In this document: positions 1-64,000 of the stretch, in pieces
Layout of the letters: every line of letters begins with the position of its first letter
Position numbering within the stretch: the stretch's first letter is position 1
Assembly: GCA_963771885.1 (NCBI GenBank)
Contig: CAVYVF010000023.1
Coordinates: 256,001-320,000, forward strand
DNA: 64,000 bases
Source: Candidatus Bathyarchaeota archaeon
GTDB lineage: Archaea; Thermoproteota; Bathyarchaeia; TCS64
Direction of reading: 5' to 3'
The notes under the pieces: generated by a model
The model's input: only the letters and a program-made list of their open reading frames with translations
The model's database searches: none
What the model was told of the DNA's origin: nothing
Made by a program: the position numbers and the translations under genes

Positions 1-1836
1 GGTATAAGCATAACAATCACGGCCACAGCCACTGAAGACTGGCGTTTTAGCCACTGGATCTTAGATGGAAGCAACTCTGGTACAACCCCTAGCAAAGTCA
101 TTCACATGAACACGGATCATATTGTACTCGCAGTCTTTACGCAGGAGACACAACCTCCACCAAACCCAACGCCGGTCTTTTATTCATGCCAAATTGAAGC
201 ACAAGGATCCGGAACAACAAATCCGGCACCTGGAACCTATATCTACACTAAAAATGCTGAATTCAGCGTTCAGGCAATGCCCGATACAGGATGGCATTTT
301 GAACAATGGTACCTCGACGGGATTAGCGCAGGGATAGCGAACCCATTCACAGTCACTATGAATACTGATCACCGACTGAAGGCAGTCTTCACCCAGAATA
401 ATCCACCATCAACACTGATAGTTGTCGATGATTCGGAGATAAGTGACTCGAGGTGTGATATCAACAGCGTACAGACTGTGAGGATTCACTTCTCATGGGA
501 TAACGGGACAAGCGTATCCAGCGGAACAGCCACAGTCGGAGAACACAACATCTACGGGTACAATAGCTTATTCAAAAGGCTCGAAGTGGGGAGTGACGGA
601 TGGGTATCGTTCCAAGTGGAAAACCCAAGCCATAACGAGAAGACATGGGATGTATCAGAGGTAAACTGTACAGGTGTAACAGTTTTTTCCATGAATATTC
701 AGCCACTGAGGATTATATGGGATTTCGTCAATGTTACTTTGAGTATAATTGATGGTAGAATCGATGTTAACTCGAAGCCTGAGGTTAATTGGTCAGCCAC
801 ATACGCATATGATAATTCACCCTTCGACGGTGAAGTTGTTCTCAAGATCATCAATAGTCAGGCTTCTATGCCGAATCTTGTTGGGAAAGCTTCCTACTAT
901 GTTGAATCAGTGACCGACAACGTGTATAATTTGACTGCGATGAAGTCGAACAGCGTTGACTGTGTTTGGGACCGGGTTAAGATCGTTCAAGGCGGTGTGG
1001 CGAGTCCGCGATCTAAGACGGGGGAAGTTGTGGGTGTTTGGTTCAAGGCTGTCTATGAGTATGACTTGGAGGAGTTAACTGGCGATGTGAATGCGGACGG
1101 CGGCATCAACAAGATATTCCTGAACGGGGTTCCGATGGTTTGGTTTTCCACAGACAGAATTTGGAGGTATGACGCGAAGTCGGACTTTGGCGGTAATTTT
1201 ACCTACATTATTACGGGGGTTGAGGATACGCGGTACAAGCTATCGACTTATGTGAATGCCGCCGGTCCACGGTTCATTATTTGGGAAAAGCCGTTCTTTG
1301 AAACCCCTCTGGGTGTTCTATCAATAATGTTGTTCATCGCTGCTACGATCTTGGTAGCTGCTTTCTTTTTCCTGAATAAGTCGACGTCTAACATGGCCGG
1401 GAAACCCGGTGAAAGGCCTTCGCCAACGTTAGTCGTTGATAAGGAGCCTACCCTGAATGACTTTAAGGATCCTGAGGATGTAGAAAAAAAGCAAGTCACT
1501 GAAATTCGCGGCTCTGCAAACGTTGTGCCTATAGTTTCAAAGGCAGCTCCTAGGAATCCGGGTGCTAGTCCATATTGGAGTTTCCAAGAAATTAAGAAAA
1601 AACCAGTTAGAGATGCTCCCAAAGTTGCCCATGTAAGAGCATCTAGTGAAGTTCCTGCTTTGTATCAAGGTAAGCTGGAACGTTCCCGCGCCTATGAGCC
1701 TTGGAGCAAGGAGGAAGATGCGGAGCTAATCAAGGAATGCGAAGCGGGTAAAACTATTCTAGAAATCGCCCTCGCTCATCAAAGGAATGAAGATGGTATC
1801 CGCTCACGGATCAACAAGCTATACGAGTACAGGTAA
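1..1836 (+). CDS. 5'-partial membrane-anchored surface protein: InlB B-repeat-like modules, beta-rich ectodomain, one TM helix, cytoplasmic C-terminal Myb/HTH-like domain
   Basis: Frame is open from base 1 (GISITITATATEDWRFSHWILDG...). Repeated W-x-F-x-x-W-x-LDG...MNTDH modules; TM LGVLSIMLFIAATILVAAFFFL; C-terminal AYEPWSKEEDAELI...IALAHQRNEDGIRSRINKL. Confidence 0.7.
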   Translation, partial: GISITITATATEDWRFSHWILDGSNSGTTPSKVIHMNTDHIVLAVFTQETQPPPNPTPVFYSCQIEAQGSGTTNPAPGTYIYTKNAEFSVQAMPDTGWHFEQWYLDGISAGIANPFTVTMNTDHRLKAVFTQNNPPSTLIVVDDSEISDSRCDINSVQTVRIHFSWDNGTSVSSGTATVGEHNIYGYNSLFKRLEVGSDGWVSFQVENPSHNEKTWDVSEVNCTGVTVFSMNIQPLRIIWDFVNVTLSIIDGRIDVNSKPEVNWSATYAYDNSPFDGEVVLKIINSQASMPNLVGKASYYVESVTDNVYNLTAMKSNSVDCVWDRVKIVQGGVASPRSKTGEVVGVWFKAVYEYDLEELTGDVNADGGINKIFLNGVPMVWFSTDRIWRYDAKSDFGGNFTYIITGVEDTRYKLSTYVNAAGPRFIIWEKPFFETPLGVLSIMLFIAATILVAAFFFLNKSTSNMAGKPGERPSPTLVVDKEPTLNDFKDPEDVEKKQVTEIRGSANVVPIVSKAAPRNPGASPYWSFQEIKKKPVRDAPKVAHVRASSEVPALYQGKLERSRAYEPWSKEEDAELIKECEAGKTILEIALAHQRNEDGIRSRINKLYEYR

Positions 1837-1935
1837 CTTGTTTTAGTACAATAGTCTTATTTTTTTATTAAGTCAATTTTCTCGTTTCTAAGAGAACAGA
1901 ATCTATCATCAGTTGGTCTGAACATGATTAAATAT

Positions 1936-2601
1936 TTATTTCAAGGCTAAGAGTTCGATTATATAATTTGGGTAAAAAGATGGAACCCTTCTCATAAAAT
2001 CTTTAAATAATCTCTCTTCATATTCTTTTGCATAAATCACTTTAAAACCTGAGTTTTCTACATGATGAGTGATTGACTCGATTGAGTGGAAGTAACGCTT
2101 AATTACATTTCCAGTCAAATGACCATTATCATCGTAGGCTGGATAAGATGTCAGACAGCTTTCTTCATCATAAGTAGCCCCTTCAAGACTTGCTTCTGGG
2201 CATTTATTTGAACGGACTACGATGAAAAGTCTGCTTTTTGGTTTTAAAACTCGGTGGAATTCCTTAAGCGTTTTATCAAGACTATGTTTCTTCAAGTAAT
2301 GCAATATCAACCGTGCGTATATGAAGTCGAATGAGTTATCTGAATATTGAAGCGGTTCCTGAACGTCTTCCAACCTCAATTCTATTCTTTTAGAAAGCCC
2401 AAGTTGCTTGATCTGGTTCTTAACTTCCTCTAAGCCCTTCTCATCGATTGTTGTTGCGACAATTCTTCTCTCAGAGTTGTCTAGTATCATGCGTATCTCT
2501 GCTCGGCCTCCGGTGCTCATTCCGGGGGAAAAAACCATTTTACAATCTTTACTAATTAGAGTGAGACCATTTTCTTCGCTCTCGGAGAATCCACTCACCA
2601 T
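1936..2601 (-). CDS. Class I SAM-dependent methyltransferase
   Basis: SFDFIYARLILHY and EFHRVLKP motifs; degenerate motif I (FSPGMSTGG); AT-rich. Confidence 0.8.
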   Translation of the reverse strand: MVSGFSESEENGLTLISKDCKMVFSPGMSTGGRAEIRMILDNSERRIVATTIDEKGLEEVKNQIKQLGLSKRIELRLEDVQEPLQYSDNSFDFIYARLILHYLKKHSLDKTLKEFHRVLKPKSRLFIVVRSNKCPEASLEGATYDEESCLTSYPAYDDNGHLTGNVIKRYFHSIESITHHVENSGFKVIYAKEYEERLFKDFMRRVPSFYPNYIIELLALK

Positions 2602-2741
2602 AGATAATTATTAATGTTTCTTTCTTAAATTGTATTTGTCTCAATTATTTCCAGATTTTTATTTTTCTTTGTGATGCGTGCTTAGGGTAATAAGAGTAAA
2701 TTTGGTGGATTATCTCTGTTTGTTTGTTTTCCTCTATCTTG

Positions 2742-2776
2742 TGCGTTGCGGTGTGGTGTGGCGTGGTATGGTGTTG
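2742..2776. repeat. Imperfect 5-bp tandem repeat (TGTGG-like, about 7 units) in a TG-rich intergenic tract
   Basis: tgcgt tgcgg tgtgg tgtgg cgtgg tatgg tgttg read directly. Confidence 0.5.
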
Positions 2777-2825
2777 TAGAGTGTGTGTGGGGGAAAAGAC
2801 TTTACCCCAAAAATGCCCGAGCGTT

Positions 2826-3956
2826 CTAGGTGTATTTTCCTCGCGCCGTGATTGGCCAAACGGCAGCTACACGTCCACCTTTCACCACCAGCATCTCCTC
2901 GTGCTGATTCACACAAGTGCAGCAGTGGCTGGGGGTGAGCTGCAGCTTGTTACCCCACTTTATCCTCTTCCTCTCCGGGTCCCCCTCTTTGAAGCGGAGG
3001 GTGCAGTGCTCCTCACTAAGCCCCGCCCGTTCGAAGTGTATGGGCTCCCCGTCCTTGCTGGCAAGCACCGCTGGCTTGGCGTCCGGGTCACCCCCACTCA
3101 GCACCTTCAGCCCTGCGTCCAGCACAACCCTATCCGAGAAGTTGTCGCTGATTACCTGGGACAGCACCGTTAGGCTGCTCTTGAAGTAGACGTTATTGTT
3201 GGTGCTCCACCCGTACCCGGACCCTTCGGGGCCGGCGCCGAAGACGAAACTCCCCGGCTCGATCTCCGTTATGCCCGGATAGCTCCCTGTCACCTCGTAG
3301 GTGTCCGTCGACCCAGCAGACACGATCTCCACGGGTATCCCCGCCTCACGGATCATGTTCGCCGTGTCCACCGTCAGCTTGTCCCTCTCCAGCGCCGTCT
3401 CGCGGGGCACCGGGTTCTCATACCCGTAGATCCCCCTGAAGACGATCCCCTTCTTCTTGGCGATGTACTTCGCCAGGTCGACGGTGGGCTTCCCCGGCGC
3501 CGTGCCGCAGCGCCCGTGGCTCATCTCGATCACCACGTGCTGCTTCACTTTCCACTTGCTCGCCGCCTCATCAATCATATCGACCTCGCGTGCATCATCA
3601 ACGCTGGTGAGCACCTTACCCTCACCCATCGCCACGTTGTATCCGATGAGCCTCTCGACCTTCCCCGGGTCCGTCAACTCCTGGCTCACCAGGATGTTCT
3701 TATCACCATACAGAATACCACTATTGAGCAGCGCCTCAGCCTCGCTCAGCTTCTGAGTCATAATGCCGATCGCCCCCGCCGCGATCAACCGGTTACAGAT
3801 GGCTGCAGCCTTGAACGTCTTCGCATGTGGACGAACATTCACCTTAGCCTTCTTAGCAAAGGTGAACATTTTGTCAACATTCCACTCGAACTTGTCCAGG
3901 TCCAGCACTAGCGCCGGAGTTGGAACCTCCTCCAAAGACTTGCCAACAAGCGACAT
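2826..3956 (-). CDS. Fold-type III PLP enzyme, D-threonine aldolase / DSD1 D-serine dehydratase family
   Basis: TPALVLDLD, RPHAKT (PLP lysine), DAGLK, SEEH and PSHCCTCVN motifs. Confidence 0.85.
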   Translation of the reverse strand: MSLVGKSLEEVPTPALVLDLDKFEWNVDKMFTFAKKAKVNVRPHAKTFKAAAICNRLIAAGAIGIMTQKLSEAEALLNSGILYGDKNILVSQELTDPGKVERLIGYNVAMGEGKVLTSVDDAREVDMIDEAASKWKVKQHVVIEMSHGRCGTAPGKPTVDLAKYIAKKKGIVFRGIYGYENPVPRETALERDKLTVDTANMIREAGIPVEIVSAGSTDTYEVTGSYPGITEIEPGSFVFGAGPEGSGYGWSTNNNVYFKSSLTVLSQVISDNFSDRVVLDAGLKVLSGGDPDAKPAVLASKDGEPIHFERAGLSEEHCTLRFKEGDPERKRIKWGNKLQLTPSHCCTCVNQHEEMLVVKGGRVAAVWPITARGKYT

Positions 3957-4204
3957 CTTAGATCAAACAGCGTACACCCCAAACATATGTTAAACCTTCC
4001 CCAGCACAGATCAGTCAAATTCAAAAATTCCCCATAGCAGAACATGATAAGAAGGAAGGGTGATCCCCCTCTCCACCGAAGTCGCCTGTGGTTCCATCGG
4101 CTAAGCCACCCAAGCCACACTGAAAATAATACACGCTCTCCAAGACAGACAACCAACGCCGGGAAAGCCGAGTGCATATTAGGCTCAACCCCTAAACAAC
4201 ACAC

Positions 4205-4837
4205 ATGTCCACCGACGAGGAAGCCCTTCAAGCAATAATCGAAAAAGCCGCCCAGGAACTACAGGGGCGAGAGAAAGCCAGGGACGAGGTACTGGCGAGG
4301 GCGCGCAAGGCACGCCAGCTCTCGAAGCAGGCCATACTCCTCGACCACAACAACCAGCGAGAGAAGGCGGCGACGAACCTTGCCGAGGCGCGCCGCCTTA
4401 TAGATGAGATACGCCCACACGCAGAGTCCTGCCCCGAGCTCGAGCAATATGAGGAGGTCGAGGCAGCCCATGAGGAGCACGCCGAGGCGACAATCCTGCA
4501 CTCCCTCCTCACGAAGAACAAATATCCAACAATCGAACAGGCAGCCGCTTCCCCGACGAGATACTTGATGGGACTCGGCGATGTCCCTGGTGAGCTGCGG
4601 CGCGAGGCCCTCGACGCCCTCAGAACTGGTGACTTGGAGAAGGCGGAGGAATATCTCGACCGAATGGAGCAGATCTACCTACAACTCATGGCGATGGAGG
4701 ACTCGGGGCTTCTCAAGGGGCTGAGGCGCAAACTCGACATAGCCCGAGCCGTCATCGAGGCGACGCGCAGCGAGGTCACCGCCGAGACCGGTCGGAAGCG
4801 ACTCAGTGACCAGCTAAAGGAACTGAAACGCCCCTAA
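4205..4837 (+). CDS. Translin/TRAX family protein (archaeal C3PO-like RNase)
   Basis: Helical protein with EEHAEA, YLMGLGDVPGELRR and LRRKLD motifs. Confidence 0.85.
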   Translation: MSTDEEALQAIIEKAAQELQGREKARDEVLARARKARQLSKQAILLDHNNQREKAATNLAEARRLIDEIRPHAESCPELEQYEEVEAAHEEHAEATILHSLLTKNKYPTIEQAAASPTRYLMGLGDVPGELRREALDALRTGDLEKAEEYLDRMEQIYLQLMAMEDSGLLKGLRRKLDIARAVIEATRSEVTAETGRKRLSDQLKELKRP

Positions 4838-4983
4838 AACAGGGTGCAAAACCCTCAACCCTTATAAATGTCAAAACCCACCCAAACCCAGCTAGAAGGG
4901 AAGAATGAGACTATTGTGTACAGTAGTCCAAGTCTGAATATTCGACCCAGCCTAGCGGAGCATAGATTCTGGAGGAGAACAAT

Positions 4984-6444
4984 GTGACCCCAGCCCACCT
5001 TGAACTATACGACACGATGACACGCTCGAAGCGCCCCTTCGAGCCACTTGAGCCAGGGAAGGTCAAAATGTACGCATGTGGCCCAACCGTCTACGGCGAC
5101 CCACACATAGGAAACTTCCGCAGCTTCATCTCAACCGACCTGCTCCGCCGCTGGCTCGAATACAGTGGCTACGACGTCACCATGGTAATGAACGTCACAG
5201 ACATCGACGACAAGACCATTCGCGACTCGGCCAAGGCGGGTGAACCCATCAAGCAGTTCACCCAGAAGTATACACGAAGCTTCCTACGCGGACTAGACGC
5301 GATGAACATACGCCGAGCCACGACCAACCCACGCGCCACCGAGTACATCCCACAGATGATCACCTTCATACAAGCCCTCATCGACAAAGGCGCCGCCTAC
5401 GTCGCAGAGGACGGCGTCTACTTCGACATAGACAAGTACCCCGGCTACGGGCGCCTTAGCGGCATGGACCTCGCCCAAGCCCAGACCACCGAGCGAATGG
5501 CCAAAGACGAGTACGACAAGGAGGCGGCTCAGGACTTCGCCCTCTGGAAGAAGAGCACCCCCGAGGAGCTGAAGCGGAGCGAGACGGAGCCCGGCCTCGC
5601 CTGGGACAGCCCATGGGGCATGGGGCGCCCCGGCTGGCACATTGAGTGCAGCGTCATGACACGCGACCTCCTTGGAGACACCCTGGACATACACGCCGGC
5701 GGAGAGGACCTCGTATTCCCACACCACACAAACGAGATCGCCCAGTCGGAGACCCTCACGGAGAAGCAGTTCGTCCGCTACTGGGTCCACATACGCCACC
5801 TCATGATCAACGGCAAGAAGATGAGCAAGAGCCTCGGCAACTACGTTAGCTTCGACGAGGTCCTCGCCAAGTACAGCGCCGACGCCTTCCGCTACTTCTA
5901 CCTAGGCACCCACTACAGGCGCCCCCTCGACTACACAGACGACGCCATGAAGGGCGCCGAGGGCTCCGCCAAACGCCTCGAGAACACACTGGACCTCCTC
6001 GACGCCGCCATGAAGGGGGCTGACGAGAACCTCGACCTTGGGCCGAGCGAGCGCAAGCTACTAGAGGAAGTTGAGAAGTACCGCGCCGACTTCGAGGCGG
6101 CGATGAACGACGACCTTGACAGCCACACAGCCCTAGACTCCCTTCACGCGATGAGTGGTGCAATAAACGAGTACCTAACCGGAGCGCCGAACAAAGGAGT
6201 CGTACTCAAGGCACACATGACCTATCGAAGCCTGCTCGACTCCCTCGGCCTATTCGAGAAGCGGGGAGGAGGAGCCGACAAACTCACCGAGGATCTCATC
6301 AAGTTCCTCATCGACCTACGCAACCAGTTCAGGAAGGAGAAGAACTACAAGGCAGCAGACGAGGTCAGAAACAAGCTCACCGCCCTCGGAGTCACGCTAG
6401 CGGACAGCGCCGGGTCGACGACGTGGAAGATAGAGAAAAAGTAA
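4984..6444 (+). CDS. cysS: Cysteinyl-tRNA synthetase
   Basis: CGPTVY, HIGN, DFALWK, GRPGWHIEC and KMSKS motifs. Confidence 0.97.
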   Translation: MTPAHLELYDTMTRSKRPFEPLEPGKVKMYACGPTVYGDPHIGNFRSFISTDLLRRWLEYSGYDVTMVMNVTDIDDKTIRDSAKAGEPIKQFTQKYTRSFLRGLDAMNIRRATTNPRATEYIPQMITFIQALIDKGAAYVAEDGVYFDIDKYPGYGRLSGMDLAQAQTTERMAKDEYDKEAAQDFALWKKSTPEELKRSETEPGLAWDSPWGMGRPGWHIECSVMTRDLLGDTLDIHAGGEDLVFPHHTNEIAQSETLTEKQFVRYWVHIRHLMINGKKMSKSLGNYVSFDEVLAKYSADAFRYFYLGTHYRRPLDYTDDAMKGAEGSAKRLENTLDLLDAAMKGADENLDLGPSERKLLEEVEKYRADFEAAMNDDLDSHTALDSLHAMSGAINEYLTGAPNKGVVLKAHMTYRSLLDSLGLFEKRGGGADKLTEDLIKFLIDLRNQFRKEKNYKAADEVRNKLTALGVTLADSAGSTTWKIEKK

Positions 6445-6517
6445 AGAAAATCTTGACGCCCCGTAATCTGAGGCTAGTTGGGTCAATTTATAAAGTTGTA
6501 TAGTTGAAGGGGGCAGA

Positions 6518-7757
6518 CTACTTTTTCAGGTACTCGAAGGCGGAGAGCAGGTGCACCTTCGTGAGGTGAATGAGTTCCTCGACCTCGACGTACTCGTCTA
6601 TGGTTCCCATTCCGTGGTTGGTAGGGCCGTAGTAGTAGCTTGGTATGCCGCGTTCTCGCCAGAACTTGAGGTCCGAGCCTCCTAGGCTGATTATCGGCTT
6701 CGGGTCGATGCCTAGGAGGCGGGCGTTCCCCCTAATTATCTCCGCCATCTCCCCCGCCGGCGGGCTCCAGAGCGGCCCATCGTACCGGATTTCCTCGACC
6801 TCGGCACCAGGGTAGCGGGAGACAATCTGCCTGACGTGAGGCATAATGTCGTCCTTGGACAGGCCGGGAGGGAGGCGCAGATCGAGCTCGAACGTGCAGT
6901 CCCTCGGTATCATGTTGATCTTAAGGCCACCACTGATCACACCAATATTGACCGAGACGCGAGACATCACGTCGGCGCCGCCGGGGCCAAGCGCCTTCTC
7001 AGCGGCTTCCCGCCCCTCGCTTATCGCCTCGGCGAGGTCAGAGGGGTACGGGACGGGCACGTCCTTTAATGCCTCGAGGTCGGTGGCAAGCTTCGCGGCT
7101 ATCTTGATCGGGTTCGGGCTCAGGTGCGTGTAGGCTCCATGCGCTCCGGGGGCTCGAACTATGACTCGTAGCCAGAGTATTCCCTTCTCGCCGAAGCGGA
7201 GCGTATACGGGCTGCTCGGCTCCCCGTTTATGACAGCAGTCCCCCTTGACCTCGGGGACGTTCTCGACAAGCCAGCCCGAGCCGAGGCGCCCACCCGACT
7301 CCTCGTCGCTGACGACTGTGAGTGTAGCGCTGCCTGATAGTTCCTCCCCCAACTCGTTTAGGACGGCGTAAGCATAGATTGAGGCGGTCGTCCCCGCCTT
7401 CATGTCACATGCTCCCCTCCCATAGATGCGACCGTCGACGAGCGCCCCATCCCATGGAGGATGATTCCACCCTGCACCATCCCCTACGGGGAAGACGTCG
7501 ATGTGCCCGTTCATGACGAGGTTTCTCCCCGGCTTTCCGAACTTTACGTTGGAGACGATGTTCGGCTTCTCTGCGTCAGGGCCAACCGTCCAGTACCTTA
7601 TTCCCCGCTCATCGAGGAACTTCCCCACGTAGCTTGCCGCCTCACGCGTGTCGCCCGGCGGGTTCGGGCTCTTCGCCGCAATGAGCCCCCTCAGGAAACT
7701 GATGATGGTCTCCCTATCCGCCTCTACCCTCTCGATGAGCTGATTCTTCGTCGCCAA
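6518..7757 (-). pseudogene. M20/ArgE/DapE family deacylase, split by a +1 frameshift near 7232-7245 (possibly a sequence error)
   Basis: N-half has NGHIDV, GRGACDMKAG and DEE; C-half has INGEPS, GAHG and GGSD...HGMGTIDEYV. Removing one base joins the two ORFs. Likely TTG start at 7757. Confidence 0.85.
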
Positions 7758-7857
7758 GCAGTATCCGTAGCAATTACTACGCTTTGAGGATAAAACGATG
7801 GACAGAACAATGGCTGTCCTACGAGGTTTTTTCCACCCTCGTAACAACCACGTATCC

Positions 7858-8694
7858 ATGAATCCTTACAACGAGTACGGTAAGAGGATCGAAGAGCAAT
7901 TACGCCCAGCTAGCTACCCACTCGCAGTGAAGATGCTGAGAAGCGCCGATGAGGTGCCGACTGAAGCCGAGAGGCCTCTTCGCAACTACGGCGTCTGCAT
8001 GTCTACTTGCCAGTGCTTCTCACTGGCAAGGAAGTTTGGCAAAACCGTGGCGCAGCTCTTCGAGGACATGTGGTGCCCCGAGCCAGTCATTGGATTCGGC
8101 TTAGCAGATCCACCAAAGGTCTTCCTCGAAGGCCTTACGAGGCACCCCGACGGCGTTTCCTCGGCTGAGGCCGGGGCGAATTGGGCGAGGGAGTTTCCAA
8201 GGTTTAAGCCGGGAGAGTACGCGGGGATCGCGATAGCGCCGCTCAAGACGGCGAGTTTCGAGCCTGACGCAGCTGTCATCTACTGCAACTCGGCCCAACT
8301 ACTGAGGCTTCTTCTAGGCATCGCCTACAGGGATGGTAGGGATATCACAACGGTCCTGGGAGGCCACTCCGCCTGCGTATACGCCGTCGTCCCCAGCATG
8401 GTCAAGGGGGAGTGCCAGGTATCCGTCCCGTGCCGGGGAGACAGGGGCTATGCTGGAGCGCAGGACGATGAGATGATATTCACAGCGCCGAAGGAGAAGA
8501 TAGGTGAGCTCGTCCATGGCCTTGAGCAGAGGGGCACAAGCAGCATGCCGACCCGCTACACCATGGCACCGGAGTACAAGCTCTCGAAAGGCTACGCCGA
8601 GGCCGCCCGACAAATGGGGCAGAAGCGGTCGGACGGCTCTAGGATCGAGGGATTCGACGAGAAGGAGCGCCTTCTCTCCCTCCAGTATAGGTAA
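7858..8694 (+). CDS. DUF169 family protein
   Basis: YPLAVK, CQCFSLAR, WCP, HSAC and VPCRGDR..AGAQDDEM patterns. Confidence 0.8.
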   Translation: MNPYNEYGKRIEEQLRPASYPLAVKMLRSADEVPTEAERPLRNYGVCMSTCQCFSLARKFGKTVAQLFEDMWCPEPVIGFGLADPPKVFLEGLTRHPDGVSSAEAGANWAREFPRFKPGEYAGIAIAPLKTASFEPDAAVIYCNSAQLLRLLLGIAYRDGRDITTVLGGHSACVYAVVPSMVKGECQVSVPCRGDRGYAGAQDDEMIFTAPKEKIGELVHGLEQRGTSSMPTRYTMAPEYKLSKGYAEAARQMGQKRSDGSRIEGFDEKERLLSLQYR

Positions 8695-8726
8695 GCCTCA
8701 ATACCGAAGCGGCGTATCAGACCCCC

Positions 8727-10265
8727 ATGAACGTGTTTAACCCGGATGTGCTTGTGATCGGGAGTGGTGCAGCTGGGCTACGAGCCGCCATCGAGGCTGA
8801 GAGACTCGGCGCCCACACACTCGTTTTATCCAAAGCCCCAGCGGGCATGAGGACGGCGAGTGCCGTGACAAACGGTTCCTTCAGGGCTGCGGTGGGTGGC
8901 GCTTCGAAGGAGGAGCACTTCAAGGCGACCCTTGACGCTGGGAAGGGTCTATGCGACCCCGCCCTCGTTAACGTGCTCGTCGAGGAGGGTCCGGAGAGGA
9001 TCGCGGAGCTTGAGCGCTTCGGTATGGCAATACAGATCCGTAAGGGTTCTGCCACATGTGGAGACGATCCGCAGGCTCGCGGAATGGGCTTCGTCAAGCC
9101 CCTCGTCGCCTACGCCAAGGAGCAGGGAGTGGAGTTCCTCGAAAACTGCGCTGTGTCAAGCCTCCTGCAGGACCACGGCAGGGTCGTTGGGGCTGTGGGA
9201 TATGCTGGTGAACCCGTCACAATCTACGCCAAGGCGACCATACTCGCAACGGGGGGTTGCGCCGCACTGTACCTTAGGACGGACGCCCCTCTCCCCCTCC
9301 TCGGTGACGGCTACTCACTTGCCTACGAGGCTGGCGCAACACTCAGGGACATGGAGTTCAGCCAGTTCGTACCAGTCGGCCTCGCCGAGAAAGGCCTGCC
9401 CCTCGTCGTCATCTACGGCGACCTAGTCGACAAGGGCGTCGTACTCAACTCTGAGGGCGAGGACATCGTGAAGAAGTACAACATCACGGCACGCCCTCTC
9501 ACTACCATGGCCCGGGACCAATTCAGCGCCGCCATGATGAGGGAGGTCACCGAGGGCAGAGGCGTGGACGGCGCCGTCCTCCTGGACGCGACCAAGGTAG
9601 TCAAGGAGGTTGGCCTTGAGGCGCTCATCACCGTCAATGCGCAGAGGAAGGCCCTAGAGGACGCCGGGGTCAGGGAGAGACCCATCAAGATCGCCCCCGT
9701 CAGCCACTTCACCATGGGCGGAGTAGTAATCACCCCAGAATGCTCCACAAGCCTACCCGGACTCTTCGCAGCTGGCGAAGTCACGGGTGGACTTCACGGC
9801 GCTAACCGCATCGGCGGCAACGCAATGACTGAGATCATTGTTTTCGGCGCCAGAGCAGGTGCGAACGCCGCAGCCGAGGCGAAGAAAGCTCAGAAGCCCA
9901 ACGCCGTGAAGCAGACAGAGGCCGAGATCGACTCGTACATAAAGACCCTGACCGGTGAGACATGCAACAGCCCACTCCCTGATCTGAGAAAGACGATGTG
10001 GGACAAGGTCGGCATCGTTAGAAGTGAAGGATCTCTAGAGGAAGCACTCAAACAGATAGTGGGCTACCAAAAGACCGTAGAAACACTGACGGCGGCTGAC
10101 GACTCTGCACTCCGAACAATAATAGAGACGAAGCTTGCCGCCAAGGCAGCAGGGCTAGTAACAGCCTCCGCATTGAGGAGGAAGGAGAGCCGCGGTACAC
10201 ATTACCGTAACGACTTTCCCAACCAGTCAGAACAATATGCCCAGTCAATCACCGTCAAGAAATAA
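8727..10265 (+). CDS. FAD-dependent oxidoreductase, succinate dehydrogenase/fumarate reductase/L-aspartate oxidase flavoprotein family
   Basis: GSGAAG, ATGG, DMEFSQF, HFTMGG, GLHGANRIGGN and RKESRGTHYRNDFP motifs. Confidence 0.85.
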   Translation: MNVFNPDVLVIGSGAAGLRAAIEAERLGAHTLVLSKAPAGMRTASAVTNGSFRAAVGGASKEEHFKATLDAGKGLCDPALVNVLVEEGPERIAELERFGMAIQIRKGSATCGDDPQARGMGFVKPLVAYAKEQGVEFLENCAVSSLLQDHGRVVGAVGYAGEPVTIYAKATILATGGCAALYLRTDAPLPLLGDGYSLAYEAGATLRDMEFSQFVPVGLAEKGLPLVVIYGDLVDKGVVLNSEGEDIVKKYNITARPLTTMARDQFSAAMMREVTEGRGVDGAVLLDATKVVKEVGLEALITVNAQRKALEDAGVRERPIKIAPVSHFTMGGVVITPECSTSLPGLFAAGEVTGGLHGANRIGGNAMTEIIVFGARAGANAAAEAKKAQKPNAVKQTEAEIDSYIKTLTGETCNSPLPDLRKTMWDKVGIVRSEGSLEEALKQIVGYQKTVETLTAADDSALRTIIETKLAAKAAGLVTASALRRKESRGTHYRNDFPNQSEQYAQSITVKK

Positions 10266-10331
10266 CAAGCACGTGTTTGCGATTTCAAATACAATTATTA
10301 ATCAATTCAGAAGCTGCGAACCACAAGTTGC

Positions 10332-10847
10332 CTAAAAGGAGGGCCTAATCGGTTTAACCCGGCCATTCCCCTGGACTTTTTCGCCTAGGACATGTCTGAG
10401 AATTCCTAGATCCTGGGGATCTGCATCAATTACATACTCATTCTTCCCCGCCGGGTAGAGGATGGTCATGGTGTATTTGTCCATCCGAATGTGAGAGTCC
10501 TTATCCTTGGGCTCGACAATACGATCTATGTAGATTTTACTAACCTCTTCAACTGGTATCGCGTAATTATCAGGTGACTCCACGAGGATGCTGTCTGGTG
10601 GCATGGAGAAGTAGCGGCGACAGTACTCGACTATATCCTTCGGTGTCAACACCCTTCCGGCGGCAAGCTTTTCAATAAAGCCCTTGGCTCTCGCTTTCGA
10701 CTGAGCCATAGCCTCCTGCATCTGAGTAGCTCCGAGACGCGCAAATATTAGACGAGCACTCGTGACAACAAGTGTGTACTGCATCGACTGGATTCGACCG
10801 GTCGCCACTAAAACGTGTGGTATTACTCCTATGAGTCTCTCCGACAT
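10332..10847 (-). CDS. Hypothetical protein, possibly PH-like fold
   Basis: Clean ORF; YTLVVTSARLIFAR resembles PH/GRAM beta-hairpin signatures (inference). Confidence 0.55.
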   Translation of the reverse strand: MSERLIGVIPHVLVATGRIQSMQYTLVVTSARLIFARLGATQMQEAMAQSKARAKGFIEKLAAGRVLTPKDIVEYCRRYFSMPPDSILVESPDNYAIPVEEVSKIYIDRIVEPKDKDSHIRMDKYTMTILYPAGKNEYVIDADPQDLGILRHVLGEKVQGNGRVKPIRPSF

Positions 10848-11002
10848 GTATGTGAATTTCTATGTAAGAGTTATATTATTTCCCCCTAATGGATTTTAAA
10901 AAAAAGGCAGATTTGCATCTTTTATTAATAAAAAAATGAGAAAAAGTCAGAGTATGATTATTCAAAGCATAATAACATATACTGGAAAAGTGGTCAAAAT
11001 AG

Positions 11003-11749
11003 TTGAACAATATGTCTAAAGTGACAAAGTTTTGCCCAAATTGTGGTGCATCATTGGAGGAGGGAAAGGCCTTCTGCCCTCAATGCGGGAACAAGGTAGG
11101 CGAACAAGCCGCCCCTCCATCACCAAACACATCGCCACCAGCAATTCCAATAAGTACACCGAGTGAATCAAAAAGAGGTGCAGTCGAGCACCTAACAATC
11201 GGTTATAGTATCGCCTTTGGGAACCCAATGGTGTTTCTCCCCTCTCTGATAAGCGGCGTCGTAGGCTTGCTGGTTGGCTCAACACAAGGTATTCTAGGAC
11301 CAAGTGGTTTCGTTATTATCCAGCTATTAAGTGCACTCGTATCATTCATACTCGGCTTCGCATCAACGGACATGTCGCGAGACGCTTACAATAAGCAGCC
11401 ACTAGATCTGGGACAAAGCATTGGGTACGTCTTAAAACGATTAATCCCATTCTTCATCGCATCGATAATTGGCGCGTTACTATCAATAACTATAGTGCTC
11501 ATACCAGCCGTCACCCTAGCCTTCGTCATAATGGTTATCGACGAAACGGGGATAATGGATGCATTCTCAAAGGCATTCAAGGTCATATTTGCAGATCTTG
11601 GCGACATAATCATAGTTCTGATTGTATCCATCGTAGGTTTCTTTATCATAGGTTATATACCCTACATCTCGACACTCGTCTACTCTATACTTAACGTGAT
11701 AATCGGTTTAGCCTTCATCGACATCTACATAAATTATAAGAATTCATAG
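11003..11749 (+). CDS. Zinc-ribbon-containing multi-pass membrane protein
   Basis: CPNCG...CPQCG, Pro-rich linker, then several hydrophobic helices. Confidence 0.8.
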   Translation: MNNMSKVTKFCPNCGASLEEGKAFCPQCGNKVGEQAAPPSPNTSPPAIPISTPSESKRGAVEHLTIGYSIAFGNPMVFLPSLISGVVGLLVGSTQGILGPSGFVIIQLLSALVSFILGFASTDMSRDAYNKQPLDLGQSIGYVLKRLIPFFIASIIGALLSITIVLIPAVTLAFVIMVIDETGIMDAFSKAFKVIFADLGDIIIVLIVSIVGFFIIGYIPYISTLVYSILNVIIGLAFIDIYINYKNS

Positions 11750-11870
11750 ATCCAGGCGAGCCCGTACTAGTTTTTCCGATCATTATGTTCGATTAAATAC
11801 TAACTTTTTCAGGTATAATGAGTTTAAGTGATATATACACATCCCAATCTAATATCAAAGAGGCGTTGAA

Positions 11871-12696
11871 ATGTCATACATCGTCTATGCGAAGGGATTG
11901 TCAGCCAAGTATAAGCCATTCACAGATGAGATGCTCAGTAACCTCGCCAGAAAGGGAGTTAACATATCAAATCATCGCATCATAGAAAATGGACAGGCTA
12001 TGACCGTCCAATATACTGACGAGACTGGAGATATGACGATAATACCGGAAGGCGACAATATCCGTGTAGCCTACACAGCCTCCGGCGGGCCAGAGACGCT
12101 TAAAGGCACGGTGACGGGAGGAGCCGCCGGTTTGGGAATAGGGGTTTTAACCGGAGTACTAACGGGAAAAGCCAATAAGGACAAGATGCTCGCGGGGGTA
12201 GCGGGTGCAATATCCGGGGGAGCCATCGGAGCCTACAAAGGACACGAGAAGGGACAGAGGGAGAAAATAACATTCGCAAAACTACTAGCATTCGACCGTC
12301 ACAGACACCGAAAGACACCTCCAAAATCTGGATAAGCAGGTGGCGCTAGCTCAGGCCAGGCAAGCGGTAACAGACAAAAACAAGAACATGGAGCGAATAA
12401 GGCTCGACTCGCATCTTTCTCAGCTTAGAGGACAGCTCGAGTCTAGTGAGATAGAGGAGGGCTCAAAGAAGATAGCTGCCGAGTCCAGGCACATTGAACG
12501 AGTATCGGAGCTGGAGGAAAAGTATGCCAATAAAGCTGAGACTCTACAGAAACTTCTCGCAAGCGAAGACAAACGTTACGAATCGGAAATAAAGATGGTC
12601 GAAGCCAACTATTCTCGAATAAAGTCAAATCTCTCAGCCAAAATAGCTGAGACCGAAGCGAAGCTAAATCTGCTAACAAGCCTCAGCGACACATAG
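11871..12696 (+). pseudogene. Glycine-zipper membrane protein with C-terminal coiled coil, split by a +1 frameshift near 12291
   Basis: GGAAGLGIGVLTG and AGAISGGAIG zippers. Deleting one base gives a continuous ...LLASTVTDTERHLQNLDKQVALAQ... into ORF 12340-12696. Confidence 0.65.
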
Positions 12697-12778
12697 TTGC
12701 GACCGGCAACAGATCTGCAAAACCAAAGCGTGATGCAATAACTCTTTATTTGAAAATCATAATCACAAATGATAAACA

Positions 12779-14242
12779 TTGAAGACCAAGAAATTCACAA
12801 TTTTACACTCTAACGATATGCATGGTGACTTCGCTGCCGAGACCCGAGCTGGTGAGACCAAGCTAGTAGGAGGTCTCTCGCTGCTGAGCGGCTATATAAA
12901 CAAAGTAAGACGCGAGGAAGAGAACGTAATATACGTCATCGCGGGCGACATGGTTCAGGGCTCCCTCATCGACTCCGAGTACAAGGGACTGTCAACAATG
13001 GGGTTAATGAACTACCTCGCCCCAGACGTGGTCAGCCTCGGCAACCACGAATTTGACTACGGGTTATCGCACCTACTCTTCCTCGAAAAAGTGGCCAACT
13101 TCCCAATCGTAAACGCAAACCTCTACATCAAACCCTATGGAAAACGATTGATGAAGCCATACCTGATCATGCCCAAGGCAGGGTTCGAGATACTCTTCAC
13201 AGGAATAATTACCGAAAAAGTCATGGACACGATAAGGAACGACTCCTTAGTCAGTAGCTTCGTCACACTCGAAGAAGCAAGCAACGAAGTAGGGAAAATC
13301 TGTAACGCCTACAAGAGCGACGACATCGACCTCACGATTCTTCTCACTCATATCGGCTTCGATTCAGATATCGAACTGGCGAGGATGCTGAAGCCCGAAT
13401 GGGGAGTCGACATAATAATCGGTGGCCACTCTCACACAATACTTGAGAAACCAGCAAAGGAGAACGGGATACTTATCGTACAGGCGGGTGTTGGAACCGA
13501 TCAGATAGGACGATTTGACATAATCGTTGACGATGATACAAACTCGATCATCGAATACAAGTGGACTCTGATCCCAATAGATGGAACCATCGCGGAACCC
13601 GACCAACAACTCCAACAATACCTAGAGAAGTACCAACACGAAGTAGACGACAAATACAACGCAATCATCGGAAAACTAGCCTTTGAACACACTCATCCAA
13701 AACGCGAGATCGAAACATCCACCGGAAACCTGTTCGCCGACGCCTTCGCAGACCACGCTCAAAGCAACGTGATGTTCGTAGCAAGCGGCTCAATCAGAAA
13801 GCCAACACTTGGACCACTTGTCACCATGAGGGACCTCATCCAAAGTTTCCCCTACAACGACGTACTCACTAGGTACACTATCACCGGCGAGCAACTAACA
13901 AGCACTTTCAAGCATATCATGAGGCCCGAAAATAGGAACGGGGAAGGAGAATGCTACCAAGTCAACTCTAGTGTCAGGGCAGTATACAGTGATAGCATGA
14001 AGGACCTCGTCTCCTTAAACATCAGCGGAGAGGAGGTAGATCCGAACAAGAATTATACGATCTGTATGCAGGGGTATCACGCCAAGAACGCTAACTCATA
14101 CTTCAACCTCTCACCCGAGCAATTAAGCGCCCATAAAAGCAAGGTCGTTTCAACTTCCTCCTTTGAAATTCTGGAGGAGTTCATCCGGAACAACCAGAAC
14201 ACCAGTAGACGGGTCGAAGGCAGACTCGTCTATCTACCATAA
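12779..14242 (+). CDS. Bifunctional metallophosphoesterase / 5'-nucleotidase (UshA family), no signal peptide
   Basis: HSNDMHG, AGD, GNHEFD, LTH and GGHSH motifs plus a 5'-nucleotidase C-domain. Confidence 0.9.
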   Translation: MKTKKFTILHSNDMHGDFAAETRAGETKLVGGLSLLSGYINKVRREEENVIYVIAGDMVQGSLIDSEYKGLSTMGLMNYLAPDVVSLGNHEFDYGLSHLLFLEKVANFPIVNANLYIKPYGKRLMKPYLIMPKAGFEILFTGIITEKVMDTIRNDSLVSSFVTLEEASNEVGKICNAYKSDDIDLTILLTHIGFDSDIELARMLKPEWGVDIIIGGHSHTILEKPAKENGILIVQAGVGTDQIGRFDIIVDDDTNSIIEYKWTLIPIDGTIAEPDQQLQQYLEKYQHEVDDKYNAIIGKLAFEHTHPKREIETSTGNLFADAFADHAQSNVMFVASGSIRKPTLGPLVTMRDLIQSFPYNDVLTRYTITGEQLTSTFKHIMRPENRNGEGECYQVNSSVRAVYSDSMKDLVSLNISGEEVDPNKNYTICMQGYHAKNANSYFNLSPEQLSAHKSKVVSTSSFEILEEFIRNNQNTSRRVEGRLVYLP

Positions 14243-14314
14243 TCTGTCTCGCCGCACCAACTATTTCTATCATAAAACAGATAACATCTAACCACCGATT
14301 ACAATCCGACGAAT

Positions 14315-15664
14315 ATGAAGAGAACAATGATAGCGGTTCTACTATCCTTCATACTGATAGCCACCATCACTTCATCGTGGCCAACCCAAGCGATCTATCA
14401 GAACACGAGCAGCGTCGTGATAAATGAGGATGGATCGGTTACACCCACATCGGCTCCGGTGACACGGAACGGGGACACCTACACTCTTACCGATGACATC
14501 TATATCCCCGCATCAACGAACGAGGGAATAATAATCGAGAAGAATGACATTACACTCGACGGCGCTGGACACAAAATTCGGGGCCATGGAGAGAGTTCTT
14601 CAATATTTTTAGAGAATAGAAGCGGGGTCACGATTAGAAACGTGCTCCTTGAAAACTTCTACTGGGGTATCGAGCTTCAAAACAGCACGAAATGCATTGT
14701 CTCGAACAGCAACCTCACGGCAGTCATGTATCCCATCTACTTAGGAAGCTCATCAGGGAACAAGTTCTACCACAACAACATCTTCCGAATCCCATACTAC
14801 ACAGACGGCTCCGACAATACATGGGACAACGGCTACCCATCGGGAGGCAATTTCTGGGACGGATACCCCTATCCCGATACTAAACAGGGGCCGAACCAAG
14901 ACCAAGTGGGAGGTGACGGCATAGGCGATGTTGCCGTCCGTGAGGAAATATTCAGTCAAGGCGGGGAAAACGTAGACAGATATCCACTGATGGTAAGACA
15001 AACGTTCGAAGCTGGGTCAACAACCAGCCTTAAGATAGCCCTCGTAGACTCCTCGGACAAGCCGGTTCAGGGAGCAACTGTTGAGTCGACAGCCCAGCCA
15101 TTGGGGCAGCAACCTCTGAGTGGGACAACCAACGAGGAGGGCGTAGTTCTATTTAACGACGTTAAACCGGGGAGCTATACAATAAAAGCCTCAAAGACTG
15201 GATTTCCAGAGGCTACATCCACCGTCAGCACAACTGAGGGCACGACAGCCAACCTACCAATCACCTTCCAACCCACTCAACCAACTTGCACCCTTAAGGT
15301 GACGGTTAAGGACAAAGACGGCGCCGCAATAAGTGGAGCGAGCATCTCCTCAACCACGCAGCCGAGTGGGCAAGCAACACTGACTGCGACCACTGGGGCG
15401 GATGGCGTAGCGACTTTCTCGGATATAAAACCCGGCGGCTACACTTTCCAAGCGTCAAAGAATGGATACGCTCAGAAATCCGGGTCTTCAAACGTAGCTG
15501 ACGGCGAAACCGCTAACCTCGGATTGACCCTCCAAGCTGCTGGGGACACCGCTGGAGGCGGCGGAATACCCGGGTTCCCAGTAGAAGCGATGGCATCGGG
15601 GGTAATATTGGTACTGATACTTCTTCACACAACAAGGAAACAGACCCGGGTTAGCCAACCGTAA
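14315..15664 (+). CDS. Secreted surface protein: NosD-like beta-helix, two carboxypeptidase-regulatory-like domains, PGF-CTERM-like anchor
   Basis: Signal peptide; ITLDGAGH; WDNGYPSGGNFW; two TQP-GQ...G.YT..ASK.G repeats; C-terminal IPGF + TM + basic tail. Confidence 0.8.
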   Translation: MKRTMIAVLLSFILIATITSSWPTQAIYQNTSSVVINEDGSVTPTSAPVTRNGDTYTLTDDIYIPASTNEGIIIEKNDITLDGAGHKIRGHGESSSIFLENRSGVTIRNVLLENFYWGIELQNSTKCIVSNSNLTAVMYPIYLGSSSGNKFYHNNIFRIPYYTDGSDNTWDNGYPSGGNFWDGYPYPDTKQGPNQDQVGGDGIGDVAVREEIFSQGGENVDRYPLMVRQTFEAGSTTSLKIALVDSSDKPVQGATVESTAQPLGQQPLSGTTNEEGVVLFNDVKPGSYTIKASKTGFPEATSTVSTTEGTTANLPITFQPTQPTCTLKVTVKDKDGAAISGASISSTTQPSGQATLTATTGADGVATFSDIKPGGYTFQASKNGYAQKSGSSNVADGETANLGLTLQAAGDTAGGGGIPGFPVEAMASGVILVLILLHTTRKQTRVSQP

Positions 15665-15697
15665 AATTATTGGGCATCTTCAAACTCACGACCGCAG

Positions 15698-16496
15698 CTA
15701 GCTGTCGGTTGCAGGGCCTATCCTCGCATACATGGAATAGTAGTGGCTAAGAAGGGTCAAGTATAGGAAGGGCTCGACGAGGGCATACGCGGCGGCCCCA
15801 TTCATCATCAGGATGAACAGTGTGACGACGTAGCCCTGAACCCCGATCAAGACGAAGCTAAGCGTAGCAAGGGATACCCATATCACGATAAAAGTCACAG
15901 CTGCAACTAGGCCCGCAGATGTGAATAAGAATAGGGTCTTCAGCCATCGGCCCTTCACAAGTTTGTATCCCTGTATAATGGAGCCTGTTACGTCGGTCTT
16001 TTCGATGAGATGAGAGGGTATGGATAAGGGCAGGAGAATGAATGCTATGACTCCGGGAACCCACAGCATCATGGATCCCACAACCACCCCGACATAGACC
16101 GTGAGAAATAGCAGTAGCGTCCCGGTAGCACCCCTTAGTGAGAAACGCAGAAATCGGTCAGGGGCCTTTCCAGCGACTATTTCGTCGCCAACACCCAAAT
16201 TATATCCCGTGATTATTGATGCTCCAACCATATACAGTAGAGATAATACTCAGAATGTAGAGGGACATGGAGAAAAACTGGGAAATCATGCCCATTGCAG
16301 AGTCGTAGAATGTGGGGTTTCCCTGAACCACGCTTACCTGATACATTAGAACGACTGTGAGCAGCCCGAACATTATGACGGAGAGCAGGAGAGATGATGT
16401 GAAGAAGAAGCGAAAACCTCTCCGGTATAGGTTAGCGGCGTAAGATAGTGTCTTGAATAGAGACATCTCTGACGCCGGTCTATCTCGGGGCATCAT
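15698..16496 (-). pseudogene. Multi-pass membrane protein, split by a +1 frameshift near 16232
   Basis: Two hydrophobic ORFs join (ISTV-MVGASIIT) if one base is removed; SIIQGYKLVKGRW pattern. Confidence 0.65.
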
Positions 16497-16557
16497 ACAT
16501 TATGGTATTAATAGGATCGGCAGTTAATTCTTCTGTATAACTAAAGCCTAGGGCGGA

Positions 16558-17634
16558 CTAGGCTATTTTTTCGCCACAGCTTCCGCAGAACTTTTGCCCA
16601 TTCTGGTTGGCGGACCCACACTTCGGGCAGGTTACGCTAGAGGGAGCCATTGTTTTCCCGCAGTTGCTGCAGAACTTGTTCGACGGCGGGTTTTCGGTAC
16701 CGCAGCTCGGACACTTGGCTCCCTTCGGCTGTAAACTGCCTCCGCACTGGGCGCAGAACTTGTTCCCCTCGGGGTTCTGGAATCCACAGGACGGACAGAC
16801 AACGACTCTCTGCGGCGCCGACTCGGGTTGCATCCCCCTCATCATCTGTGCGCCCATCCCCAGGCCAAGCCCCGCACCGAGGCCGGCACCGGCGGCGCCT
16901 CCGCCTCCGTCGGGGAGGACCTGGGCGGTCTCCTTAGCGTACTGCATGGCCATAGCCTGCTGGCCCATACCTGAGGCGAATCTCCTCGCCTCCTCGGGTA
17001 TCTTCACCCCCTCGAAGACCGCGTCAACCACTGCGAGCCCCGCTCTCCTGGCCTCGTTGTTGATGACGAGCGCGGTCTTGTCGGTCACCTCATCCACGTT
17101 TCTCACGAGGTTCGGTATCTGGTACTCCCCGAAGGCGTCGATTACCCTCTCAACTACGAATCCCCTGATGTAGTTTTCAACGTCCTCCGAGGTGGATGAA
17201 TTTCTGTTTCCGAAGAACTCGGTGACGAAGAGCTTTGGTTCCTCAACCTTGTAGAGCAGATAGCCGAAGAAGCTGATCTCTGCCTGATAGGCGATCTGGC
17301 CACTCGGAGCGGAGTAGGCTTGCCCGCCGAAGTTGGCCCTCATCTGGCTGTTGCTGACGTAGACCACCTCGCATTCGAAGATGTCCCCGATTAGCCCTAT
17401 CCTCTTAACGAGGTCGGTGAGAATTGGGATGTTCGCGCTCGTGATAGTGTGGCGACCCGGCCCTAATACATCGAGGGCCTTCCCGTCGCGGAAGAATACT
17501 GCCCACTGGTTTTCCATAACAATAACTTGACTCCCATACTTGAGGGAGACCTTTGGGAACCTGTGAGCGATTTGATTGGGTTTCGCATCCATCCATTGGA
17601 CTGCTTCAATTATCGGCAACTTTTCCATCTCCAA
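16558..17634 (-). CDS. SPFH/Band-7 domain protein with three C-terminal zinc ribbons
   Basis: GSQVIVMENQWAVFFRDG...GPGRHT SPFH motif, Gly-rich AGLGAGLGLG segment, six CxxC motifs. Confidence 0.9.
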   Translation of the reverse strand: MEMEKLPIIEAVQWMDAKPNQIAHRFPKVSLKYGSQVIVMENQWAVFFRDGKALDVLGPGRHTITSANIPILTDLVKRIGLIGDIFECEVVYVSNSQMRANFGGQAYSAPSGQIAYQAEISFFGYLLYKVEEPKLFVTEFFGNRNSSTSEDVENYIRGFVVERVIDAFGEYQIPNLVRNVDEVTDKTALVINNEARRAGLAVVDAVFEGVKIPEEARRFASGMGQQAMAMQYAKETAQVLPDGGGGAAGAGLGAGLGLGMGAQMMRGMQPESAPQRVVVCPSCGFQNPEGNKFCAQCGGSLQPKGAKCPSCGTENPPSNKFCSNCGKTMAPSSVTCPKCGSANQNGQKFCGSCGEKIA

Positions 17635-17639
17635 GAATC

Positions 17640-18161
17640 TTAACTACTTATAACCTGTTTCCGCTTATCCCAGTTTTCCTCAAACGTTCTGAGGTCCTCG
17701 TTGAGTGTATCTACCAGGGCTCCCAGCGTGGACCAGTCACCCGATTTGAGCGCTGCCTTGGCATCGACCATGTCTTGATCGAGCTTGACCAGATGAACTG
17801 CTAATCCCCTGTCATGTTCTAGGACACTGGTCAGAGCTTTCTCCTGGATCTTTTCCACGCGGTCGAAGAGCCCAGCGTAGCCGTAATCAGCCCGGTTAAC
17901 TGCCGCCGCCAGACGATCGATCGTCTGCATGGCCAGCTTGCAGTCTCTACCTATGCCGGCCTGCCCAGCATCGAGTACGCCGAGGTTGACCAGCTCCCAC
18001 TTGTGACGAAGCCTCATGAGCTCCGAGTGATACTTCTCTCGCAGGTTTTTATCGAGGGCTCTGAGGTCCTCCTTCTTCCCGTAGCCCGCCGTCACGAAGT
18101 TCTCGATGTCGTCGAGTAATCCGCTTCGGACGGGTTTCCTCTGCTCATTAGGTCCACTCAT
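17640..18161 (-). CDS. Conserved helical hypothetical protein in the SPFH operon
   Basis: GY.KKEDLR.LD..LR and ADYGYAGLFD motifs; 5 bp upstream of the SPFH gene. Confidence 0.7.
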   Translation of the reverse strand: MSGPNEQRKPVRSGLLDDIENFVTAGYGKKEDLRALDKNLREKYHSELMRLRHKWELVNLGVLDAGQAGIGRDCKLAMQTIDRLAAAVNRADYGYAGLFDRVEKIQEKALTSVLEHDRGLAVHLVKLDQDMVDAKAALKSGDWSTLGALVDTLNEDLRTFEENWDKRKQVISS

Positions 18162-18199
18162 AACAATTCACCATCATTAGCTCATCTGTTGTTTTATCA

Positions 18200-19237
18200 T
18201 TATTGAACGGTGATAGAGGTGCTACAGTACTTGCATTGCACCGTCATCTGTCCCCTGTAGACCTCGTCCGTGTAAGGGGCGCCGCATTTCGGGCAGGAGA
18301 TGATCCTTTTTTCGACTTTCCCCGACGCTGTGGGCGTCAGCTTAGCTAGTTCTTCATCGACTTGCCCAGAGGTGATCAGGCCGTGGTACTTCAAGACGCG
18401 ATCCGCCTCCTCGCTCTTGGTGTCAAGCTTGAGTTCCGAGTCTCCCTGCTTGAACTCGATAAAGAGCCCCGCCCCCGCTAGGAGCCCTACCCTCCCCTTC
18501 GTGATTTTACTGATCGATCCTATTGGGCGTTCGAGAATCGGGGTCCTCTCGATCTTCTTCTCCGTGACTATGAAGAGCGTCTTCTTCAAGATGATCTCCT
18601 TCTCCCCCTCGTAGATTATCCTCTGGTTTGTGAGCGTGAGGATCCCCTCCATCTTCGCGTTCATATCCTTGGCGTGGACAGCTACGACCGGGGTCTCGCC
18701 CTCCTTCCACTGGAAGCTAGCAGTGGAAGTGATCTTCACGACCTCTTCGGCGTTTGAGACCCCCTGCTCGAGAGGCGTCAAAATGCTCTCGAGCGGAACC
18801 ATCTCCCAATCAATTCGTGAGCTAAAGTCGTAGACGAGGGTCCTCAGCGTATTTATCCTCAAGTCCAAGCCGGATAACCCAACCAAGTCGTATGACGCCG
18901 AAATCCTGCGGGAGTTGATGTCCCTCTCAAGATTATTCAACTCCATTTTGATGGTTCCCGCCCGGCTGGATGCCTCCGTCTTTACCGACGGCCCTATCTC
19001 CGCCCAACGCTGCGCAGCTGTGCCCTGGTCGCCCTCGAAGTTCGTCTGTATCCGGTAATTCATCTGGCGTACCGCGGCTATCCTAGCCGGCAACTTCGAT
19101 ATTGTGTCGTCTACCCTGTTGATTTTCCCCTCGGTTCCACCTAGCTGCAGCCTGAGACCATTCACTTCGTTGATTAACGTGTTAATTTTCTGTTGATAGA
19201 TATTCTGCCTCGTGTTTTGAGAAGACATCTCATCCAC
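18200..19237 (-). CDS. Coiled-coil + PH/GRAM-like + C-terminal zinc-ribbon protein
   Basis: N-terminal heptads; GILTLTNQRIIY; CPKCGA...CKYC. Confidence 0.7.
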   Translation of the reverse strand: MDEMSSQNTRQNIYQQKINTLINEVNGLRLQLGGTEGKINRVDDTISKLPARIAAVRQMNYRIQTNFEGDQGTAAQRWAEIGPSVKTEASSRAGTIKMELNNLERDINSRRISASYDLVGLSGLDLRINTLRTLVYDFSSRIDWEMVPLESILTPLEQGVSNAEEVVKITSTASFQWKEGETPVVAVHAKDMNAKMEGILTLTNQRIIYEGEKEIILKKTLFIVTEKKIERTPILERPIGSISKITKGRVGLLAGAGLFIEFKQGDSELKLDTKSEEADRVLKYHGLITSGQVDEELAKLTPTASGKVEKRIISCPKCGAPYTDEVYRGQMTVQCKYCSTSITVQ

Positions 19238-19406
19238 ATCGACATTGATATTTTTAGTTAAATATTTTTGGTCACAGTAATACAGTTCTGCTAAAAAAAT
19301 TCAGGGAATCATTTGTGGGTGATCCATAAGAAAAAGAGAGTAAGCGATTTCTTAAGTGCTTGAAACGATTGAGGATGAGGGTATTCCTTGACAGCAAGGG
19401 CTAGTA

Positions 19407-19643
19407 ATGAACCGAGAGCTGGACCACCGCTAATTATTTCAGTTCTTACGGGAGGCGAAAAAGCCTCTGACCACTAAAGAACTTCAGCAGGAGGTCCATA
19501 AGAGGGTGGAATTCTGCCTCTTCGACAGCGTCGTTGCATTGAACATGATGAGGCTAAGTGGCACGATCAAAGCAGAGCGCAACGAGGATGGGGCATGGGT
19601 ATGGTGGGTTGAGGATAAGGAAGAAGACTCATCACATAATTGA
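19407..19643 (+). pseudogene. Small winged-helix-like protein interrupted by an in-frame TAA at 19431 (absent from the ORF track)
   Basis: Reads MNRELDHR*LFQFLREAKKPLTTKELQQEV...LNMMRLSGTIKAERNEDGAWVWWV. Confidence 0.55.
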
Positions 19644-19885
19644 ATGAGTTTATTGATTTCATTACGTATTTGTGTCGCGTATTTTGACGAGTTACTTGCG
19701 CGAAAAAGAGATTTGAAACACTCCCCATTATTCAAACTTGGGACAAACAAGAGATGTGAATACGGATTTTTTAATACCATATACTGCGTTGACACGGGAG
19801 ACTTGAAAACACCTCCTTTTCATAGACGCACATAAACACACAAATCAGCCAGATATGGACGTGGAAAACCGAAGTTCCGAGGAAA

Positions 19886-21349
19886 TCAGCGGCTTCCCAT
19901 CTTCTGGAGCATCATCGCCCCAGCTTCACGAACTTTCACAGCCAGCAGGTCAAAGTCCTCCCGCCTGCTCCTATGGTTGACGACGCAGACCCTGAGCGCC
20001 GTCTTCCCCCCGAGCTTCGTGTCGCTTATCACCGCGACTCCCATCCCCATAAGCATCCGCGGTAACCCAGCGTTTAACTCGTTCAGCGCAGCCTCCGGCA
20101 GACCCGTCGCCCTGAACCTGAAGCAGACAACGTTCGACGCAACTGGGGCGAGGAGCTCCAGCTCGGACGTAGCCCTCACCAAACCCGCGAAGTACTGTGC
20201 CTGGTCGCAGTTCTGCTGCACGAGCCGCCCAAACTTGGCCAAGCCATGCTCTTTGAGTCCCATCCACACCTTAAGGCTCCTGAAGTAGCGGCTCACCTGC
20301 AACCCATAGTCGGTCCTCATCTTCATCGTCGCCGCGTTGCCGAAGTAGTCGGGATGCTCCGCGAAGGTTTTGAAATGGTCCTCCTCGCGGCGGATCAGGG
20401 TGCAGGCGACGTCGAAGGGCATGTACATCCACTTGTGAAGGTCGAAGGCGAGTGAATCAGCCCTTTCGATGCCCTTCACGAGCGGCTCAGTCCCATTCGC
20501 TATCTTCGCCCAGGCGCCGAAGGCGCCGTCGACGTGGAGCCAGAGCCCCTCCCTCTGACACACATCAGCGAGCGCATCCAAGTCGTCGAATGCTCCCGTG
20601 TTCGTCGTGCCCGCCGTACCGATGACGAGGAAGGGCTGTAGGCCGGCTGCCTTATCCTTACTGATCTCCGCTTCGAGCAGATCGACCCTCATCCGGTAAT
20701 CATCGTCGACAGGTATCTTCCGGTAGCTATCCTCCCCGAGCCCAAGGAGCTGCACCGCCTTGTCGATGCAGACATGCGTCTCAGTCGAGCCATAGAGAAC
20801 CATCCTCTTCGACGCGGCGGCCTGACCAAGCTTCCTCACGTCGAAGCCCGCCTTCGTGTTCCTCGCCACGGCGATGCCCAGCAGGTTCGCCTCCGATCCG
20901 CCGCCGACGAGCAGCCCGCTCGCGCCTCGGGGGAAGCCGAATACGCCCTTGAACCACTCGAGCACCTGAGTCTCCACTAGCACCGGGGCGAATGGGCCGC
21001 CGGGCATGTTGAAGTTGATCCCCGCTGCGAGCATCTCGGCAAGCGCCCCCTGTGCCGTCCCCGTGCCGACGACCCAGCCCCAGAAACGGGGATGGGTGTT
21101 TAGTCCCCCGTGGGTGTCGAGCACACCGGCCTTGAAGTCCCCATATGCAGCCTCGAGCCCCTCCGCCTCAACGGGCAGGGGTTTCATGAACGCGGCCGCC
21201 GTCTGCTCGTTGACGAACATCGCGGGGGGCCTCTGCCTCACGGACGCGATGTGGTCGACCATGTCGTCGACCATCTTGTGACCTAGTGCCTTCAGCTCGT
21301 CCCAGTTCTCCGGGTCCAGCGACTCCTCTACACGCCGTTCGTCGACCAT
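19886..21349 (-). CDS. Group II PLP-dependent decarboxylase (aromatic-L-amino-acid/glutamate type)
   Basis: HPRFWG, GGSEAN, GTTNTGAFD, WLHVDGAFG and DLHKW motifs. Confidence 0.92.
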   Translation of the reverse strand: MVDERRVEESLDPENWDELKALGHKMVDDMVDHIASVRQRPPAMFVNEQTAAAFMKPLPVEAEGLEAAYGDFKAGVLDTHGGLNTHPRFWGWVVGTGTAQGALAEMLAAGINFNMPGGPFAPVLVETQVLEWFKGVFGFPRGASGLLVGGGSEANLLGIAVARNTKAGFDVRKLGQAAASKRMVLYGSTETHVCIDKAVQLLGLGEDSYRKIPVDDDYRMRVDLLEAEISKDKAAGLQPFLVIGTAGTTNTGAFDDLDALADVCQREGLWLHVDGAFGAWAKIANGTEPLVKGIERADSLAFDLHKWMYMPFDVACTLIRREEDHFKTFAEHPDYFGNAATMKMRTDYGLQVSRYFRSLKVWMGLKEHGLAKFGRLVQQNCDQAQYFAGLVRATSELELLAPVASNVVCFRFRATGLPEAALNELNAGLPRMLMGMGVAVISDTKLGGKTALRVCVVNHRSRREDFDLLAVKVREAGAMMLQKMGSR

Positions 21350-21450
21350 GAAATCACGATCGAATCAACGTGTGGGTAATTTATTAATCGATGAGGTTAG
21401 CAGCCGCACCCTGGGGCAATGTGGTTAAAGCCCCGCGGGCAGATCTAACC

Positions 21451-22797
21451 ATGGAACCCACGCAACTCCATTTCCCCAAGGGCTTCTACATCGGGACCGC
21501 AAGCGCCTCCTACCAGATCGAGGGAGCCGTCGCCGAGGACGGCAGGGGGCCTAGCATCTGGGACACCTACAGCCACACACCCGGCAAGATAGAGGACGGC
21601 ACGAACGGCGACATAGCCGACGACCACTACTACAGGTGGCGAGAGGACGTCGAACTCATGCAGGAGCTGGGCGTAAACGCCTACCGCTTCAGCATAAGCT
21701 GGAGCCGCGTCCTCCCCAGGGGCAGGGGCAAGGTAAACAACAAGGGGCTCCAGTTCTACAGCGCTCTCGTCGACGAGCTCCTAGACGCGGGCATCACCCC
21801 ATTCGTCACCCTATACCACTTCGACCTCCCGCAGGCTCTCCAAGACGACGGCGGCGGCTGGCTCAGGCGGGGAATAGTCGACGACTTCGAGGCATACGTC
21901 GACGCCGTCAGCGTCGAGCTGGGCGACCGCGTCAAGCACTGGATGACCATAAACGAGCCTTGGGAGCTCGCCTGGCAGGGCTACGTCACCGGCGAGGACG
22001 CGCCCGGCGTGAAACTTGGTAACAAGGAGGCGCTCAAGGCGAGCCACAACGTCCTCCTCGCCCACGGCGCAGCCGTCAGGACCCTGCGCGAAAACTCACA
22101 GGACGCAAAAGTGGGCATAGTCCTCCACCTAAACATGGTCGAGCCCGCCACCACGCGCCCCGAAGATGTCGCCGCCGCCCACAGGTGGGAGCTCCACCAG
22201 AACAGGTGGTACCTCGACGCCCTCTACCGCGAGGGCTACCCGGCCGAGATGGTCAAGCTCTTCGGCGCCGACGCCCCCGATGTCATCCCAGGCGACATGG
22301 AGCTGATACAGGCGCCAATCGACTTCCTCGGCGTAAACAACTACAGGCGCAGCGTCGTCGCCGAGGGCACAGACCTACCACCAGTCAATATGAAGCGCGT
22401 AAGCCCGCCCGGGGAGTACACGGAGATGGGCTGGGAGGTCCACCCCGAGGGGCTCTACAGGATACTCAAGTGGATCCACACGAACTACCCCGTCTCGAAG
22501 ATCCTCGTGACTGAGAACGGCGCCTCCTTCACCGACACCGTCTCCCCCGACGGGAAGGTGCACGACGAACGCCGCGTCGCATACCTCCGCGAGCACATAA
22601 AGCAAGCACACAGGGCTATGCGCGAGGGCGTGCCCCTCGGAGGCTACTTCGCGTGGAGCACCCTCGACAACTTCGAGTGGGCATACGGCTACAGCCGCCG
22701 CTTCGGCCTCATCCACGTCGACTACAAGACGCAGAAGAGGACGATAAAGGACAGCGGCTACTTCCTCGCCGAGGTCGCCAAGGGCGTCAAACAATGA
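21451..22797 (+). CDS. GH1 beta-glucosidase
   Basis: ASYQIEG, YRFSISWSR, TINEP (acid/base), TENG (nucleophile) and DNFEW motifs. Confidence 0.95.
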   Translation: MEPTQLHFPKGFYIGTASASYQIEGAVAEDGRGPSIWDTYSHTPGKIEDGTNGDIADDHYYRWREDVELMQELGVNAYRFSISWSRVLPRGRGKVNNKGLQFYSALVDELLDAGITPFVTLYHFDLPQALQDDGGGWLRRGIVDDFEAYVDAVSVELGDRVKHWMTINEPWELAWQGYVTGEDAPGVKLGNKEALKASHNVLLAHGAAVRTLRENSQDAKVGIVLHLNMVEPATTRPEDVAAAHRWELHQNRWYLDALYREGYPAEMVKLFGADAPDVIPGDMELIQAPIDFLGVNNYRRSVVAEGTDLPPVNMKRVSPPGEYTEMGWEVHPEGLYRILKWIHTNYPVSKILVTENGASFTDTVSPDGKVHDERRVAYLREHIKQAHRAMREGVPLGGYFAWSTLDNFEWAYGYSRRFGLIHVDYKTQKRTIKDSGYFLAEVAKGVKQ

Positions 22798-22844
22798 TCC
22801 AAGGTTTTTAATCGCCAGCCACCCCATCGGTTCCCGACTGCCAA

Positions 22845-24302
22845 ATGGGAGACTGGACCGGGGAGAAGGGGACCGCCGCCAAGTGGGTAGACGACAACGC
22901 CCACGAGATGGCGGAGATGAGCGACAAGATATTCGGCTACGCCGAGCCGGGGCTCCGCGAATACAAGTCATCGAAGCTGCTCATCGAGTACCTGAAGCGG
23001 AACGGCTTCGCCGTCGAGACGGGAGTCAGCGAGATGCCAACGGCCTTCGACGCGACTTGGGGGGAGAAGGGGCCAGTCATCGGCTTCTTCGCCGAGTATG
23101 ACGCGACTCCGGGGCACAGCCAGAAACCCGTCCCTTGGGACGAGCCCGCGGTACCCTACGGCGCAGGGTTCACAGACGCCCACAACATGCTGGGGACCGC
23201 CGCGTGCTTCGCCGCCACAGCATTCAAGGCGGCGCTCGAGCGCCACAGCATACCCGCCAGGATCAAACTCCTCGGCACCCCCGCGGAGAAGCTCTGCGTG
23301 GGCAAGCCATTCATGGCGCGCGACGGACTCTTCGAGGGCATGGACGCCCTCCTCGCCTGGCACCCGGGCGGACCCACAAGCGTCCTCGGCGACGTCTGGC
23401 CCCTCACCTACATGAGCATGGTCTTCGAGTTCAAGGTCGAGTCCGCCTCAGGCGGACAGAGCGGCGACGTCAGCTACCCGGGTGCCCTCGACGCCGCGAT
23501 GCTCATGTACAACAACGTCAACACGATGAAGGAGCACATGCCCGCCCTCATGCGCCGCGGAGGCAGCATAAACGAGTTCATTATGACCGGCGGACAGTGC
23601 ACCGTCTCCACCCCCGAGTTCAGCCAGCTCGTCTACGCGTGGAGGACCGAGAACCTCCCAGACCAGGACGCGATCAGGAAGGTGATAGAGCGCTGCGCAC
23701 AGGGAGCCGCCATCGCCGCCGACTGCAAGGTCGAGCCACGCATCATCACCGCCGTAAGGACTGGGCTACCCAACACGACGATGACCAACCTCGTCATGGC
23801 GAACCTCACCGAGCACGGCCCGCCCAGGTACACGGAGGAGGACAAGGCATTCGCACGCGAGATACAGCGGAACCTCGGCCAGAAGGAGACGGAGCAGCCC
23901 TACGACGTCACCATCGTACCGCCTGAGAAGGCGTACGGCGCCTTCCACCCAGCCGACGACGTCAACGAGTTCACATGGCACGCCCCAACGGCGCGCCTCT
24001 ACGTGAGCAAAGCGATGATACGGGGCTTCAGGTACCCGCGCTGGGTCGAGTCCGCCCTCTGCGGCATGGGAGCCACACATCGCATGGGCGAGACAGCCGC
24101 CAAGGTACTAGCCGCGAGCGCCATCGACCTCGTCAAGAAGCCCGAGTCACTGAAGACGGCGAAGGCAGAGTTCGACAGGAGACGCGCCGAGCACTGGGAG
24201 AAACCCCTCATGCCCCAGGGAGTCAAACCCCCAGTCGGCCTCCGCTGGCCCGAATGGGTCGACCGCCCCGGCTCCGAGTGGTGGATACCACCCCCCAGCT
24301 AA
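22845..24302 (+). CDS. M20 amidohydrolase, AbgB (aminobenzoyl-glutamate hydrolase B)-like
   Basis: EYDATPG, HNMLG, GTPAEK, GKPFMARDG and WHP motifs. Confidence 0.85.
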   Translation: MGDWTGEKGTAAKWVDDNAHEMAEMSDKIFGYAEPGLREYKSSKLLIEYLKRNGFAVETGVSEMPTAFDATWGEKGPVIGFFAEYDATPGHSQKPVPWDEPAVPYGAGFTDAHNMLGTAACFAATAFKAALERHSIPARIKLLGTPAEKLCVGKPFMARDGLFEGMDALLAWHPGGPTSVLGDVWPLTYMSMVFEFKVESASGGQSGDVSYPGALDAAMLMYNNVNTMKEHMPALMRRGGSINEFIMTGGQCTVSTPEFSQLVYAWRTENLPDQDAIRKVIERCAQGAAIAADCKVEPRIITAVRTGLPNTTMTNLVMANLTEHGPPRYTEEDKAFAREIQRNLGQKETEQPYDVTIVPPEKAYGAFHPADDVNEFTWHAPTARLYVSKAMIRGFRYPRWVESALCGMGATHRMGETAAKVLAASAIDLVKKPESLKTAKAEFDRRRAEHWEKPLMPQGVKPPVGLRWPEWVDRPGSEWWIPPPS

Positions 24303-24355
24303 ATTCGGGTCGATGCTTATTTCCGCGGAGCCCCACACCCTCAGTTGGGGGCGCT

Positions 24356-25951
24356 ATGTATCCCGATCTCGTTCTGGTAAACGCGAATGTTGTGACGCTT
24401 GACGCCGCCAAGCCGCGCGCCGAGGCTGTGACGGTCATGTTCGGCAGGATCGCGCAGGTAGGCACCACCAAGGATGTTGAGAAGACCATCAGTACCAAAA
24501 CAAAGGTGCTCGACCTCGGAGGCAAGACAGTCCTGCCCGGCTTCATCGACACCCACGTCCATCTAGACGACTTCGGCCTGACGCTACGCACAATCAACAT
24601 GGAGGGCGCCACATCCATCGCCGAGGTGCAGAGGATCCTCGCAGAGAGGGTGAAGAAGACGTCCAAAGGCGAGTGGGTCATGGGGCGCGGATGGAATGAG
24701 AACCTCCTCAAGGAGAGGCGCTTCCTCACCCGCTGGGACATCGACGACGTGTCGCCGAACAATCCCGTCTATCTCCACCACTACTCCTGTCACGCTACAC
24801 TCCTCAACAGCAGGGGGCTCGAGGCATCGCACATCGACAGGAACACGAAGGAGCCCGCAGGAGGCTGGATCATCAAAGACGAGAGGGGCGAGCCGACGGG
24901 CTTCCTCCGCTCCAACGCGCGCTTCATGGGCCCCGTCGGACTCAACGGCGTCCGCCCCCGCCCAGACCTCGCCACACTAAGGGAGGCAATACTCATCGGC
25001 GTAAACGAGGCGATCAAGTACGGCCTTACCGCGATACACGTCCCATACGCCGACCACGACGAGATCAAGGTCACACAGGAGCTCTCCGCCGAGGGGAAAA
25101 TCCCCCTACGCATCAACCTCCTCCCAAAGGTCGAGCTACTCGACAACGTCCTAAAGCTAGGCATAAACTCGGGGCTCGGCGACGAGATGCTCAGACTCGG
25201 AGCAATCAAGATATTCAGCGACGGCTCCCTCATCGCGAGGACCGCAGCCGTCAAAGAGCACTTCGATGGCGAGCCCGAGAACAAGGGGATACTGAACAAC
25301 CGCGAGGTCTTCGAGATCCAGATAATGCAGGCCCACAAAGCGGGTATGCAGATCGCCGTCCACGCCGTCGGCGACAGGGCGATCGAGGCCGTCCTCGACG
25401 CCTATGAAGCAGCACTTAAGGAAACGCCCCGAGCCGACCACAGGCACAGGATAGAGCACGCGAGCATCGCCGACAAGGACCTCCGAGACAGGGCGAGAAA
25501 ACTCGGCGTCGTCGTCTCCACTCAACCCGAACTCGTCACCCGCAACGGTGACGGCTTCATCGCCTCCCTCGGCGACGAGAGGATGGAGTACACTTACCCG
25601 ATCAGGTCAATGCTCGACGAGGGCGTAATGGTCGCTGGGAGCAGCGACTGCCCCCTCACATACCCCAACCCACTCAAGGGCATCTGGTCGGCCACGACAC
25701 GTGCATCCGAAGTGACGGGGAATCCCATCACGCCCAAGCAGCGCGTAACCATGGACCAGGCTATCCGCATGTACACGACCAACGCAGCCTACATCGGCTT
25801 CGACGAAAAGAGGAAGGGCACTATCGAGGAGGGAAAGCTCGCCGACTTCACCGTCCTCAGCGGCGACCCCTATGCGGTCGGCCCCGATAAGGTGAGGGAC
25901 CTCAAAGTCGAGATGACCATCGTCGGCGGAAAAGTCGTCTACAAGCGTTAG
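24356..25951 (+). CDS. Amidohydrolase 3 family (YtcJ-like)
   Basis: PGFIDTHVH, KIFSDG, HAVGDRA, RIEHA and GSSDCP motifs. Confidence 0.9.
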   Translation: MYPDLVLVNANVVTLDAAKPRAEAVTVMFGRIAQVGTTKDVEKTISTKTKVLDLGGKTVLPGFIDTHVHLDDFGLTLRTINMEGATSIAEVQRILAERVKKTSKGEWVMGRGWNENLLKERRFLTRWDIDDVSPNNPVYLHHYSCHATLLNSRGLEASHIDRNTKEPAGGWIIKDERGEPTGFLRSNARFMGPVGLNGVRPRPDLATLREAILIGVNEAIKYGLTAIHVPYADHDEIKVTQELSAEGKIPLRINLLPKVELLDNVLKLGINSGLGDEMLRLGAIKIFSDGSLIARTAAVKEHFDGEPENKGILNNREVFEIQIMQAHKAGMQIAVHAVGDRAIEAVLDAYEAALKETPRADHRHRIEHASIADKDLRDRARKLGVVVSTQPELVTRNGDGFIASLGDERMEYTYPIRSMLDEGVMVAGSSDCPLTYPNPLKGIWSATTRASEVTGNPITPKQRVTMDQAIRMYTTNAAYIGFDEKRKGTIEEGKLADFTVLSGDPYAVGPDKVRDLKVEMTIVGGKVVYKR

Positions 25952-25993
25952 CCTACCAACGGTTTAATTCCCCCCGAATCCCCCTATGCGGGA

Positions 25994-26974
25994 GTGGCTC
26001 AGATGCAGGTAGCCGACGGCGTCCACCAGTTCAAGATTCCAATGAGGCACAACCCCCTCGGATACACATACTCATACTTCCTCAAGGAGGCGAAGACGCT
26101 CATCGACGCCGGCATACCCTCAAGGGACTCACTCGCCGCCCTCGAGAAGCAGCTAGGGGAACAGGGCACCCGAGTCAAAGACCTCGAGCGGATAATCATC
26201 ACCCACATGCACAACGACCACGTCGGCCTCATAGAGTACATCAGGGAGAGCGCCAATGTCGAGACCGTCGCCCACAGGATAGCCGAGGAACACCAGCAAG
26301 CCCAAATCAGGTGGTACAAAGACATGTACAGAAACATCTCCGAGGAGCTCCAACTCCTAGGCGGTGGCTCCTTCCAACAGTTCCTCAGCCGCTTCGAACA
26401 CGCCTTCAGGGAGGACCCCAAGCCCCTCAAACTCAACACGCTCATCGAGGACGACGCGGTCATCGACCTCCCCGGCGCCAAGCTAAGGGTGATCTGGACA
26501 CCTGGACACGCAGCCGAGCACATTTGCCTCCACGACGCTGAGAAGCAGATACTCTTCAGCGGCGACCACGTCCTCCCCAAGATCACAAGCCACGTCAGCG
26601 AACACACCTGGGAGAAACGCGACCCACTCGGAGACTACCTCGCCAGCCTCGTCAAGGTCCGCGACCTCCCCGTCAACCTCATCCTCCCAGGACACGAGAC
26701 AAGCTTCACAAACCTCCCCGACCGCATCACGCAGCTCTTCAAACACCACGAAGCCCGCCTAGAAGAGGTAAGATCCGCGTTGAAGAACGGTAAGAGCACC
26801 GTCTTCGAGGTAGCAAGCGTGATCCACTGGGACAGCCGCCCATGGCTAGTAATGGACTTCTGGACGAAGCGCATGGCCGCGACCGAGACCTACGCACACC
26901 TCATATACCTTCGGAACAAGGGCGAGATAACCGAAAAGACGGTCGACGATACACTGTACTACACTCTGGCTTAA
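25994..26974 (+). CDS. MBL-fold metallo-hydrolase with C-terminal winged helix
   Basis: THMHNDHVG, TPGH, SGDH and PGH motifs. Confidence 0.9.
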   Translation: MAQMQVADGVHQFKIPMRHNPLGYTYSYFLKEAKTLIDAGIPSRDSLAALEKQLGEQGTRVKDLERIIITHMHNDHVGLIEYIRESANVETVAHRIAEEHQQAQIRWYKDMYRNISEELQLLGGGSFQQFLSRFEHAFREDPKPLKLNTLIEDDAVIDLPGAKLRVIWTPGHAAEHICLHDAEKQILFSGDHVLPKITSHVSEHTWEKRDPLGDYLASLVKVRDLPVNLILPGHETSFTNLPDRITQLFKHHEARLEEVRSALKNGKSTVFEVASVIHWDSRPWLVMDFWTKRMAATETYAHLIYLRNKGEITEKTVDDTLYYTLA

Positions 26975-27630
26975 CGCCAGACCTTGACGCCCTTCTCGAC
27001 CAGGTACTGAGCAGCAAGGTCCGCGATGTCAGGCGCCTTAAAGGGAATACGCATCTCCTTGATCTGCTCGAGCAGATCACGGTACGTGATCTCCTCACGC
27101 CCCCTCTTGACGTACTGATCCATGATGGTCTGAGCAACCTCCTCCGCAACCCTATACTTAGGACTGAGAGTCCTATAGTGGTGACGCAACGCAGCAGCGA
27201 TCTCGTCGCCACTCGCACTGCTAAGAGCCCAGACAGTGGGGCGTGGACCACCCTTACTCGACTGAACCTTCGACACCTTCAACGCGGGACTGATAAGTCC
27301 GACGGCCCTAAGCCTCTTAAGAGTCCTGTAAACAGTCGCCTCAGGCTGATTAAGCTCAGTCTGCAGCACCCACGCCGTACCCGCTCCATGAAGGCAAAAG
27401 TAAAGGAACGTCTCAGCAACGGCCGGAGAACTGAATATATTCTCGCTAAAGTTAAGGAGCTCCTGAATATTCTTGAGGGTAGTAGCTAGGTCATTCTTCT
27501 CATTGAGAAGGAGCAGCTGACGGAAGATCTGGGTGTATTTGACGAAATTACTCTCGTCTGGCCGCGACCTGATAACCGATCGACTTTTATCGAGGTTTAA
27601 CGCATCTCTCAAGGGCACAACTCGAGCCAT
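26971..27630 (-). CDS. Winged-helix DNA-binding protein (TrmB/ArsR-like HTH)
   Basis: TAWVLQTELNQPEATVYRTLKRLRAVGLI helix-turn-helix; ATG at 27630. Confidence 0.7.
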   Translation of the reverse strand: MARVVPLRDALNLDKSRSVIRSRPDESNFVKYTQIFRQLLLLNEKNDLATTLKNIQELLNFSENIFSSPAVAETFLYFCLHGAGTAWVLQTELNQPEATVYRTLKRLRAVGLISPALKVSKVQSSKGGPRPTVWALSSASGDEIAAALRHHYRTLSPKYRVAEEVAQTIMDQYVKRGREEITYRDLLEQIKEMRIPFKAPDIADLAAQYLVEKGVKVWR

Positions 27631-27694
27631 AGTGTCGTCACATAACCTAGCCTTTCGTCGGCGAAAGAAAAACGGACGCGATAAGCTTATAAGA

Positions 27695-27727
27695 TTACTT
27701 GTTAACAAGTAAACATGTAAACAAGTA
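27695..27727. promoter_or_regulatory. Operator-like array: 18-bp perfect palindrome plus tandem 8-bp AACAWGTA units
   Basis: ttacttgttaacaagtaa (27695-27712); aacaagta/aacatgta/aacaagta at 27704-27727; lies between two divergent DNA-binding genes. Confidence 0.75.
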
Positions 27728-27747
27728 ATCAGGTCGCACCGTAAACA

Positions 27748-28197
27748 ATGACACGCAAGACAGTCGCCATCCGAGGCCTCGACACGGGGCTTTACAACGA
27801 GGTCTTCTCAATGGCGAAGAAGGATGGCAAGCGCGTCAGCGACCTGGTGAACTCTGCGCTCAAGGCCTATATCGATGGGGACGTTGCTCCTGTTAAACTG
27901 GGGGAGCCAGTCATCGAGGCAGGGGCGACACAGTCTGCCGGCAGCTTCGTCCTCAGCGTGGAGGATGAGGGTGAGGTCACGCTCTCGAAGAACGATGTGC
28001 TTGACATCAGCAGGGACATGGGTCCCTTTAAGATCGAGAGCAGCGGGACGCTGACGTTCGAGAAGGACGTGGACTCTGAGGCACTCAGGGGCATAGAGAA
28101 GATCGTTATCCTCTCGGGTGAGGTCAGGGTGCCGAAGAAGACCTATCCACAGTTCCTTATTAAGTGCCAGATCAAGGGTAAGCTCGACAAGTATTGA
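27748..28197 (+). CDS. Ribbon-helix-helix protein with uncharacterised C-terminal domain
   Basis: KTVAIRGLD..LY......AKKDGKRVSDLVNSALKAYI RHH pattern. Confidence 0.7.
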   Translation: MTRKTVAIRGLDTGLYNEVFSMAKKDGKRVSDLVNSALKAYIDGDVAPVKLGEPVIEAGATQSAGSFVLSVEDEGEVTLSKNDVLDISRDMGPFKIESSGTLTFEKDVDSEALRGIEKIVILSGEVRVPKKTYPQFLIKCQIKGKLDKY

Positions 28198-28749
28198 GCA
28201 CCCAACGCCTCGTGGGCGTCGAGGACGGCAGCTTCGACGCGTTTCTCCCCGGGCAGACGACGCTCCTGTGCGCGGTCTGCATGGCTGGAGACCGAGTCGA
28301 GTGGGTGAAGCTAGGGAGGGTCAGGGTTGACGGGCGCGAAGCCACGGGTGTATTACTCGGCATGCTCCGGGGCGAGAGATTCGACGCCCTCATCCTCGGC
28401 GGCGTGAGCTTCGCCGGCTTCGATGTCGTCGACCCGCAAGTGTTACGCGAGGAACTTGGTGTCCCTGTCATCGTTTACTCGTCTAAGCTGCCCGACAGCA
28501 CTTCGACGTTATCTGCTCTTAAAGCGAACTTCTCAGACTGGGCGGAGAGGTGGGCACCCATCGAGCGTGATGGGGAGTGTTTACAGCACCATCACAAAAG
28601 ATGGGGAGCCACCGGTCTTCTTCGAGGTCACTGGGTGTACACAGGAGGAAGCAGAAGGAATTCTTCGAACCTCGGTCTCCCTAACCAGAACGCCGGAACC
28701 CGTAAGGGTGGCGGGAATCATCGCGCGCGGGCTCTCTAGAAGCGCTTGA
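28194..28749 (+). pseudogene. DUF99 / endonuclease V-like protein, +1 frameshift near 28569
   Basis: GVEDG, VDGREAT and GVSFAGFDVVD motifs; the conserved PEPVRVA C-terminus is in the next frame. Confidence 0.8.
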
Positions 28750-30214
28750 AGTCCAGATCGATCGTCTGGTGGGTCTGCAGGTCGAAGATAGTCGCGACAC
28801 CGGTCGTGGGCTCGATCTGCATCCTCTTCTGGAAGGGGGTCTGGTCCTGCCAGCTCCCCGCAGAGACGAGTGTGACGCCTTTGTAGCGCTTTGTCTCGCC
28901 AATATGGACGTGCCCCATCAGTGCGACATCTGGAATGCTGCTTATGACGAGGCGGTCAGTGCGCTCCGGGGCTATTGGCGTGCTCTGCCCGTAGCGGGGC
29001 GCGAGGTGGCGGCATCTAAAGAGGAGCTCCATCGCCTTCAGTGGGTGGTTGAACTCGTAGCCGGGGGTACTACTGAGTATGTCATCCATTCCCTTACCAT
29101 GCTCGGCGAGGAGCTCTACCCCGTTGAGGTTAAGCCTACAGGGGCTGGGGAGCATCTTGACGCGTGGATTCTCGTGTAGCTCCTTCGCGTATTCCTTTGG
29201 AATCGAGGGCTGGGGCATGCTGTGGCGCGTCGCGTCGTGGTTGCCCGGTGTAACGACGATCTCAACGTAGTCGGGGAGTCGTTTCAGGAGCTCAGCGGCG
29301 GCTCTGTACTGTTCGCGGATGTCAGTTATAGTTAACTCGGTGAGCTGATCCGGATAGATGCCCACACCGTCGACGAGGTCGCCGGCAATAACGACGTACT
29401 TGACCTTGGCTGCCGCGTCACGGCTCTGTGAGGGTCCTAGTTCGAGGTTCATCCAGTCGATGAACTTGTCGAAGAGGTCGCCTCGGAAGTACTTTGAGCC
29501 TACATGGACGTCGGCGAGGAGGACGGCATAGAGCGGGTCGGGGCTCCGGCGGGCAGTGTTGGATGGAACATCGGGCCAGATCCAGTCGTTTGCGACGAGT
29601 AGGTCGTCAGTATATTTGACGGCGTCGACGGCGACGACCTGGTCCTCCTGCAATTCGAGCCCTCTGCGCATGACCTCGTCGTCACTAGCCATGACGCTGA
29701 TGGATGATTGGCGGTCCTCGAGCTCGATGAAGAGCTTGGAGCCGCGGGTTCGCTTCTCGGTGACGATACCGATTGTCTTGAGCTTGGTCTTTATAGGGAG
29801 CTTTAACGCCTGCTCGATCGCGACTGCTTCTCGTACGTCTACTCGGCGTTTGAGGATGGTTTCGAGGCGGTCGTATCTGCTCTGGAAGTAGTTGAGAAAG
29901 CCCTCGGCGTTACTTGCAGGTTCGGCAGGTTCCTCGTCGAGGACCTTGAGGGGGGTGCCTTTGTCCCTAGCGGGGATCGGGCGGTTTTTTATGGGGAGTG
30001 GTTCGGGTCGGGTGGTCTCGACGAGGGCGAATAAGAAGCCCTTATCGAGAACGAAAAGGGGTGGAGAGGCGGAGTCAGCCTTTATGATTGCCTTCTGGGT
30101 GATGGTCTCGGCGATCTCAGCGGATAGCCCGTAGAGGTACGAGTATGCTTCGGGGCTTAGTTGGTAGCCCGCTGTGATGATGTGCTGTAGGAACGGTGGC
30201 ATCCGCTGACTCAA
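28736..30214 (-). CDS. polB: DNA polymerase D small (proofreading) subunit DP1
   Basis: OB fold plus DVHVGS, AGDLVDG, PGNHD, HG, HLAP and GHVH phosphoesterase motifs. Confidence 0.95.
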   Translation of the reverse strand: MSQRMPPFLQHIITAGYQLSPEAYSYLYGLSAEIAETITQKAIIKADSASPPLFVLDKGFLFALVETTRPEPLPIKNRPIPARDKGTPLKVLDEEPAEPASNAEGFLNYFQSRYDRLETILKRRVDVREAVAIEQALKLPIKTKLKTIGIVTEKRTRGSKLFIELEDRQSSISVMASDDEVMRRGLELQEDQVVAVDAVKYTDDLLVANDWIWPDVPSNTARRSPDPLYAVLLADVHVGSKYFRGDLFDKFIDWMNLELGPSQSRDAAAKVKYVVIAGDLVDGVGIYPDQLTELTITDIREQYRAAAELLKRLPDYVEIVVTPGNHDATRHSMPQPSIPKEYAKELHENPRVKMLPSPCRLNLNGVELLAEHGKGMDDILSSTPGYEFNHPLKAMELLFRCRHLAPRYGQSTPIAPERTDRLVISSIPDVALMGHVHIGETKRYKGVTLVSAGSWQDQTPFQKRMQIEPTTGVATIFDLQTHQTIDLDFKRF

Positions 30215-30224
30215 TCTGGGTTTC

Positions 30225-30566
30225 TCACTTCGCCTTTGCTAAGTAGTCTTCGCGAGGCGGGGCGAAGGTCTCGATGAGTATGGTCTCGCCTTTACTAGTG
30301 TTTACCCAGTCGTGGCTCTCGCCTCCGGGTATCTGCCAGCTGGCGCCGGCGACGGTCTTGAACTTCTTCCCGTCGCTAGTTAGAACGCCTTCGCCCTTGA
30401 TGCATGTGCCAATCTGCTCATGGGGGTGTTTGTGATCGGGGACGACCGCGCCTGGCTGGGCGATTATGTAGGTGAGCATCGTCTTCTCGCCGCTTCCTAT
30501 GATCCTGATCTCGACGCCTGGTGCGGGCGTCATGCGTGGTGCCTTCTCCCAACTATTGGTCTTCAT
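30225..30566 (-). CDS. Cupin domain protein
   Basis: PDHKHPHEQ...IPGGESH and FAPPREDY motifs. Confidence 0.85.
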   Translation of the reverse strand: MKTNSWEKAPRMTPAPGVEIRIIGSGEKTMLTYIIAQPGAVVPDHKHPHEQIGTCIKGEGVLTSDGKKFKTVAGASWQIPGGESHDWVNTSKGETILIETFAPPREDYLAKAK

Positions 30567-30748
30567 GTCGTATCTCTGGGGGATTGTGAGGGTATAAAGG
30601 ATACTCGGCTTGTGGCTGCTACCACAATGCACGTACATTAATAGACAAAATCAGAGGCATTTAGTTCGGTTACGTGTCCGAAAAACGTCGTTTTCGCTAC
30701 ACTTTTCGTGCATGAAGATAGAGATCGGGGTGAACGTCACTGTTAGAA

Positions 30749-31417
30749 CTAGAGACTCGGCTGCTGCTCGAGCTGCTGCTGGATGAGGTCGCGTATTTCC
30801 TTGCGGACACTGTAGCGGTAGGGCATAGCGTTTGTGCTGCGGTCGACAAAGCCCGACTCATAGAGCTTCTTGAGCATGCGCGCCGTATGCTCGCGTGTTG
30901 TGCCGAGGTGCTCCCTGATCTCGGGGACGGCGCCCTCGCCTACTTCAGCGATCTTCTTCAGGGCGCTGAGCTCCGTCTCGGTTAGCTGGCTGAGTATGTT
31001 ACCCTGCTGGACGGGTATGGGTGCCACTATGTCCTGGCGGACAACAATGCGCTGCTTGGGCGCCGTGGCGAGCTTTTGGACCTCCTTGCGGAGGGACTCC
31101 ATCGAGGTCTCGTTTGTCTCGACGCGGTTCTGAAGGCTCTTGACGGCTTCGAGGCCCTTGAGTGTTGCTTCCTTTGCCTCGCCGCTGTTGCGTAGCGCCT
31201 CAGATGCGACTATCTTGGCGGTGGTCGCCTCGTTCTCAGCCTTGGCGACGTCCTGCTGGAGTCTGTTCACCTGACGCGTGAAGCCGAATGTGATGTTGCG
31301 CACTGACTCGCGGGCGTCGTCGTACTCGGTAGTGGCCTCCTGAATCTTACGATAGAAAATGATGGAGGCGGCTACGGTTACTAGGAGTAGTGCAGCCGCG
31401 GTGAATGATAACTCCAA
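30749..31417 (-). CDS. Membrane-anchored coiled-coil protein with C-terminal winged-helix DNA-binding domain
   Basis: N-terminal TM (FTAAALLLVTVAASIIFY), about 110-aa heptad stalk, LTETE...TREHTARMLKKLYESGFVDR...PYRY wHTH. Likely TTG start. Confidence 0.8.
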   Translation of the reverse strand: MELSFTAAALLLVTVAASIIFYRKIQEATTEYDDARESVRNITFGFTRQVNRLQQDVAKAENEATTAKIVASEALRNSGEAKEATLKGLEAVKSLQNRVETNETSMESLRKEVQKLATAPKQRIVVRQDIVAPIPVQQGNILSQLTETELSALKKIAEVGEGAVPEIREHLGTTREHTARMLKKLYESGFVDRSTNAMPYRYSVRKEIRDLIQQQLEQQPSL

Positions 31418-31552
31418 GGTATCGCCGTCGAGTTTGCTCTGAGTGCATTGAGGCGTGCCGTGCTTTTTACTCCTCCGGTTACCCTCGCCGGGTGGCTGCA
31501 ACCGGGGAACTGACTATTTAAAAGACTCCGCCCACCATAGCTTTGAATCCGC

Positions 31553-33874
31553 TTGGCCGCCGAGCGAGTCGAGGCAGAGGTGCACGTCACCGGGAGGGTG
31601 CAGGGGGTGGGCTTCCGCCCCTTCATCTATCGCCTCGCCGTCCGCCACGGCCTAAGTGGTTACGTCATTAACCTCGGTGACGCCGGCGTAGAAGTCGTGG
31701 TCGAAGGCGCAGCCGAGGACGTGGGCGACTTCATAAACGCAATCAAGGCCGAGGCGCCCACGGTCTCCGAGGTTAGCGGTGTACACGCCCACCACAAGCC
31801 CTACAGGGGCAGGTTCACAGGGTTCGTCATCGACAAGAGCAGGACCATAGGGCAGTCGGCCTCGGGTATCTTCCCTCCCGACATCGGCATCTGCCCCGAT
31901 TGCCTCATGGATATGGAGGACAGGAAAGGACGCTGGTTCGAGTACCCGTTCACAGCCTGCGCCTGGTGCGGGCCACGCTTCACAGGCGTTAGGGAACTCC
32001 CCTACGACAGGGAAAGGACCCACATGCGCGGCTTCCCTATGTGCGAGGACTGTGTGACCGACTACAGGAACCCACTTGACAGGCGGTTCGACGCCCAGGG
32101 GATAACCTGCAGTGTCTGCGGCCCAAAGATGAGTCTGCTCGACGCCTCGGGGCAGCGAATGGGAGTCACCGACGTCTTCTCAGAGGCCTCGAAGCTACTA
32201 AGAGAAGGGCACGTCGTCGCCGTCAAGGGCATTGGGGGCTTCCATATCGCCGCCCTAGCCACCGAGGATGACACTGTGGCAAAGCTCAGGGCACGGAAGA
32301 ACCGTCCCTACCAGCCATTCGCCCTGATGGCACCCGACATAAGCGCCGTCAGGAGATTCGCCGAACCCGACGAGAACGAGTCGAAGGCGCTAGTCTCTTG
32401 GCAGAAGCCGATAGTCCTCATCAGGAGGAAAGAGGAGGTCATTTCGGAGCTCGTCGCCCCCGGATTGAGCCGTGTTGGCGTAATGTTGCCCTACACAGGG
32501 ATACAGGTGATGCTCTTCAAGCGTCTGGGGTTGCCCGCTCTCATTATGACGAGTGGCAACAGGTCGGGATTGCCTATGGCGACGACGAACGAAGCCGCGC
32601 TGAGCGAGCTGCGGGGCATCGCCGACTATTTCCTCGTTCACGAAAGGGAGATCGTGAACAGGTGTGACGATTCGCTTTTGAGGATTAATGGAGAAAGAGT
32701 CGCCTTCATACGCAGATCGCGTGGATACGTACCTGATCCTGTGGAAATTCCAATCAAAAAAGGGGTATCATTCGCAGTCGGGACCGAGCAGAGTAACGTC
32801 GCCGCGATCACTCTCAACGGTAAATGTTATCAAACGCAATATTTAGGTGATATATCCAACCTCGAGTCCTTCGACTACGAGAAAACAGCCATCTACACTA
32901 TGCGTGACCTTCTGAAAATCACATGTAACCCCGATGTGATTGCCTGTGACCAACATCCAGGTTACATGACATCACAGTTGGCCGAGGTGATATCACAAGA
33001 GACAGGGTCGCAAATCACAAAGTCACAGCACCATCACGCCCACATAGTCTCAGTGTGCGCTGAGAACGGAGTAAAACCAGACGAAACAGTCGTGGGAATA
33101 GCGCTAGATGGTGCGGGATACGGTCCTGACGGTACGATCTGGGGTGGAGAAGTGCTAATTTCGACGTATTTTAGCTATAAAAGGGCAGGTCATCTGCAAA
33201 ATCTACCTATGCCGGGAGGCGATCAATGCGCATACAGCCCATACAGGATGCTGATCTCAGCCCTGACCCTCACCTTGAGTGACGAAGAGATACGTGATAT
33301 CACGAAGAATCACATATCACAAGCGTTAGTTAACGGTCATGATGAGCTCAACGTGATACTCCATGAGGCACGGACGAAAAACGTTTCAAAAACTTCGAGT
33401 TCTGGCCGTTATCTCGACTCAATTGCTTCACTTCTTGGCTTGACATATCGCAGAACCTACGAAGGTGAACCCGCGATGAGACTAGAGTCACTGGCTGAAC
33501 TTGGAAACCCTGAAAACATACAAATAGAACCGAAAATCAGTCTCAACAAGGATATTCGAGTGCTTAACACGGCTAATATCCTCAATTACCTGACAATATA
33601 CCAAAATAAGCTTAAAAAACAAGATATTGCGGCATTTGCCCAAAAATATCTCGCCGTTGGTATATCGAATATTGCAATCGAGATAGCACAAGCAGAACAC
33701 ATAGATACAGTGGTAATATCTGGCGGAGTCTTCGTAAACCAGTACATATCTAATACAATCGTCAAAACTCTCGAAAAAAACGGAGTAAAAGTATTAGTTA
33801 ATAAAAAAACCGCACCTGGAGATGGTGGTTCAGCTTTAGGACAATCGTGTATAGCCCTTGCATCTGTGATTTAG
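31553..33874 (+). CDS. hypF: Hydrogenase maturation carbamoyltransferase HypF
   Basis: GRVQGVGFRP acylphosphatase domain, two CxxC zinc fingers, KGIGGFH, QHHHAH and PGDGGSALGQ motifs. Confidence 0.95.
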   Translation: MAAERVEAEVHVTGRVQGVGFRPFIYRLAVRHGLSGYVINLGDAGVEVVVEGAAEDVGDFINAIKAEAPTVSEVSGVHAHHKPYRGRFTGFVIDKSRTIGQSASGIFPPDIGICPDCLMDMEDRKGRWFEYPFTACAWCGPRFTGVRELPYDRERTHMRGFPMCEDCVTDYRNPLDRRFDAQGITCSVCGPKMSLLDASGQRMGVTDVFSEASKLLREGHVVAVKGIGGFHIAALATEDDTVAKLRARKNRPYQPFALMAPDISAVRRFAEPDENESKALVSWQKPIVLIRRKEEVISELVAPGLSRVGVMLPYTGIQVMLFKRLGLPALIMTSGNRSGLPMATTNEAALSELRGIADYFLVHEREIVNRCDDSLLRINGERVAFIRRSRGYVPDPVEIPIKKGVSFAVGTEQSNVAAITLNGKCYQTQYLGDISNLESFDYEKTAIYTMRDLLKITCNPDVIACDQHPGYMTSQLAEVISQETGSQITKSQHHHAHIVSVCAENGVKPDETVVGIALDGAGYGPDGTIWGGEVLISTYFSYKRAGHLQNLPMPGGDQCAYSPYRMLISALTLTLSDEEIRDITKNHISQALVNGHDELNVILHEARTKNVSKTSSSGRYLDSIASLLGLTYRRTYEGEPAMRLESLAELGNPENIQIEPKISLNKDIRVLNTANILNYLTIYQNKLKKQDIAAFAQKYLAVGISNIAIEIAQAEHIDTVVISGGVFVNQYISNTIVKTLEKNGVKVLVNKKTAPGDGGSALGQSCIALASVI

Positions 33875-34775
33875 TGTGATATCACACCACTTTAAGCTTC
33901 GTCGGCCGTGCCATCAACTCGATTCCTTCAGTTAACTCATCCTCGATCCGCTTGAGCAATCGCCCTAGAAACCTTAGGACCCGATTTTTCTACAGCCGTA
34001 AGATAATCCCTCAATTTTTCGACGAGATTTTGGTACTCCTCAAAGGGTTTTGCATCGAAGACCCCAACGTAGCTAAGTAAAACTATAGTGAATATTGAAG
34101 ATATCACTCGCCTCCTTCCCTGCCCTAATGTACGGCTAAATGAGCCCCGACTCACCTTTTTGTTCCTATAAATGACCTTATTTTTAAATGGTACCTTTTC
34201 CTCAGACATTACGTCAATTAAAAGATCAATCATCAGTGTTTCAAATTGAATCTTCGTTAAATTGCTGTTTTTAAGTAACAAGTCTGTAATTGGGTCTTGA
34301 AACGCTTTTTGGATTATATTTTGGGCTTCTTCAGGTGATTCCATTGCATCGCCTCAATACAGAGTTGATTACGCCAAATGATACCATTGTATACAATACT
34401 GTATGCCGTATCAATCTTTTGTTTTCACCAGTCAACAACGTCTATTACTGCTTTAAGGAAAGCGGATCGCGTTTTCTAGGTATATAACATAAAAAATCAT
34501 TATAAATTAGCTAAAAATACATCAGGCACTGTTTAAATCCGCCAAATAACACCCTCACAAACAATGATCACTATAGAGCAATTACAGATCGACCCCGACA
34601 AAACCCTGGCAAAGATCGCTAAATTCATAAAAAATGCTTTAAAAAGAGCACACCAAGACGGTGTTGTCATAGCTGTAAGCGGCGGAATCGACTCAGCAGT
34701 AGCACTAGCCGCATCTGTAAGAGTCCTGGGACCGGACAAGATCACGGCGCTCACCCTTCCCGAACGTGATATCAC
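32987..34775. repeat. Cluster of GTGATATCAC palindromes (perfect copies at 32987, 33294, 33876, 34766)
   Basis: Read directly. Three copies extend to 12-14 bp perfect palindromes; several 7-8/10 matches lie nearby. Confidence 0.85.
33882..34344 (-). CDS. Uncharacterised HTH-like protein; C-terminus restored by removing one base near 33960
   Basis: NLTKIQFETL...VSRGSFSRTLGQGRRRV HTH-like segment followed by a hydrophobic helix; the shifted frame continues LLKRIEDELTEGIELMARPTKLKVV*. Confidence 0.65.
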
Positions 34776-35358
34776 GCCTCAGGCAGACGTACAGGATGTG
34801 ATGGAACTCTGTGAGGCATTTGAAGTCACGTGTGAGCACGTTGAAATCACGCCGATGTTACACGTGATGCGGAAAAACATCCCCAAATTCGACCCAGACG
34901 ACCGCGTCGTCTACGGAAACATGAAAGCGCGCCTTAGGATGCTCCTCGCCTACTACTACGCCAACAAACGCAAGTCCATGGTCATGGGAACATCAAATAA
35001 AACCGAGCTTTACCTAGGCTATTTCACTAAATACGGTGACGGCGGAGTCGACATCATGCCTTTCGCCGACCTCTACAAGTGCCAGATCAGGACACTGGGC
35101 AGGCACCTGGGAGTACCAAAGAGTATCACCGAAAAGCCGGCTTCGGCTCGCCTCTGGGCAGGACAGGACACAGAGAAGGACATCGGACTACCCTACAACA
35201 GCATGGACCTTATCGTCCACACCCACTTGTTGGGCTGGGAACCAGCCAAGATTGCCGCCGAGATAGGCATAGACCAGCGCAGTGTAGAGGGGATAATAAC
35301 CAGGATAGCAGCCAACAAGCACAAACGTCGCTCTCCGGCAATCTTAAGACTAAGCTAA
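34564..35358 (+). CDS. nadE: NH3-dependent NAD+ synthetase
   Basis: SGGIDS, NMKARLRM, GYFTKYGDG and PASARLW motifs. Confidence 0.95.
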   Translation: MITIEQLQIDPDKTLAKIAKFIKNALKRAHQDGVVIAVSGGIDSAVALAASVRVLGPDKITALTLPERDITPQADVQDVMELCEAFEVTCEHVEITPMLHVMRKNIPKFDPDDRVVYGNMKARLRMLLAYYYANKRKSMVMGTSNKTELYLGYFTKYGDGGVDIMPFADLYKCQIRTLGRHLGVPKSITEKPASARLWAGQDTEKDIGLPYNSMDLIVHTHLLGWEPAKIAAEIGIDQRSVEGIITRIAANKHKRRSPAILRLS

Positions 35359-35389
35359 CCCCCTACGATAACACTTAGGAGACACGTCC

Positions 35390-35641
35390 ATGGGAAGAAG
35401 AAGGAAGAAAGAAGAGAAGATCATCAGGAAGACGCTGCCGGAGCTCTTCCTCTGCCCCAACTGCGCCAAAAACTCCATAAAAGTCACCATAGATCCCAAG
35501 AACAACCTCGCCGGCATCCGCTGCAGCGCATGCGGCCTCCATGGACGAATAGTAATCGAGCCGAACACCGCCCCCGTGGACGCCTACAGCACCTTCGTCG
35601 ACAAGTACTACGAGGAAGGGGCGACCCAGAAGGTTGGCTAA
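35390..35641 (+). CDS. elf1: Transcription elongation factor Elf1
   Basis: MGRRRKK basic N-terminus, FLCPNC...CSACG zinc ribbon, PVDAYSTFVD. Confidence 0.9.
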   Translation: MGRRRKKEEKIIRKTLPELFLCPNCAKNSIKVTIDPKNNLAGIRCSACGLHGRIVIEPNTAPVDAYSTFVDKYYEEGATQKVG

Positions 35642-36377
35642 GGTAGAGGAATACCTCCAGAAGCGCATCAGGGAGGAGGGCTGCATACACATGACCCTCC
35701 TCGACCCCGAGAAAAAGTCGGGCTACGACTGCGCGGCCATCGCAAAGCAGGCCGAGACAGGTGGTACTGCAGCCATAATGGTTGGCGGGAGCACCGTCGC
35801 CTCAGGCGTCGAGATGGAGGACGCTGTCAAGCGCATCAAAGCTATAGTTAAGCTCCCCGTCATCATCTTCCCCAACAACATCGCCAGCATCACCGGAGCA
35901 GCCGACGCCATCTGGTTCATGAGCCTCCTCAACAGCTCCAACACATACTACCTCATCGACAGCCAAGCTATCGGCGCACCCATGGTGAAGAAACTCGGCA
36001 TCGAGTCTCTGCCGATGGGCTACATAATCATAGGCTACGGTGGCGCAGCAGGCTACGTCGGCCAGGCACGCGTCATCCCATACGAGCGCCCAGAACTCGC
36101 CGTCGCTTATGCTTCGGCAGCAGAGCTTCTAGGTATGCGCTACATCTACCTCGAAGCCGGCTCAGGGGCGCCACAGCCAGTAACGCCACAGATGATAGCC
36201 GCCGTCCGTAAATACTGCAGCGGCACACTCATCGTCGGCGGGGGCATACGCGACCCCAAGGCTGCGGTAGCCGCCAAGAAGGCGGGGGCACAAATAATCG
36301 TCACCGGCACGCTCGTCGAGGAAGAGGCGAAGGTCACGGAGCGCATCTCCGAGATCACCAAGGCCCTCAAGGCCTAA
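35634..36377 (+). CDS. Geranylgeranylglyceryl phosphate synthase (group II)
   Basis: HMTLLDPEK, MVGGST, FMSLLNS, YLEAGSGA and VGGGIR motifs. Confidence 0.93.
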   Translation: MAKVEEYLQKRIREEGCIHMTLLDPEKKSGYDCAAIAKQAETGGTAAIMVGGSTVASGVEMEDAVKRIKAIVKLPVIIFPNNIASITGAADAIWFMSLLNSSNTYYLIDSQAIGAPMVKKLGIESLPMGYIIIGYGGAAGYVGQARVIPYERPELAVAYASAAELLGMRYIYLEAGSGAPQPVTPQMIAAVRKYCSGTLIVGGGIRDPKAAVAAKKAGAQIIVTGTLVEEEAKVTERISEITKALKA

Positions 36378-36412
36378 GCCTATTATCCCGCCGACGCAGT
36401 TACCTTTTCGAT

Positions 36413-39400
36413 TTGAGCCAGCTCCGCATGACCCCAGAGTACAGGGCATACTTCGACGAGTTAGAGGCGAAGCTGGCTAAGCTATACGAGATCGCAGGCG
36501 AGGCGAGGAAAAAGGGCTTCGATGCCTCCACCGAGGTCGAGGCTCAGATCACGCGGGACATCGCGGAGCGAGTCGAGAAGATGCTCGGCCCACCTGGCCT
36601 CACGGCGCGCATGCGCGAGCTTGAGGGCATGGACCGCCGAGAGATGGCCTTCAAGATCGCGGAGGAGATCACCCTCGGACGCTTCGGCAGCTTAGAGAAG
36701 GAAAAGGCCGCCGACCAGGCGATACGCACCGCCCTCGCCATAATGACTGAGGGCGTAACCGTCGCCCCAATCGAGGGCCTCCCAAAGATATGCATAAAGC
36801 CCAACCCCGACCGCACACAATACCTGAGCCTCTACTTCGCCGGCCCCATACGCCCCGCCGGAGGCACAGCCCAGGCGATGACCCTCGTCGTCGCTGACCA
36901 TGTCCGCAAGAAGCTCGGCCTAGAGAAGTTCCAGCCAAGCGAGAACCAGGTCCAGCGCTTCGTCGAGGAAGTGCGCCTCTACGAGCGCACCGTTCGCCGC
37001 TTCCAGTACCACACCACCGACGAGGACCTCGAGGCAGCAATACGCCAGATACCTGTCGAGGCCACGGGAGTCGCCACCGATCCCTTCGAGGTGAGCAACT
37101 ACCGAGACGTCGCCGGTATTGAGACGAACAGGCTCCGCGGCGGCGCCCTCATCGTCGTCGTGGATGGCGTCGTTGGACGCGCAAGGAAACTCCACGGCGC
37201 CTGCGACAAGCTCGGCATCACCGGCTGGGAGTGGCTCCTCAAGATGGGGAGGAAGAAGAAGGTCGAGGGTGAGGTCAAGGCGGAGCCCACTGCCGCCTTC
37301 ATGGATGAGATAATTGTTGGTCGCCCTGTCTTCAGCTTCCCCGGGGCGATAGGGGGTTTCCGACTCCGCTACGGCAGGGCGCGCAACACGGGGCTCGCAG
37401 CCTCTGGCGTACACCCAGCAGCCATGGTCGTGCTCAACAAGTTCCTCGCCACGGGCGTTCAAATGAGAACAGAGCTACCGGGTAAGTCCGCCGCCACTTG
37501 CCCCGTCGACTCAATAGAGCCGCCAGTAGTGCGCCTCAAAGACGGCTCGGTACAGAGAGTAGAGACAGAAGCCGAGGCCGAGCTCCTCCTCCCCCAGATA
37601 AACAGGATAATCTTCCTCGGCGACTACCTCAGCAACGCCGGTGACTTCATCCAGAACAACAAGGCCCTACTCCCAACGGGGTACGACGAGAACCAGTGGG
37701 TGCAGGACCTCAACGCCTCATGCGCGAGGCTCGGCGAGGACGCCGCCATAAGCCTCACGGGGCTCCTCTCAGAGAGGATTAGGTTCCTCAAGTCGAGCCC
37801 CCTCAACCGCCCGACTGTGGATGAGGCGCTCGCAGTCACGGCTATGGACGTCCCCATACACCCGAGGTGGAACTATCACTGGTCCGCCCTCACGAAAGAC
37901 GAATCTACTAGCCTTCCGCAACACACTCGCCACCGAGTACAACCCTGAGTCCACCGAGTACCCAAACATCCCCGAGATCAAAGCGCCCCTCGAGGCACTG
38001 CTCCTGCCCCACAAGGTTCGCGGCGGCAAACTCGACCTCGGTGAGGACGCCCGCGTGTTAGCGAGGACCCTCAACCTAGGCCAGAGATACACGGAGGTCA
38101 AGGGCGAGAAGCCGATTGAGGTCGTGAACTACTTCGCCGGGTTCCCCGTACGGGAGAAGGTAGGGGTATTTGTCGGAGCCCGCATGGGGCGCCCTGAGAA
38201 GGCGAAGGAGCGTCGCATGGCCCCCTACGTCCACAGCCTCTACCCCGTCGGTGAGGCAGGCGGCCCCCAGAGGGACATACTCAAGGCAGAGAAGGGCAAA
38301 ACGGTCAGGATCGAGCTCAGTCAGCGGGAGTGCCTCACCTGTGGCGAGATAGGCAGCACCACCGTCTGCCAGAACTGCGGGGGAGAGACCAAAGAGATAC
38401 GCAGGTGCAGCCGCTGCGGACTCCGATTCGAGGGTGAGCGGTGCCCCCAGTGCCGATCCGAGATCGTCTCCTACACAGGCGTCGATGTAGACCTGAAGGA
38501 CGAGCTCGAGGCGGCGCGCAAAGCGATCGGCGGACAGCTACCGGCGCGCGTCAAGTGCGTGAAGAGGCTAATGAACGCGACGAGGACGCCAGAGAACCTC
38601 GCCAAAGGCATACTCCGTGCCCGTTACGACCTTAGCGTCTTCAAGGACGGCACGCTCCGCTTCGACCTTACCGATATACCCCTCACACACTTCAGACCCA
38701 ACGAGGTCTTCGTCCCCGTTGAGAGGCTCAGGAGCCTCGGCTACACCCATGACACGCATGGCGCACCCCTAGAGCGCCCCGACCAGATGCTTGAGCTCAA
38801 GGTGCAGGACGTAATACTCCCCGAGGACTGCGGCGACTACCTCCTCAAGGCATCCAAGTTCCTCGATGACCAGCTACGCGACTTCTACGGGATGCAGCCG
38901 TACTACAACGCAAAGAGTCGGAACGACCTCGTGGGCTGCCTGCTCCTTGGCCTGGCGCCGCACACCTCCGCCGCCATAACAGGGCGCCTCATTGGCTTCA
39001 CGAAGGTACGCAACCAGTACGCTCACCCCCTTTGGCACGCTGCGAAGAGGAGGAACTGCGACGGCGATGAGGACGCAGTCATGTTAGCGCTCGACCCGCT
39101 GCTCAACTTCAGTAAAGCCTACCTGCCACAGCAGAGCGGTGGCCAGATGGACGCGCCTCTATTTATCATCCCCACGATGAACCCGAGCGAGGTTGATAAG
39201 GAGGCGCACAACGTCGACGTGAACAGCAGCTACCCACCGGAGTTCTACAAGCTTTGCTCGGAGGGGGCGGGGAGCGGCCAGTACGGCGCCTTAGTCGACA
39301 CGATCGGGGCACGCCTCGGCACCGAGGCCCAGTTCGAGGGTATAAGTTACACCGAGGAGTGCAGCGACATAAACCTCGGCAGCTTCCACGGCGCTTATAA

Positions 39401-39851
39401 CACACTCACCACGATGGTGGAGAAGCTCGACAGCCAGCTAGAGCTCGCCCAGAAGCTACGCGCCGTCGACGCCAAGCAGGTTGCCCTTAAGATCCTCAAC
39501 AGTCACTTCATGAAGGACATCGTCGGGAACCTTCGTGCTTTCACCAGCCAGACCTTCCGCTGCACAAAGTGCAACAGGAAGTATAGGCGTCCCCCGCTCG
39601 CCGGGAAGTGCCTGCGCTGCGGCGGCACCATACAGATGACCGTCCACAAGGGCGGCATCGAGAAGTACCTCAAGCCCGCCCTCGACATGGTGAAGAAGTA
39701 CGAGCTCGACCCATACTACGTCGACCGCCTCGAGCTAGTAAAGCTGGAGATGAGCCAGATATTCGTCGAAGAGGCTGTCCCCGAGGAGACATCGAAGCAG
39801 TTCAGCCTCACCGACTTCATGCGGTCGTCTGCAAAGAAGCCCGCACAGTAA
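36413..39851 (+). CDS. polC: DNA polymerase D large catalytic subunit DP2, with an apparent +1 frameshift near 37904
   Basis: YFAGPIRPAGGT, GFRLRYGR, GARMGRPEKA, catalytic NCDGDED and C-terminal Zn finger; the two ORFs join on removing one base. Confidence 0.95.
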
Positions 39852-39891
39852 CCCTTTTAGGGGGAATTGCCTGTATCTGGGACGATAATCC

Positions 39892-40077
39892 ATGAGCGGT
39901 AGGAAGAAGAAAGATGGCTCAGCTGGAATGCCTCAAAGCAGCGCTGGACTAATGAGGTTCTTCCAGGATGAGACGAACGGCCCCAAGATCAGGCCAGAGT
40001 TCGTCGTCGGCGGCGCAGCTGTACTCATCGTCGTCGTGCTCGTCGCAAGAATATTCTTCGCCGGACTCGTCTTTTAG
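39892..40077 (+). CDS. secG: Preprotein translocase subunit Sec61beta/SecG
   Basis: SAGLMRFF...KIRPEFVV plus a single TM. Confidence 0.9.
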   Translation: MSGRKKKDGSAGMPQSSAGLMRFFQDETNGPKIRPEFVVGGAAVLIVVVLVARIFFAGLVF

Positions 40078-40186
40078 GGCGAGACTTTTAACCACCACCC
40101 GGCATACAACTTCCAGCTAGGTAGGGTCGACTCTGTCGGAAAGCCGGGAAGCAATCAGCAACATCGTCGACTACTACTCATACCTT

Positions 40187-41911
40187 GTGACGTTTCCTTC
40201 CCGCCTCGTGATGGTCGCATCCGTCCTCGCCGCGACGAGCGTCACGGGGGCCGCGAGCTTCACACTCGCGATGGGCTGGACGGCGGCGCGGCAGGGTTTC
40301 ATTTTCGGCCTCCTCGGACTCGCCGTGCCCCTCATCGCATCCGACGTGCTAACGGGGCTGTTCTACAGGGACGACCCCCTCCTTTCGCCGAGGCGTGTGA
40401 ACATAGTGTCTTTCGTCTGGAGCATCGCCGGTGGCGCCTTACTAGTGGCTGTAGGGGCGATCGCCGGCTTCCTTGATGCACCCGACCTACTCCTGCGGGG
40501 CATACTCCTGACGATATACTCCTCGGCCTCACTTCGTTTTCTCATCTACGCCGTCTTCTCAACCCGCGGAGCCGGGAGGACAGCGTTGGGTATATCCATC
40601 CAACCGGTACTCCTCGCTGCGGTATCATACATGCTCATACCCTCCATCTGGGAGGCGCCGCCATTCGTCATCGTGGCGGTACTGGGACTGACACTGCTCG
40701 GCCCCGCGATTTTGTTGATCCAGATCAGGAAGTGGGTCTTCGGCGATGGCTCGATAAAGATAATCCCTCTCTTCCGGGCATTTATCTACGCTTGGGCTGA
40801 GCAGCACAGTGAGCCCCTTGAGGAGCAGCTCGCCGCCGTATCGGAGACGGCGCGACTTGAGATCGATGAGTTGACGTTCACGGACTCGTCCGGGGCGTCC
40901 GTAGGGAGTCTTGTCGCCCCATATATTCACCCTGGCCCCTTCAGGAACGTCGGTAGCAGCGGCCTGAGCCTCTCACTCACGGAGGGACTCGGGGAGGGGG
41001 CGGTCGTAATCCACGGCGTGTCAAGCCACGAGAAGGACGTAACACGCAGTGACGATATAGCGAGACTGGTCTCAGCTGTGATGTCTGCTGAGAGAGGAGC
41101 CGCGTCTCCAACCTGCACGCCGATGGCACTCGCCGAGGTCGAGGGAGCAAAAGCGTCCTGCCAGATATTCGGTGAAGCCGCCGTATTCACCCTCACGCTC
41201 AGCCCTAAGAGCCACGACGACATACCCGACGCCGCGAAGGACCGCATAAGGGAAGCTACATCGACCCGCGGACTTGTGGCGGTCGTCGCCGACGCCCACA
41301 ACTGCTTTAATCACGACGACCTACTCGATGACGCTGATATCGAGAACCTCGTCGCTGCCGCCGCGACGGCGCTGGAGAAGGCTTTGAGTCTACCAAAGGC
41401 GCACTTCAGGGTTGGCGTCGCGCGTGTGCGCCCCGAGGAGTGGGGGCTTAACGAGGGCATGGGCCCCTGCGGGATCGCGGTCGTCATCATTGAGACGACC
41501 GTAGGAAAGAATGCCTACATCGTCTTCGATACTAACAACATGATCCCGGGCTTCCGCGAGGAGATACTCACCCACGTTTCCAAACTCGGCTTCTACTCCG
41601 AGGCGATGACCTCGGATACGCACCTCGTGAACGCGATAGGCGCCACAGACAGGGGTTACCATCCCGCTGGCGAAGTTATGGATCACAGCAGAGTGTTATT
41701 TTACATCGATGAGTTACTCAAAGTGGAGACGGAGCCGGCACAGGCGGCTTTCACTCGTGTCGTCGTGGACGGAGTGCCGATTATTGGGCACAGGGGTATA
41801 GAGCTGCTCAGAGGGGTGGTGAAGACGAGTTTCAGGGTCTTCATAAGGACCGCCGCCGCAGCGCTCCCTCTGACCTTCCTTGCCGCCATCGCCGTGGCCC
41901 TTCTCGCCTAG
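40187..41911 (+). CDS. DUF2070 family membrane protein (start may lie about 50 nt upstream)
   Basis: N-terminal TMs; HPGPFRNVGSS, DAHN, DTNNM and TSDTH motifs. Confidence 0.85.
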   Translation: MTFPSRLVMVASVLAATSVTGAASFTLAMGWTAARQGFIFGLLGLAVPLIASDVLTGLFYRDDPLLSPRRVNIVSFVWSIAGGALLVAVGAIAGFLDAPDLLLRGILLTIYSSASLRFLIYAVFSTRGAGRTALGISIQPVLLAAVSYMLIPSIWEAPPFVIVAVLGLTLLGPAILLIQIRKWVFGDGSIKIIPLFRAFIYAWAEQHSEPLEEQLAAVSETARLEIDELTFTDSSGASVGSLVAPYIHPGPFRNVGSSGLSLSLTEGLGEGAVVIHGVSSHEKDVTRSDDIARLVSAVMSAERGAASPTCTPMALAEVEGAKASCQIFGEAAVFTLTLSPKSHDDIPDAAKDRIREATSTRGLVAVVADAHNCFNHDDLLDDADIENLVAAAATALEKALSLPKAHFRVGVARVRPEEWGLNEGMGPCGIAVVIIETTVGKNAYIVFDTNNMIPGFREEILTHVSKLGFYSEAMTSDTHLVNAIGATDRGYHPAGEVMDHSRVLFYIDELLKVETEPAQAAFTRVVVDGVPIIGHRGIELLRGVVKTSFRVFIRTAAAALPLTFLAAIAVALLA

Positions 41912-41991
41912 CGCTTCGGCGGTAAGTACTCCCACGTGCGGCAACCGTCACTCCTTTTATCCTAGGTGGAGCAGACTAGACCTCGAAGAGG

Positions 41992-43338
41992 GTGAAGTGG
42001 TTGAGTTACCCGAAGATCGTAGTCACGCCTCCAGGTCCTAAGGCGCAGAAGGCCGTCGCAAGGGACCAGAGGTACATCTCCCCCTCCTTCGGCAGGGCTT
42101 ATCCCCTAGTCGTTAAGGAGGCGAAGGGCTGTATAGTAACCGATGTCGACGGTAACCAGTTCATCGACATGAACTCGGGCCTCGCCGTCATGAGCGTCGG
42201 ACACAGCCACCCCAAGGTCTTAAAGGCGATCCACGAGCAGACGGATAAGTTCCTCAGCTACAGCTACACAGACTTCTTTTATGAAAACTACCTAGATCTC
42301 GGCGAGCAACTCCACAGCATCGTGCCTGGGAACTTCGAGAAGAAGTTCTTCATGGGAAACAGCGGCGCTGAAGCGAATGAGGCGGCGATAAAACTCTCAC
42401 GCTGGCACTCGAAGCGACAGCTCATCCTCGCGTACATAAGTAGCTTCCACGGACGCACAATGGGCGCCGTCAGCCTAACGGCTAGCCGCCCGGCTCAGCG
42501 CCGATACTTTCACCCACTCGTACCCGGTGTAGAGCATATCTTCTACCCATACTGCTACAGGTGCCCATTCCACCTAGAGTGTCCAAGCTGCGACTACTAC
42601 TGTGTAGACTACATCGAGGAGTACCTTTTCAGTAAATTCGTGCCACCAGAAGAGGTTGCGATGCTCATCGCAGAAGCGGTGCAAGGCGAAGGCGGATACA
42701 TCGTTCCACCTGCGGGTTACTTCAAGAAGCTCAAGAAATTACTTGATAAGTACGGCATACTCTTCGCGGTCGATGAAGTGCAGTCGGGCATGGGCAGGAC
42801 GGGAAAGTGGTTCGCTATAGAGCACTTCGGTGTCACACCCGACATCGTCACAATCGCCAAGGCCATTGCCGCGGGCCTCCCGTTGGGCGTCATGGCCTCA
42901 CGGGCTGACCTACAGGACTGGACCCCTGGCAGCCACGCATCCACGTTCGGGGCGAACCCCGTTGCCTGCGCTGCGGCAAACGCCGTTATCAAGGCGATGA
43001 AGGAGGAAAAGATGCTCGAGAACGCCACAAAGCAGGGCATACACATCATGAAGAGGCTCAACGAGATGAAGGAGAGCCACCCCATGGTCGGTGACGTTCG
43101 CGGACTTGGCCTCATGTGCGGCCTCGAGTTGGTCAAGGATAAGAAGAGCAAGATCCCCGCCAGCCAAGAAACAGAGGACGTGATGATGGACTGCTTCAGG
43201 AAGGGCATCGCCGTCGTCAACTGCGGGAAGAGTGTCATACGCCTCATGCCACCGCTCGCCATCACGCAGGATCTAGTTGATAAGAGCCTCGACGTCCTCG
43301 ATGCGAGCATAGGCGTGATGGAGAAGGCCCACAAATAA
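41992..43338 (+). CDS. Class III aminotransferase (4-aminobutyrate/acetylornithine type)
   Basis: NSGAEANE, FHGRT, DEVQSGMGRTG, AKAIA and STFGANP motifs. Confidence 0.92.
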   Translation: MKWLSYPKIVVTPPGPKAQKAVARDQRYISPSFGRAYPLVVKEAKGCIVTDVDGNQFIDMNSGLAVMSVGHSHPKVLKAIHEQTDKFLSYSYTDFFYENYLDLGEQLHSIVPGNFEKKFFMGNSGAEANEAAIKLSRWHSKRQLILAYISSFHGRTMGAVSLTASRPAQRRYFHPLVPGVEHIFYPYCYRCPFHLECPSCDYYCVDYIEEYLFSKFVPPEEVAMLIAEAVQGEGGYIVPPAGYFKKLKKLLDKYGILFAVDEVQSGMGRTGKWFAIEHFGVTPDIVTIAKAIAAGLPLGVMASRADLQDWTPGSHASTFGANPVACAAANAVIKAMKEEKMLENATKQGIHIMKRLNEMKESHPMVGDVRGLGLMCGLELVKDKKSKIPASQETEDVMMDCFRKGIAVVNCGKSVIRLMPPLAITQDLVDKSLDVLDASIGVMEKAHK

Positions 43339-43355
43339 CCGGGCACTCCAACAGC

Positions 43356-44333
43356 CTACTTTTTCCTCTTAACAAACTCGGCAACGGCAGCGAAGCTGTT
43401 CCTCAATCTTTCAGCAAGAGGCCTACCAGGTATCTTCGACCTATCAAAGATCCCCATGAGGCCCTCCGGCTGAAGGAACAGAACGAGAACGACGAGCACC
43501 ATGGGGAAGAGCGACTCGTAGGCGAAGATGTCTACCCCCACGAATGTGACGCCGAGGGCGGTGAATATCTTCTGGGAGGCGACGACGAGAACGCCCCCAA
43601 CGATGGCTCCCGCAACCGTGTTAAGTCCACCTAAGACGCTGCCAGTCATTACGAGTATGAGGAACTGATCGTTCGCGTCGAGTCCCGTGTATCTCCAAAG
43701 GGGAATTAGCCCGCCCGCCAGCCCCGCAAGCAGACCCGTGATAAACCAGCTCAGGAGGTGTATTCCCTCAACGTTGACGCCTAGGCTGGAAGAGAGGGTC
43801 TCGTCCTCGGCGACCGCCCTGAAGGCTATGCCCTGCTTGACACGTGTAAGGAAGAACCATAATGAGAAGACGAGGAGTAGGCACGTCGGTACTGCGACAA
43901 GAAGCACGCCGGGGTAACCTTCCCACGTGAAGTCGCCGCTGAAGAAGTAAAAGCCGCTAGTTGGGGCACGCATCTCGTAGAGGTACCAGTAGCTGTAGAT
44001 GTTGATGAGACTGGCGAGGACCTGCGCCATAACGAAGAACGCGAAGGTAAGGGTGATCTCCCGCGCTCCCGTCGCCTTTATCGGGCGTACAACGAGCCTG
44101 TAAAGCCCCAACCCGAGCAGCCCACAGAAGAGCATCGAAACGGGGATCGCTCTGTAGGGATCGAAGCCGCTGAACTTCACTAGGGTGAAGGAGACGACGG
44201 TTCCGACTGTAGCAAACGCGGCGTGGGCGAAGTTCGGGAACTTCTCCATCATGTACGTGAAGGTGAAGCCGACGCAGAGGATGACAACAACACTGACTTG
44301 GATCAGCGTGCTGACGGTGAGAGGGGAGAGCAT
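43356..44333 (-). CDS. Branched-chain amino acid ABC permease (LivH-like), orphan
   Basis: PNFAHA, GIAFRAVAED..L..SLGVN, VLGGL and PEGLMG motifs. Confidence 0.88.
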   Translation of the reverse strand: MLSPLTVSTLIQVSVVVILCVGFTFTYMMEKFPNFAHAAFATVGTVVSFTLVKFSGFDPYRAIPVSMLFCGLLGLGLYRLVVRPIKATGAREITLTFAFFVMAQVLASLINIYSYWYLYEMRAPTSGFYFFSGDFTWEGYPGVLLVAVPTCLLLVFSLWFFLTRVKQGIAFRAVAEDETLSSSLGVNVEGIHLLSWFITGLLAGLAGGLIPLWRYTGLDANDQFLILVMTGSVLGGLNTVAGAIVGGVLVVASQKIFTALGVTFVGVDIFAYESLFPMVLVVLVLFLQPEGLMGIFDRSKIPGRPLAERLRNSFAAVAEFVKRKK

Positions 44334-44457
44334 TCTCACCTTCCCCCCACGATAACGTCCACTAACACAGGAAGGCGCAGAACCCAGACCGAGCACGCGT
44401 CTCGCTTGTTGACCATCGTTCAATAATGCCTTTGGCAACAACCATATTAAAGCCTTA

Positions 44458-44470
44458 TGAACATTGTTCA
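44458..44470. promoter_or_regulatory. Putative TetR operator TGAACA-T-TGTTCA
   Basis: Perfect inverted repeat between an AT-rich TATA-like box and the TetR start. Confidence 0.65.
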
Positions 44471-44482
44471 ACAGTGGTGTGT

Positions 44483-45019
44483 TTGGCGGCGTATACGCGC
44501 GACGCGGAGGCCAAGAAGAGGCAGATACTGGATGCCTTCGCCGACCTCGTTAGGAAGAAAGGCTACCCCACTATCACCATGCGCGATATAGCAGACGCTG
44601 CCGGCGTTAGCGTCGGCATCATCTACAGGTACTTCCCCGCCGGTAAGCCCGAGGTGACGAGCAAGCTCTACGAGAGCTATCTCCTTACAACTACCCCATC
44701 CGAGATAGATCCAGACACCCCTGGGACCCTCGAGGAGGAAATACGCCGCCATATCAAGACCCATAGGGATAACGCAGCCCTCTACAGGGCCTTCGATGTC
44801 GCAAACCTTGAGGACCACGACATCTTCGCAGGGAGCAAGAGGACACGCGACGCCGTCCTTGCCGAAAGGTACAAGGACAATAAGAGGCTCAGGAGGATAT
44901 CGCTGAACTACGCTATAGTGGACGCCATCGTCCACAGGCACGTACTCCTAGAGAAGATAACAGAGACGGATGAGGATCTGGTCCAGTTGCTCGTCGGGCT
45001 CTTTCTGCCTACTTCTTGA
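44483..45019 (+). CDS. TetR/AcrR family transcriptional regulator
   Basis: ILDAF..L..KKGY..ITMRDIADAAGVSVGIIYRYF motif. Confidence 0.9.
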   Translation: MAAYTRDAEAKKRQILDAFADLVRKKGYPTITMRDIADAAGVSVGIIYRYFPAGKPEVTSKLYESYLLTTTPSEIDPDTPGTLEEEIRRHIKTHRDNAALYRAFDVANLEDHDIFAGSKRTRDAVLAERYKDNKRLRRISLNYAIVDAIVHRHVLLEKITETDEDLVQLLVGLFLPTS

Positions 45020-46532
45020 GGACAGTTATCTTCGTGAACTGGGTGCTCGTCACCTGCATGAGCCCGTCGAAGGGCTCGCGGATGTTGCAGTTCTCAAGCC
45101 TTATGCGGGCTCCTGCGGTGAGGCCCTCAACGGCCTTGCCGTGATCCCTCCAGAGGCTTATACGCGCCTCTCCTGTGCCGTCGTCGACACGGAAGCTAAC
45201 CACATTGGTCGGCCCCCTCATCGTGTTCACCTCGCGGCTGATCGGGTCGTCGAGCAACTGACCTTCAATAGTTATGTTTTTTGTGCCTTCACGCAGGTCC
45301 TTGATCTGTGTGACGCGCTCCGAGGCGTCCACCATCTCAACCATGACGCCGTCGGGGTTGATCTTCATGGCACCCATTCGACCCACGTTCAAGTCGATAG
45401 TGTTCCCGAATCCGGCGCGCGTGTAGCCATTCTCCACGGCAACGACCGTGCCAATGGGCATGTCGCCGAGGGCGTTTACATCATCGTCCCAGAGGCTTAG
45501 GCGTACAATGCCCGTCTCGTCCTCTAAGACAACGGAGGCTACTCGCCCCTTCGTGCCGTCTTTCCTCGTGAACTCGCGTGGCTCGTTGACGCTCATCACC
45601 CTGCCGGCGACGCTGACGCTGCGCATTCCGTCACGTAGCTCGCCGATCTTCGTCCACATACTGAGCGGCTCATGTGGGAGGACGCCCTCCTCTAGGACCT
45701 CGACTTCGCTGCTCCTGTTAAGGTGGACTTCAAAGCCTCCTCCTTGACGGACTTTAGAGTTGGCGCCGATGATCCGGACACGTGTGCCGTCGCCCCACTT
45801 GGCGGCTTCGTCCACTTTCTCGTCCCAGAGGACTGTGGTTATCTGTCTGCCACCCTCCTCGAGTGTGAGTCGGGCGACCTTGCCCTCGGTACCGTCCTTC
45901 CTGCTGAAGGTTGAGGGCTGGGACCTGCCCATGATTACTCCCTCGACGTTGACGGGGCCCGTGGAGCTTACCTGCCCCGGAGATTTGAAGAAGGAATCCA
46001 TCTTGGGGAACTCGGAGTCGGTGACGTCGAGTGGCTCCATGTAGACGGTACCCCTGTTGCCGACGTTGACCTCGATCTCTCCGGTCCCCTGCCTCTCGCG
46101 GCTGTAGCCATGGAGAACCCTGATGATCTTGCCCCTGCCGACCTTGCTAGCGACTACGTGGTCCGCCTTATCATCCCAGAAGACGACGGCGACGATGCCC
46201 GTGGTATCCCCGATTAGCATGCGTAGCACCTTGCCCTGTCTGCCGTCGGCGCGTTGGAAGGTCCGGGGGGGCAGAAAAACATGCAGAACACGCCCCGTGA
46301 GGCTGACGTCGTTGAGCCCAGAGGTGAGGGCACCTATTTTGAGCTTGGCCTCAATGCGCTCCCCGGCGCCGTCCATGCCGAGGCTAGATGCCACGAGGTG
46401 CGCCGCGGCCTCGTCGGTGAGGAGCCCTGCAGCCTTCGCCTTCTCCTCCTGTATGAGGCGCTCAACCGCCTCACGTGTAAGGGTCGGCTTCGTAGCAAGA
46501 ATCCTCTTTATGACGTCCTCAGTGGCGGACAT
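45009..46532 (-). CDS. rpa: Replication protein A (multi-OB-fold ssDNA-binding protein)
   Basis: N-terminal GLLTDEAAAHLVA domain and four OB folds (F.R.DG..GKV, DETG..RLSLWD). Confidence 0.9.
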   Translation of the reverse strand: MSATEDVIKRILATKPTLTREAVERLIQEEKAKAAGLLTDEAAAHLVASSLGMDGAGERIEAKLKIGALTSGLNDVSLTGRVLHVFLPPRTFQRADGRQGKVLRMLIGDTTGIVAVVFWDDKADHVVASKVGRGKIIRVLHGYSRERQGTGEIEVNVGNRGTVYMEPLDVTDSEFPKMDSFFKSPGQVSSTGPVNVEGVIMGRSQPSTFSRKDGTEGKVARLTLEEGGRQITTVLWDEKVDEAAKWGDGTRVRIIGANSKVRQGGGFEVHLNRSSEVEVLEEGVLPHEPLSMWTKIGELRDGMRSVSVAGRVMSVNEPREFTRKDGTKGRVASVVLEDETGIVRLSLWDDDVNALGDMPIGTVVAVENGYTRAGFGNTIDLNVGRMGAMKINPDGVMVEMVDASERVTQIKDLREGTKNITIEGQLLDDPISREVNTMRGPTNVVSFRVDDGTGEARISLWRDHGKAVEGLTAGARIRLENCNIREPFDGLMQVTSTQFTKITVLKK

Positions 46533-46593
46533 GGCTGTAACGCCCCTAACTGAGAATCGGAGCTATAAAAGTGCGTTTATGGCCTAAGTTCGT

Positions 46594-46713
46594 TTACTGC
46601 TTCTTATCCTCGGGCTTCGAAATGAGGACGTAGACGACGCCGAGGACTATGACCGCCGTAGAGAGCACCCATGAGAGGTCAACGAGGATCGTATAGTAAC
46701 TGGCGATGTCCAT
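46594..46713 (-). CDS. 39-aa single-TM small protein (below the ORF-track cutoff)
   Basis: MDIASYYTILVDLSWVLSTAVIVLGVVYVLISKPEDKKQ*; fills the gap between the SWIM gene and rpa. Confidence 0.55.
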   Translation of the reverse strand: MDIASYYTILVDLSWVLSTAVIVLGVVYVLISKPEDKKQ

Positions 46714-46749
46714 ACCGATCATAGATGTTGAGGGCGAGGGTATTTAGGC

Positions 46750-47169
46750 TTAGTCTTCCTCTGCGCGGACCTGGGCTCGCCACTCCCCGGTGAGTAATCT
46801 GTACGCCTCGTCCTCCTCATCGACCCTGTCGTAGTTGCCGAGGGCGTCGGCAATCCTCTGGCCGAGGAGGTGGTAGCATAGTCCCGCCTCGCCGTCCACG
46901 ACGCGGAAGTAGAAGTCGTCGCAACCGCAGTAACCAGCTGTCGGGTATATCTGGTACTCCCCGCCCTGGCCGACAACCACCCACGTCACCCTTCCCGATG
47001 GGCGGAACGTGTACCTCTTTACACGCCTCTCCTGCACAAGGCGCCACGCCTTATCGAATCGGTCCCCAAATGTGCCCTTGAGCCTCTCCCAGTTGCTGCG
47101 GCTAAGCTGCCTCTCCGTGCGCACCTCGTCTAGCACACGCTCAAGGATGAGGCGCTCCTCGGTCACCAT
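46750..47169 (-). CDS. SWIM zinc-finger protein
   Basis: YCGCDDF...CYH SWIM motif. Confidence 0.85.
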   Translation of the reverse strand: MVTEERLILERVLDEVRTERQLSRSNWERLKGTFGDRFDKAWRLVQERRVKRYTFRPSGRVTWVVVGQGGEYQIYPTAGYCGCDDFYFRVVDGEAGLCYHLLGQRIADALGNYDRVDEEDEAYRLLTGEWRAQVRAEED

Positions 47170-47261
47170 TCGGGATCAGGGGTATTCCACGGCACGCCTT
47201 TTCACGGTTGCGGAAGGGAACCGGTTTAAATCCGGCGGGCAGAGGAGGTTTCAGGGATCCC

Positions 47262-48101
47262 TTGATACGCCTGCTCACCCCCTGGCCCGCGCTGCTGGCG
47301 GACATAGGCGAAAGGGTACTCATCGTGGCCGACCTCCATATCGGACTAGAGTACGAGCTGAGTAAGGCAGGCGTGAACATCCCCTACCAAACAGAGCGCA
47401 TACAAGGGGAACTCGTAGCACTCTGCAAAGAACATAAGCCGGATCGACTCGTTATCGCCGGTGATGTGAAACACGGCGTCCCAGTAACCAGCTTCCAGGA
47501 AAAACGTGAGCTGCCCCGACTCTTCGAGGTGTTGCGAGAAGTCGTTTCAAAGATCGACGTGACCCGAGGCAACCACGATGGAAACATACAGGACCTCGCC
47601 ACCAAGGAGGTGGAGATACACAGTAGCAAGGGCATAATCCTTGGCGACGACTTCAAGATCGCCGTCTTTCATGGCCACGCCTGGCCAAAAGCGAAGGCAC
47701 TAGAGGCTGACTGTCTCATAGCGGGGCATAACCATCCCACGGTGCTCCTTCGCACACCCCTAGGCATCAGGATGGTGCAACGGGCATGGGTCAAGGGCGT
47801 CGCCGAGCCCGAGAAGCTTGCCAAGGCTTTCCTGGAACAGGACGCCGTCAGGTATGAGGGCAACCCGGTTACAGCCTTCAACGACAACTATGAAGCAGAG
47901 ATCGGTGCCCCTGAGATGATACTCATGCCCACCTTCAACGACCTCCTCGGTGGCCTACCCGTAAACGGCGAGGCACCACAGAGCCTTTTAGGCCCCATGC
48001 TCAGGAGGAACGCAATAAACACAGAGGACTTCGAGGTCTTCCTCCTCGACGGCACGTTCCTAGGCAGGGTAGGCTTCCTGCGCGAGCTGAACGCGCGGTA
48101 G
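47262..48101 (+). CDS. Calcineurin-like metallophosphoesterase (ICC-like)
   Basis: ADLHIG, GDVKH, GNHD, HGH and GHNHP motifs. Confidence 0.9.
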   Translation: MIRLLTPWPALLADIGERVLIVADLHIGLEYELSKAGVNIPYQTERIQGELVALCKEHKPDRLVIAGDVKHGVPVTSFQEKRELPRLFEVLREVVSKIDVTRGNHDGNIQDLATKEVEIHSSKGIILGDDFKIAVFHGHAWPKAKALEADCLIAGHNHPTVLLRTPLGIRMVQRAWVKGVAEPEKLAKAFLEQDAVRYEGNPVTAFNDNYEAEIGAPEMILMPTFNDLLGGLPVNGEAPQSLLGPMLRRNAINTEDFEVFLLDGTFLGRVGFLRELNAR

Positions 48102-48289
48102 GTTCAGATATATCTATCAGGCTTTTCCAAGGGAGCCCGTGGGAGAAATTGCTGCATCGAAGTTAAACCAGCCTCATGAAGCACAGATTTTTGATCTACC
48201 GATAATACTAGTCGAGGACTGATGGAGACCTCGACGAGGTGTGCGCCGAGGCGCACTTATGACGACGCCATTAGAAGCAGGTGGATGAG

Positions 48290-49192
48290 CTAGGCAAGCA
48301 GCCTGCCGAAGACCTCGCTGCAGAGGTGGCACTTGTTCACGTAGACGCCCTTAGGCGGCCCATTGAGTAGCCCTATGGGTCCTTTCTCGCTTAGAATATT
48401 GAACACATCGGCATCCCACGCCTTGTCCAGCATCTCACCAAGCTCAAAGTCATCGAGTTTACCTAGACTGAATCCGGGTATCGTCGCCGAGGCGGAACAG
48501 CATGGGAGCACCTCGCCGCTCGGCTTCACGCCCAGGTCGCGGAGCACGGCCTTACACCCACCTGTGAGAGGGGAGGCTTCGGGGTGCCACTCTCCCCGGG
48601 GCAGGGACGCGCCTCTACCGACGGGTGTGAAGCCCGATTCGATCCCGATGGCGGCGTGGCCGTCCATCTCACCCGGCGGCGGAACCTCGTCCCCGAGTTT
48701 AGTAGCGATGTCCGCGAGTCGGGAACTCCCACAGCTCAATGCAGACATCACAACCATCTTCAGCCCTAACCGCTTCGCGGCGGCGTAGACGTGCCCGACC
48801 CTCTCGAAGGGGACATAAGCCTGGTGGAAGTCGTCAGCGCTTATGTTCACGACGTCCAGCCCGGCGTCTCTGAGGACCCTCAGCGTGTCTGACGCCTTTT
48901 CGTGCGACTCGGCCCAGTTACAGTTGGTGACAAGCTCGGTCCTAAGGCCCCGCCCCGAGGCATAGGCGACGAGGTTCTCGACAAGTGAGGGGTAGAGCAT
49001 CGGCTCGCCCCCCGTAAGGCTAATCCATTCCACCCCCGCTCTCGACACCTTATCCACGTAGTCGTACGCGTTGTAGCTACTGATCGTCGCCGTCTTCTCG
49101 GGGCCGCAGCTGAACCAGCAGTGGGCGCAGGAAGCGTCGCACTGCTCCGTTAGTATTAACCCGACCCTGAATGGCTGGAGGCGGACAGGCAT
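48290..49192 (-). CDS. Radical SAM protein with SPASM/twitch-like domain
   Basis: CDASCAHC, TGGEP, C...PCC and CHLC motifs. Confidence 0.9.
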   Translation of the reverse strand: MPVRLQPFRVGLILTEQCDASCAHCWFSCGPEKTATISSYNAYDYVDKVSRAGVEWISLTGGEPMLYPSLVENLVAYASGRGLRTELVTNCNWAESHEKASDTLRVLRDAGLDVVNISADDFHQAYVPFERVGHVYAAAKRLGLKMVVMSALSCGSSRLADIATKLGDEVPPPGEMDGHAAIGIESGFTPVGRGASLPRGEWHPEASPLTGGCKAVLRDLGVKPSGEVLPCCSASATIPGFSLGKLDDFELGEMLDKAWDADVFNILSEKGPIGLLNGPPKGVYVNKCHLCSEVFGRLLA

Positions 49193-49193
49193 C

Positions 49194-50987
49194 CTAGAGC
49201 TTCCCCAAAGTAGCCCTGATCAACTCGTTCGCCTGATAGAAACCGTCCTCCACGAGGTTCCGCTCCCGGACTAGTTTCGTGTAGAGAAACTTGAACTCGG
49301 GGCTCTGGTGGAGCGTCATGTTGGCGAGCTCCGAGATCTGGCTTATCCTCGGGAAGGGCTGGGCGCCGAACGTCTCCATGCTTACCTGATTGGCGATGTC
49401 CGCGTCGCTGTGAGCGATGGGATTGACGTTACGCCCCACCCACATGAGACACCTGTTCAGGTCTGCCACCTTCACCGAGTCGCCCTCTTTCGCGACTCGC
49501 TTCGCGGCCTCCTCAAGCTTCTCGGAAAGCTCCACGAACGTCTTCGCCTCCCCAATCAAGACGTGGAGGTTGTAGAAGTCTACTATCTTGTCCGACTTCC
49601 TCTGCATGTCTTCGAGTATCTCGACCATCCTCTTCGCGTACTTCGTATAGTTGAAGGGGAGGACCTGGCAGTTGACGAGGCGCCAAATGAGGTTGAGCTC
49701 AATCTTTACATCAGTTACGAGTATGTCGAGGTCCATCTTATCATGGGTCTCGAAGGGTGTGTGCCACCACCAGCCTCCACCCGAGTAGTTGACGTGTGGA
49801 TCGTAGGTCTCCTTTGGGCGGCTTGTCGTAACGCCAAAGTGAGGAAGCCCGGTGCCCCAAAAGCTGCCATCGCCAGCACGCGTTGGCCAGCGATAATGCT
49901 CCACCGCTATCCCGGTAGCGTCTTTGATGCTCTCGAGGACAACCTCCAATACCTCGCTGTACGGCGCCTCGCGGACAGTCGTTGCGCCCTGGCAGCCGGG
50001 GGAGTCGATGTTGTAACTCGCCACGCAGTTGTAGCGGAGGTCATGCCAGAAAGCGTCGTTGAACCACGTCGAGCCGGCGTACTTGCCGATCTCGTGGCCC
50101 GTCCAGTAGGCGATCCTGACACTGCGGCGGAGCTTATCCCTGTGCTTGTTTAGTATGCGGGCGACCTCCATGATGGCTGTGTCGCCACTGATGTTGTCGG
50201 TTGCGCCCATGCAATAGGGTGGCGTATCGACGTGGCCGTTGACGAGTATGAACTTCTCAGGCTCTACGCTACCCCTGATCTCGGTGACAAGCAGTGGCAG
50301 CTTCTTCCATTTTGTCTCGGCGAAACTGACGATGTGTACTCTCATGCCGCCGCATTGCGCCATTTTGCGTAGCTTGGCGCCATCCCTGTTCGAAACGTGG
50401 AGTATCGCGGGTATCTTGGGTATTAGGTGGAAGTTCTCCGGAGTTGGGTTGCCGGAGACGGAGAAATCAGCCCTCTGATGGCAGACGCTCGGCATGAAGT
50501 CGTCCTGCTCGATGACGATGAGCCCGGCGACGCCCATCTCCTGAAGTGTGAGCAGCAACTTACCCTGCAGTCCCATCCAGTCTCCGCTCGTCTTCTGCTC
50601 ACAGAGCACGATCTTGTCTCGGCATTCCTGATAGCCGATCATATCTGGGGGTACGTAGATGACCTCGGCCTCGAAGCCATCCGGCGTCGTGGAGCCAGCT
50701 TGCCTGTAGGGGGTGGTCTGTATCTCCATGACCTGCGGCGCCGTCACCGTCAGCTTGGCAGTCTTCGGGTCGGTAATATACGCCTCGTACCGGAGCACCT
50801 TTACCTCGAGCCCATACACCTCGAGCTTCCCCTTCATCACCTGTATGACCTTCTCCTCCTCGGGACTGCCCGAGTGGAGGGGTGGGTACTGCATCAGCTC
50901 GTCGAAGTTGGCGCCGAGCGTCTCTTTCGAGATCTCAGACTCCATCTTCCTCAGGAGCTTTACGTCGTCTTTGCCTAGGAGAATCAT
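49194..50987 (-). CDS. M28 family peptidase with PA-like domain
   Basis: NGHVD, GATDN, GHEIG, NIDSPG and WWHT motifs. Confidence 0.88.
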   Translation of the reverse strand: MILLGKDDVKLLRKMESEISKETLGANFDELMQYPPLHSGSPEEEKVIQVMKGKLEVYGLEVKVLRYEAYITDPKTAKLTVTAPQVMEIQTTPYRQAGSTTPDGFEAEVIYVPPDMIGYQECRDKIVLCEQKTSGDWMGLQGKLLLTLQEMGVAGLIVIEQDDFMPSVCHQRADFSVSGNPTPENFHLIPKIPAILHVSNRDGAKLRKMAQCGGMRVHIVSFAETKWKKLPLLVTEIRGSVEPEKFILVNGHVDTPPYCMGATDNISGDTAIMEVARILNKHRDKLRRSVRIAYWTGHEIGKYAGSTWFNDAFWHDLRYNCVASYNIDSPGCQGATTVREAPYSEVLEVVLESIKDATGIAVEHYRWPTRAGDGSFWGTGLPHFGVTTSRPKETYDPHVNYSGGGWWWHTPFETHDKMDLDILVTDVKIELNLIWRLVNCQVLPFNYTKYAKRMVEILEDMQRKSDKIVDFYNLHVLIGEAKTFVELSEKLEEAAKRVAKEGDSVKVADLNRCLMWVGRNVNPIAHSDADIANQVSMETFGAQPFPRISQISELANMTLHQSPEFKFLYTKLVRERNLVEDGFYQANELIRATLGKL

Positions 50988-51098
50988 GGTTATCGGGTAT
51001 CACGGCTGCGGAAAGTGGGTATAACACTATCGAGGGAGAGGAATAGCGGCGTGATTTGGCGATAGTTTGATTTCCGCTGAGGCTCAGATGCGATTGGA

Positions 51099-51458
51099 AT
51101 GATCACGAGAGGTAGGGCGGTGAAGTTCGCCGAGGAGTGGATCGACGCCTGGAACTCTCACGACCTCGACTTGATCCTCTCACACTACTCCGACGACTTC
51201 GAGATGAGCAGCCCCCGAATCGTCCAGGTTATGAACGTGCCCTCGGGGACGCTGAAGGGAAAGAATAACGTCCGCATGTACTGGGAGAAGTCGCTAAGCC
51301 AGTCCCCCAATCTAAGGTTCGAGCTTATCGAGGTACTGGTGGGCGTAGAGAGCCTCGTCGTCTACTACCACAACGTGACCCGGGACAAGAAGGCAGCAGA
51401 GGTCTTTGTCTTCGGCCCCGATGGACTTGTAGTCAAGTCGATGGCCCACTACGATTGA
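51099..51458 (+). CDS. SnoaL/NTF2-like protein
   Basis: WIDAWNSHDLD.ILSHY motif. Confidence 0.88.
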   Translation: MITRGRAVKFAEEWIDAWNSHDLDLILSHYSDDFEMSSPRIVQVMNVPSGTLKGKNNVRMYWEKSLSQSPNLRFELIEVLVGVESLVVYYHNVTRDKKAAEVFVFGPDGLVVKSMAHYD

Positions 51459-51471
51459 TTCCCAAAGGCGA

Positions 51472-51549
51472 TGGTGGGACCGCCCGGATTTGAACCGGGG
51501 ATCACGTGGTCCCGAACCACGTATCCTAGCCAAGCTAGACCACGATCCC
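51472..51549 (-). tRNA. tRNA-Pro(CGG), CCA encoded, no intron
   Basis: gggatcgtggtctagc...cgtgg-ttcggga-ccacg...ggttcaaatcc...ggtcccacca cloverleaf. Confidence 0.95.
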
Positions 51550-51593
51550 AGCCGTATTAGGCGGGGTGCGGCTATACTTAAAAACGATGTGGG

Positions 51594-52643
51594 CTAGGCC
51601 TCGACGACGGCGTCGTTCACCGTCATGTTTAGCACAGCCTCCGCGATGTCTGCGCCGTACTCCGATGTTCTGACGATGCTCTCGACGATGAGCCTAAGCT
51701 GAGGCACGTCCTCGACCGGGGCGAGCTTGACTATCTTGTGGATAACCTCGTCTTCCATCCCGCTTGTGTCCTCAGCGGCATCCATCGTCGAGTCGGCCTC
51801 GGAGTAATCCTCGTCGAAGAGCGCCTCCATCGAGGCCTCGAAGACCTTGATGGCTGAACCGCTTATCCCGTTGAGCTCCGCGAGTATCTCATCGTTGATC
51901 GGCACGAGGTGCAGGGCGAGGCGGTTCTCGGCGATGTTCGTCGCGTGGTCCGCCATGCGCTCGACCGACTTCGTGATGAGGCGGTACCCGAGCAGCTGCC
52001 GGGGCGTGTTTATGCCGCTCTCCTTTAGCACATGGGCGTCCATCGAAGCCACGTTGAGCAGTCTGATCACGTAGAAGCTGAAGCGGTCAACCTCGTCATC
52101 CATCGCTACTATCTCCTTGGCGATGCGGGGGTTGTCGGTGCTCAGCGTCTGCACCGCGTCCCTGTGCATCGAGGCGGCGATGATCGACATCCGCCTGAGC
52201 GCGTCCTTTACGGATAGCTCCGAGTAACTCAGCAATATCTGGAGTGTAAGCTCGTTGGGCAGATCGCTCAGGATCTCTGTGCCGACGAGCTTCTTCCGCA
52301 CGAAGTCCTTTATGGCGAAGCGGGTCTCAAGGTCGATCCTCTTCTCGTTGGAGCGTATCTGCAGGATGTTGTAGCCGTTGACATAGGCGGAGACCATGCG
52401 GCGCACCACACTATCCGGCTTCTCCCCCTGCTCTATCGATATTATGACCTTACGGACCCTATCGGGGGACACGAGGCCCTTCGGCTGCAGGCATAGGGAC
52501 ATATCGTCACGCTGGCTCATGCTCACGACGCTGCCCTTCTTGAGGCCGAGCTGGTCGACCCAGTCCTTTGGCAATGAGATTATGTATGTGGATCCGCCTG
52601 TAACCTGTATCTTACGAAGCTCTTCCTGTTCCTGAACAGACAT
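51594..52643 (-). CDS. Archaeal phosphate uptake regulator (AbrB + two PhoU domains)
   Basis: RKIQVTGGSTYIISLPKDW AbrB motif; DDEVDR and ERMADH PhoU motifs. Confidence 0.92.
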   Translation of the reverse strand: MSVQEQEELRKIQVTGGSTYIISLPKDWVDQLGLKKGSVVSMSQRDDMSLCLQPKGLVSPDRVRKVIISIEQGEKPDSVVRRMVSAYVNGYNILQIRSNEKRIDLETRFAIKDFVRKKLVGTEILSDLPNELTLQILLSYSELSVKDALRRMSIIAASMHRDAVQTLSTDNPRIAKEIVAMDDEVDRFSFYVIRLLNVASMDAHVLKESGINTPRQLLGYRLITKSVERMADHATNIAENRLALHLVPINDEILAELNGISGSAIKVFEASMEALFDEDYSEADSTMDAAEDTSGMEDEVIHKIVKLAPVEDVPQLRLIVESIVRTSEYGADIAEAVLNMTVNDAVVEA

Positions 52644-52724
52644 CTGCTTCTCCCCCTCCGTTTTTCTCTTGGTTGGAATATAGGTCACACCCTATTTATG
52701 TTATCCAACGTAAAAACAATAATA

Positions 52725-52772
52725 AAAATATAGCTATAGTATCTCTATATAATCTATAAGTAAGTTATATAA
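52725..52772. promoter_or_regulatory. AT-rich divergent promoter with repeated CTATA/TATAG units (putative Pho-box-like operator)
   Basis: aaaatatagctatagtatctctatataatctataagtaagttatataa lies between the regulator and pstS. Confidence 0.5.
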
Positions 52773-52801
52773 TCGGCGCACTTCATGCAGTAATCGAGAA
52801 A

Positions 52802-53737
52802 ATGAGACAAACAGCAATAATTGGGTTAGTTGCCGCTATTCTATTAGTGGCGGCCGGATATTGGTGGTGGTCAAATCAGCAGGCCACCGGCATAGGATTA
52901 TCGGGCACGATTGAAATCGATGGCTCAAGCACGGTTTTCCCAATAACCCAGGCAATGGCCGAGGAGTTCCAGAACATACACCCGGGCGTTAAGATCAACG
53001 TCGGCATAAGTGGGACGGGGGGCGGCTTCAAGCGATTCACAAAGGGTGAAACCGACATAAGCGACGCCTCGAGACCGATCTCTACCTCGGAAGTCGATGC
53101 GGCACACACTAACAACATTAACTATGTCGAGTTTAAGATAGCCCTCGACGGGATAGCGGTCGTCGTAAACCCCCAGAATATTTGGGTGGACTACCTCACG
53201 ACCGCAGAACTGAAGGCGATATGGGAGACGAACAGCACTGTCATGAGTTGGTCGGATGTAAGGGCGGGTTGGCCAAATCAGCCCTTACACCTCTACGGCC
53301 CGGGTACGGACAGCGGGACATTTGACTACTTCACAGAGGTTATCAACGGTAAGACAAAGGCGAGCAGGGCAGACTTCACCGCGAGTGAGGACGACAACAT
53401 TCTCGTCCAAGGCGTGAGCGGCGACGCGAATAGCCTAGGATACTTCGGCTACGCGTACTATGTTGAGAACTCGGATAATGTGAAGATTGTGCCTATAGAT
53501 TCGGGCTCAGGACCAGTGACGCCGGACGACTCTACCATCACCAATAATGAGTACACGCCCCTCAGCCGGCCGTTATTCATCTACGTGAATACCGCCTCGC
53601 TCCAGAGAGAAGGGGTGAAGGCGTTCGCCGAGTTCTACATGGAGAACGGCGAGATCCTCGTGCACGAAGTCGGATATACGCCGTTAGACGCGCTGGTCTA
53701 CGAAAACAACCTGTTAAAAATTAATAGTATGCCATAA
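52802..53737 (+). CDS. pstS: Phosphate ABC transporter substrate-binding protein
   Basis: [16 protein letters not shown] and DSGTFDYF motifs. Confidence 0.95.
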
Positions 53738-53767
53738 TTTTATACATATTATGCAGGAGGGGTCACC

Positions 53768-54673
53768 TTGAAGGGTCAGGATAGTAAAACAAAGCGATCG
53801 CAGAAGCTCAGAGAGGGGTTGATTGAGAAGCTTCTCTTCGGGAGTGCCATCCTCTCCGTCTTCACGACACTCGGCATCCTCGGGCTCTTCGTCTTCGAGG
53901 CATTCGATTTCTTCGGGGAGGTTTCGATAGTTGAGTTCCTCACGGGCACCCTGTGGACGCCGCTGTTTGAGCCGAAACACTTCGGAGTTCTCCCCCTCGT
54001 TGCGGGTACGCTGATGGTGACGGCGATAGCGCTTCTCGTCGCGGTACCGATAGGTTTACTCACTGCAGTCTTCCTCAGTGAGTACGCGTCCGATAGGCTC
54101 AGGCGCATGTTGAAGCCCGTCCTGGAGATACTGGCGGGCATCCCCACAGTTGTCTACGGCTACTTCGCTTTGACATACGTCACGCCTCTGCTCCGGCTTG
54201 TTTTCCCGGAGATCATTGTGTTTAACGCTCTGAGCGCGGGGCTCGTTATGGGTATAATGATCATCCCAATGGTCTCATCCCTGAGCGAGGACGCCATGAT
54301 CGCGGTGCCGAAGTCGCTTAGGGAGGGGGCGTACGCGCTAGGGAGCCAGAAGCATGAAGTGGCGCTCAAGATTGTGTTCCCGTCGGCGCTCTCGGGGATA
54401 ATAGCGTCTGTGATCCTCGCGATAAGTCGCGCTATCGGCGAGACAATGATAGTGAGCATCGCCGCCGGCTCCACGCCTAGGTTCACGTTAAATCCGCTTG
54501 AGAGCATCCAGACAATGACGGGCTATATCACCCAGATCAGCCTCGGTGAGGCACCCTTCGGTAGCATCGAGTACAACACCATCTTCGCTGTGGGGCTCAC
54601 CCTCTTCGTCATGGTAATAATTGTCAACACCCTCGGCAACTGGGCAACCAAGAGATACTGGAGGAGCTACTGA
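53768..54673 (+). CDS. pstC: Phosphate ABC transporter permease PstC
   Basis: [10 protein letters not shown] and RAIGETM motifs. Confidence 0.95.
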
Positions 54674-55533
54674 TGGCGGACAATAATATTCGGAGGCACC
54701 TCACAGGTAGGCTTCTGCTCTCCGCCGCCATCATCGCCGTGTCCATCAGCCTCCTGAGCCTCGTCGTACTCCTCGTAGACGCGTTCTCAGACGGCCTCAC
54801 ATACCTCGACTGGGATTTCATAACGAGCTATCCTAGTAGGTTCCCCGATCAGGCGGGGATACTTCCGGCGCTCTTCGGCACGGTCTGGGTCGTGGGGCTG
54901 ACCGCGCTCTTGTCCTTCCCCATCGGCGTCTTCGCTGCGATATACCTCGAGGAGTATGCTCTGAAGAACAGACTCACCGAGCTGATCCAGCTCAACATCG
55001 CGAACCTCGCAGGTGTTCCCTCCATAGTTTACGGCCTGTTGGGGCTAGGGCTCTTCGTGGAGGCCCTCGCGATGGGGCGCGTCGTCCTAGCCGGAGCCCT
55101 GACGATGACACTTCTAATCCTCCCCGTGATAATCATCACATCGCGAGAGGCGATCCGTAGTGTTCCTAAGGAGTACCGAGAGGGTGCGTTTGCCCTTGGG
55201 GCAAGCAAGTGGCAGGTGACTCGCCGGGTCGTCCTCCCAGAGGCATTTCCCGGCATTCTGACGGGTACCATCCTATCGCTGTCGAGGGCGATCGGCGAGG
55301 CTGCGCCTATGATCGCCATCGCAGCCCTCGCCTACGTCAGGTTTGTGCCCACGAGCCCACTAGACCGCTTCACCGTAATGCCCATCCAGATTTACAACTG
55401 GATCAATATGCCGAGGACCGAGTTTAGGGACCTAGCGGCCTCCGGTATAATCGTACTGCTGATCGTGCTTCTGGCGATGAACAGCGTCGCCATCCTGATC
55501 AGAAACAAGTACCAGAAAAGAGGAGTAGGCTAA
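54673..55533 (+). CDS. pstA: Phosphate ABC transporter permease PstA
   Basis: [11 protein letters not shown] and RAIGEAAP motifs. Confidence 0.95.
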
Positions 55534-55535
55534 AA

Positions 55536-56378
55536 ATGGCTCAAAACGTAGTTAAGAACCCGTTCACATACAGCGACGCGGATGAGATGCCGCAGGAAAC
55601 AAAGGGACTCGGCTCCATGGGGAGAAACGACAAGATCAGCTTCAGGGAATATAACCTCTGGTACGGGACGAAGCACGCCCTCAAGAAGATCAATATCGAC
55701 ATCAAGAACAACCTCGTCACCGCCATCATGGGGCCCTCAGGCTGCGGCAAGAGCAGCCTCCTCCGGAGCATTAACAGGATAAACGACCTGATACCGACCT
55801 GCCGGACCGAAGGCGCGCTCCTCATCGACGGCGAGAACATCTATGAAGCGAAGGTCGACGTCGACGACCTCCGGCGGCGCGTCGGGATGGTCTTCCAGAA
55901 GCCGAACCCTTTCCCGAAGAGCATCTACGAGAACGTCGCTTTCGGCCCCAAGATACACGGCACAACTGAGAAAGCGGATCTCGACGCTATAGTCGAGAAG
56001 AGCCTAAAAGGCGCGGCGCTCTGGGAAGAGGTAAAGGACCGCCTGAACGACAACGCCTACAGCCTCTCGGGCGGCCAGCAGCAACGCCTCTGCATAGCAA
56101 GGGCCCTCTCCATCGAGCCAGAGATTATTCTAATGGACGAGCCATGCAGCGCCTTAGACCCTATCGCCACCACAAAGATTGAAACGCTGATGAGGCAGCT
56201 CAAGGACAGCTATACGGTGGTGCTGGTCACTCATAACCTTCAGCAGGCCGCGAGGGTGAGCGATATGACCGCCTTCATGTACATAGGCGAGGTAGTAGAG
56301 TTTGGGAACACGCGGGGTGTCTTCGAAAACCCCCGAAACGAGCTGACGGAGAACTACATAACTGGGAAGTTCGGGTGA
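55536..56378 (+). CDS. pstB: Phosphate ABC transporter ATPase PstB
   Basis: [25 protein letters not shown] and YITGKFG motifs. Confidence 0.97.
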
Positions 56379-57022
56379 CGATGATGGCACGACCACTGGA
56401 TCAGGGGATAGTGAGGATCAAGAGCCTCATCATAAAGATGGGTAGGCTCACCGAGGAAACACTCAAACTAGCCATGGAGGGATTCACGAAGAGGGAGGAC
56501 GTCCACGTCCAGGTTCAGGCGTGGTCGAACACCATTCTCATGCTCTCCGAGGAAGTCGAGGACAGGGCCACGGAGTTGATCGCCCTCCAACAGCCGATGG
56601 CGGGGGACCTGCGCACCCTCAAGGCCTACATTAAGATCGCTTACGACATCGAGCGCTACAGCAGGTACGCCCTCGACATCTCCGATGTGCTCAACAGACT
56701 CGAGGACTGGCCACCGTTCCCGGGGGAGTTAAAGTTAGACGAGATGGCTGAAAAGACCCTCACCACGATGGGCATCTCCATACACCTCATAGAGGCGATG
56801 GACGAGAAACTCGTCTTCGAGCTATCCCGCCTCGAGGCGGAAACGGACGAGCTCTACCTGAAGAACCTCGCAGCCTTGGCGGCAGCGAAGGGCACAGACC
56901 ACAGGACGATAATCGCCTACACCCTCACCATTAGGTACCTCGAGAGAATCGCCGACCACGCGAGCTACATAGCCGAGTCGCTAACATATGCCTCTACCGG
57001 GCGGCGCCTCACCCTCCGCTAA
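56375..57022 (+). CDS. phoU: Phosphate signalling protein PhoU
   Basis: QQPMAGDLR and YLERIADHA motifs. Confidence 0.92.
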
Positions 57023-57064
57023 ACCGTTTTAACCCCTCGGGGATCCATTCAGATTGATACGCTC

Positions 57065-57526
57065 TTGAAGTACGACGTCGAGAAGATTAGGAAGAGCTCG
57101 GAGTCGGTCCACGACTACGTCTCGGAGCCGAGTAAGGCGAAGGAGGCCTTCGACAAGAGACGCATTGAGTACAAGCTCGACACTGCTGCGGTTAAGGAAC
57201 TCAAAAAGAAGACTAGGGATTATTTCGTGGTCGCCTTCAGCGCCGAGTGGTGCCCAGACTGCATGAGGAACATTCCCGTCCTCGAAATTCTAGCCGAGGC
57301 GACGGGGCTCGAGGTCAGGGTCTTCGGCCATATAATGAGGGACGCTAAGAGCAACACGAGGAAGTGGGCGGTACCGCCGAGCCCGCCGGAGGTCTACGAG
57401 TTTAACGTCTCAAAGATACCTCTCATAGTCGTTCTACGTAAGGACGGTGAGTTGACTGGGGAGATAGTTGAGAACCCTCCCTCTGGAGTCACCGTTGAGA
57501 AGGCGCTGCTCGACCTTATGAAATAG
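57065..57526 (+). CDS. Thioredoxin family protein
   Basis: WCPDC active site. Confidence 0.85.
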   Translation: MKYDVEKIRKSSESVHDYVSEPSKAKEAFDKRRIEYKLDTAAVKELKKKTRDYFVVAFSAEWCPDCMRNIPVLEILAEATGLEVRVFGHIMRDAKSNTRKWAVPPSPPEVYEFNVSKIPLIVVLRKDGELTGEIVENPPSGVTVEKALLDLMK

Positions 57527-57571
57527 CCCAAATTTTTAACGCTAGTTAAACATACTCTCCAGCGATAAGCC

Positions 57572-58120
57572 ATGAGGGAAGGCACGGTCTACCGCCGCTT
57601 CAAGGCCCGCGATGGCAGGAAAGTCACGTTGCGCGCCCCGAAGTGGAGCGATGTCGATGACATGCTCGACTTCATCAACGGCCTCGTCGAAGAGAGGGCG
57701 ATGATCATGATGAACGAGAGGCAGACCCGGGACCAGGAGGTTGACTGGATCGGTAAACTGCTGTCGAACGTCGAGAGGGATAAGATGGTCGCCGTTGTCG
57801 CTGAGGTCGAGGGCAGATTCGCGGGGAGCTGCGAGATAACGCCTAAGAGAGGCTACTCAAGCCACCTCGGAAGCCTCGGAATAAGCCTCGTCGCTGAGTT
57901 CCGCGACCTTGGCATAGGGCAGGAGATGATGCTCGAGGCTGAGAAGCAAGTCAAGCACCTAGGTGTCGAGGTCGTCGACCTCGAGGTCTTCGACAGCAAC
58001 GCGCGCGCCATACACACTTATGAGAAGGTCGGCTACAAGATTACGGGTAAGATACCCGAGGCACTCAAGTACGGCGGTGGGTATGTCGACGCCCTCATCA
58101 TGACGAAGCGCATAGCCTAA
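57572..58120 (+). CDS. GNAT N-acetyltransferase
   Basis: FRDLGIG and NARAIHTYEKVGY motifs. Confidence 0.9.
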   Translation: MREGTVYRRFKARDGRKVTLRAPKWSDVDDMLDFINGLVEERAMIMMNERQTRDQEVDWIGKLLSNVERDKMVAVVAEVEGRFAGSCEITPKRGYSSHLGSLGISLVAEFRDLGIGQEMMLEAEKQVKHLGVEVVDLEVFDSNARAIHTYEKVGYKITGKIPEALKYGGGYVDALIMTKRIA

Positions 58121-58297
58121 TCAGGCAACCTTTTTATCCCGTCTAAACCATCTTGGGGCTGGGAATAGGGATGGTCGTGTATCAGCCGGACTGGGCATTA
58201 GCCTAGACGAGGCAAACAACAGCCTAGACCCTAGAAACCTTCTAAACCGCGTGGCGATGGTTGATAGCCAATACGTCACCGGCGGGAGGCGAATGTA

Positions 58298-59428
58298 TTG
58301 AGTGCAGAGAACAAGAACGACAACATGGTAGTAACCCCGTGGGAGGTCAAGGGTGACATAGACTACGGAACGCTCATACAGCGCTTCGGTACCCAGCCGC
58401 TCACGGAGGAGCTCAAGGAGAGGATCGCCAAACACGCGGGCTACATGCATATGCAGCTCCGCCGCAACGTCTACTTCAGCCACAGGGATCTAGATTGGTG
58501 GCTGAACCAGTATGACGCGGGGCACCCCGTGGGCCTTTACACGGGCCGCGGCCCGTCCGGCGGCGTCCACCTCGGGCACCTGCTGCCGTGGTTCTTCTGT
58601 GCCTACCTCCAGAAGGCATACAACGCGGAGCTCTACTTCCAGATGACAGACGACGAGAAATTCCTACACCGCGAAGACCTCACACTAGACGAAACCATCG
58701 CCTACTCTTACGACAATGCTCTGGATGTGATCGCCTGCGGCGTCCAGCCCAAGCTGACGCACATCTTCAGCGACACAGACCACATAGATCACATCTACAA
58801 GCTGGGACTTCAGGTGTCGAAGAGGATAACGATGAGCACGGTGAAGGCTGTCTTCGGCTTCACCGACTCGGATAACATCGGGTTGACGTGGTACCCAGCG
58901 CTTCAGGCGATGACTTGCTTCCTGCAGAGCTACCGCGAGGGCAGGAAAGTCGCGTGCCTCATACCCGCCGCAATCGACCAGGACCCCTACTGGCGCATGA
59001 CCCGCGACATCGCAGAGAAGATGGGCTACACGAAGCCTACGCAAATACACAACAAGTTCCTACCACCCCTCACGCAGGGGGGTAAAATGAGCGCTAGTCA
59101 GCCAGAGTCCGCCATCTTCACCACGGACGTACCGGAGAAGGCAGCAAAGAAAGTTATGGCGGCATTCACCGGCGGACGGGAGACAATAAAGCTCCAGAAG
59201 GAGCTCGGCGGCCGCCCCGAGGTCTGTAACATCTACGCCTACTACTACTACATCTTCGAGGAGGAGGATAAGAACCTCGCCGAGATAGAGCAGCAGTGCC
59301 GATCAGGCGCCCTAGTCTGCGGGGACTGCAAAGCGCGCCTAGCCTTGATGGTTAAAACCTTCCTCATAGACTTTCAGGCTAAGAGGAAGAAGGCGAAGGA
59401 CAACCTCCAGGACTACCTCATAAAGTAG
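58298..59428 (+). CDS. trpS: Tryptophanyl-tRNA synthetase (archaeal/eukaryotic type)
   Basis: VTPW, YTGRGPS..HLGH, AIDQDPY and KMSAS motifs. Confidence 0.97.
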   Translation: MSAENKNDNMVVTPWEVKGDIDYGTLIQRFGTQPLTEELKERIAKHAGYMHMQLRRNVYFSHRDLDWWLNQYDAGHPVGLYTGRGPSGGVHLGHLLPWFFCAYLQKAYNAELYFQMTDDEKFLHREDLTLDETIAYSYDNALDVIACGVQPKLTHIFSDTDHIDHIYKLGLQVSKRITMSTVKAVFGFTDSDNIGLTWYPALQAMTCFLQSYREGRKVACLIPAAIDQDPYWRMTRDIAEKMGYTKPTQIHNKFLPPLTQGGKMSASQPESAIFTTDVPEKAAKKVMAAFTGGRETIKLQKELGGRPEVCNIYAYYYYIFEEEDKNLAEIEQQCRSGALVCGDCKARLALMVKTFLIDFQAKRKKAKDNLQDYLIK

Positions 59429-59477
59429 CACCTTTTTTTGAAAAAGGATAAAGCCTCGACGCAAGAATTATTCCACC

Positions 59478-61013
59478 ATGAATTCTAACCTGAAGAGTGA
59501 ATACGACCAACTCCTGTCGAAGGCGAAGGATCTCGCAATCATCCAGTCGACGACGGCGATAGTGAGCTGGGACATGGAGACCAAGATGCCTCCGAAGGCG
59601 CTCAACCTCCGCAGCCAGCAGATCGCCCAACTCGAGGTCATAGGGCACAAGATGCTCACAGACCCCGCCATCGGCAAGACAATAGAGGACATAGAGAAAG
59701 ACCCGGGATACTACGAGCTCGACAAGGCGCAGAAGAGAAACGTCTACCTCACCAAAAAGGCATACGACGAGTCAACGAAGCTCCCCGAGGAACTCGTCTT
59801 CGAAACGGCTAAGCAGCAGACCATCTCCGTGGGCGTCTGGAAGAAGGCCAAGGCGGCCAAGGACTACAAAATGTTCAAGCCGGAGTTGAAGAAGATGATA
59901 GAGCTCCGCATGAAGGCGGCGGATATACTCATGGGTGTTAAGGGTACGAAAACGCCCTACGATGCCTTGCTCGACATATTCGAGTCAAAGATGACCGCGG
60001 ATAAGACGACTAAGATCTTCGACGCCATGCGCGTCGGCCTCATGGGCATCATGAAGAAGGTGGAGAAATCAGGCGAAAAACCCGACACCTCGATGCTCCG
60101 TCGCCCCGTCCCCGTCGAGGTCCAGAAGAAGATCAGCGATGCCGCTATGGAGTTCATCGGCTACGACACGAAGAGCCCCAACGCAGGCGGTCGCCTCGAC
60201 GAGACGGAGCACCCCTTCACAACCGGCTACTACGACGACGTCCGCATTACCACGCACTACCATGAGGACAGGTGGCCCTCTAGCCTCTATAGCGTCCTCC
60301 ACGAGGGCGGCCACGCCATGTACGAGCAGGGACTCCCCCACGACTGGATGTACCAGCCCATCGGCAGCTCCGCGAGCTTCGGAATACACGAGAGCCAGAG
60401 CCGATTCGTCGAGAACATGGTAGGCCACAGCCCCGATTTCCTCAGCTACATGCTACCACGTCTAAAGAAGATCGTCGGTAAGCCTCTTAGGGGCGTCAAG
60501 CTCGCCGACTTCGTCACAGCCGTCAACGTCGTTGAGCCTAGCAAGATCAGAATAGAGGCCGACGAGGTCACCTACGGGCTCCACATCATAATCCGCTTCG
60601 AGATGGAGAGGGACATCTTCTCCGGCAAGCTCAAGGTCGATGAGCTGCCACACGCGTGGAATGAGAAGTACGACAAGTACCTCGGGGTTGAGATAGAAAA
60701 CGACTCGGAGGGCGTCATGCAGGATACCCACTGGGCGAGCGGCTACTACGGCTACTTCCCCAGCTACGCCTTGGGCAACATCTACGGCGGCATGTTCCTC
60801 AAGAAGCTAAAGAAGGACCAGCCGGCATGGAAGAAGGAACTCAAGAAGGGCAACTTCACCCCCGTTAAGAGCTGGATGATTGAGAACGTACACAGCAAGG
60901 GCAACCTCTACGACCCTGCCGACCTAGTCAAGGAGGTCACCGGCGAGAGCCTCACCGTGAAGCCCTTCATAGCCTACCTCGAGAAAAAGTACTCCAAGAT
61001 ATATGGCTTCTAA
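59478..61013 (+). CDS. M32 carboxypeptidase (Taq family)
   Basis: HPF, HEGGH, HESQS, IRIEAD and QDTHW motifs. Confidence 0.95.
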   Translation: MNSNLKSEYDQLLSKAKDLAIIQSTTAIVSWDMETKMPPKALNLRSQQIAQLEVIGHKMLTDPAIGKTIEDIEKDPGYYELDKAQKRNVYLTKKAYDESTKLPEELVFETAKQQTISVGVWKKAKAAKDYKMFKPELKKMIELRMKAADILMGVKGTKTPYDALLDIFESKMTADKTTKIFDAMRVGLMGIMKKVEKSGEKPDTSMLRRPVPVEVQKKISDAAMEFIGYDTKSPNAGGRLDETEHPFTTGYYDDVRITTHYHEDRWPSSLYSVLHEGGHAMYEQGLPHDWMYQPIGSSASFGIHESQSRFVENMVGHSPDFLSYMLPRLKKIVGKPLRGVKLADFVTAVNVVEPSKIRIEADEVTYGLHIIIRFEMERDIFSGKLKVDELPHAWNEKYDKYLGVEIENDSEGVMQDTHWASGYYGYFPSYALGNIYGGMFLKKLKKDQPAWKKELKKGNFTPVKSWMIENVHSKGNLYDPADLVKEVTGESLTVKPFIAYLEKKYSKIYGF

Positions 61014-61107
61014 CACACCAACCTTGATTCCGGATCCCGATTTTTATTAACTCGTGTTTTTACGATATTCGACTCAGATATAAGCCGCCGCGCCCCCTTT
61101 TTGTGCC

Positions 61108-62073
61108 GTGAGTGTCCCGGAGGAACTTCGCAATCGCTACTTGAGGCAGCGCTACAGACTGGTGGGCGGGCACAGCGCGGTCAAGACGTGCACGTGGCTC
61201 GCAAAGTCTCTGCGTTCCTCGGGGGCTGAGCACTGCTACAAGCAGAAGTTCTACGGTGTCCCCACGCACCGTTGCCTGCAGATGACGCCGGGCCTCGGCC
61301 ACTGCACGCAGAGCTGCGTCTTCTGCTGGCGCGCCACGCCGGAGACACTCGGCGTCAGCTGGGAGCAGACGCAGCCCATAAGCTATGGGGACGACCCAGA
61401 CGCGATAGTCGAAGGCGCAATCGCCGCCCACAAAAAGCTCATCTACGGCTGGGGAGGCAACGAGAAAGTAACCGAACAGTTCTCCAAGGAGGCCCTCAAC
61501 CCTGTGCATGCCGCCATAAGCCTCGAGGGGGAACCGACACTCTATGACAGACTCGGCGAACTCGTGGCGAGCTTCAAGGCCCACGGATTCCGAAGCGTCT
61601 TCATAGTCACTAACGGCACAAAGCCGGAGGCTCTAGCCAACCTTGGCACTGAGCCCAGCCAGCTCTATGTCAGCCTATGCGCTCCTGATGAGGAGACCTA
61701 TAACCGGACTTGCCGTCCTATGATCCCTGGCGCTTGGGGAAAGGTAATGGAGACCCTCGACATCCTCCAGAGCTTCAGGTGCCCCACCGTAATACGTCAG
61801 ACTCTCGTCCCTAAGCTCAATATGGGTAACATCCCCGGCTACGCCGAGCTCGTTCTCCGCGGTGAGCCCACCTACGTAGAACCTAAGGGGGCCATGAGCG
61901 TCGGCTTCGCCAGGAAGCGCTTCTCCTACGAGGAGATGGCGAGCTACAAACAGATCAAGGAATTCGCCGAGAACCTCAGCGCTCTCACAGGATACAACCA
62001 GATAGACGAGCAGTACGAGAGCAATATAGTGCTCCTCAGCCGCCTAACCAAACCGATAAACCTCTACGCCTAA
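61108..62073 (+). CDS. taw1: 4-demethylwyosine synthase Taw1/TYW1 (radical SAM)
   Basis: HSAVKTCTW, CYKQKFYG, CLQMTP and CTQSCVFCWR motifs. Confidence 0.93.
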   Translation: MSVPEELRNRYLRQRYRLVGGHSAVKTCTWLAKSLRSSGAEHCYKQKFYGVPTHRCLQMTPGLGHCTQSCVFCWRATPETLGVSWEQTQPISYGDDPDAIVEGAIAAHKKLIYGWGGNEKVTEQFSKEALNPVHAAISLEGEPTLYDRLGELVASFKAHGFRSVFIVTNGTKPEALANLGTEPSQLYVSLCAPDEETYNRTCRPMIPGAWGKVMETLDILQSFRCPTVIRQTLVPKLNMGNIPGYAELVLRGEPTYVEPKGAMSVGFARKRFSYEEMASYKQIKEFAENLSALTGYNQIDEQYESNIVLLSRLTKPINLYA

Positions 62074-62107
62074 AGGTTTTAAGCCCCCGCGAACTGTAGC
62101 CTCCCCA

Positions 62108-62587
62108 ATGATAGTAAAGATCGGAGTCAGAACCCTCAACGAGGACCTCGTCGCTTATAAAGAGCTTAAGCCAGATGAGAGCGAAGCCGAGGCATTCGCC
62201 AAGCTCAACGCCGAGGCACACGAGAAGGGCGTGAGGGTGAAGGACCCCACCATGGTCATCTACTACGACCCCAAGGAAGCGAACAGCTGCCGTAGGGAGG
62301 TCCTCGTACCCGTCGACCGCGACGCCCCGGGACTCAAGACCAAGAAACTAAATCCCCTTAGGGCCGGCTTCATAGTATACTCAGGCGTCAGCCACCCACC
62401 AGAGTACTACTACGATGAGCTGATGAATCACCTAAAAGCGAGGGGCCTAAAACCGGTTACGGGTAACTTCTGCAGTATGGAGGCAGTATACCAACCCGAC
62501 AACTTCAACCTCAGCTCCGGGAGCTTTGTCGACGAGGACAGCCAGGACACGTGGACGACGGAGATACTCGTCCCCGTCGAGGGCTAA
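62108..62587 (+). CDS. GyrI-like small-molecule-binding domain protein
   Basis: IYYD..., EVLVPV and C-terminal TEILVPV duplicated pattern. Confidence 0.65.
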   Translation: MIVKIGVRTLNEDLVAYKELKPDESEAEAFAKLNAEAHEKGVRVKDPTMVIYYDPKEANSCRREVLVPVDRDAPGLKTKKLNPLRAGFIVYSGVSHPPEYYYDELMNHLKARGLKPVTGNFCSMEAVYQPDNFNLSSGSFVDEDSQDTWTTEILVPVEG

Positions 62588-62621
62588 ACATTTTAACGGA
62601 GCTCCGCACCATCTGAGTCGA

Positions 62622-62696
62622 GCGACTGTAGTCTAGTGGTTAGGATTCTGGCCTTCCAAGCCAGTAACCCGGGTTCAAATCCCGGCGGTCGCACCA
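62622..62696 (+). tRNA. tRNA-Gly(TCC), CCA encoded, no intron
   Basis: gcgactg...ctggc-cttccaa-gccag...gggttcaaatccc...cggtcgcacca cloverleaf. Confidence 0.95.
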
Positions 62697-62967
62697 ACAC
62701 ACTGTAGTAATCACCCAAATACACATCGTAATTGTGGCAATCTTCAAACCACTCTCAGATAACAGCCAAGAGTTGGGTCGAGCAGAAAGAGCCCGTCAGA
62801 AGCATGATCAAGTAACCACCCATCCCCGAGATTCTCGGGTACCGCACGGCAAATGCTGATTTCCTTGGGTTCCTTACGAAGCCGGAGTCAAAGGGGGAGC
62901 TCACCTACTATACCCTAACAAAGTTAACTGAAATCCTCGAATTCAATCTAAGAAGGAAAGACTCTAG

Positions 62968-64000
62968 TTACTTGCCGCTGACCTTGACGGATATCCTTTC
63001 TTCGTCGAACGTATATGGGTAGCCCGCTTTGTTCAACTCGGCGCATGCCAGCTTCAGCCAGTCCCCAAAGGAGCCCTTCATCATATTATCCGGGTCGAAG
63101 AGCACCGGGTCAACGTTGTACCGCGATTTGGATATCTGGCAGAGTATGTTCTTGGATGCCCAATAGTCAAGGGCGATGGGGTCGATACCCGCGGCGAGGA
63201 TACCCGCCTGGGTCGCGCCTTCGAATGGGGTCTTGGGGCCGGTGCCCGGCTTCGCGTTGACGCGTATGGCGTCAATGACACTCAGAGTTGGTACGCGTGT
63301 CTCCGCCATAAGAGTGCCCATGCCCCCCTTGCCAACTGACGCGTGCGGTCGGTGCCCGCGGGCGGCTGAGAGCTTGTCGCTTGGGATGCCCATGTAGTGC
63401 TTCACAGCCCCAGTCACGCCGTATATGAAGTGCGACTTGAGGACGGGGACATTAATCACCTTGAGGCGTTCAGCGTCATATCTTTTCGCTGCCGGGTCCC
63501 AGACCCCCCTCTTGAAGCTGACGAATGAGCCGTGTAGTGTCCTGAACTTTGGGTAACTAGTGAGCATCCCAGTGATGGGATCCGCCCGCTCCGCGACGAC
63601 GTAGCCGTCGTTCGCATCCCCCTCCGAGTACTCGCCTACAAGCGTCTCCGTAATCTCGTCCCAGAGATACGTCGAGACCTTTCCAAACCCGCCGAGGGAG
63701 TCGGCGGCCTTTTGTGTCGACTGGGACCTGTCCTCGGCGTTGTTGACCTCGTAGTCGAAGCTGCCACCGTGACCCGTGCTACCATACTGTGCCTGACCGT
63801 TGTCAGCAACGACGACCTCCCCGGTGAAGCCCTCGGGGTGAGCGAGGACAGCAGCGGCGACAGCCTTGACGAGATCGGTGTTGGTCATGCCGCACTCGTC
63901 CCACTGGCTGTTGACCTTGACGATGACGACGTCGTTCTTGGCGATCAGTCCCTTAGGGCCCTGCAGAAGCCCCTTCGCCTTCGACCTGTAGAAAGCAAGG
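62968..64000 (-). CDS. DUF362 domain protein (5'-partial)
   Basis: IVKVN, TNTD, VINVPVLKSH..GVTGAVK and DPIALD motifs; the frame runs off the window end. Confidence 0.8.
   Translation of the reverse strand, partial: LAFYRSKAKGLLQGPKGLIAKNDVVIVKVNSQWDECGMTNTDLVKAVAAAVLAHPEGFTGEVVVADNGQAQYGSTGHGGSFDYEVNNAEDRSQSTQKAADSLGGFGKVSTYLWDEITETLVGEYSEGDANDGYVVAERADPITGMLTSYPKFRTLHGSFVSFKRGVWDPAAKRYDAERLKVINVPVLKSHFIYGVTGAVKHYMGIPSDKLSAARGHRPHASVGKGGMGTLMAETRVPTLSVIDAIRVNAKPGTGPKTPFEGATQAGILAAGIDPIALDYWASKNILCQISKSRYNVDPVLFDPDNMMKGSFGDWLKLACAELNKAGYPYTFDEERISVKVSGK

Follow-up and report, generated by a model that had tools for sequence, protein, structure and literature searches.

The window analysed here, the whole stretch of 64,000 nucleotides from a Candidatus Bathyarchaeota archaeon, contains a gene whose product combines a membrane anchor, a long stalk and a winged helix in one chain (hereafter TMwH). 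Its start codon is TTG, which aligns with the ATG or TTG starts of its relatives. The gene, the parts of its product and two neighbouring genes are as follows:

30749..31417, minus strand: TMwH gene (P0001), coding for a membrane-anchored stalk and winged-helix protein of 222 amino acids (ORF, Pfam, AF2, homologues)
31355..31411, minus strand: single transmembrane (TM) helix at the N-terminus, residues ~3-21, with R23-K24 just after it; N-out/C-in topology predicted (hydropathy and positive-inside bias)
31064..31348, minus strand: long helical stalk with a heptad pattern, residues ~24-118 (~95 residues, ~14 nm if extended; AF2 and heptad analysis)
30764..30994, minus strand: winged helix-turn-helix (wHTH), residues ~142-218 (Pfam MarR/TrmB, AF2, Foldseek wHTH matches)
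30878..30895, minus strand: recognition-helix motif R175-E176-H177-x-x-R180 (REH), invariant in 50/50 aligned sequences
31553..33874, plus strand: hypF, inserted between U135 and the TMwH gene in the source lineage and bearing part of the array described below (Pfam, neighbourhood comparison)
33882..34344, minus strand: U135, a conserved upstream partner gene without Pfam match, with a sigma-region-4/LuxR-like HTH fold (41/41 loci; VIA Z 5-6, middling)

A TM helix, a heptad stalk and a C-terminal wHTH without a sensor domain had been proposed in the original prediction, and hydropathy, heptads, AF2 and Pfam agree with this architecture. Only one segment of the protein is hydrophobic (Kyte-Doolittle mean of 2.33 for the best 19-residue stretch, at residues 3-21, and at most 0.78 elsewhere), and Lys/Arg residues are richer on the C-terminal side of the helix in 42 of 43 TM-bearing homologues (mean 2.9 vs 0.3). 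By this positive-inside pattern the stalk and the wHTH are predicted to face the cytoplasm rather than the outside of the cell. Heptad a/d positions of the stalk (residues 24-118) are 67-78% hydrophobic, and the AF2 model, based on a 50-row alignment, consists of a continuous helix over residues 2-118, a low-confidence, disordered linker at ~121-140 and a wHTH at 147-218 with a mean pLDDT of 92.5. A sensor domain could be found neither in this model nor among Pfam matches. The winged helices are probably oligomerised by the stalk. A homodimer prediction, which scored 0.21 against a mark of 0.42, was set aside.

Family matches place the wHTH in the MarR/TrmB/Lrs14 type. Pfam MarR (PF01047) covers residues 145-196 with an E-value of 2e-7 and 31.2 bits against a cut-off of 24.6, and the matches of TrmB and HTH_Crp_2 (E 5.6e-4 for the latter) stay under their cut-offs. 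Eight residues (R175, E176, H177, R180, K183, R193, P199 and Y202) are invariant in all 50 aligned TMwH sequences, with a mean column identity of 21%. The spacing of R175-E176-H-T-A-R180 equals that of R180-E181-x-x-x-R185 in Escherichia coli CRP, which is used to read TGTGA according to passages of PMC11253593. In searches of PDB sequences, the TMwH profile gave generic coiled-coil matches only, and the wHTH gave nothing better than E 0.03. AspA was considered as a structural relative of the wHTH and rejected, as its Foldseek match (rank 2, E 2.3e-4) was no better than generic MarR/ArsR matches.

The candidate target of this protein is an array of TGTGAY half-sites at positions ~32900-34870 of the window, which extends over 2-3 kb and is the densest in the genome. 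Its components, together with one rejected site, are listed below (none is assigned a strand):

32900..33890: principal array of TGTGAY half-sites, lying in the 3' half of hypF, where composition shifts towards AT, and at the convergent ends of hypF and U135 (half-site density scan)
32987..32996: GTGATATCAC palindrome within hypF (codons GTG ATA TCA C)
33294..33303: GTGATATCAC palindrome within hypF (CGT GAT ATC AC), kept at codon level in 18/18 aligned hypF (one as GTGACGTCAC)
33876..33885: GTGATATCAC palindrome whose minus-strand TGA is the U135 stop codon, position kept in 33/41 loci
34740..34870: second small cluster inside nadE, including GTGATATCAC at 34766-34775
30730..30740: GTGAACGTCAC, rejected, outside the system

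The densest 2-kb interval of the source genome lies at ~32001-34000 and holds 14 half-sites, compared with a mean of 1.25; after correction for composition, the array has an ln p of -18.3, as against -7.0 for the runner-up of 9703 intervals, and no second comparable TGTGAY cluster could be found in this genome. All four copies of GTGATATCAC in the 2.46-Mb genome fall in a span of less than 1.8 kb in the window (32987-34775), and the nearest lies ~1.57 kb from the TMwH gene start, in keeping with the palindrome cluster placed about 1.5 kb away by the original prediction. The palindrome has the consensus (T)GTGAYRTCAC(A), and its relaxed form GTGA-NN-TCAC was counted 108 times within 93.5 kb of sequence around U135 and the gene start, compared with 12 times in the remaining 717 kb; the near interval was drawn post hoc. 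The array has the half-site TGTGAY as its basic unit, rather than the 10-bp palindrome alone. In genome-wide counts over 301 genomes, GTGAYRTCAC did not clearly exceed the reversed control, the signal being a local one. An AT-rich island at 32600-34800 (GC 0.42-0.45 vs about 0.58) cuts across hypF, U135 and nadE and coincides with the array. On the other hand, GTGAACGTCAC at 30730, previously taken for a related site just downstream of the gene, was dismissed as a chance occurrence: its 3-bp spacer puts it in a class with 38 copies genome-wide, and 13 of 13 relatives checked lack it at this place.

The neighbourhood was compared across 41 loci, namely 40 of the 109 loci of the class (selected for long contigs and family spread) and the studied window. 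U135 was present in all 41, DP1 in 39, DP2 in 34, cdc6 in 29 and c9, a second small wHTH gene, in 26. The homologues are thus tightly linked to the replication locus, and they are tightly linked to the motif as well. The order DP2-U135-gene-c9-cdc6-DP1 was observed in 4/4 loci of family f31. ORB-like boxes were detected in 20 of 29 loci with cdc6 versus 1 of 11 without it, and the ORB-like TCCAGTAGAA occurs in 13 of 22 c9-cdc6 gaps; boxes of the TTCCAGT(G/A)GAA type beside cdc6 are what we take to be the ORB consensus. The TMwH gene usually lies 1-5 kb from cdc6 and these boxes, a region that is the probable oriC judging from gene and motif content. The placement in a core replication block upstream of DP1, as originally proposed, thus holds ancestrally, and DP1 does lie downstream of TMwH in the window, but a cupin gene intervenes, and cdc6 and ORB-like boxes are missing at the TMwH locus of the source genome, which also lacks a c9 match. 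The GC skew of the contig shows no origin-like turn at this locus. Within family f1, 39 of 41 genomes have only Cdc6 paralogues of 29-36% identity and one has no match, so that an origin-type Cdc6 was not found in 40 of 41, and the family nevertheless retains the TMwH gene, U135 and the array despite this.

Several features of the neighbouring genes were also recorded. The U135 ORF is cut to 135 amino acids by one extra base near 33960, which is absent from the contigs of three DNA runs and is probably an assembly error. U135 occurs in 141 of 301 phylum genomes, and its searches gave no Pfam or NCBIfam match, no PDB sequence match and no significant Foldseek match (VIA Z up to 6.0); on comparison, it was rejected as a homologue of TMwH. 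DP2, the large subunit of PolD (window 36413-39851, plus strand), is split into overlapping ORFs (36413-37948 and 37821-39851), probably by another assembly frameshift, and is also split in L035 and L053. The conserved c9 gene beside cdc6 (L040-L068; e.g., L041:10277-10699, minus strand) has its own upstream motif, TGTGAAR, with 84 matches within 500 bp upstream in 26 loci. A divergent pair at window 26971-27708 (minus strand) and 27748-28197 (plus strand) adjoins DP1 in loci without cdc6 and could have taken the place of the initiator region lost there; the product of the former has a weak TrmB/Replic_Relax-like HTH, and that of the latter has no Pfam match and a ribbon-helix-helix-like N-terminus. 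No ParA/SegA-like gene was evident among the gene clusters that recur around the 41 + 20 loci, most of these clusters being named from sequence and unscanned by Pfam, and AAA_31 matches in the source genome are more than 120 kb off or on another contig. SMC is present in the source genome (C2:227090), and no tubulin/FtsZ or CdvA match was found in this 92%-complete assembly, whose incompleteness limits the meaning of that result. RNA support is thin, consisting of contigs only from one metatranscriptome with a word share of 0.05.

The TMwH gene was found in 109 of 151 Bathyarchaeia genomes, nearly always in single copy, and three near-complete Bathyarchaeia genomes lack it. At E 1e-6, matches are present in 186 of 301 phylum genomes, the weakest of which resemble generic HTHs. 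Weak phylum matches (E about 1e-7 to 1e-9) are probably generic HTH or coiled-coil proteins and were set aside; in five such genomes, the four readable ORFs that were inspected had neither REH nor arrays. Named orthologues occur in Nitrosopumilus, Nitrosarchaeum and Nitrosotenuis records (Nitrosopumilaceae). Close homologues are labelled 'MarR family transcriptional regulator, Candidatus Bathyarchaeota' by NCBI, and no description of the family or its motif was found in literature searches, the scope of which excluded subscription journals and supplements such as arCOG tables.

Of the 71 loci that bear the gene, 47 encode a membrane helix (43 called and 4 after start extension) and 24 do not. 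The helix is kept in all but four examined Bathyarchaeia loci and in the four f31 loci. Eighteen TM-less loci have an intact REH helix, most of which retain arrays, and their products may use another anchor or none. The TM-less orthologues are those of L050, L054, L065, L066, L075-L076, L079, L082-L086, L088-L090, L100-L103 and L105-L109; in several of them, a short basic/hydrophobic stretch at the N-terminus could serve as an amphipathic anchor.

The assignment of the array to TMwH is based on a comparison of 81 loci. The half-site had been defined on Bathyarchaeia ahead of any look at other lineages, and a best 2-kb count of at least 7 was used as the threshold. Loci with an intact REH reached it in 58 of 65 cases (median 12), compared with 0 of 65 for the reversed control motif (median 3). 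None of the six variant loci (KEH, PEH or REY) did so; five of these six are from one family, and the idea arose from one of them. Most natural REH variants alter the Arg equivalent to CRP R180. A family-level covariation test (29 vs 7 groups) gave a p of 4e-5, which is overstated because kin are not independent, and the arrays of two REH loci in family f41 are weak, with counts of 3 and 4. On this covariation of gene, motif and residue, the TMwH wHTH very probably binds TGTGAY, and the original proposal that it recognises the array is well supported. It is quite improbable that the array is bound by the U135 product or the c9 wHTH, with the TMwH gene as a merely linked neighbour. The HTH-like fold of U135, its adjacency in 41/41 Bathyarchaeia loci, the perfect palindrome overlapping its stop codon and the occurrence of perfect palindromes outside Bathyarchaeia mostly in U135-bearing loci would fit such a binder. 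However, loci with U135 (with or without c9) that lack the TMwH gene show an array in 0 of 10 cases, or 0 of 9 if L104 is excluded, whose genome carries the TMwH gene on another contig (the other nine genomes have no orthologue-grade match). Conversely, ATCACA is the top enriched hexamer of 10 loci with the TMwH gene and without U135, and the array persists where the U135 or c9 gene is absent, as in the source genome with regard to c9, whose motif TGTGAAR also differs. U135 might still be a co-binder at perfect palindromes.

The placement of the sites differs between lineages. Where hypF is inserted (20 loci), only 0-2 half-sites occur in the 300 bp ahead of the TMwH gene and the peaks lie 1.5-3.5 kb away, whereas 1-9 half-sites are found in the same interval of seven uninserted Bathyarchaeia loci. 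No TGTGAY is present in the promoter gaps 31418-31552 and 34345-34563 of the studied window. Where the 3' end of hypF abuts U135, sites favour the 3' half of hypF in 23/23 loci (204 vs 26, hand-summed), and in lineages without U135 there, they favour the 5' half in 5/5 loci (24 vs 8). At the 33294 site, all 18 aligned hypF genes use CGT for Arg, whereas in 23 conserved Arg columns the top codon has a mean share of 0.47; the one amino-acid change observed at the site still preserves the consensus. The GC3 of hypF drops from 0.77 to 0.43 along the gene. The bias between the halves of hypF and the retention of codons imply that DNA sites are selected by position, in coding sequence and convergent gene ends. 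Moreover, sites retained at codon level in hypF, 1.5-3.4 kb from the TMwH promoter, argue against plain autoregulation, and with so many candidate sites in coding sequence and convergent 3' ends, binding would not be confined to ordinary promoters. Among 56 Nitrosopumilaceae loci, which are close kin, sites are most frequent within the 250 bp that precede the match start and the 500 bp that follow it (409, 83 and 128 per bin vs 54, 0 and 4 in the control), a placement that fits autoregulation.

The reading we put forward, with about an even chance of being right, is that TMwH is a sequence-specific chromosome-to-membrane anchor, a tether like RicO or RocS and apparently unrelated to them in sequence. 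The N-terminal helix would be lodged in the membrane, the stalk would project the winged helices ~14 nm into the cytoplasm and probably oligomerise them, and the R-E-H-x-x-R helix would, by covariation, read TGTGAY half-sites. Loading of many copies on one 2-3 kb array, whose ancestral place is beside the cdc6/ORB origin, might then fix or position this chromosome region at the membrane and, for instance, aid the separation of new origins, as the parallels with RicO, RocS and RacA suggest. Tethering may be accompanied by some self-regulation, as in plasmid centromere-operators. For this reading speaks the fact that the gene is conserved and nearly always single-copy, with one dominant array per genome tracking the gene and the Arg. 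The linkage to replication genes and ORB-like boxes, the build-up of sites in whichever half of hypF adjoins the array, the nearly bare promoter of hypF-inserted loci and the precedent of RacA, whose ram sites likewise fall in coding sequence, count in its favour as well. The main evidence against a universal tether is that the anchor is inessential to the protein-array pair, as 24 of 71 loci lack the helix and most of those with an intact REH keep arrays. Further points against it are the size of the array (2-3 kb vs 600-700 kb for ram/ricS), the lack of an evident ParA/SegA-like neighbour, the persistence in family f1 without an origin-type Cdc6, a GC skew that marks no origin at the locus, the operator-like placement of sites in Nitrosopumilaceae, the three near-complete Bathyarchaeia genomes without the gene and the weak arrays of the two f41 loci. 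From the original suggestion of an analogous archaeal anchoring factor, recognition of the array has therefore gained support, whereas the role in segregation would follow by analogy, with the helix missing in several array-keeping lineages.

Alternatively, TMwH may be a membrane-bound or protease-released transcription regulator that uses the same TGTGAY sites to govern its own gene, U135 and the replication genes nearby, perhaps via looping or cell-cycle timing, the membrane link being regulatory and not mechanical. This is possible but doubtful. The MarR/TrmB/Lrs14-type wHTH with its CRP-like recognition motif, the crowding of sites upstream of TMwH in Nitrosopumilaceae and hypF-free Bathyarchaeia, and the arrays of TM-less orthologues are consistent with it, but the absence of a second comparable cluster in the genome leaves no visible regulon, the promoter is nearly bare in the 20 hypF-inserted loci while sites were gained or kept in hypF and convergent 3' ends, and neither a TGTGAY in the two window promoter gaps nor a sensor domain could be found. 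Considerably less probable is a modulator of replication initiation, in which a membrane-held origin would time or block re-initiation, or an accessory origin factor, with no part in segregation. The ancestral site 1-5 kb from cdc6 and ORB-like boxes and the AT-shifted zone over the array, seen in the GC3 of hypF, might suggest such a role; however, the gap that bears the ORBs does not contain the array (c9-cdc6 gaps hold 18 half-sites in 16.1 kb), and the array is fully kept both in a family without origin-type Cdc6 or ORBs at the locus and in loci far from cdc6.

The protein-array pair beside an archaeal origin is real, conserved and apparently undescribed, and a tethering role for it is plausible by analogy. 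Beyond the tether itself, it can tentatively be proposed, with slightly less than even confidence, that Bathyarchaeia, ammonia-oxidising archaea and related lineages share an ancient undescribed chromosomal centromere-plus-anchor system, in which a transmembrane stalk protein with a CRP-like head coats a single TGTGAY array beside oriC and ties this array directly to the membrane, the cassette lacking a ParA-type motor. If so, centromere and origin would be separable, since the array of family f1 has outlived origin-type Cdc6 and ORBs. Archaeal chromosome segregation is largely open: how Sulfolobus segregates its chromosomes is not known according to passages of a 2024 review (PMC7617429), and no archaeal chromosome-membrane tether is named in the literature passages covered. 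The TMwH locus offers a specific protein, a motif and a residue-level prediction (R175/E176/R180 vs TGTGA), and TMwH may be a long-sought means by which the chromosome is attached to the membrane in these archaea. The orthologues in Nitrosopumilaceae, a group with cultured members, make the question testable, and even if TMwH were a regulator, it would be a deeply conserved, origin-linked one with its site identified.

Several known systems share parts of this arrangement. MarR regulators are compact soluble dimers of ~140 amino acids with flanking dimerisation helices; TMwH has a wHTH of the same type, with a membrane helix and a ~95-residue stalk instead of the compact dimer form. Membrane-bound HTH regulators of the COG2512/DUF7343-like kind are known in archaea and likewise combine a membrane helix with a C-terminal wHTH, whereas TMwH has no DUF7343 match, and the sole such protein among the weak matches (L221) has neither REH nor array. 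The array also differs from the ORBs of Cdc6/Orc1 in motif and position, the ORB-like boxes being separate in the c9-cdc6 gap. CRP/FNR proteins resemble TMwH in the R-E-x-x-x-R spacing and the TGTGA half-site (passages of PMC11253593 for the former, sequence and covariation for TMwH), but TMwH lacks a cNMP-binding domain, its palindromes have a spacer of 2 bp and not 6 (TGTGA-N6-TCACA), and its half-site spacing is variable. TMwH is therefore not a canonical member of either the MarR or the CRP family. AspA of pNOB8 and SegB of Sulfolobus are, like TMwH (by covariation), archaeal proteins with palindromic sites next to their own gene, and passages of PMC5120986 describe AspA as a wHTH that spreads; both lack the membrane helix and long stalk of TMwH, which in turn has no evident ParA/SegA partner.

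The closest analogies are with bacterial proteins, although RicO, RocS and RacA families were absent among the Pfam, NCBIfam and PDB matches of TMwH. According to the passages covered of 10.64898/2026.03.06.710092, RacA of Bacillus subtilis anchors the origin region through origin-proximal ram sites that lie inside coding sequences, as do many of the candidate sites of TMwH; RacA is tethered via DivIVA, is sporulation-specific and has 25 sites over ~600 kb, whereas TMwH has a built-in anchor and the TGTGAY motif. RicO of Staphylococcus aureus and RocS of Streptococcus pneumoniae unite, like TMwH, a DNA-binding domain, a coiled coil and a membrane anchor in one chain, and RicO is described in passages of 10.64898/2026.03.06.710092 and PMC13042908 as binding a specific origin-proximal motif. 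The order is reversed in TMwH, with the anchor N-terminal and the wHTH C-terminal, and its anchor is a transmembrane rather than an amphipathic helix; in place of the nine sites over ~700 kb given for RicO in these passages, TMwH has one compact array of 2-3 kb beside its own gene.

Follow-up and report, generated by a model that had tools for sequence, protein, structure and literature searches.

What does a ten-base palindrome do when every exact copy of it in a genome lies within 1.8 kb, written through genes in different reading frames, and which protein reads it? The window considered here, a 64,000-nucleotide stretch of a Candidatus Bathyarchaeota genome, has exact GTGATATCAC starting at 32987, 33294, 33876 and 34766, where 0.06 copies are expected and where at least four were seen in 0 of 100 shuffles. 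An earlier note on this DNA had reported the four copies and noticed no other in the window; its positions are correct, and uniqueness extends to the entire assembly (2,457,701 bp), which has four exact copies, all inside 1.8 kb of the locus, with 23 one-mismatch copies scattered over the rest. The flanks that it quoted, its near-matches at 32966, 34098 and 34841, and the different frames of the copies (hypF VIS and RDIT, nadE RDIT) also stand, with one correction: copy 3, which it placed at the junction between convergent genes, actually overlaps the TGA stop (33882-33884) of the minus-strand gene ORF8. The array and its hosts are laid out as follows.

31553 to 33874, plus strand: hypF (carbamoyltransferase), which hosts clusters 1 and 2 and in this lineage parts ORF8 from ccHTH, the gene listed further below.
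32904 to 33037, no strand: site cluster 1, inside hypF at codons about 450-495, with phased half-sites TCAC 32919, GTGA 32936, GTGA 32946, TCAC 32972 and TCAC 33015/33023/33034, and the perfect palindrome 32987-32996.
33270 to 33356, no strand: site cluster 2, inside hypF, with the perfect palindrome 33294-33303 (R581-D-I-T) and a half-site at 33310, 10 bp downstream.
33500 to 34750, no strand: A+T-rich trough spanning the hypF 3' end, ORF8 and the ORF8-nadE spacer.
33865 to 33886, no strand: core site, with a TGTGAT half-site at 33865 over the final codons of hypF and, 10 bp further on, the palindrome 33876-33885, which includes the ORF8 stop TGA.
33882 to 34344, minus strand: ORF8, conserved, single-copy and all-helical, 153 aa in relatives, with a weakly HTH-like N-terminal half.
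34564 to 35358, plus strand: nadE (NAD synthase), which hosts cluster 4.
34742 to 34867, no strand: site cluster 4, inside nadE, with the perfect palindrome 34766-34775 (R68-D-I-T) and half-sites up to 34864.

The locus is also the genome's single peak of TGTGA-type half-sites, with 25 YGTGAY half-sites in the top 2.4-kb window against a genome mean of 3.7 and 12 at the runner-up place (8020 windows), and 4 of the 7 half-site pairs phased at 10-11 bp genome-wide fall at the array. The dominant arrangement is GTGA-N2-TCAC (98 pairs in 26 loci of family f1). Outside the locus density is flat in 50-kb bins along contig C23, with no broad ram/matS-like domain of dispersed sites, and neither exact-motif nor half-site scans found target sites elsewhere in the genome that could make up a regulon. 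In 68 of 70 Bathyarchaeia loci a palindrome and the ORF8 stop are no more than 25 bp apart, and outer sites equivalent to cluster 4 lie in other hosts in relatives, namely an aminotransferase-like gene and GGGP synthase. GC content drops from about 0.60 to 0.35-0.43 over the trough, and an Rfam search of 30000-37000 gave no match at E<=0.1.

The motif is selected as DNA, as the earlier note had supposed from the reading frames. The 9 most constrained of 415 synonymous columns in hypF all lie within GTGA/TCAC half-sites; the cluster 2 Arg codon is CGT in 18 of 18 Arg-bearing orthologues (background 0.13); and the DNA word survives amino-acid swaps (R/C, I/V) and one frame change (locus L038). 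Moreover, the sites are recoded into at least three unrelated host genes at similar distance, and the cluster 1 core, TCAC(0)-GTGA(+17)-GTGA(+27), is kept in A+T-rich non-coding DNA in 8 of 9 hypF-less loci of this order (seven aligned plus L024; L025 is the exception). A tblastn search for hypF remnants in the nine hypF-less spacers gave only matches at E 0.19-9, 5 of 6 of them on motif-coding residues, and decayed hypF is therefore indistinguishable from motif-driven likeness. That chance or protein-level constraint explains the cluster is barely credible: the orthologous loci are related, so that the conservation counts overstate independence, but the genome scan, the synonymous constraint and the non-coding conservation already refute it. 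The two outcomes that the earlier note had named against its own proposal and that can be computed, uniform frequency genome-wide and loss at synonymous positions, were both absent, with 4 of 4 copies here and the array syntenic in relatives.

Two further features bear on which protein reads the array.

30749 to 31417, minus strand: ccHTH, 222 aa, the putative array reader from its predicted architecture and co-occurrence.
34389 to 34406, no strand: motif B (GTATACA-N4-TGTATGC), a palindrome just upstream of ORF8, the sole perfect copy in the genome.

With an array defined as at least 10 half-sites in 2.4 kb, it was present, across the phylum, in 91 of 109 loci with an R-E-x-x-x-R winged HTH (wHTH), the other 18 of these R-type loci having fewer than 10 half-sites, in none of 12 loci whose genome is without ccHTH, and in none of 8 in which the first Arg of the helix is changed to K, P or E. 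These loci are kin: behind the contrasts stand about three lineages of loss (f6, f42, f44), a single one with a changed helix (f25) and four or five families without ORF8. The array is present in 14 of 21 loci with the wHTH but without ORF8 in the locus, as in f26, where it is spread over about 5 kb, and it is kept in 16 of the 25 R-type wHTH loci, out of 111, that have no transmembrane helix. In f25 an altered half-site suiting the R-to-K change was not found; one asymmetric palindrome remains, and 7 of 10 loci have one palindrome upstream of the wHTH gene. The ccHTH system is dispensable in several families; five ccHTH-negative genomes gave generic HTH scores only (E>=3e-7) in a loose A3 search, and neither ccHTH nor ORF8 had a relative on viral contigs. 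Among the HTH genes nearby, ccHTH alone tracks the motif, which bears out the tie to a local HTH protein that the earlier note had suggested and makes ccHTH the likely reader; its binding to the array is very probable.

Another reader, whether ORF8, gene X or the TrmB-like HTH at 26971, is a very slim prospect, as is a dif/matS-like site for termination or dimer resolution. The array is centred on the ORF8 stop, and where ORF8 neighbours an R-type wHTH its gene ends inside GTGA in 67 of 90 cases, but the array is missing where ORF8 occurs without ccHTH (0 of 13 stops there fall in GTGA) and f26 has the array without ORF8; co-occurrence thus rejects ORF8. X is not found in this genome, the 26971 HTH is seen only in loci of this order, and both were set aside. 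In ancestry the locus is origin-linked, not terminus-linked; no dif-like element was visible by eye in the aligned spacers, and contig C23 has no dispersed terminus-like site domain. ORF8 itself has no Pfam or NCBIfam family, no PDB sequence match and no Foldseek match at E<=0.001 (AlphaFold pLDDT 81.5; VIA Z at most 6.9, with weak HTH-type matches to 8hno and 7vim). Its frame is broken in the assembly by one extra base at about 33958-33960, which is missing from the contigs of 3 of 4 sequencing runs, the fourth having no coverage, in a comparison of assembled contigs only. Motif B would be the ORF8 operator, a loose form of it lying upstream of 93 of 118 ORF8 genes against 7% of random windows. 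Contigs C14 and C15 carry near matches to motif B, placed where a transporter-like ORF ends.

The predicted layout of ccHTH is an N-terminal hydrophobic helix (about residues 1-22), a continuous helix to about 117, a disordered linker and a winged HTH, whose recognition helix R-E-H-T-A-R (window 30878-30895) has the CRP-like R-E-x-x-x-R pattern; dimer geometry and membrane topology are likewise predictions. Pfam gave MarR/TrmB-type wHTH matches, there were weak matches to HTH_Crp_2 (E 7e-4) and to Vfr chains (E about 5e-4), and AspA 5k5q was among the top Foldseek matches of the wHTH (E 3e-4), level with MarR/ArsR proteins. In ccHTH neither a ligand-sensing nor an extracellular domain was found, and domain searches found no ATPase domain in it or in ORF8. 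A complex prediction for ORF8 with ccHTH(22-221) gave a score of 0.00.

The earlier note had also proposed an origin-associated array, and the genes on either side bear on this.

28736 to 30214, minus strand: PolD small subunit DP1, which marks the ancestral origin cluster on the left and is inverted relative to most relatives.
35390 to 39851, plus strand: Elf1, GGGP synthase (PcrB) and PolD large subunit DP2 (here assembled as two overlapping ORFs), which mark that cluster on the right.

In most relatives the module lies 1-5 kb from cdc6 and an ORB origin, cdc6 being within 6 kb in 16 of 16 loci of family f21, 17 of 18 loci L041-L058 and 40 of 43 loci L158-L200; f26 has ORB-like boxes upstream of gene X and no cdc6 in the locus. 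The ancestral linkage therefore stands, but not for this genome, where the best ORB score (18.5) is below the training minimum (21.7), where Cdc6 is represented only by paralogues of about 31% identity on other contigs, and where the skew check that the note had called for, run as cumulative and fourfold-site skew on the 1-Mb contig, gave no inflection at the locus, the signal being weak genome-wide. The whole Bathyarchaeia order is apparently without a cdc6-1/ORB origin, and the array is retained in it despite that loss. After such a loss, the array and its A+T-rich core could themselves act as a non-canonical origin, or enhance an origin, in the manner of WhiP/oriC3, the initiator being ccHTH or ORF8. 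Of 45 genomes in the order, 44 have no cdc6 match at 50% identity or above, against 13 of 16 genomes from outside, no ORB reaches the training minimum in the scanned loci of the order either, and the GC trough is centred on the array and reaches 21-33% in hypF-less loci. We nevertheless consider this improbable: the array occurs equally in loci with a canonical oriC at 1-5 kb, the weak skew does not change at the locus, the trough is mostly coding in this genome, and neither candidate initiator has an ATPase domain.

We lean instead towards array and ccHTH as an origin-region membrane tether that would work like RacA, RocS and RicO. ccHTH would cross the membrane once and read TGTGA-type half-sites through its winged HTH, with dimers on GTGA-YR-TCAC palindromes and additional copies occupying half-sites at a phase of 10-11 and 21 bp; one 2-kb locus would be held by many stalks anchored in the membrane (about 95 coiled-coil residues, roughly 14 nm). 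With oriC-cdc6 as the neighbour of the array in the ancestral order, such a complex would fasten the origin region to the membrane and aid positioning or separation of daughter chromosomes, as with RacA, RocS and RicO in Firmicutes; this order is without the cdc6-1/ORB origin, and therefore the tethered locus need not be an origin here. Autoregulation of ccHTH would be a possible side function where the array overlaps its promoter. Uniqueness, selection on DNA, phasing, protein architecture, co-occurrence and ancestral origin linkage are established at the level of sequence; the segregation role of the complex would be the part held least firmly. Against a tether, the sites are confined to about 2 kb (5 kb in f26), versus the 600-700 kb of ram or ricS, arrays persist beside wHTH proteins that have no transmembrane helix, some R-type loci fall short of 10 half-sites, several families do without the system, and the ancestral-order cluster directly upstream of ccHTH resembles operator placement.

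That placement suits a membrane-bound multi-operator regulator, in which ccHTH would loop the core to sites about 600-900 bp on either side and control ORF8, itself or replication genes, with ORF8 autoregulating through motif B, a combination that we consider unlikely. Where the gene order is the commoner, ancestral one, sites are densest in the 250-450 bp immediately upstream of ccHTH, and may therefore serve as an operator; the majority of Bathyarchaeia from other orders, and f21, have the array directly upstream of ccHTH, and the lone palindrome of f25, the bracketing of ORF8 and its promoter by core and outer sites, and the MarR/TrmB-type matches point the same way. The array in this genome, however, lies 1.5-3.4 kb from the ccHTH start, whose promoter has background site density, and it is unlike a promoter operator for that reason. 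In the 22 loci where over 1.2 kb separates ccHTH from the ORF8 stop, the ccHTH promoter averages 1.5 half-sites per 800 bp against a background of 1.1 and 4.4 at the ORF8 stop, and hypF-bearing loci keep the array 1.5-3.4 kb away inside coding DNA. Further points against a regulator are that target sites occur nowhere else in the genome, that ccHTH has no sensing domain and that the f26 array spans its 5 kb without ORF8. The array is thus uncoupled here from both the ccHTH promoter and a canonical origin, which argues against a plain operator. The earlier note's parS/ram/matS-like array in place of an operator accordingly survives in part: distance and promoter density favour it, but there is no broad site domain and no ParA match, and the ancestral cluster is promoter-adjacent.

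A bolder extension of the tether, which we would place just short of probable, is an ancient Thermoproteota centromere-like device, in which a transmembrane coiled-coil wHTH, covering a phased TGTGA array, would keep the chromosome tied to the membrane without ParA; it would have outlived the cdc6-1/ORB origin in this order as a stand-alone centromere or replacement origin, its sites held so strongly that inserted enzymes are recoded to carry them and decay around them. We found no description of the module in the open-access literature, and the pair may be an undescribed archaeal way to keep the replication-origin region at the membrane. The nature of archaeal centromeres is called an outstanding question in the accessible part of a review (PMC5120986). 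Archaeal chromosome positioning and segregation are largely open, and the locus offers one protein, three residues and one DNA word; homologues occur in a family that we take to be cultured ammonia-oxidising archaea.

Among known systems, parABS shares origin-proximal palindromic sites with the ancestral order, with no canonical origin found in this genome. Pfam matches of 14 proteins from 26971 to 41911 include no ParB family, the cluster has no Walker-A ParA, and PF13614 has no match in this genome (92% complete) or G200, with matches in G021, G207 and G066. SegAB and pNOB8 AspA-ParB-ParA likewise pair a site-specific binder with palindromes beside its own gene and share the centromere-or-operator ambiguity, as far as the available text of PMC5120986 goes; here there is no segA/parA in the cluster, a membrane anchor and a different motif. 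The canonical archaeal oriC (ORB-Orc1/Cdc6), in the part of PMC4010727 available, is A+T-rich likewise and is adjacent in the ancestral order, but the motif differs from an ORB, the array outlasts the loss of ORBs and cdc6-1, and no ORB pair lies beside orc1/cdc6 here. With CRP/CAP the likeness is of recognition helix and half-site, E. coli CRP reading TGTGA through R180-E-T-V-G-R185 according to the excerpt available of PMC11253593; the spacer is 2 bp (TGTGA-TA-TCACA), not 6, and ccHTH has no cNMP-binding domain, a membrane anchor and coiled coil, and one locus in place of a regulon. RacA (Bacillus subtilis), as the available portion of PMC4914108 describes it, shares a winged HTH, disordered linker, coiled coil and clustered palindromes near the origin; it differs in its dependence on DivIVA to be anchored, in being sporulation-specific and in binding GC-rich TGACGCCGGCGTCA over about 600 kb, and neither RacA nor the MerR-like DNA-binding domain of the RacA/RocS/RicO group is among the sequence and fold matches listed. 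Loss of the RacA/RocS/RicO anchors gives origin mispositioning and anucleate cells, and ccHTH has their predicted combination of HTH, coiled coil and membrane attachment without the 600-700 kb site spread around oriC. No library match names RicO or RocS. Staphylococcus aureus RicO, in the accessible part of its preprint (bioRxiv 10.64898/2026.03.06.710092), uses nine non-palindromic 18-bp ricS sites over about 700 kb and a C-terminal amphipathic helix, against palindromic phased sites in about 2 kb and, in an archaeon, a reversed domain order with a transmembrane helix; what RicO and RocS (Streptococcus pneumoniae) share with ccHTH, in the material available on them, is HTH, coiled coil and own membrane anchor in one protein, an origin-proximal motif, and SMC present.

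Four perfect copies of GTGATATCAC, reported in the earlier note at window positions 32987, 33294, 33876 and 34766, were confirmed where 0.06 is expected, and a scan of the entire 2.46-Mb assembly returned these as the sole exact copies. The top 2.4-kb window of the genome holds 25 YGTGAY half-sites, against a mean of 3.7 and 12 at the next-best place, and they group into four clusters at about -900, -590, 0 and +890 bp relative to the stop codon of ORF8, a minus-strand all-helical gene whose TGA stop lies within the third palindrome. GC content across the array locus is 0.35-0.43, down from about 0.60, and the trough is also present at the locus in most of 40 relatives. In this Bathyarchaeia genome the gene order is DP1 (PolD small subunit), cupin, ccHTH, hypF, ORF8, nadE, Elf1, GGGP synthase and DP2 (PolD large subunit), with the following two genes central to what follows.

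30749-31417, minus strand: ccHTH, predicted TM helix, coiled coil and winged HTH (wHTH)
33882-34344, minus strand: ORF8

Database annotation gives ccHTH as a MarR-family regulator and ORF8 as hypothetical. ccHTH was found in 140 of 251 phylum genomes; ORF8 was matched in 128, and is single-copy in nearly all of those. A one-base frameshift in ORF8 (window 33958-33960), absent from contigs of three sequencing runs, is probably an assembly error, as is the break that leaves DP2 as two overlapping ORFs (about 37820-37948). The window also carries tRNA-Pro(CGG) (51472-51549, minus) and tRNA-Gly(TCC) (62622-62696, plus).

The motif keeps to its syntenic locus, a point that the earlier note proposed to check: among 40 ORF8-centred loci from relatives (out of 44 relatives' matches), 35 have an exact copy within about 1.2 kb, and two further loci carry GTGATGTCAC. 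A second set, 80 Bathyarchaeia loci centred on ccHTH, is not independent of the first, because contigs are partly shared; in the 70 that also contain ORF8, GTGAYRTCAC lies within 1.3 kb of the ORF8 stop in 69 and within 25 bp in 68, and 181 of the set's 186 palindromes fall inside that 1.3 kb. Half-site pairs in Bathyarchaeia take the form GTGA-N2-TCAC, and their direct periods are 10-11 and 21 bp (plus 7 outside family f1); spacing is looser in families f21 and f26. Beyond the class, full palindromes are less common and the half-site remains the most enriched word, with ATCACA observed 165 times against 30 expected in 16/16 loci of f21, whose members we regard as Nitrosopumilaceae-like ammonia oxidisers on the basis of Atlas rows that name Nitrososphaerota and of protein likeness. 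Three contigs titled as bacterial MAGs (L139, L140, L149) carry a Bathyarchaeia ccHTH gene and are probably mis-binned.

Selection on the DNA and not the protein, argued previously from reading frames, is borne out in hypF: of 415 synonymous columns, the nine under the strongest constraint are all in half-sites (22 orthologues; kinship inflates this count, as it does those for nadE and the hypF-less loci). The Arg581 codon is CGT in 18/18 against a background of 0.13, Cys TGT replaces it in three orthologues, and one locus has the DNA word in a different frame. For nadE (27 orthologues), two C-terminal columns rank top and half-sites make up four of the next seven most constrained; the palindrome is lost in five or six loci. 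Other lineages place the outer sites within other genes. Where loci of this genome's order lack hypF, the spacer is non-coding at 22-32% GC, and the core of the first of the two hypF clusters, TCAC(0), GTGA(+17) and GTGA(+27), is retained in 8/9, with one locus (L015) additionally keeping the +53 and +68 elements. Such retention after coding constraint was lost is independent of the kinship-inflated counts.

The predicted structure of ccHTH (pLDDT 84.8, pTM 0.35) is a single unbroken helix up to residue 117, followed by a disordered linker that leads into a winged HTH, and the N-terminal helix is hydrophobic (Kyte-Doolittle about 2.0). Some homologues without the TM helix (L071-L074, L080, L119) carry at their start a short hydrophobic-basic run, for example LFGK or FWKK, which we take to resemble an amphipathic membrane-targeting helix. 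The helix R174-E175-H-T-A-R179 is invariant and repeats the R180-E-T-V-G-R185 motif by which E. coli CRP reads TGTGA (PMC11253593). Half-sites were counted over full 2.4-kb windows at 140 loci (L001-L120, L201-L220; background about 3). Loci with a wHTH bearing the R-E-x-x-x-R helix have a median of 16, with at least 10 in 91/109; the median is 4 in genomes without ccHTH (f6, f42, f44, one f31) and 3 where the first Arg of the helix is replaced (f25), with at least 10 in 0/12 and 0/8, respectively. With such a wHTH and no ORF8 in the locus, the median is 11 (at least 10 in 14/21). Eight scored loci stand outside all groups, their wHTH lying beyond the fetched stretch or truncated (e.g. L008, L026, L040). 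The density of TGA-NN-TCA near ORF8 is 1.97 per kb across 50 Bathyarchaeia loci versus 0.10 in 12 ccHTH-less loci. In one genome with ccHTH 7 kb from ORF8 (L026, L118), the sites stay around ORF8 and hypF, not ccHTH. A second palindrome upstream of ORF8, motif B (34389-34406), tracks ORF8 and not ccHTH; it is unique in the genome, is kept upstream of ORF8 in 8/13 loci from ccHTH-less genomes, and is likely ORF8's own site.

The common order in relatives is DP1, cdc6, a spacer bearing ORB (the origin box bound by Orc1/Cdc6), gene X, ccHTH, ORF8, GGGP synthase and DP2. cdc6 lies within 6 kb in 16/16 f21 loci, 17/18 of L041-L058 and 40/43 of L158-L200; ORB-like boxes score in 41/43 of the last group, a partly circular figure since the same loci trained the matrix. 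PMC4010727 cites origin mapping in Nitrosopumilus. Gene X encodes a BlaI/MecI-like wHTH of 128-142 aa beside oriC. The DNA upstream of it has GTTAA/TTAAC words at 21 per kb, compared with 1.9 elsewhere and with 6.5 in control DNA rich in A+T (L052 4255-4604, L084 4200-4549 plus 29 further loci, the signal being strongest in f21); gene X and these words may form a third protein-site pair. In f26 (L101-L109, L120) the order is X, wHTH, hypF, DUF2070; hypF has long been adjacent to the ccHTH module. An ORB-like box lies about 620-680 bp past the wHTH stop, and cdc6 is absent within 6 kb.

In the taxonomic order of the genome studied here, cdc6, gene X and ORB are absent from every locus, and an ORB scan of the genome gave nothing above the training minimum; therefore, the array is not an ORB origin and is independent of one. 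A cdc6 match of at least 50% identity to the L052 query is absent in 44/45 genomes of the order (G027 is the sole exception), whose assemblies are incomplete; none was found even in the single-contig G021. Outside the order, 13/16 genomes have the origin-linked orthologue, and the order is possibly an origin-less or re-wired lineage. The remaining Cdc6 paralogue often starts close to a contig end, no more than about 700 bp away (e.g. G003, G006, G010, G015, G017, and further G022, G024, G034, G042), and an element that is hard to assemble may lie upstream; the upstream DNA of the two copies in our genome showed no ORB. That the array locus itself took over as replication origin seems improbable: the A+T trough and the loss of cdc6-1 would be accounted for, and arrays next to intact origins left unexplained. 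In the GC-skew comparison proposed in the earlier note, the locus shows no inflection; skew is weak throughout the genome.

The same note's preference for a nucleation array over a promoter operator is partly supported. The ccHTH promoter is bare in hypF-bearing loci (1.5 vs background 1.1 half-sites per 800 bp, 22 loci); in the ancestral gene order a cluster overlaps that promoter, as an operator would. Such overlap, and sites flanking ORF8 on both sides, would suit a transcription regulator looping between multiple sites; given the bare promoter and the 5-kb spread of sites in f26, which it leaves unexplained, we consider it a doubtful alternative. We lean, modestly, toward a membrane tether, which would best fit an anchored stalk protein, many phased sites, one origin-linked locus and no regulon: membrane-anchored ccHTH stalks would grip phased sites at that single locus. 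Counted against the tether are the promoter overlap and the array's retention in 16/25 TM-less homologues. ParA was not found in G000 (this genome) or G200, and an SMC-like gene is present in 4/5 genomes tested.

The open-access literature searched holds no description of the module. Judged from sequence, what appears new is a probable array reader, ccHTH, assigned from presence, absence and helix change, and an array that is recoded into hypF, survives around it, and persists where neither promoter overlap nor a canonical origin is present. The closest comparison is with RicO, RocS and RacA, as described in bioRxiv 10.64898/2026.03.06.710092 and PMC4914108. Because their dispersed sites are not matched by the ccHTH array and the architecture of ccHTH is reversed, we do not class it as a member of that group, although the tether is proposed to work in the same manner.
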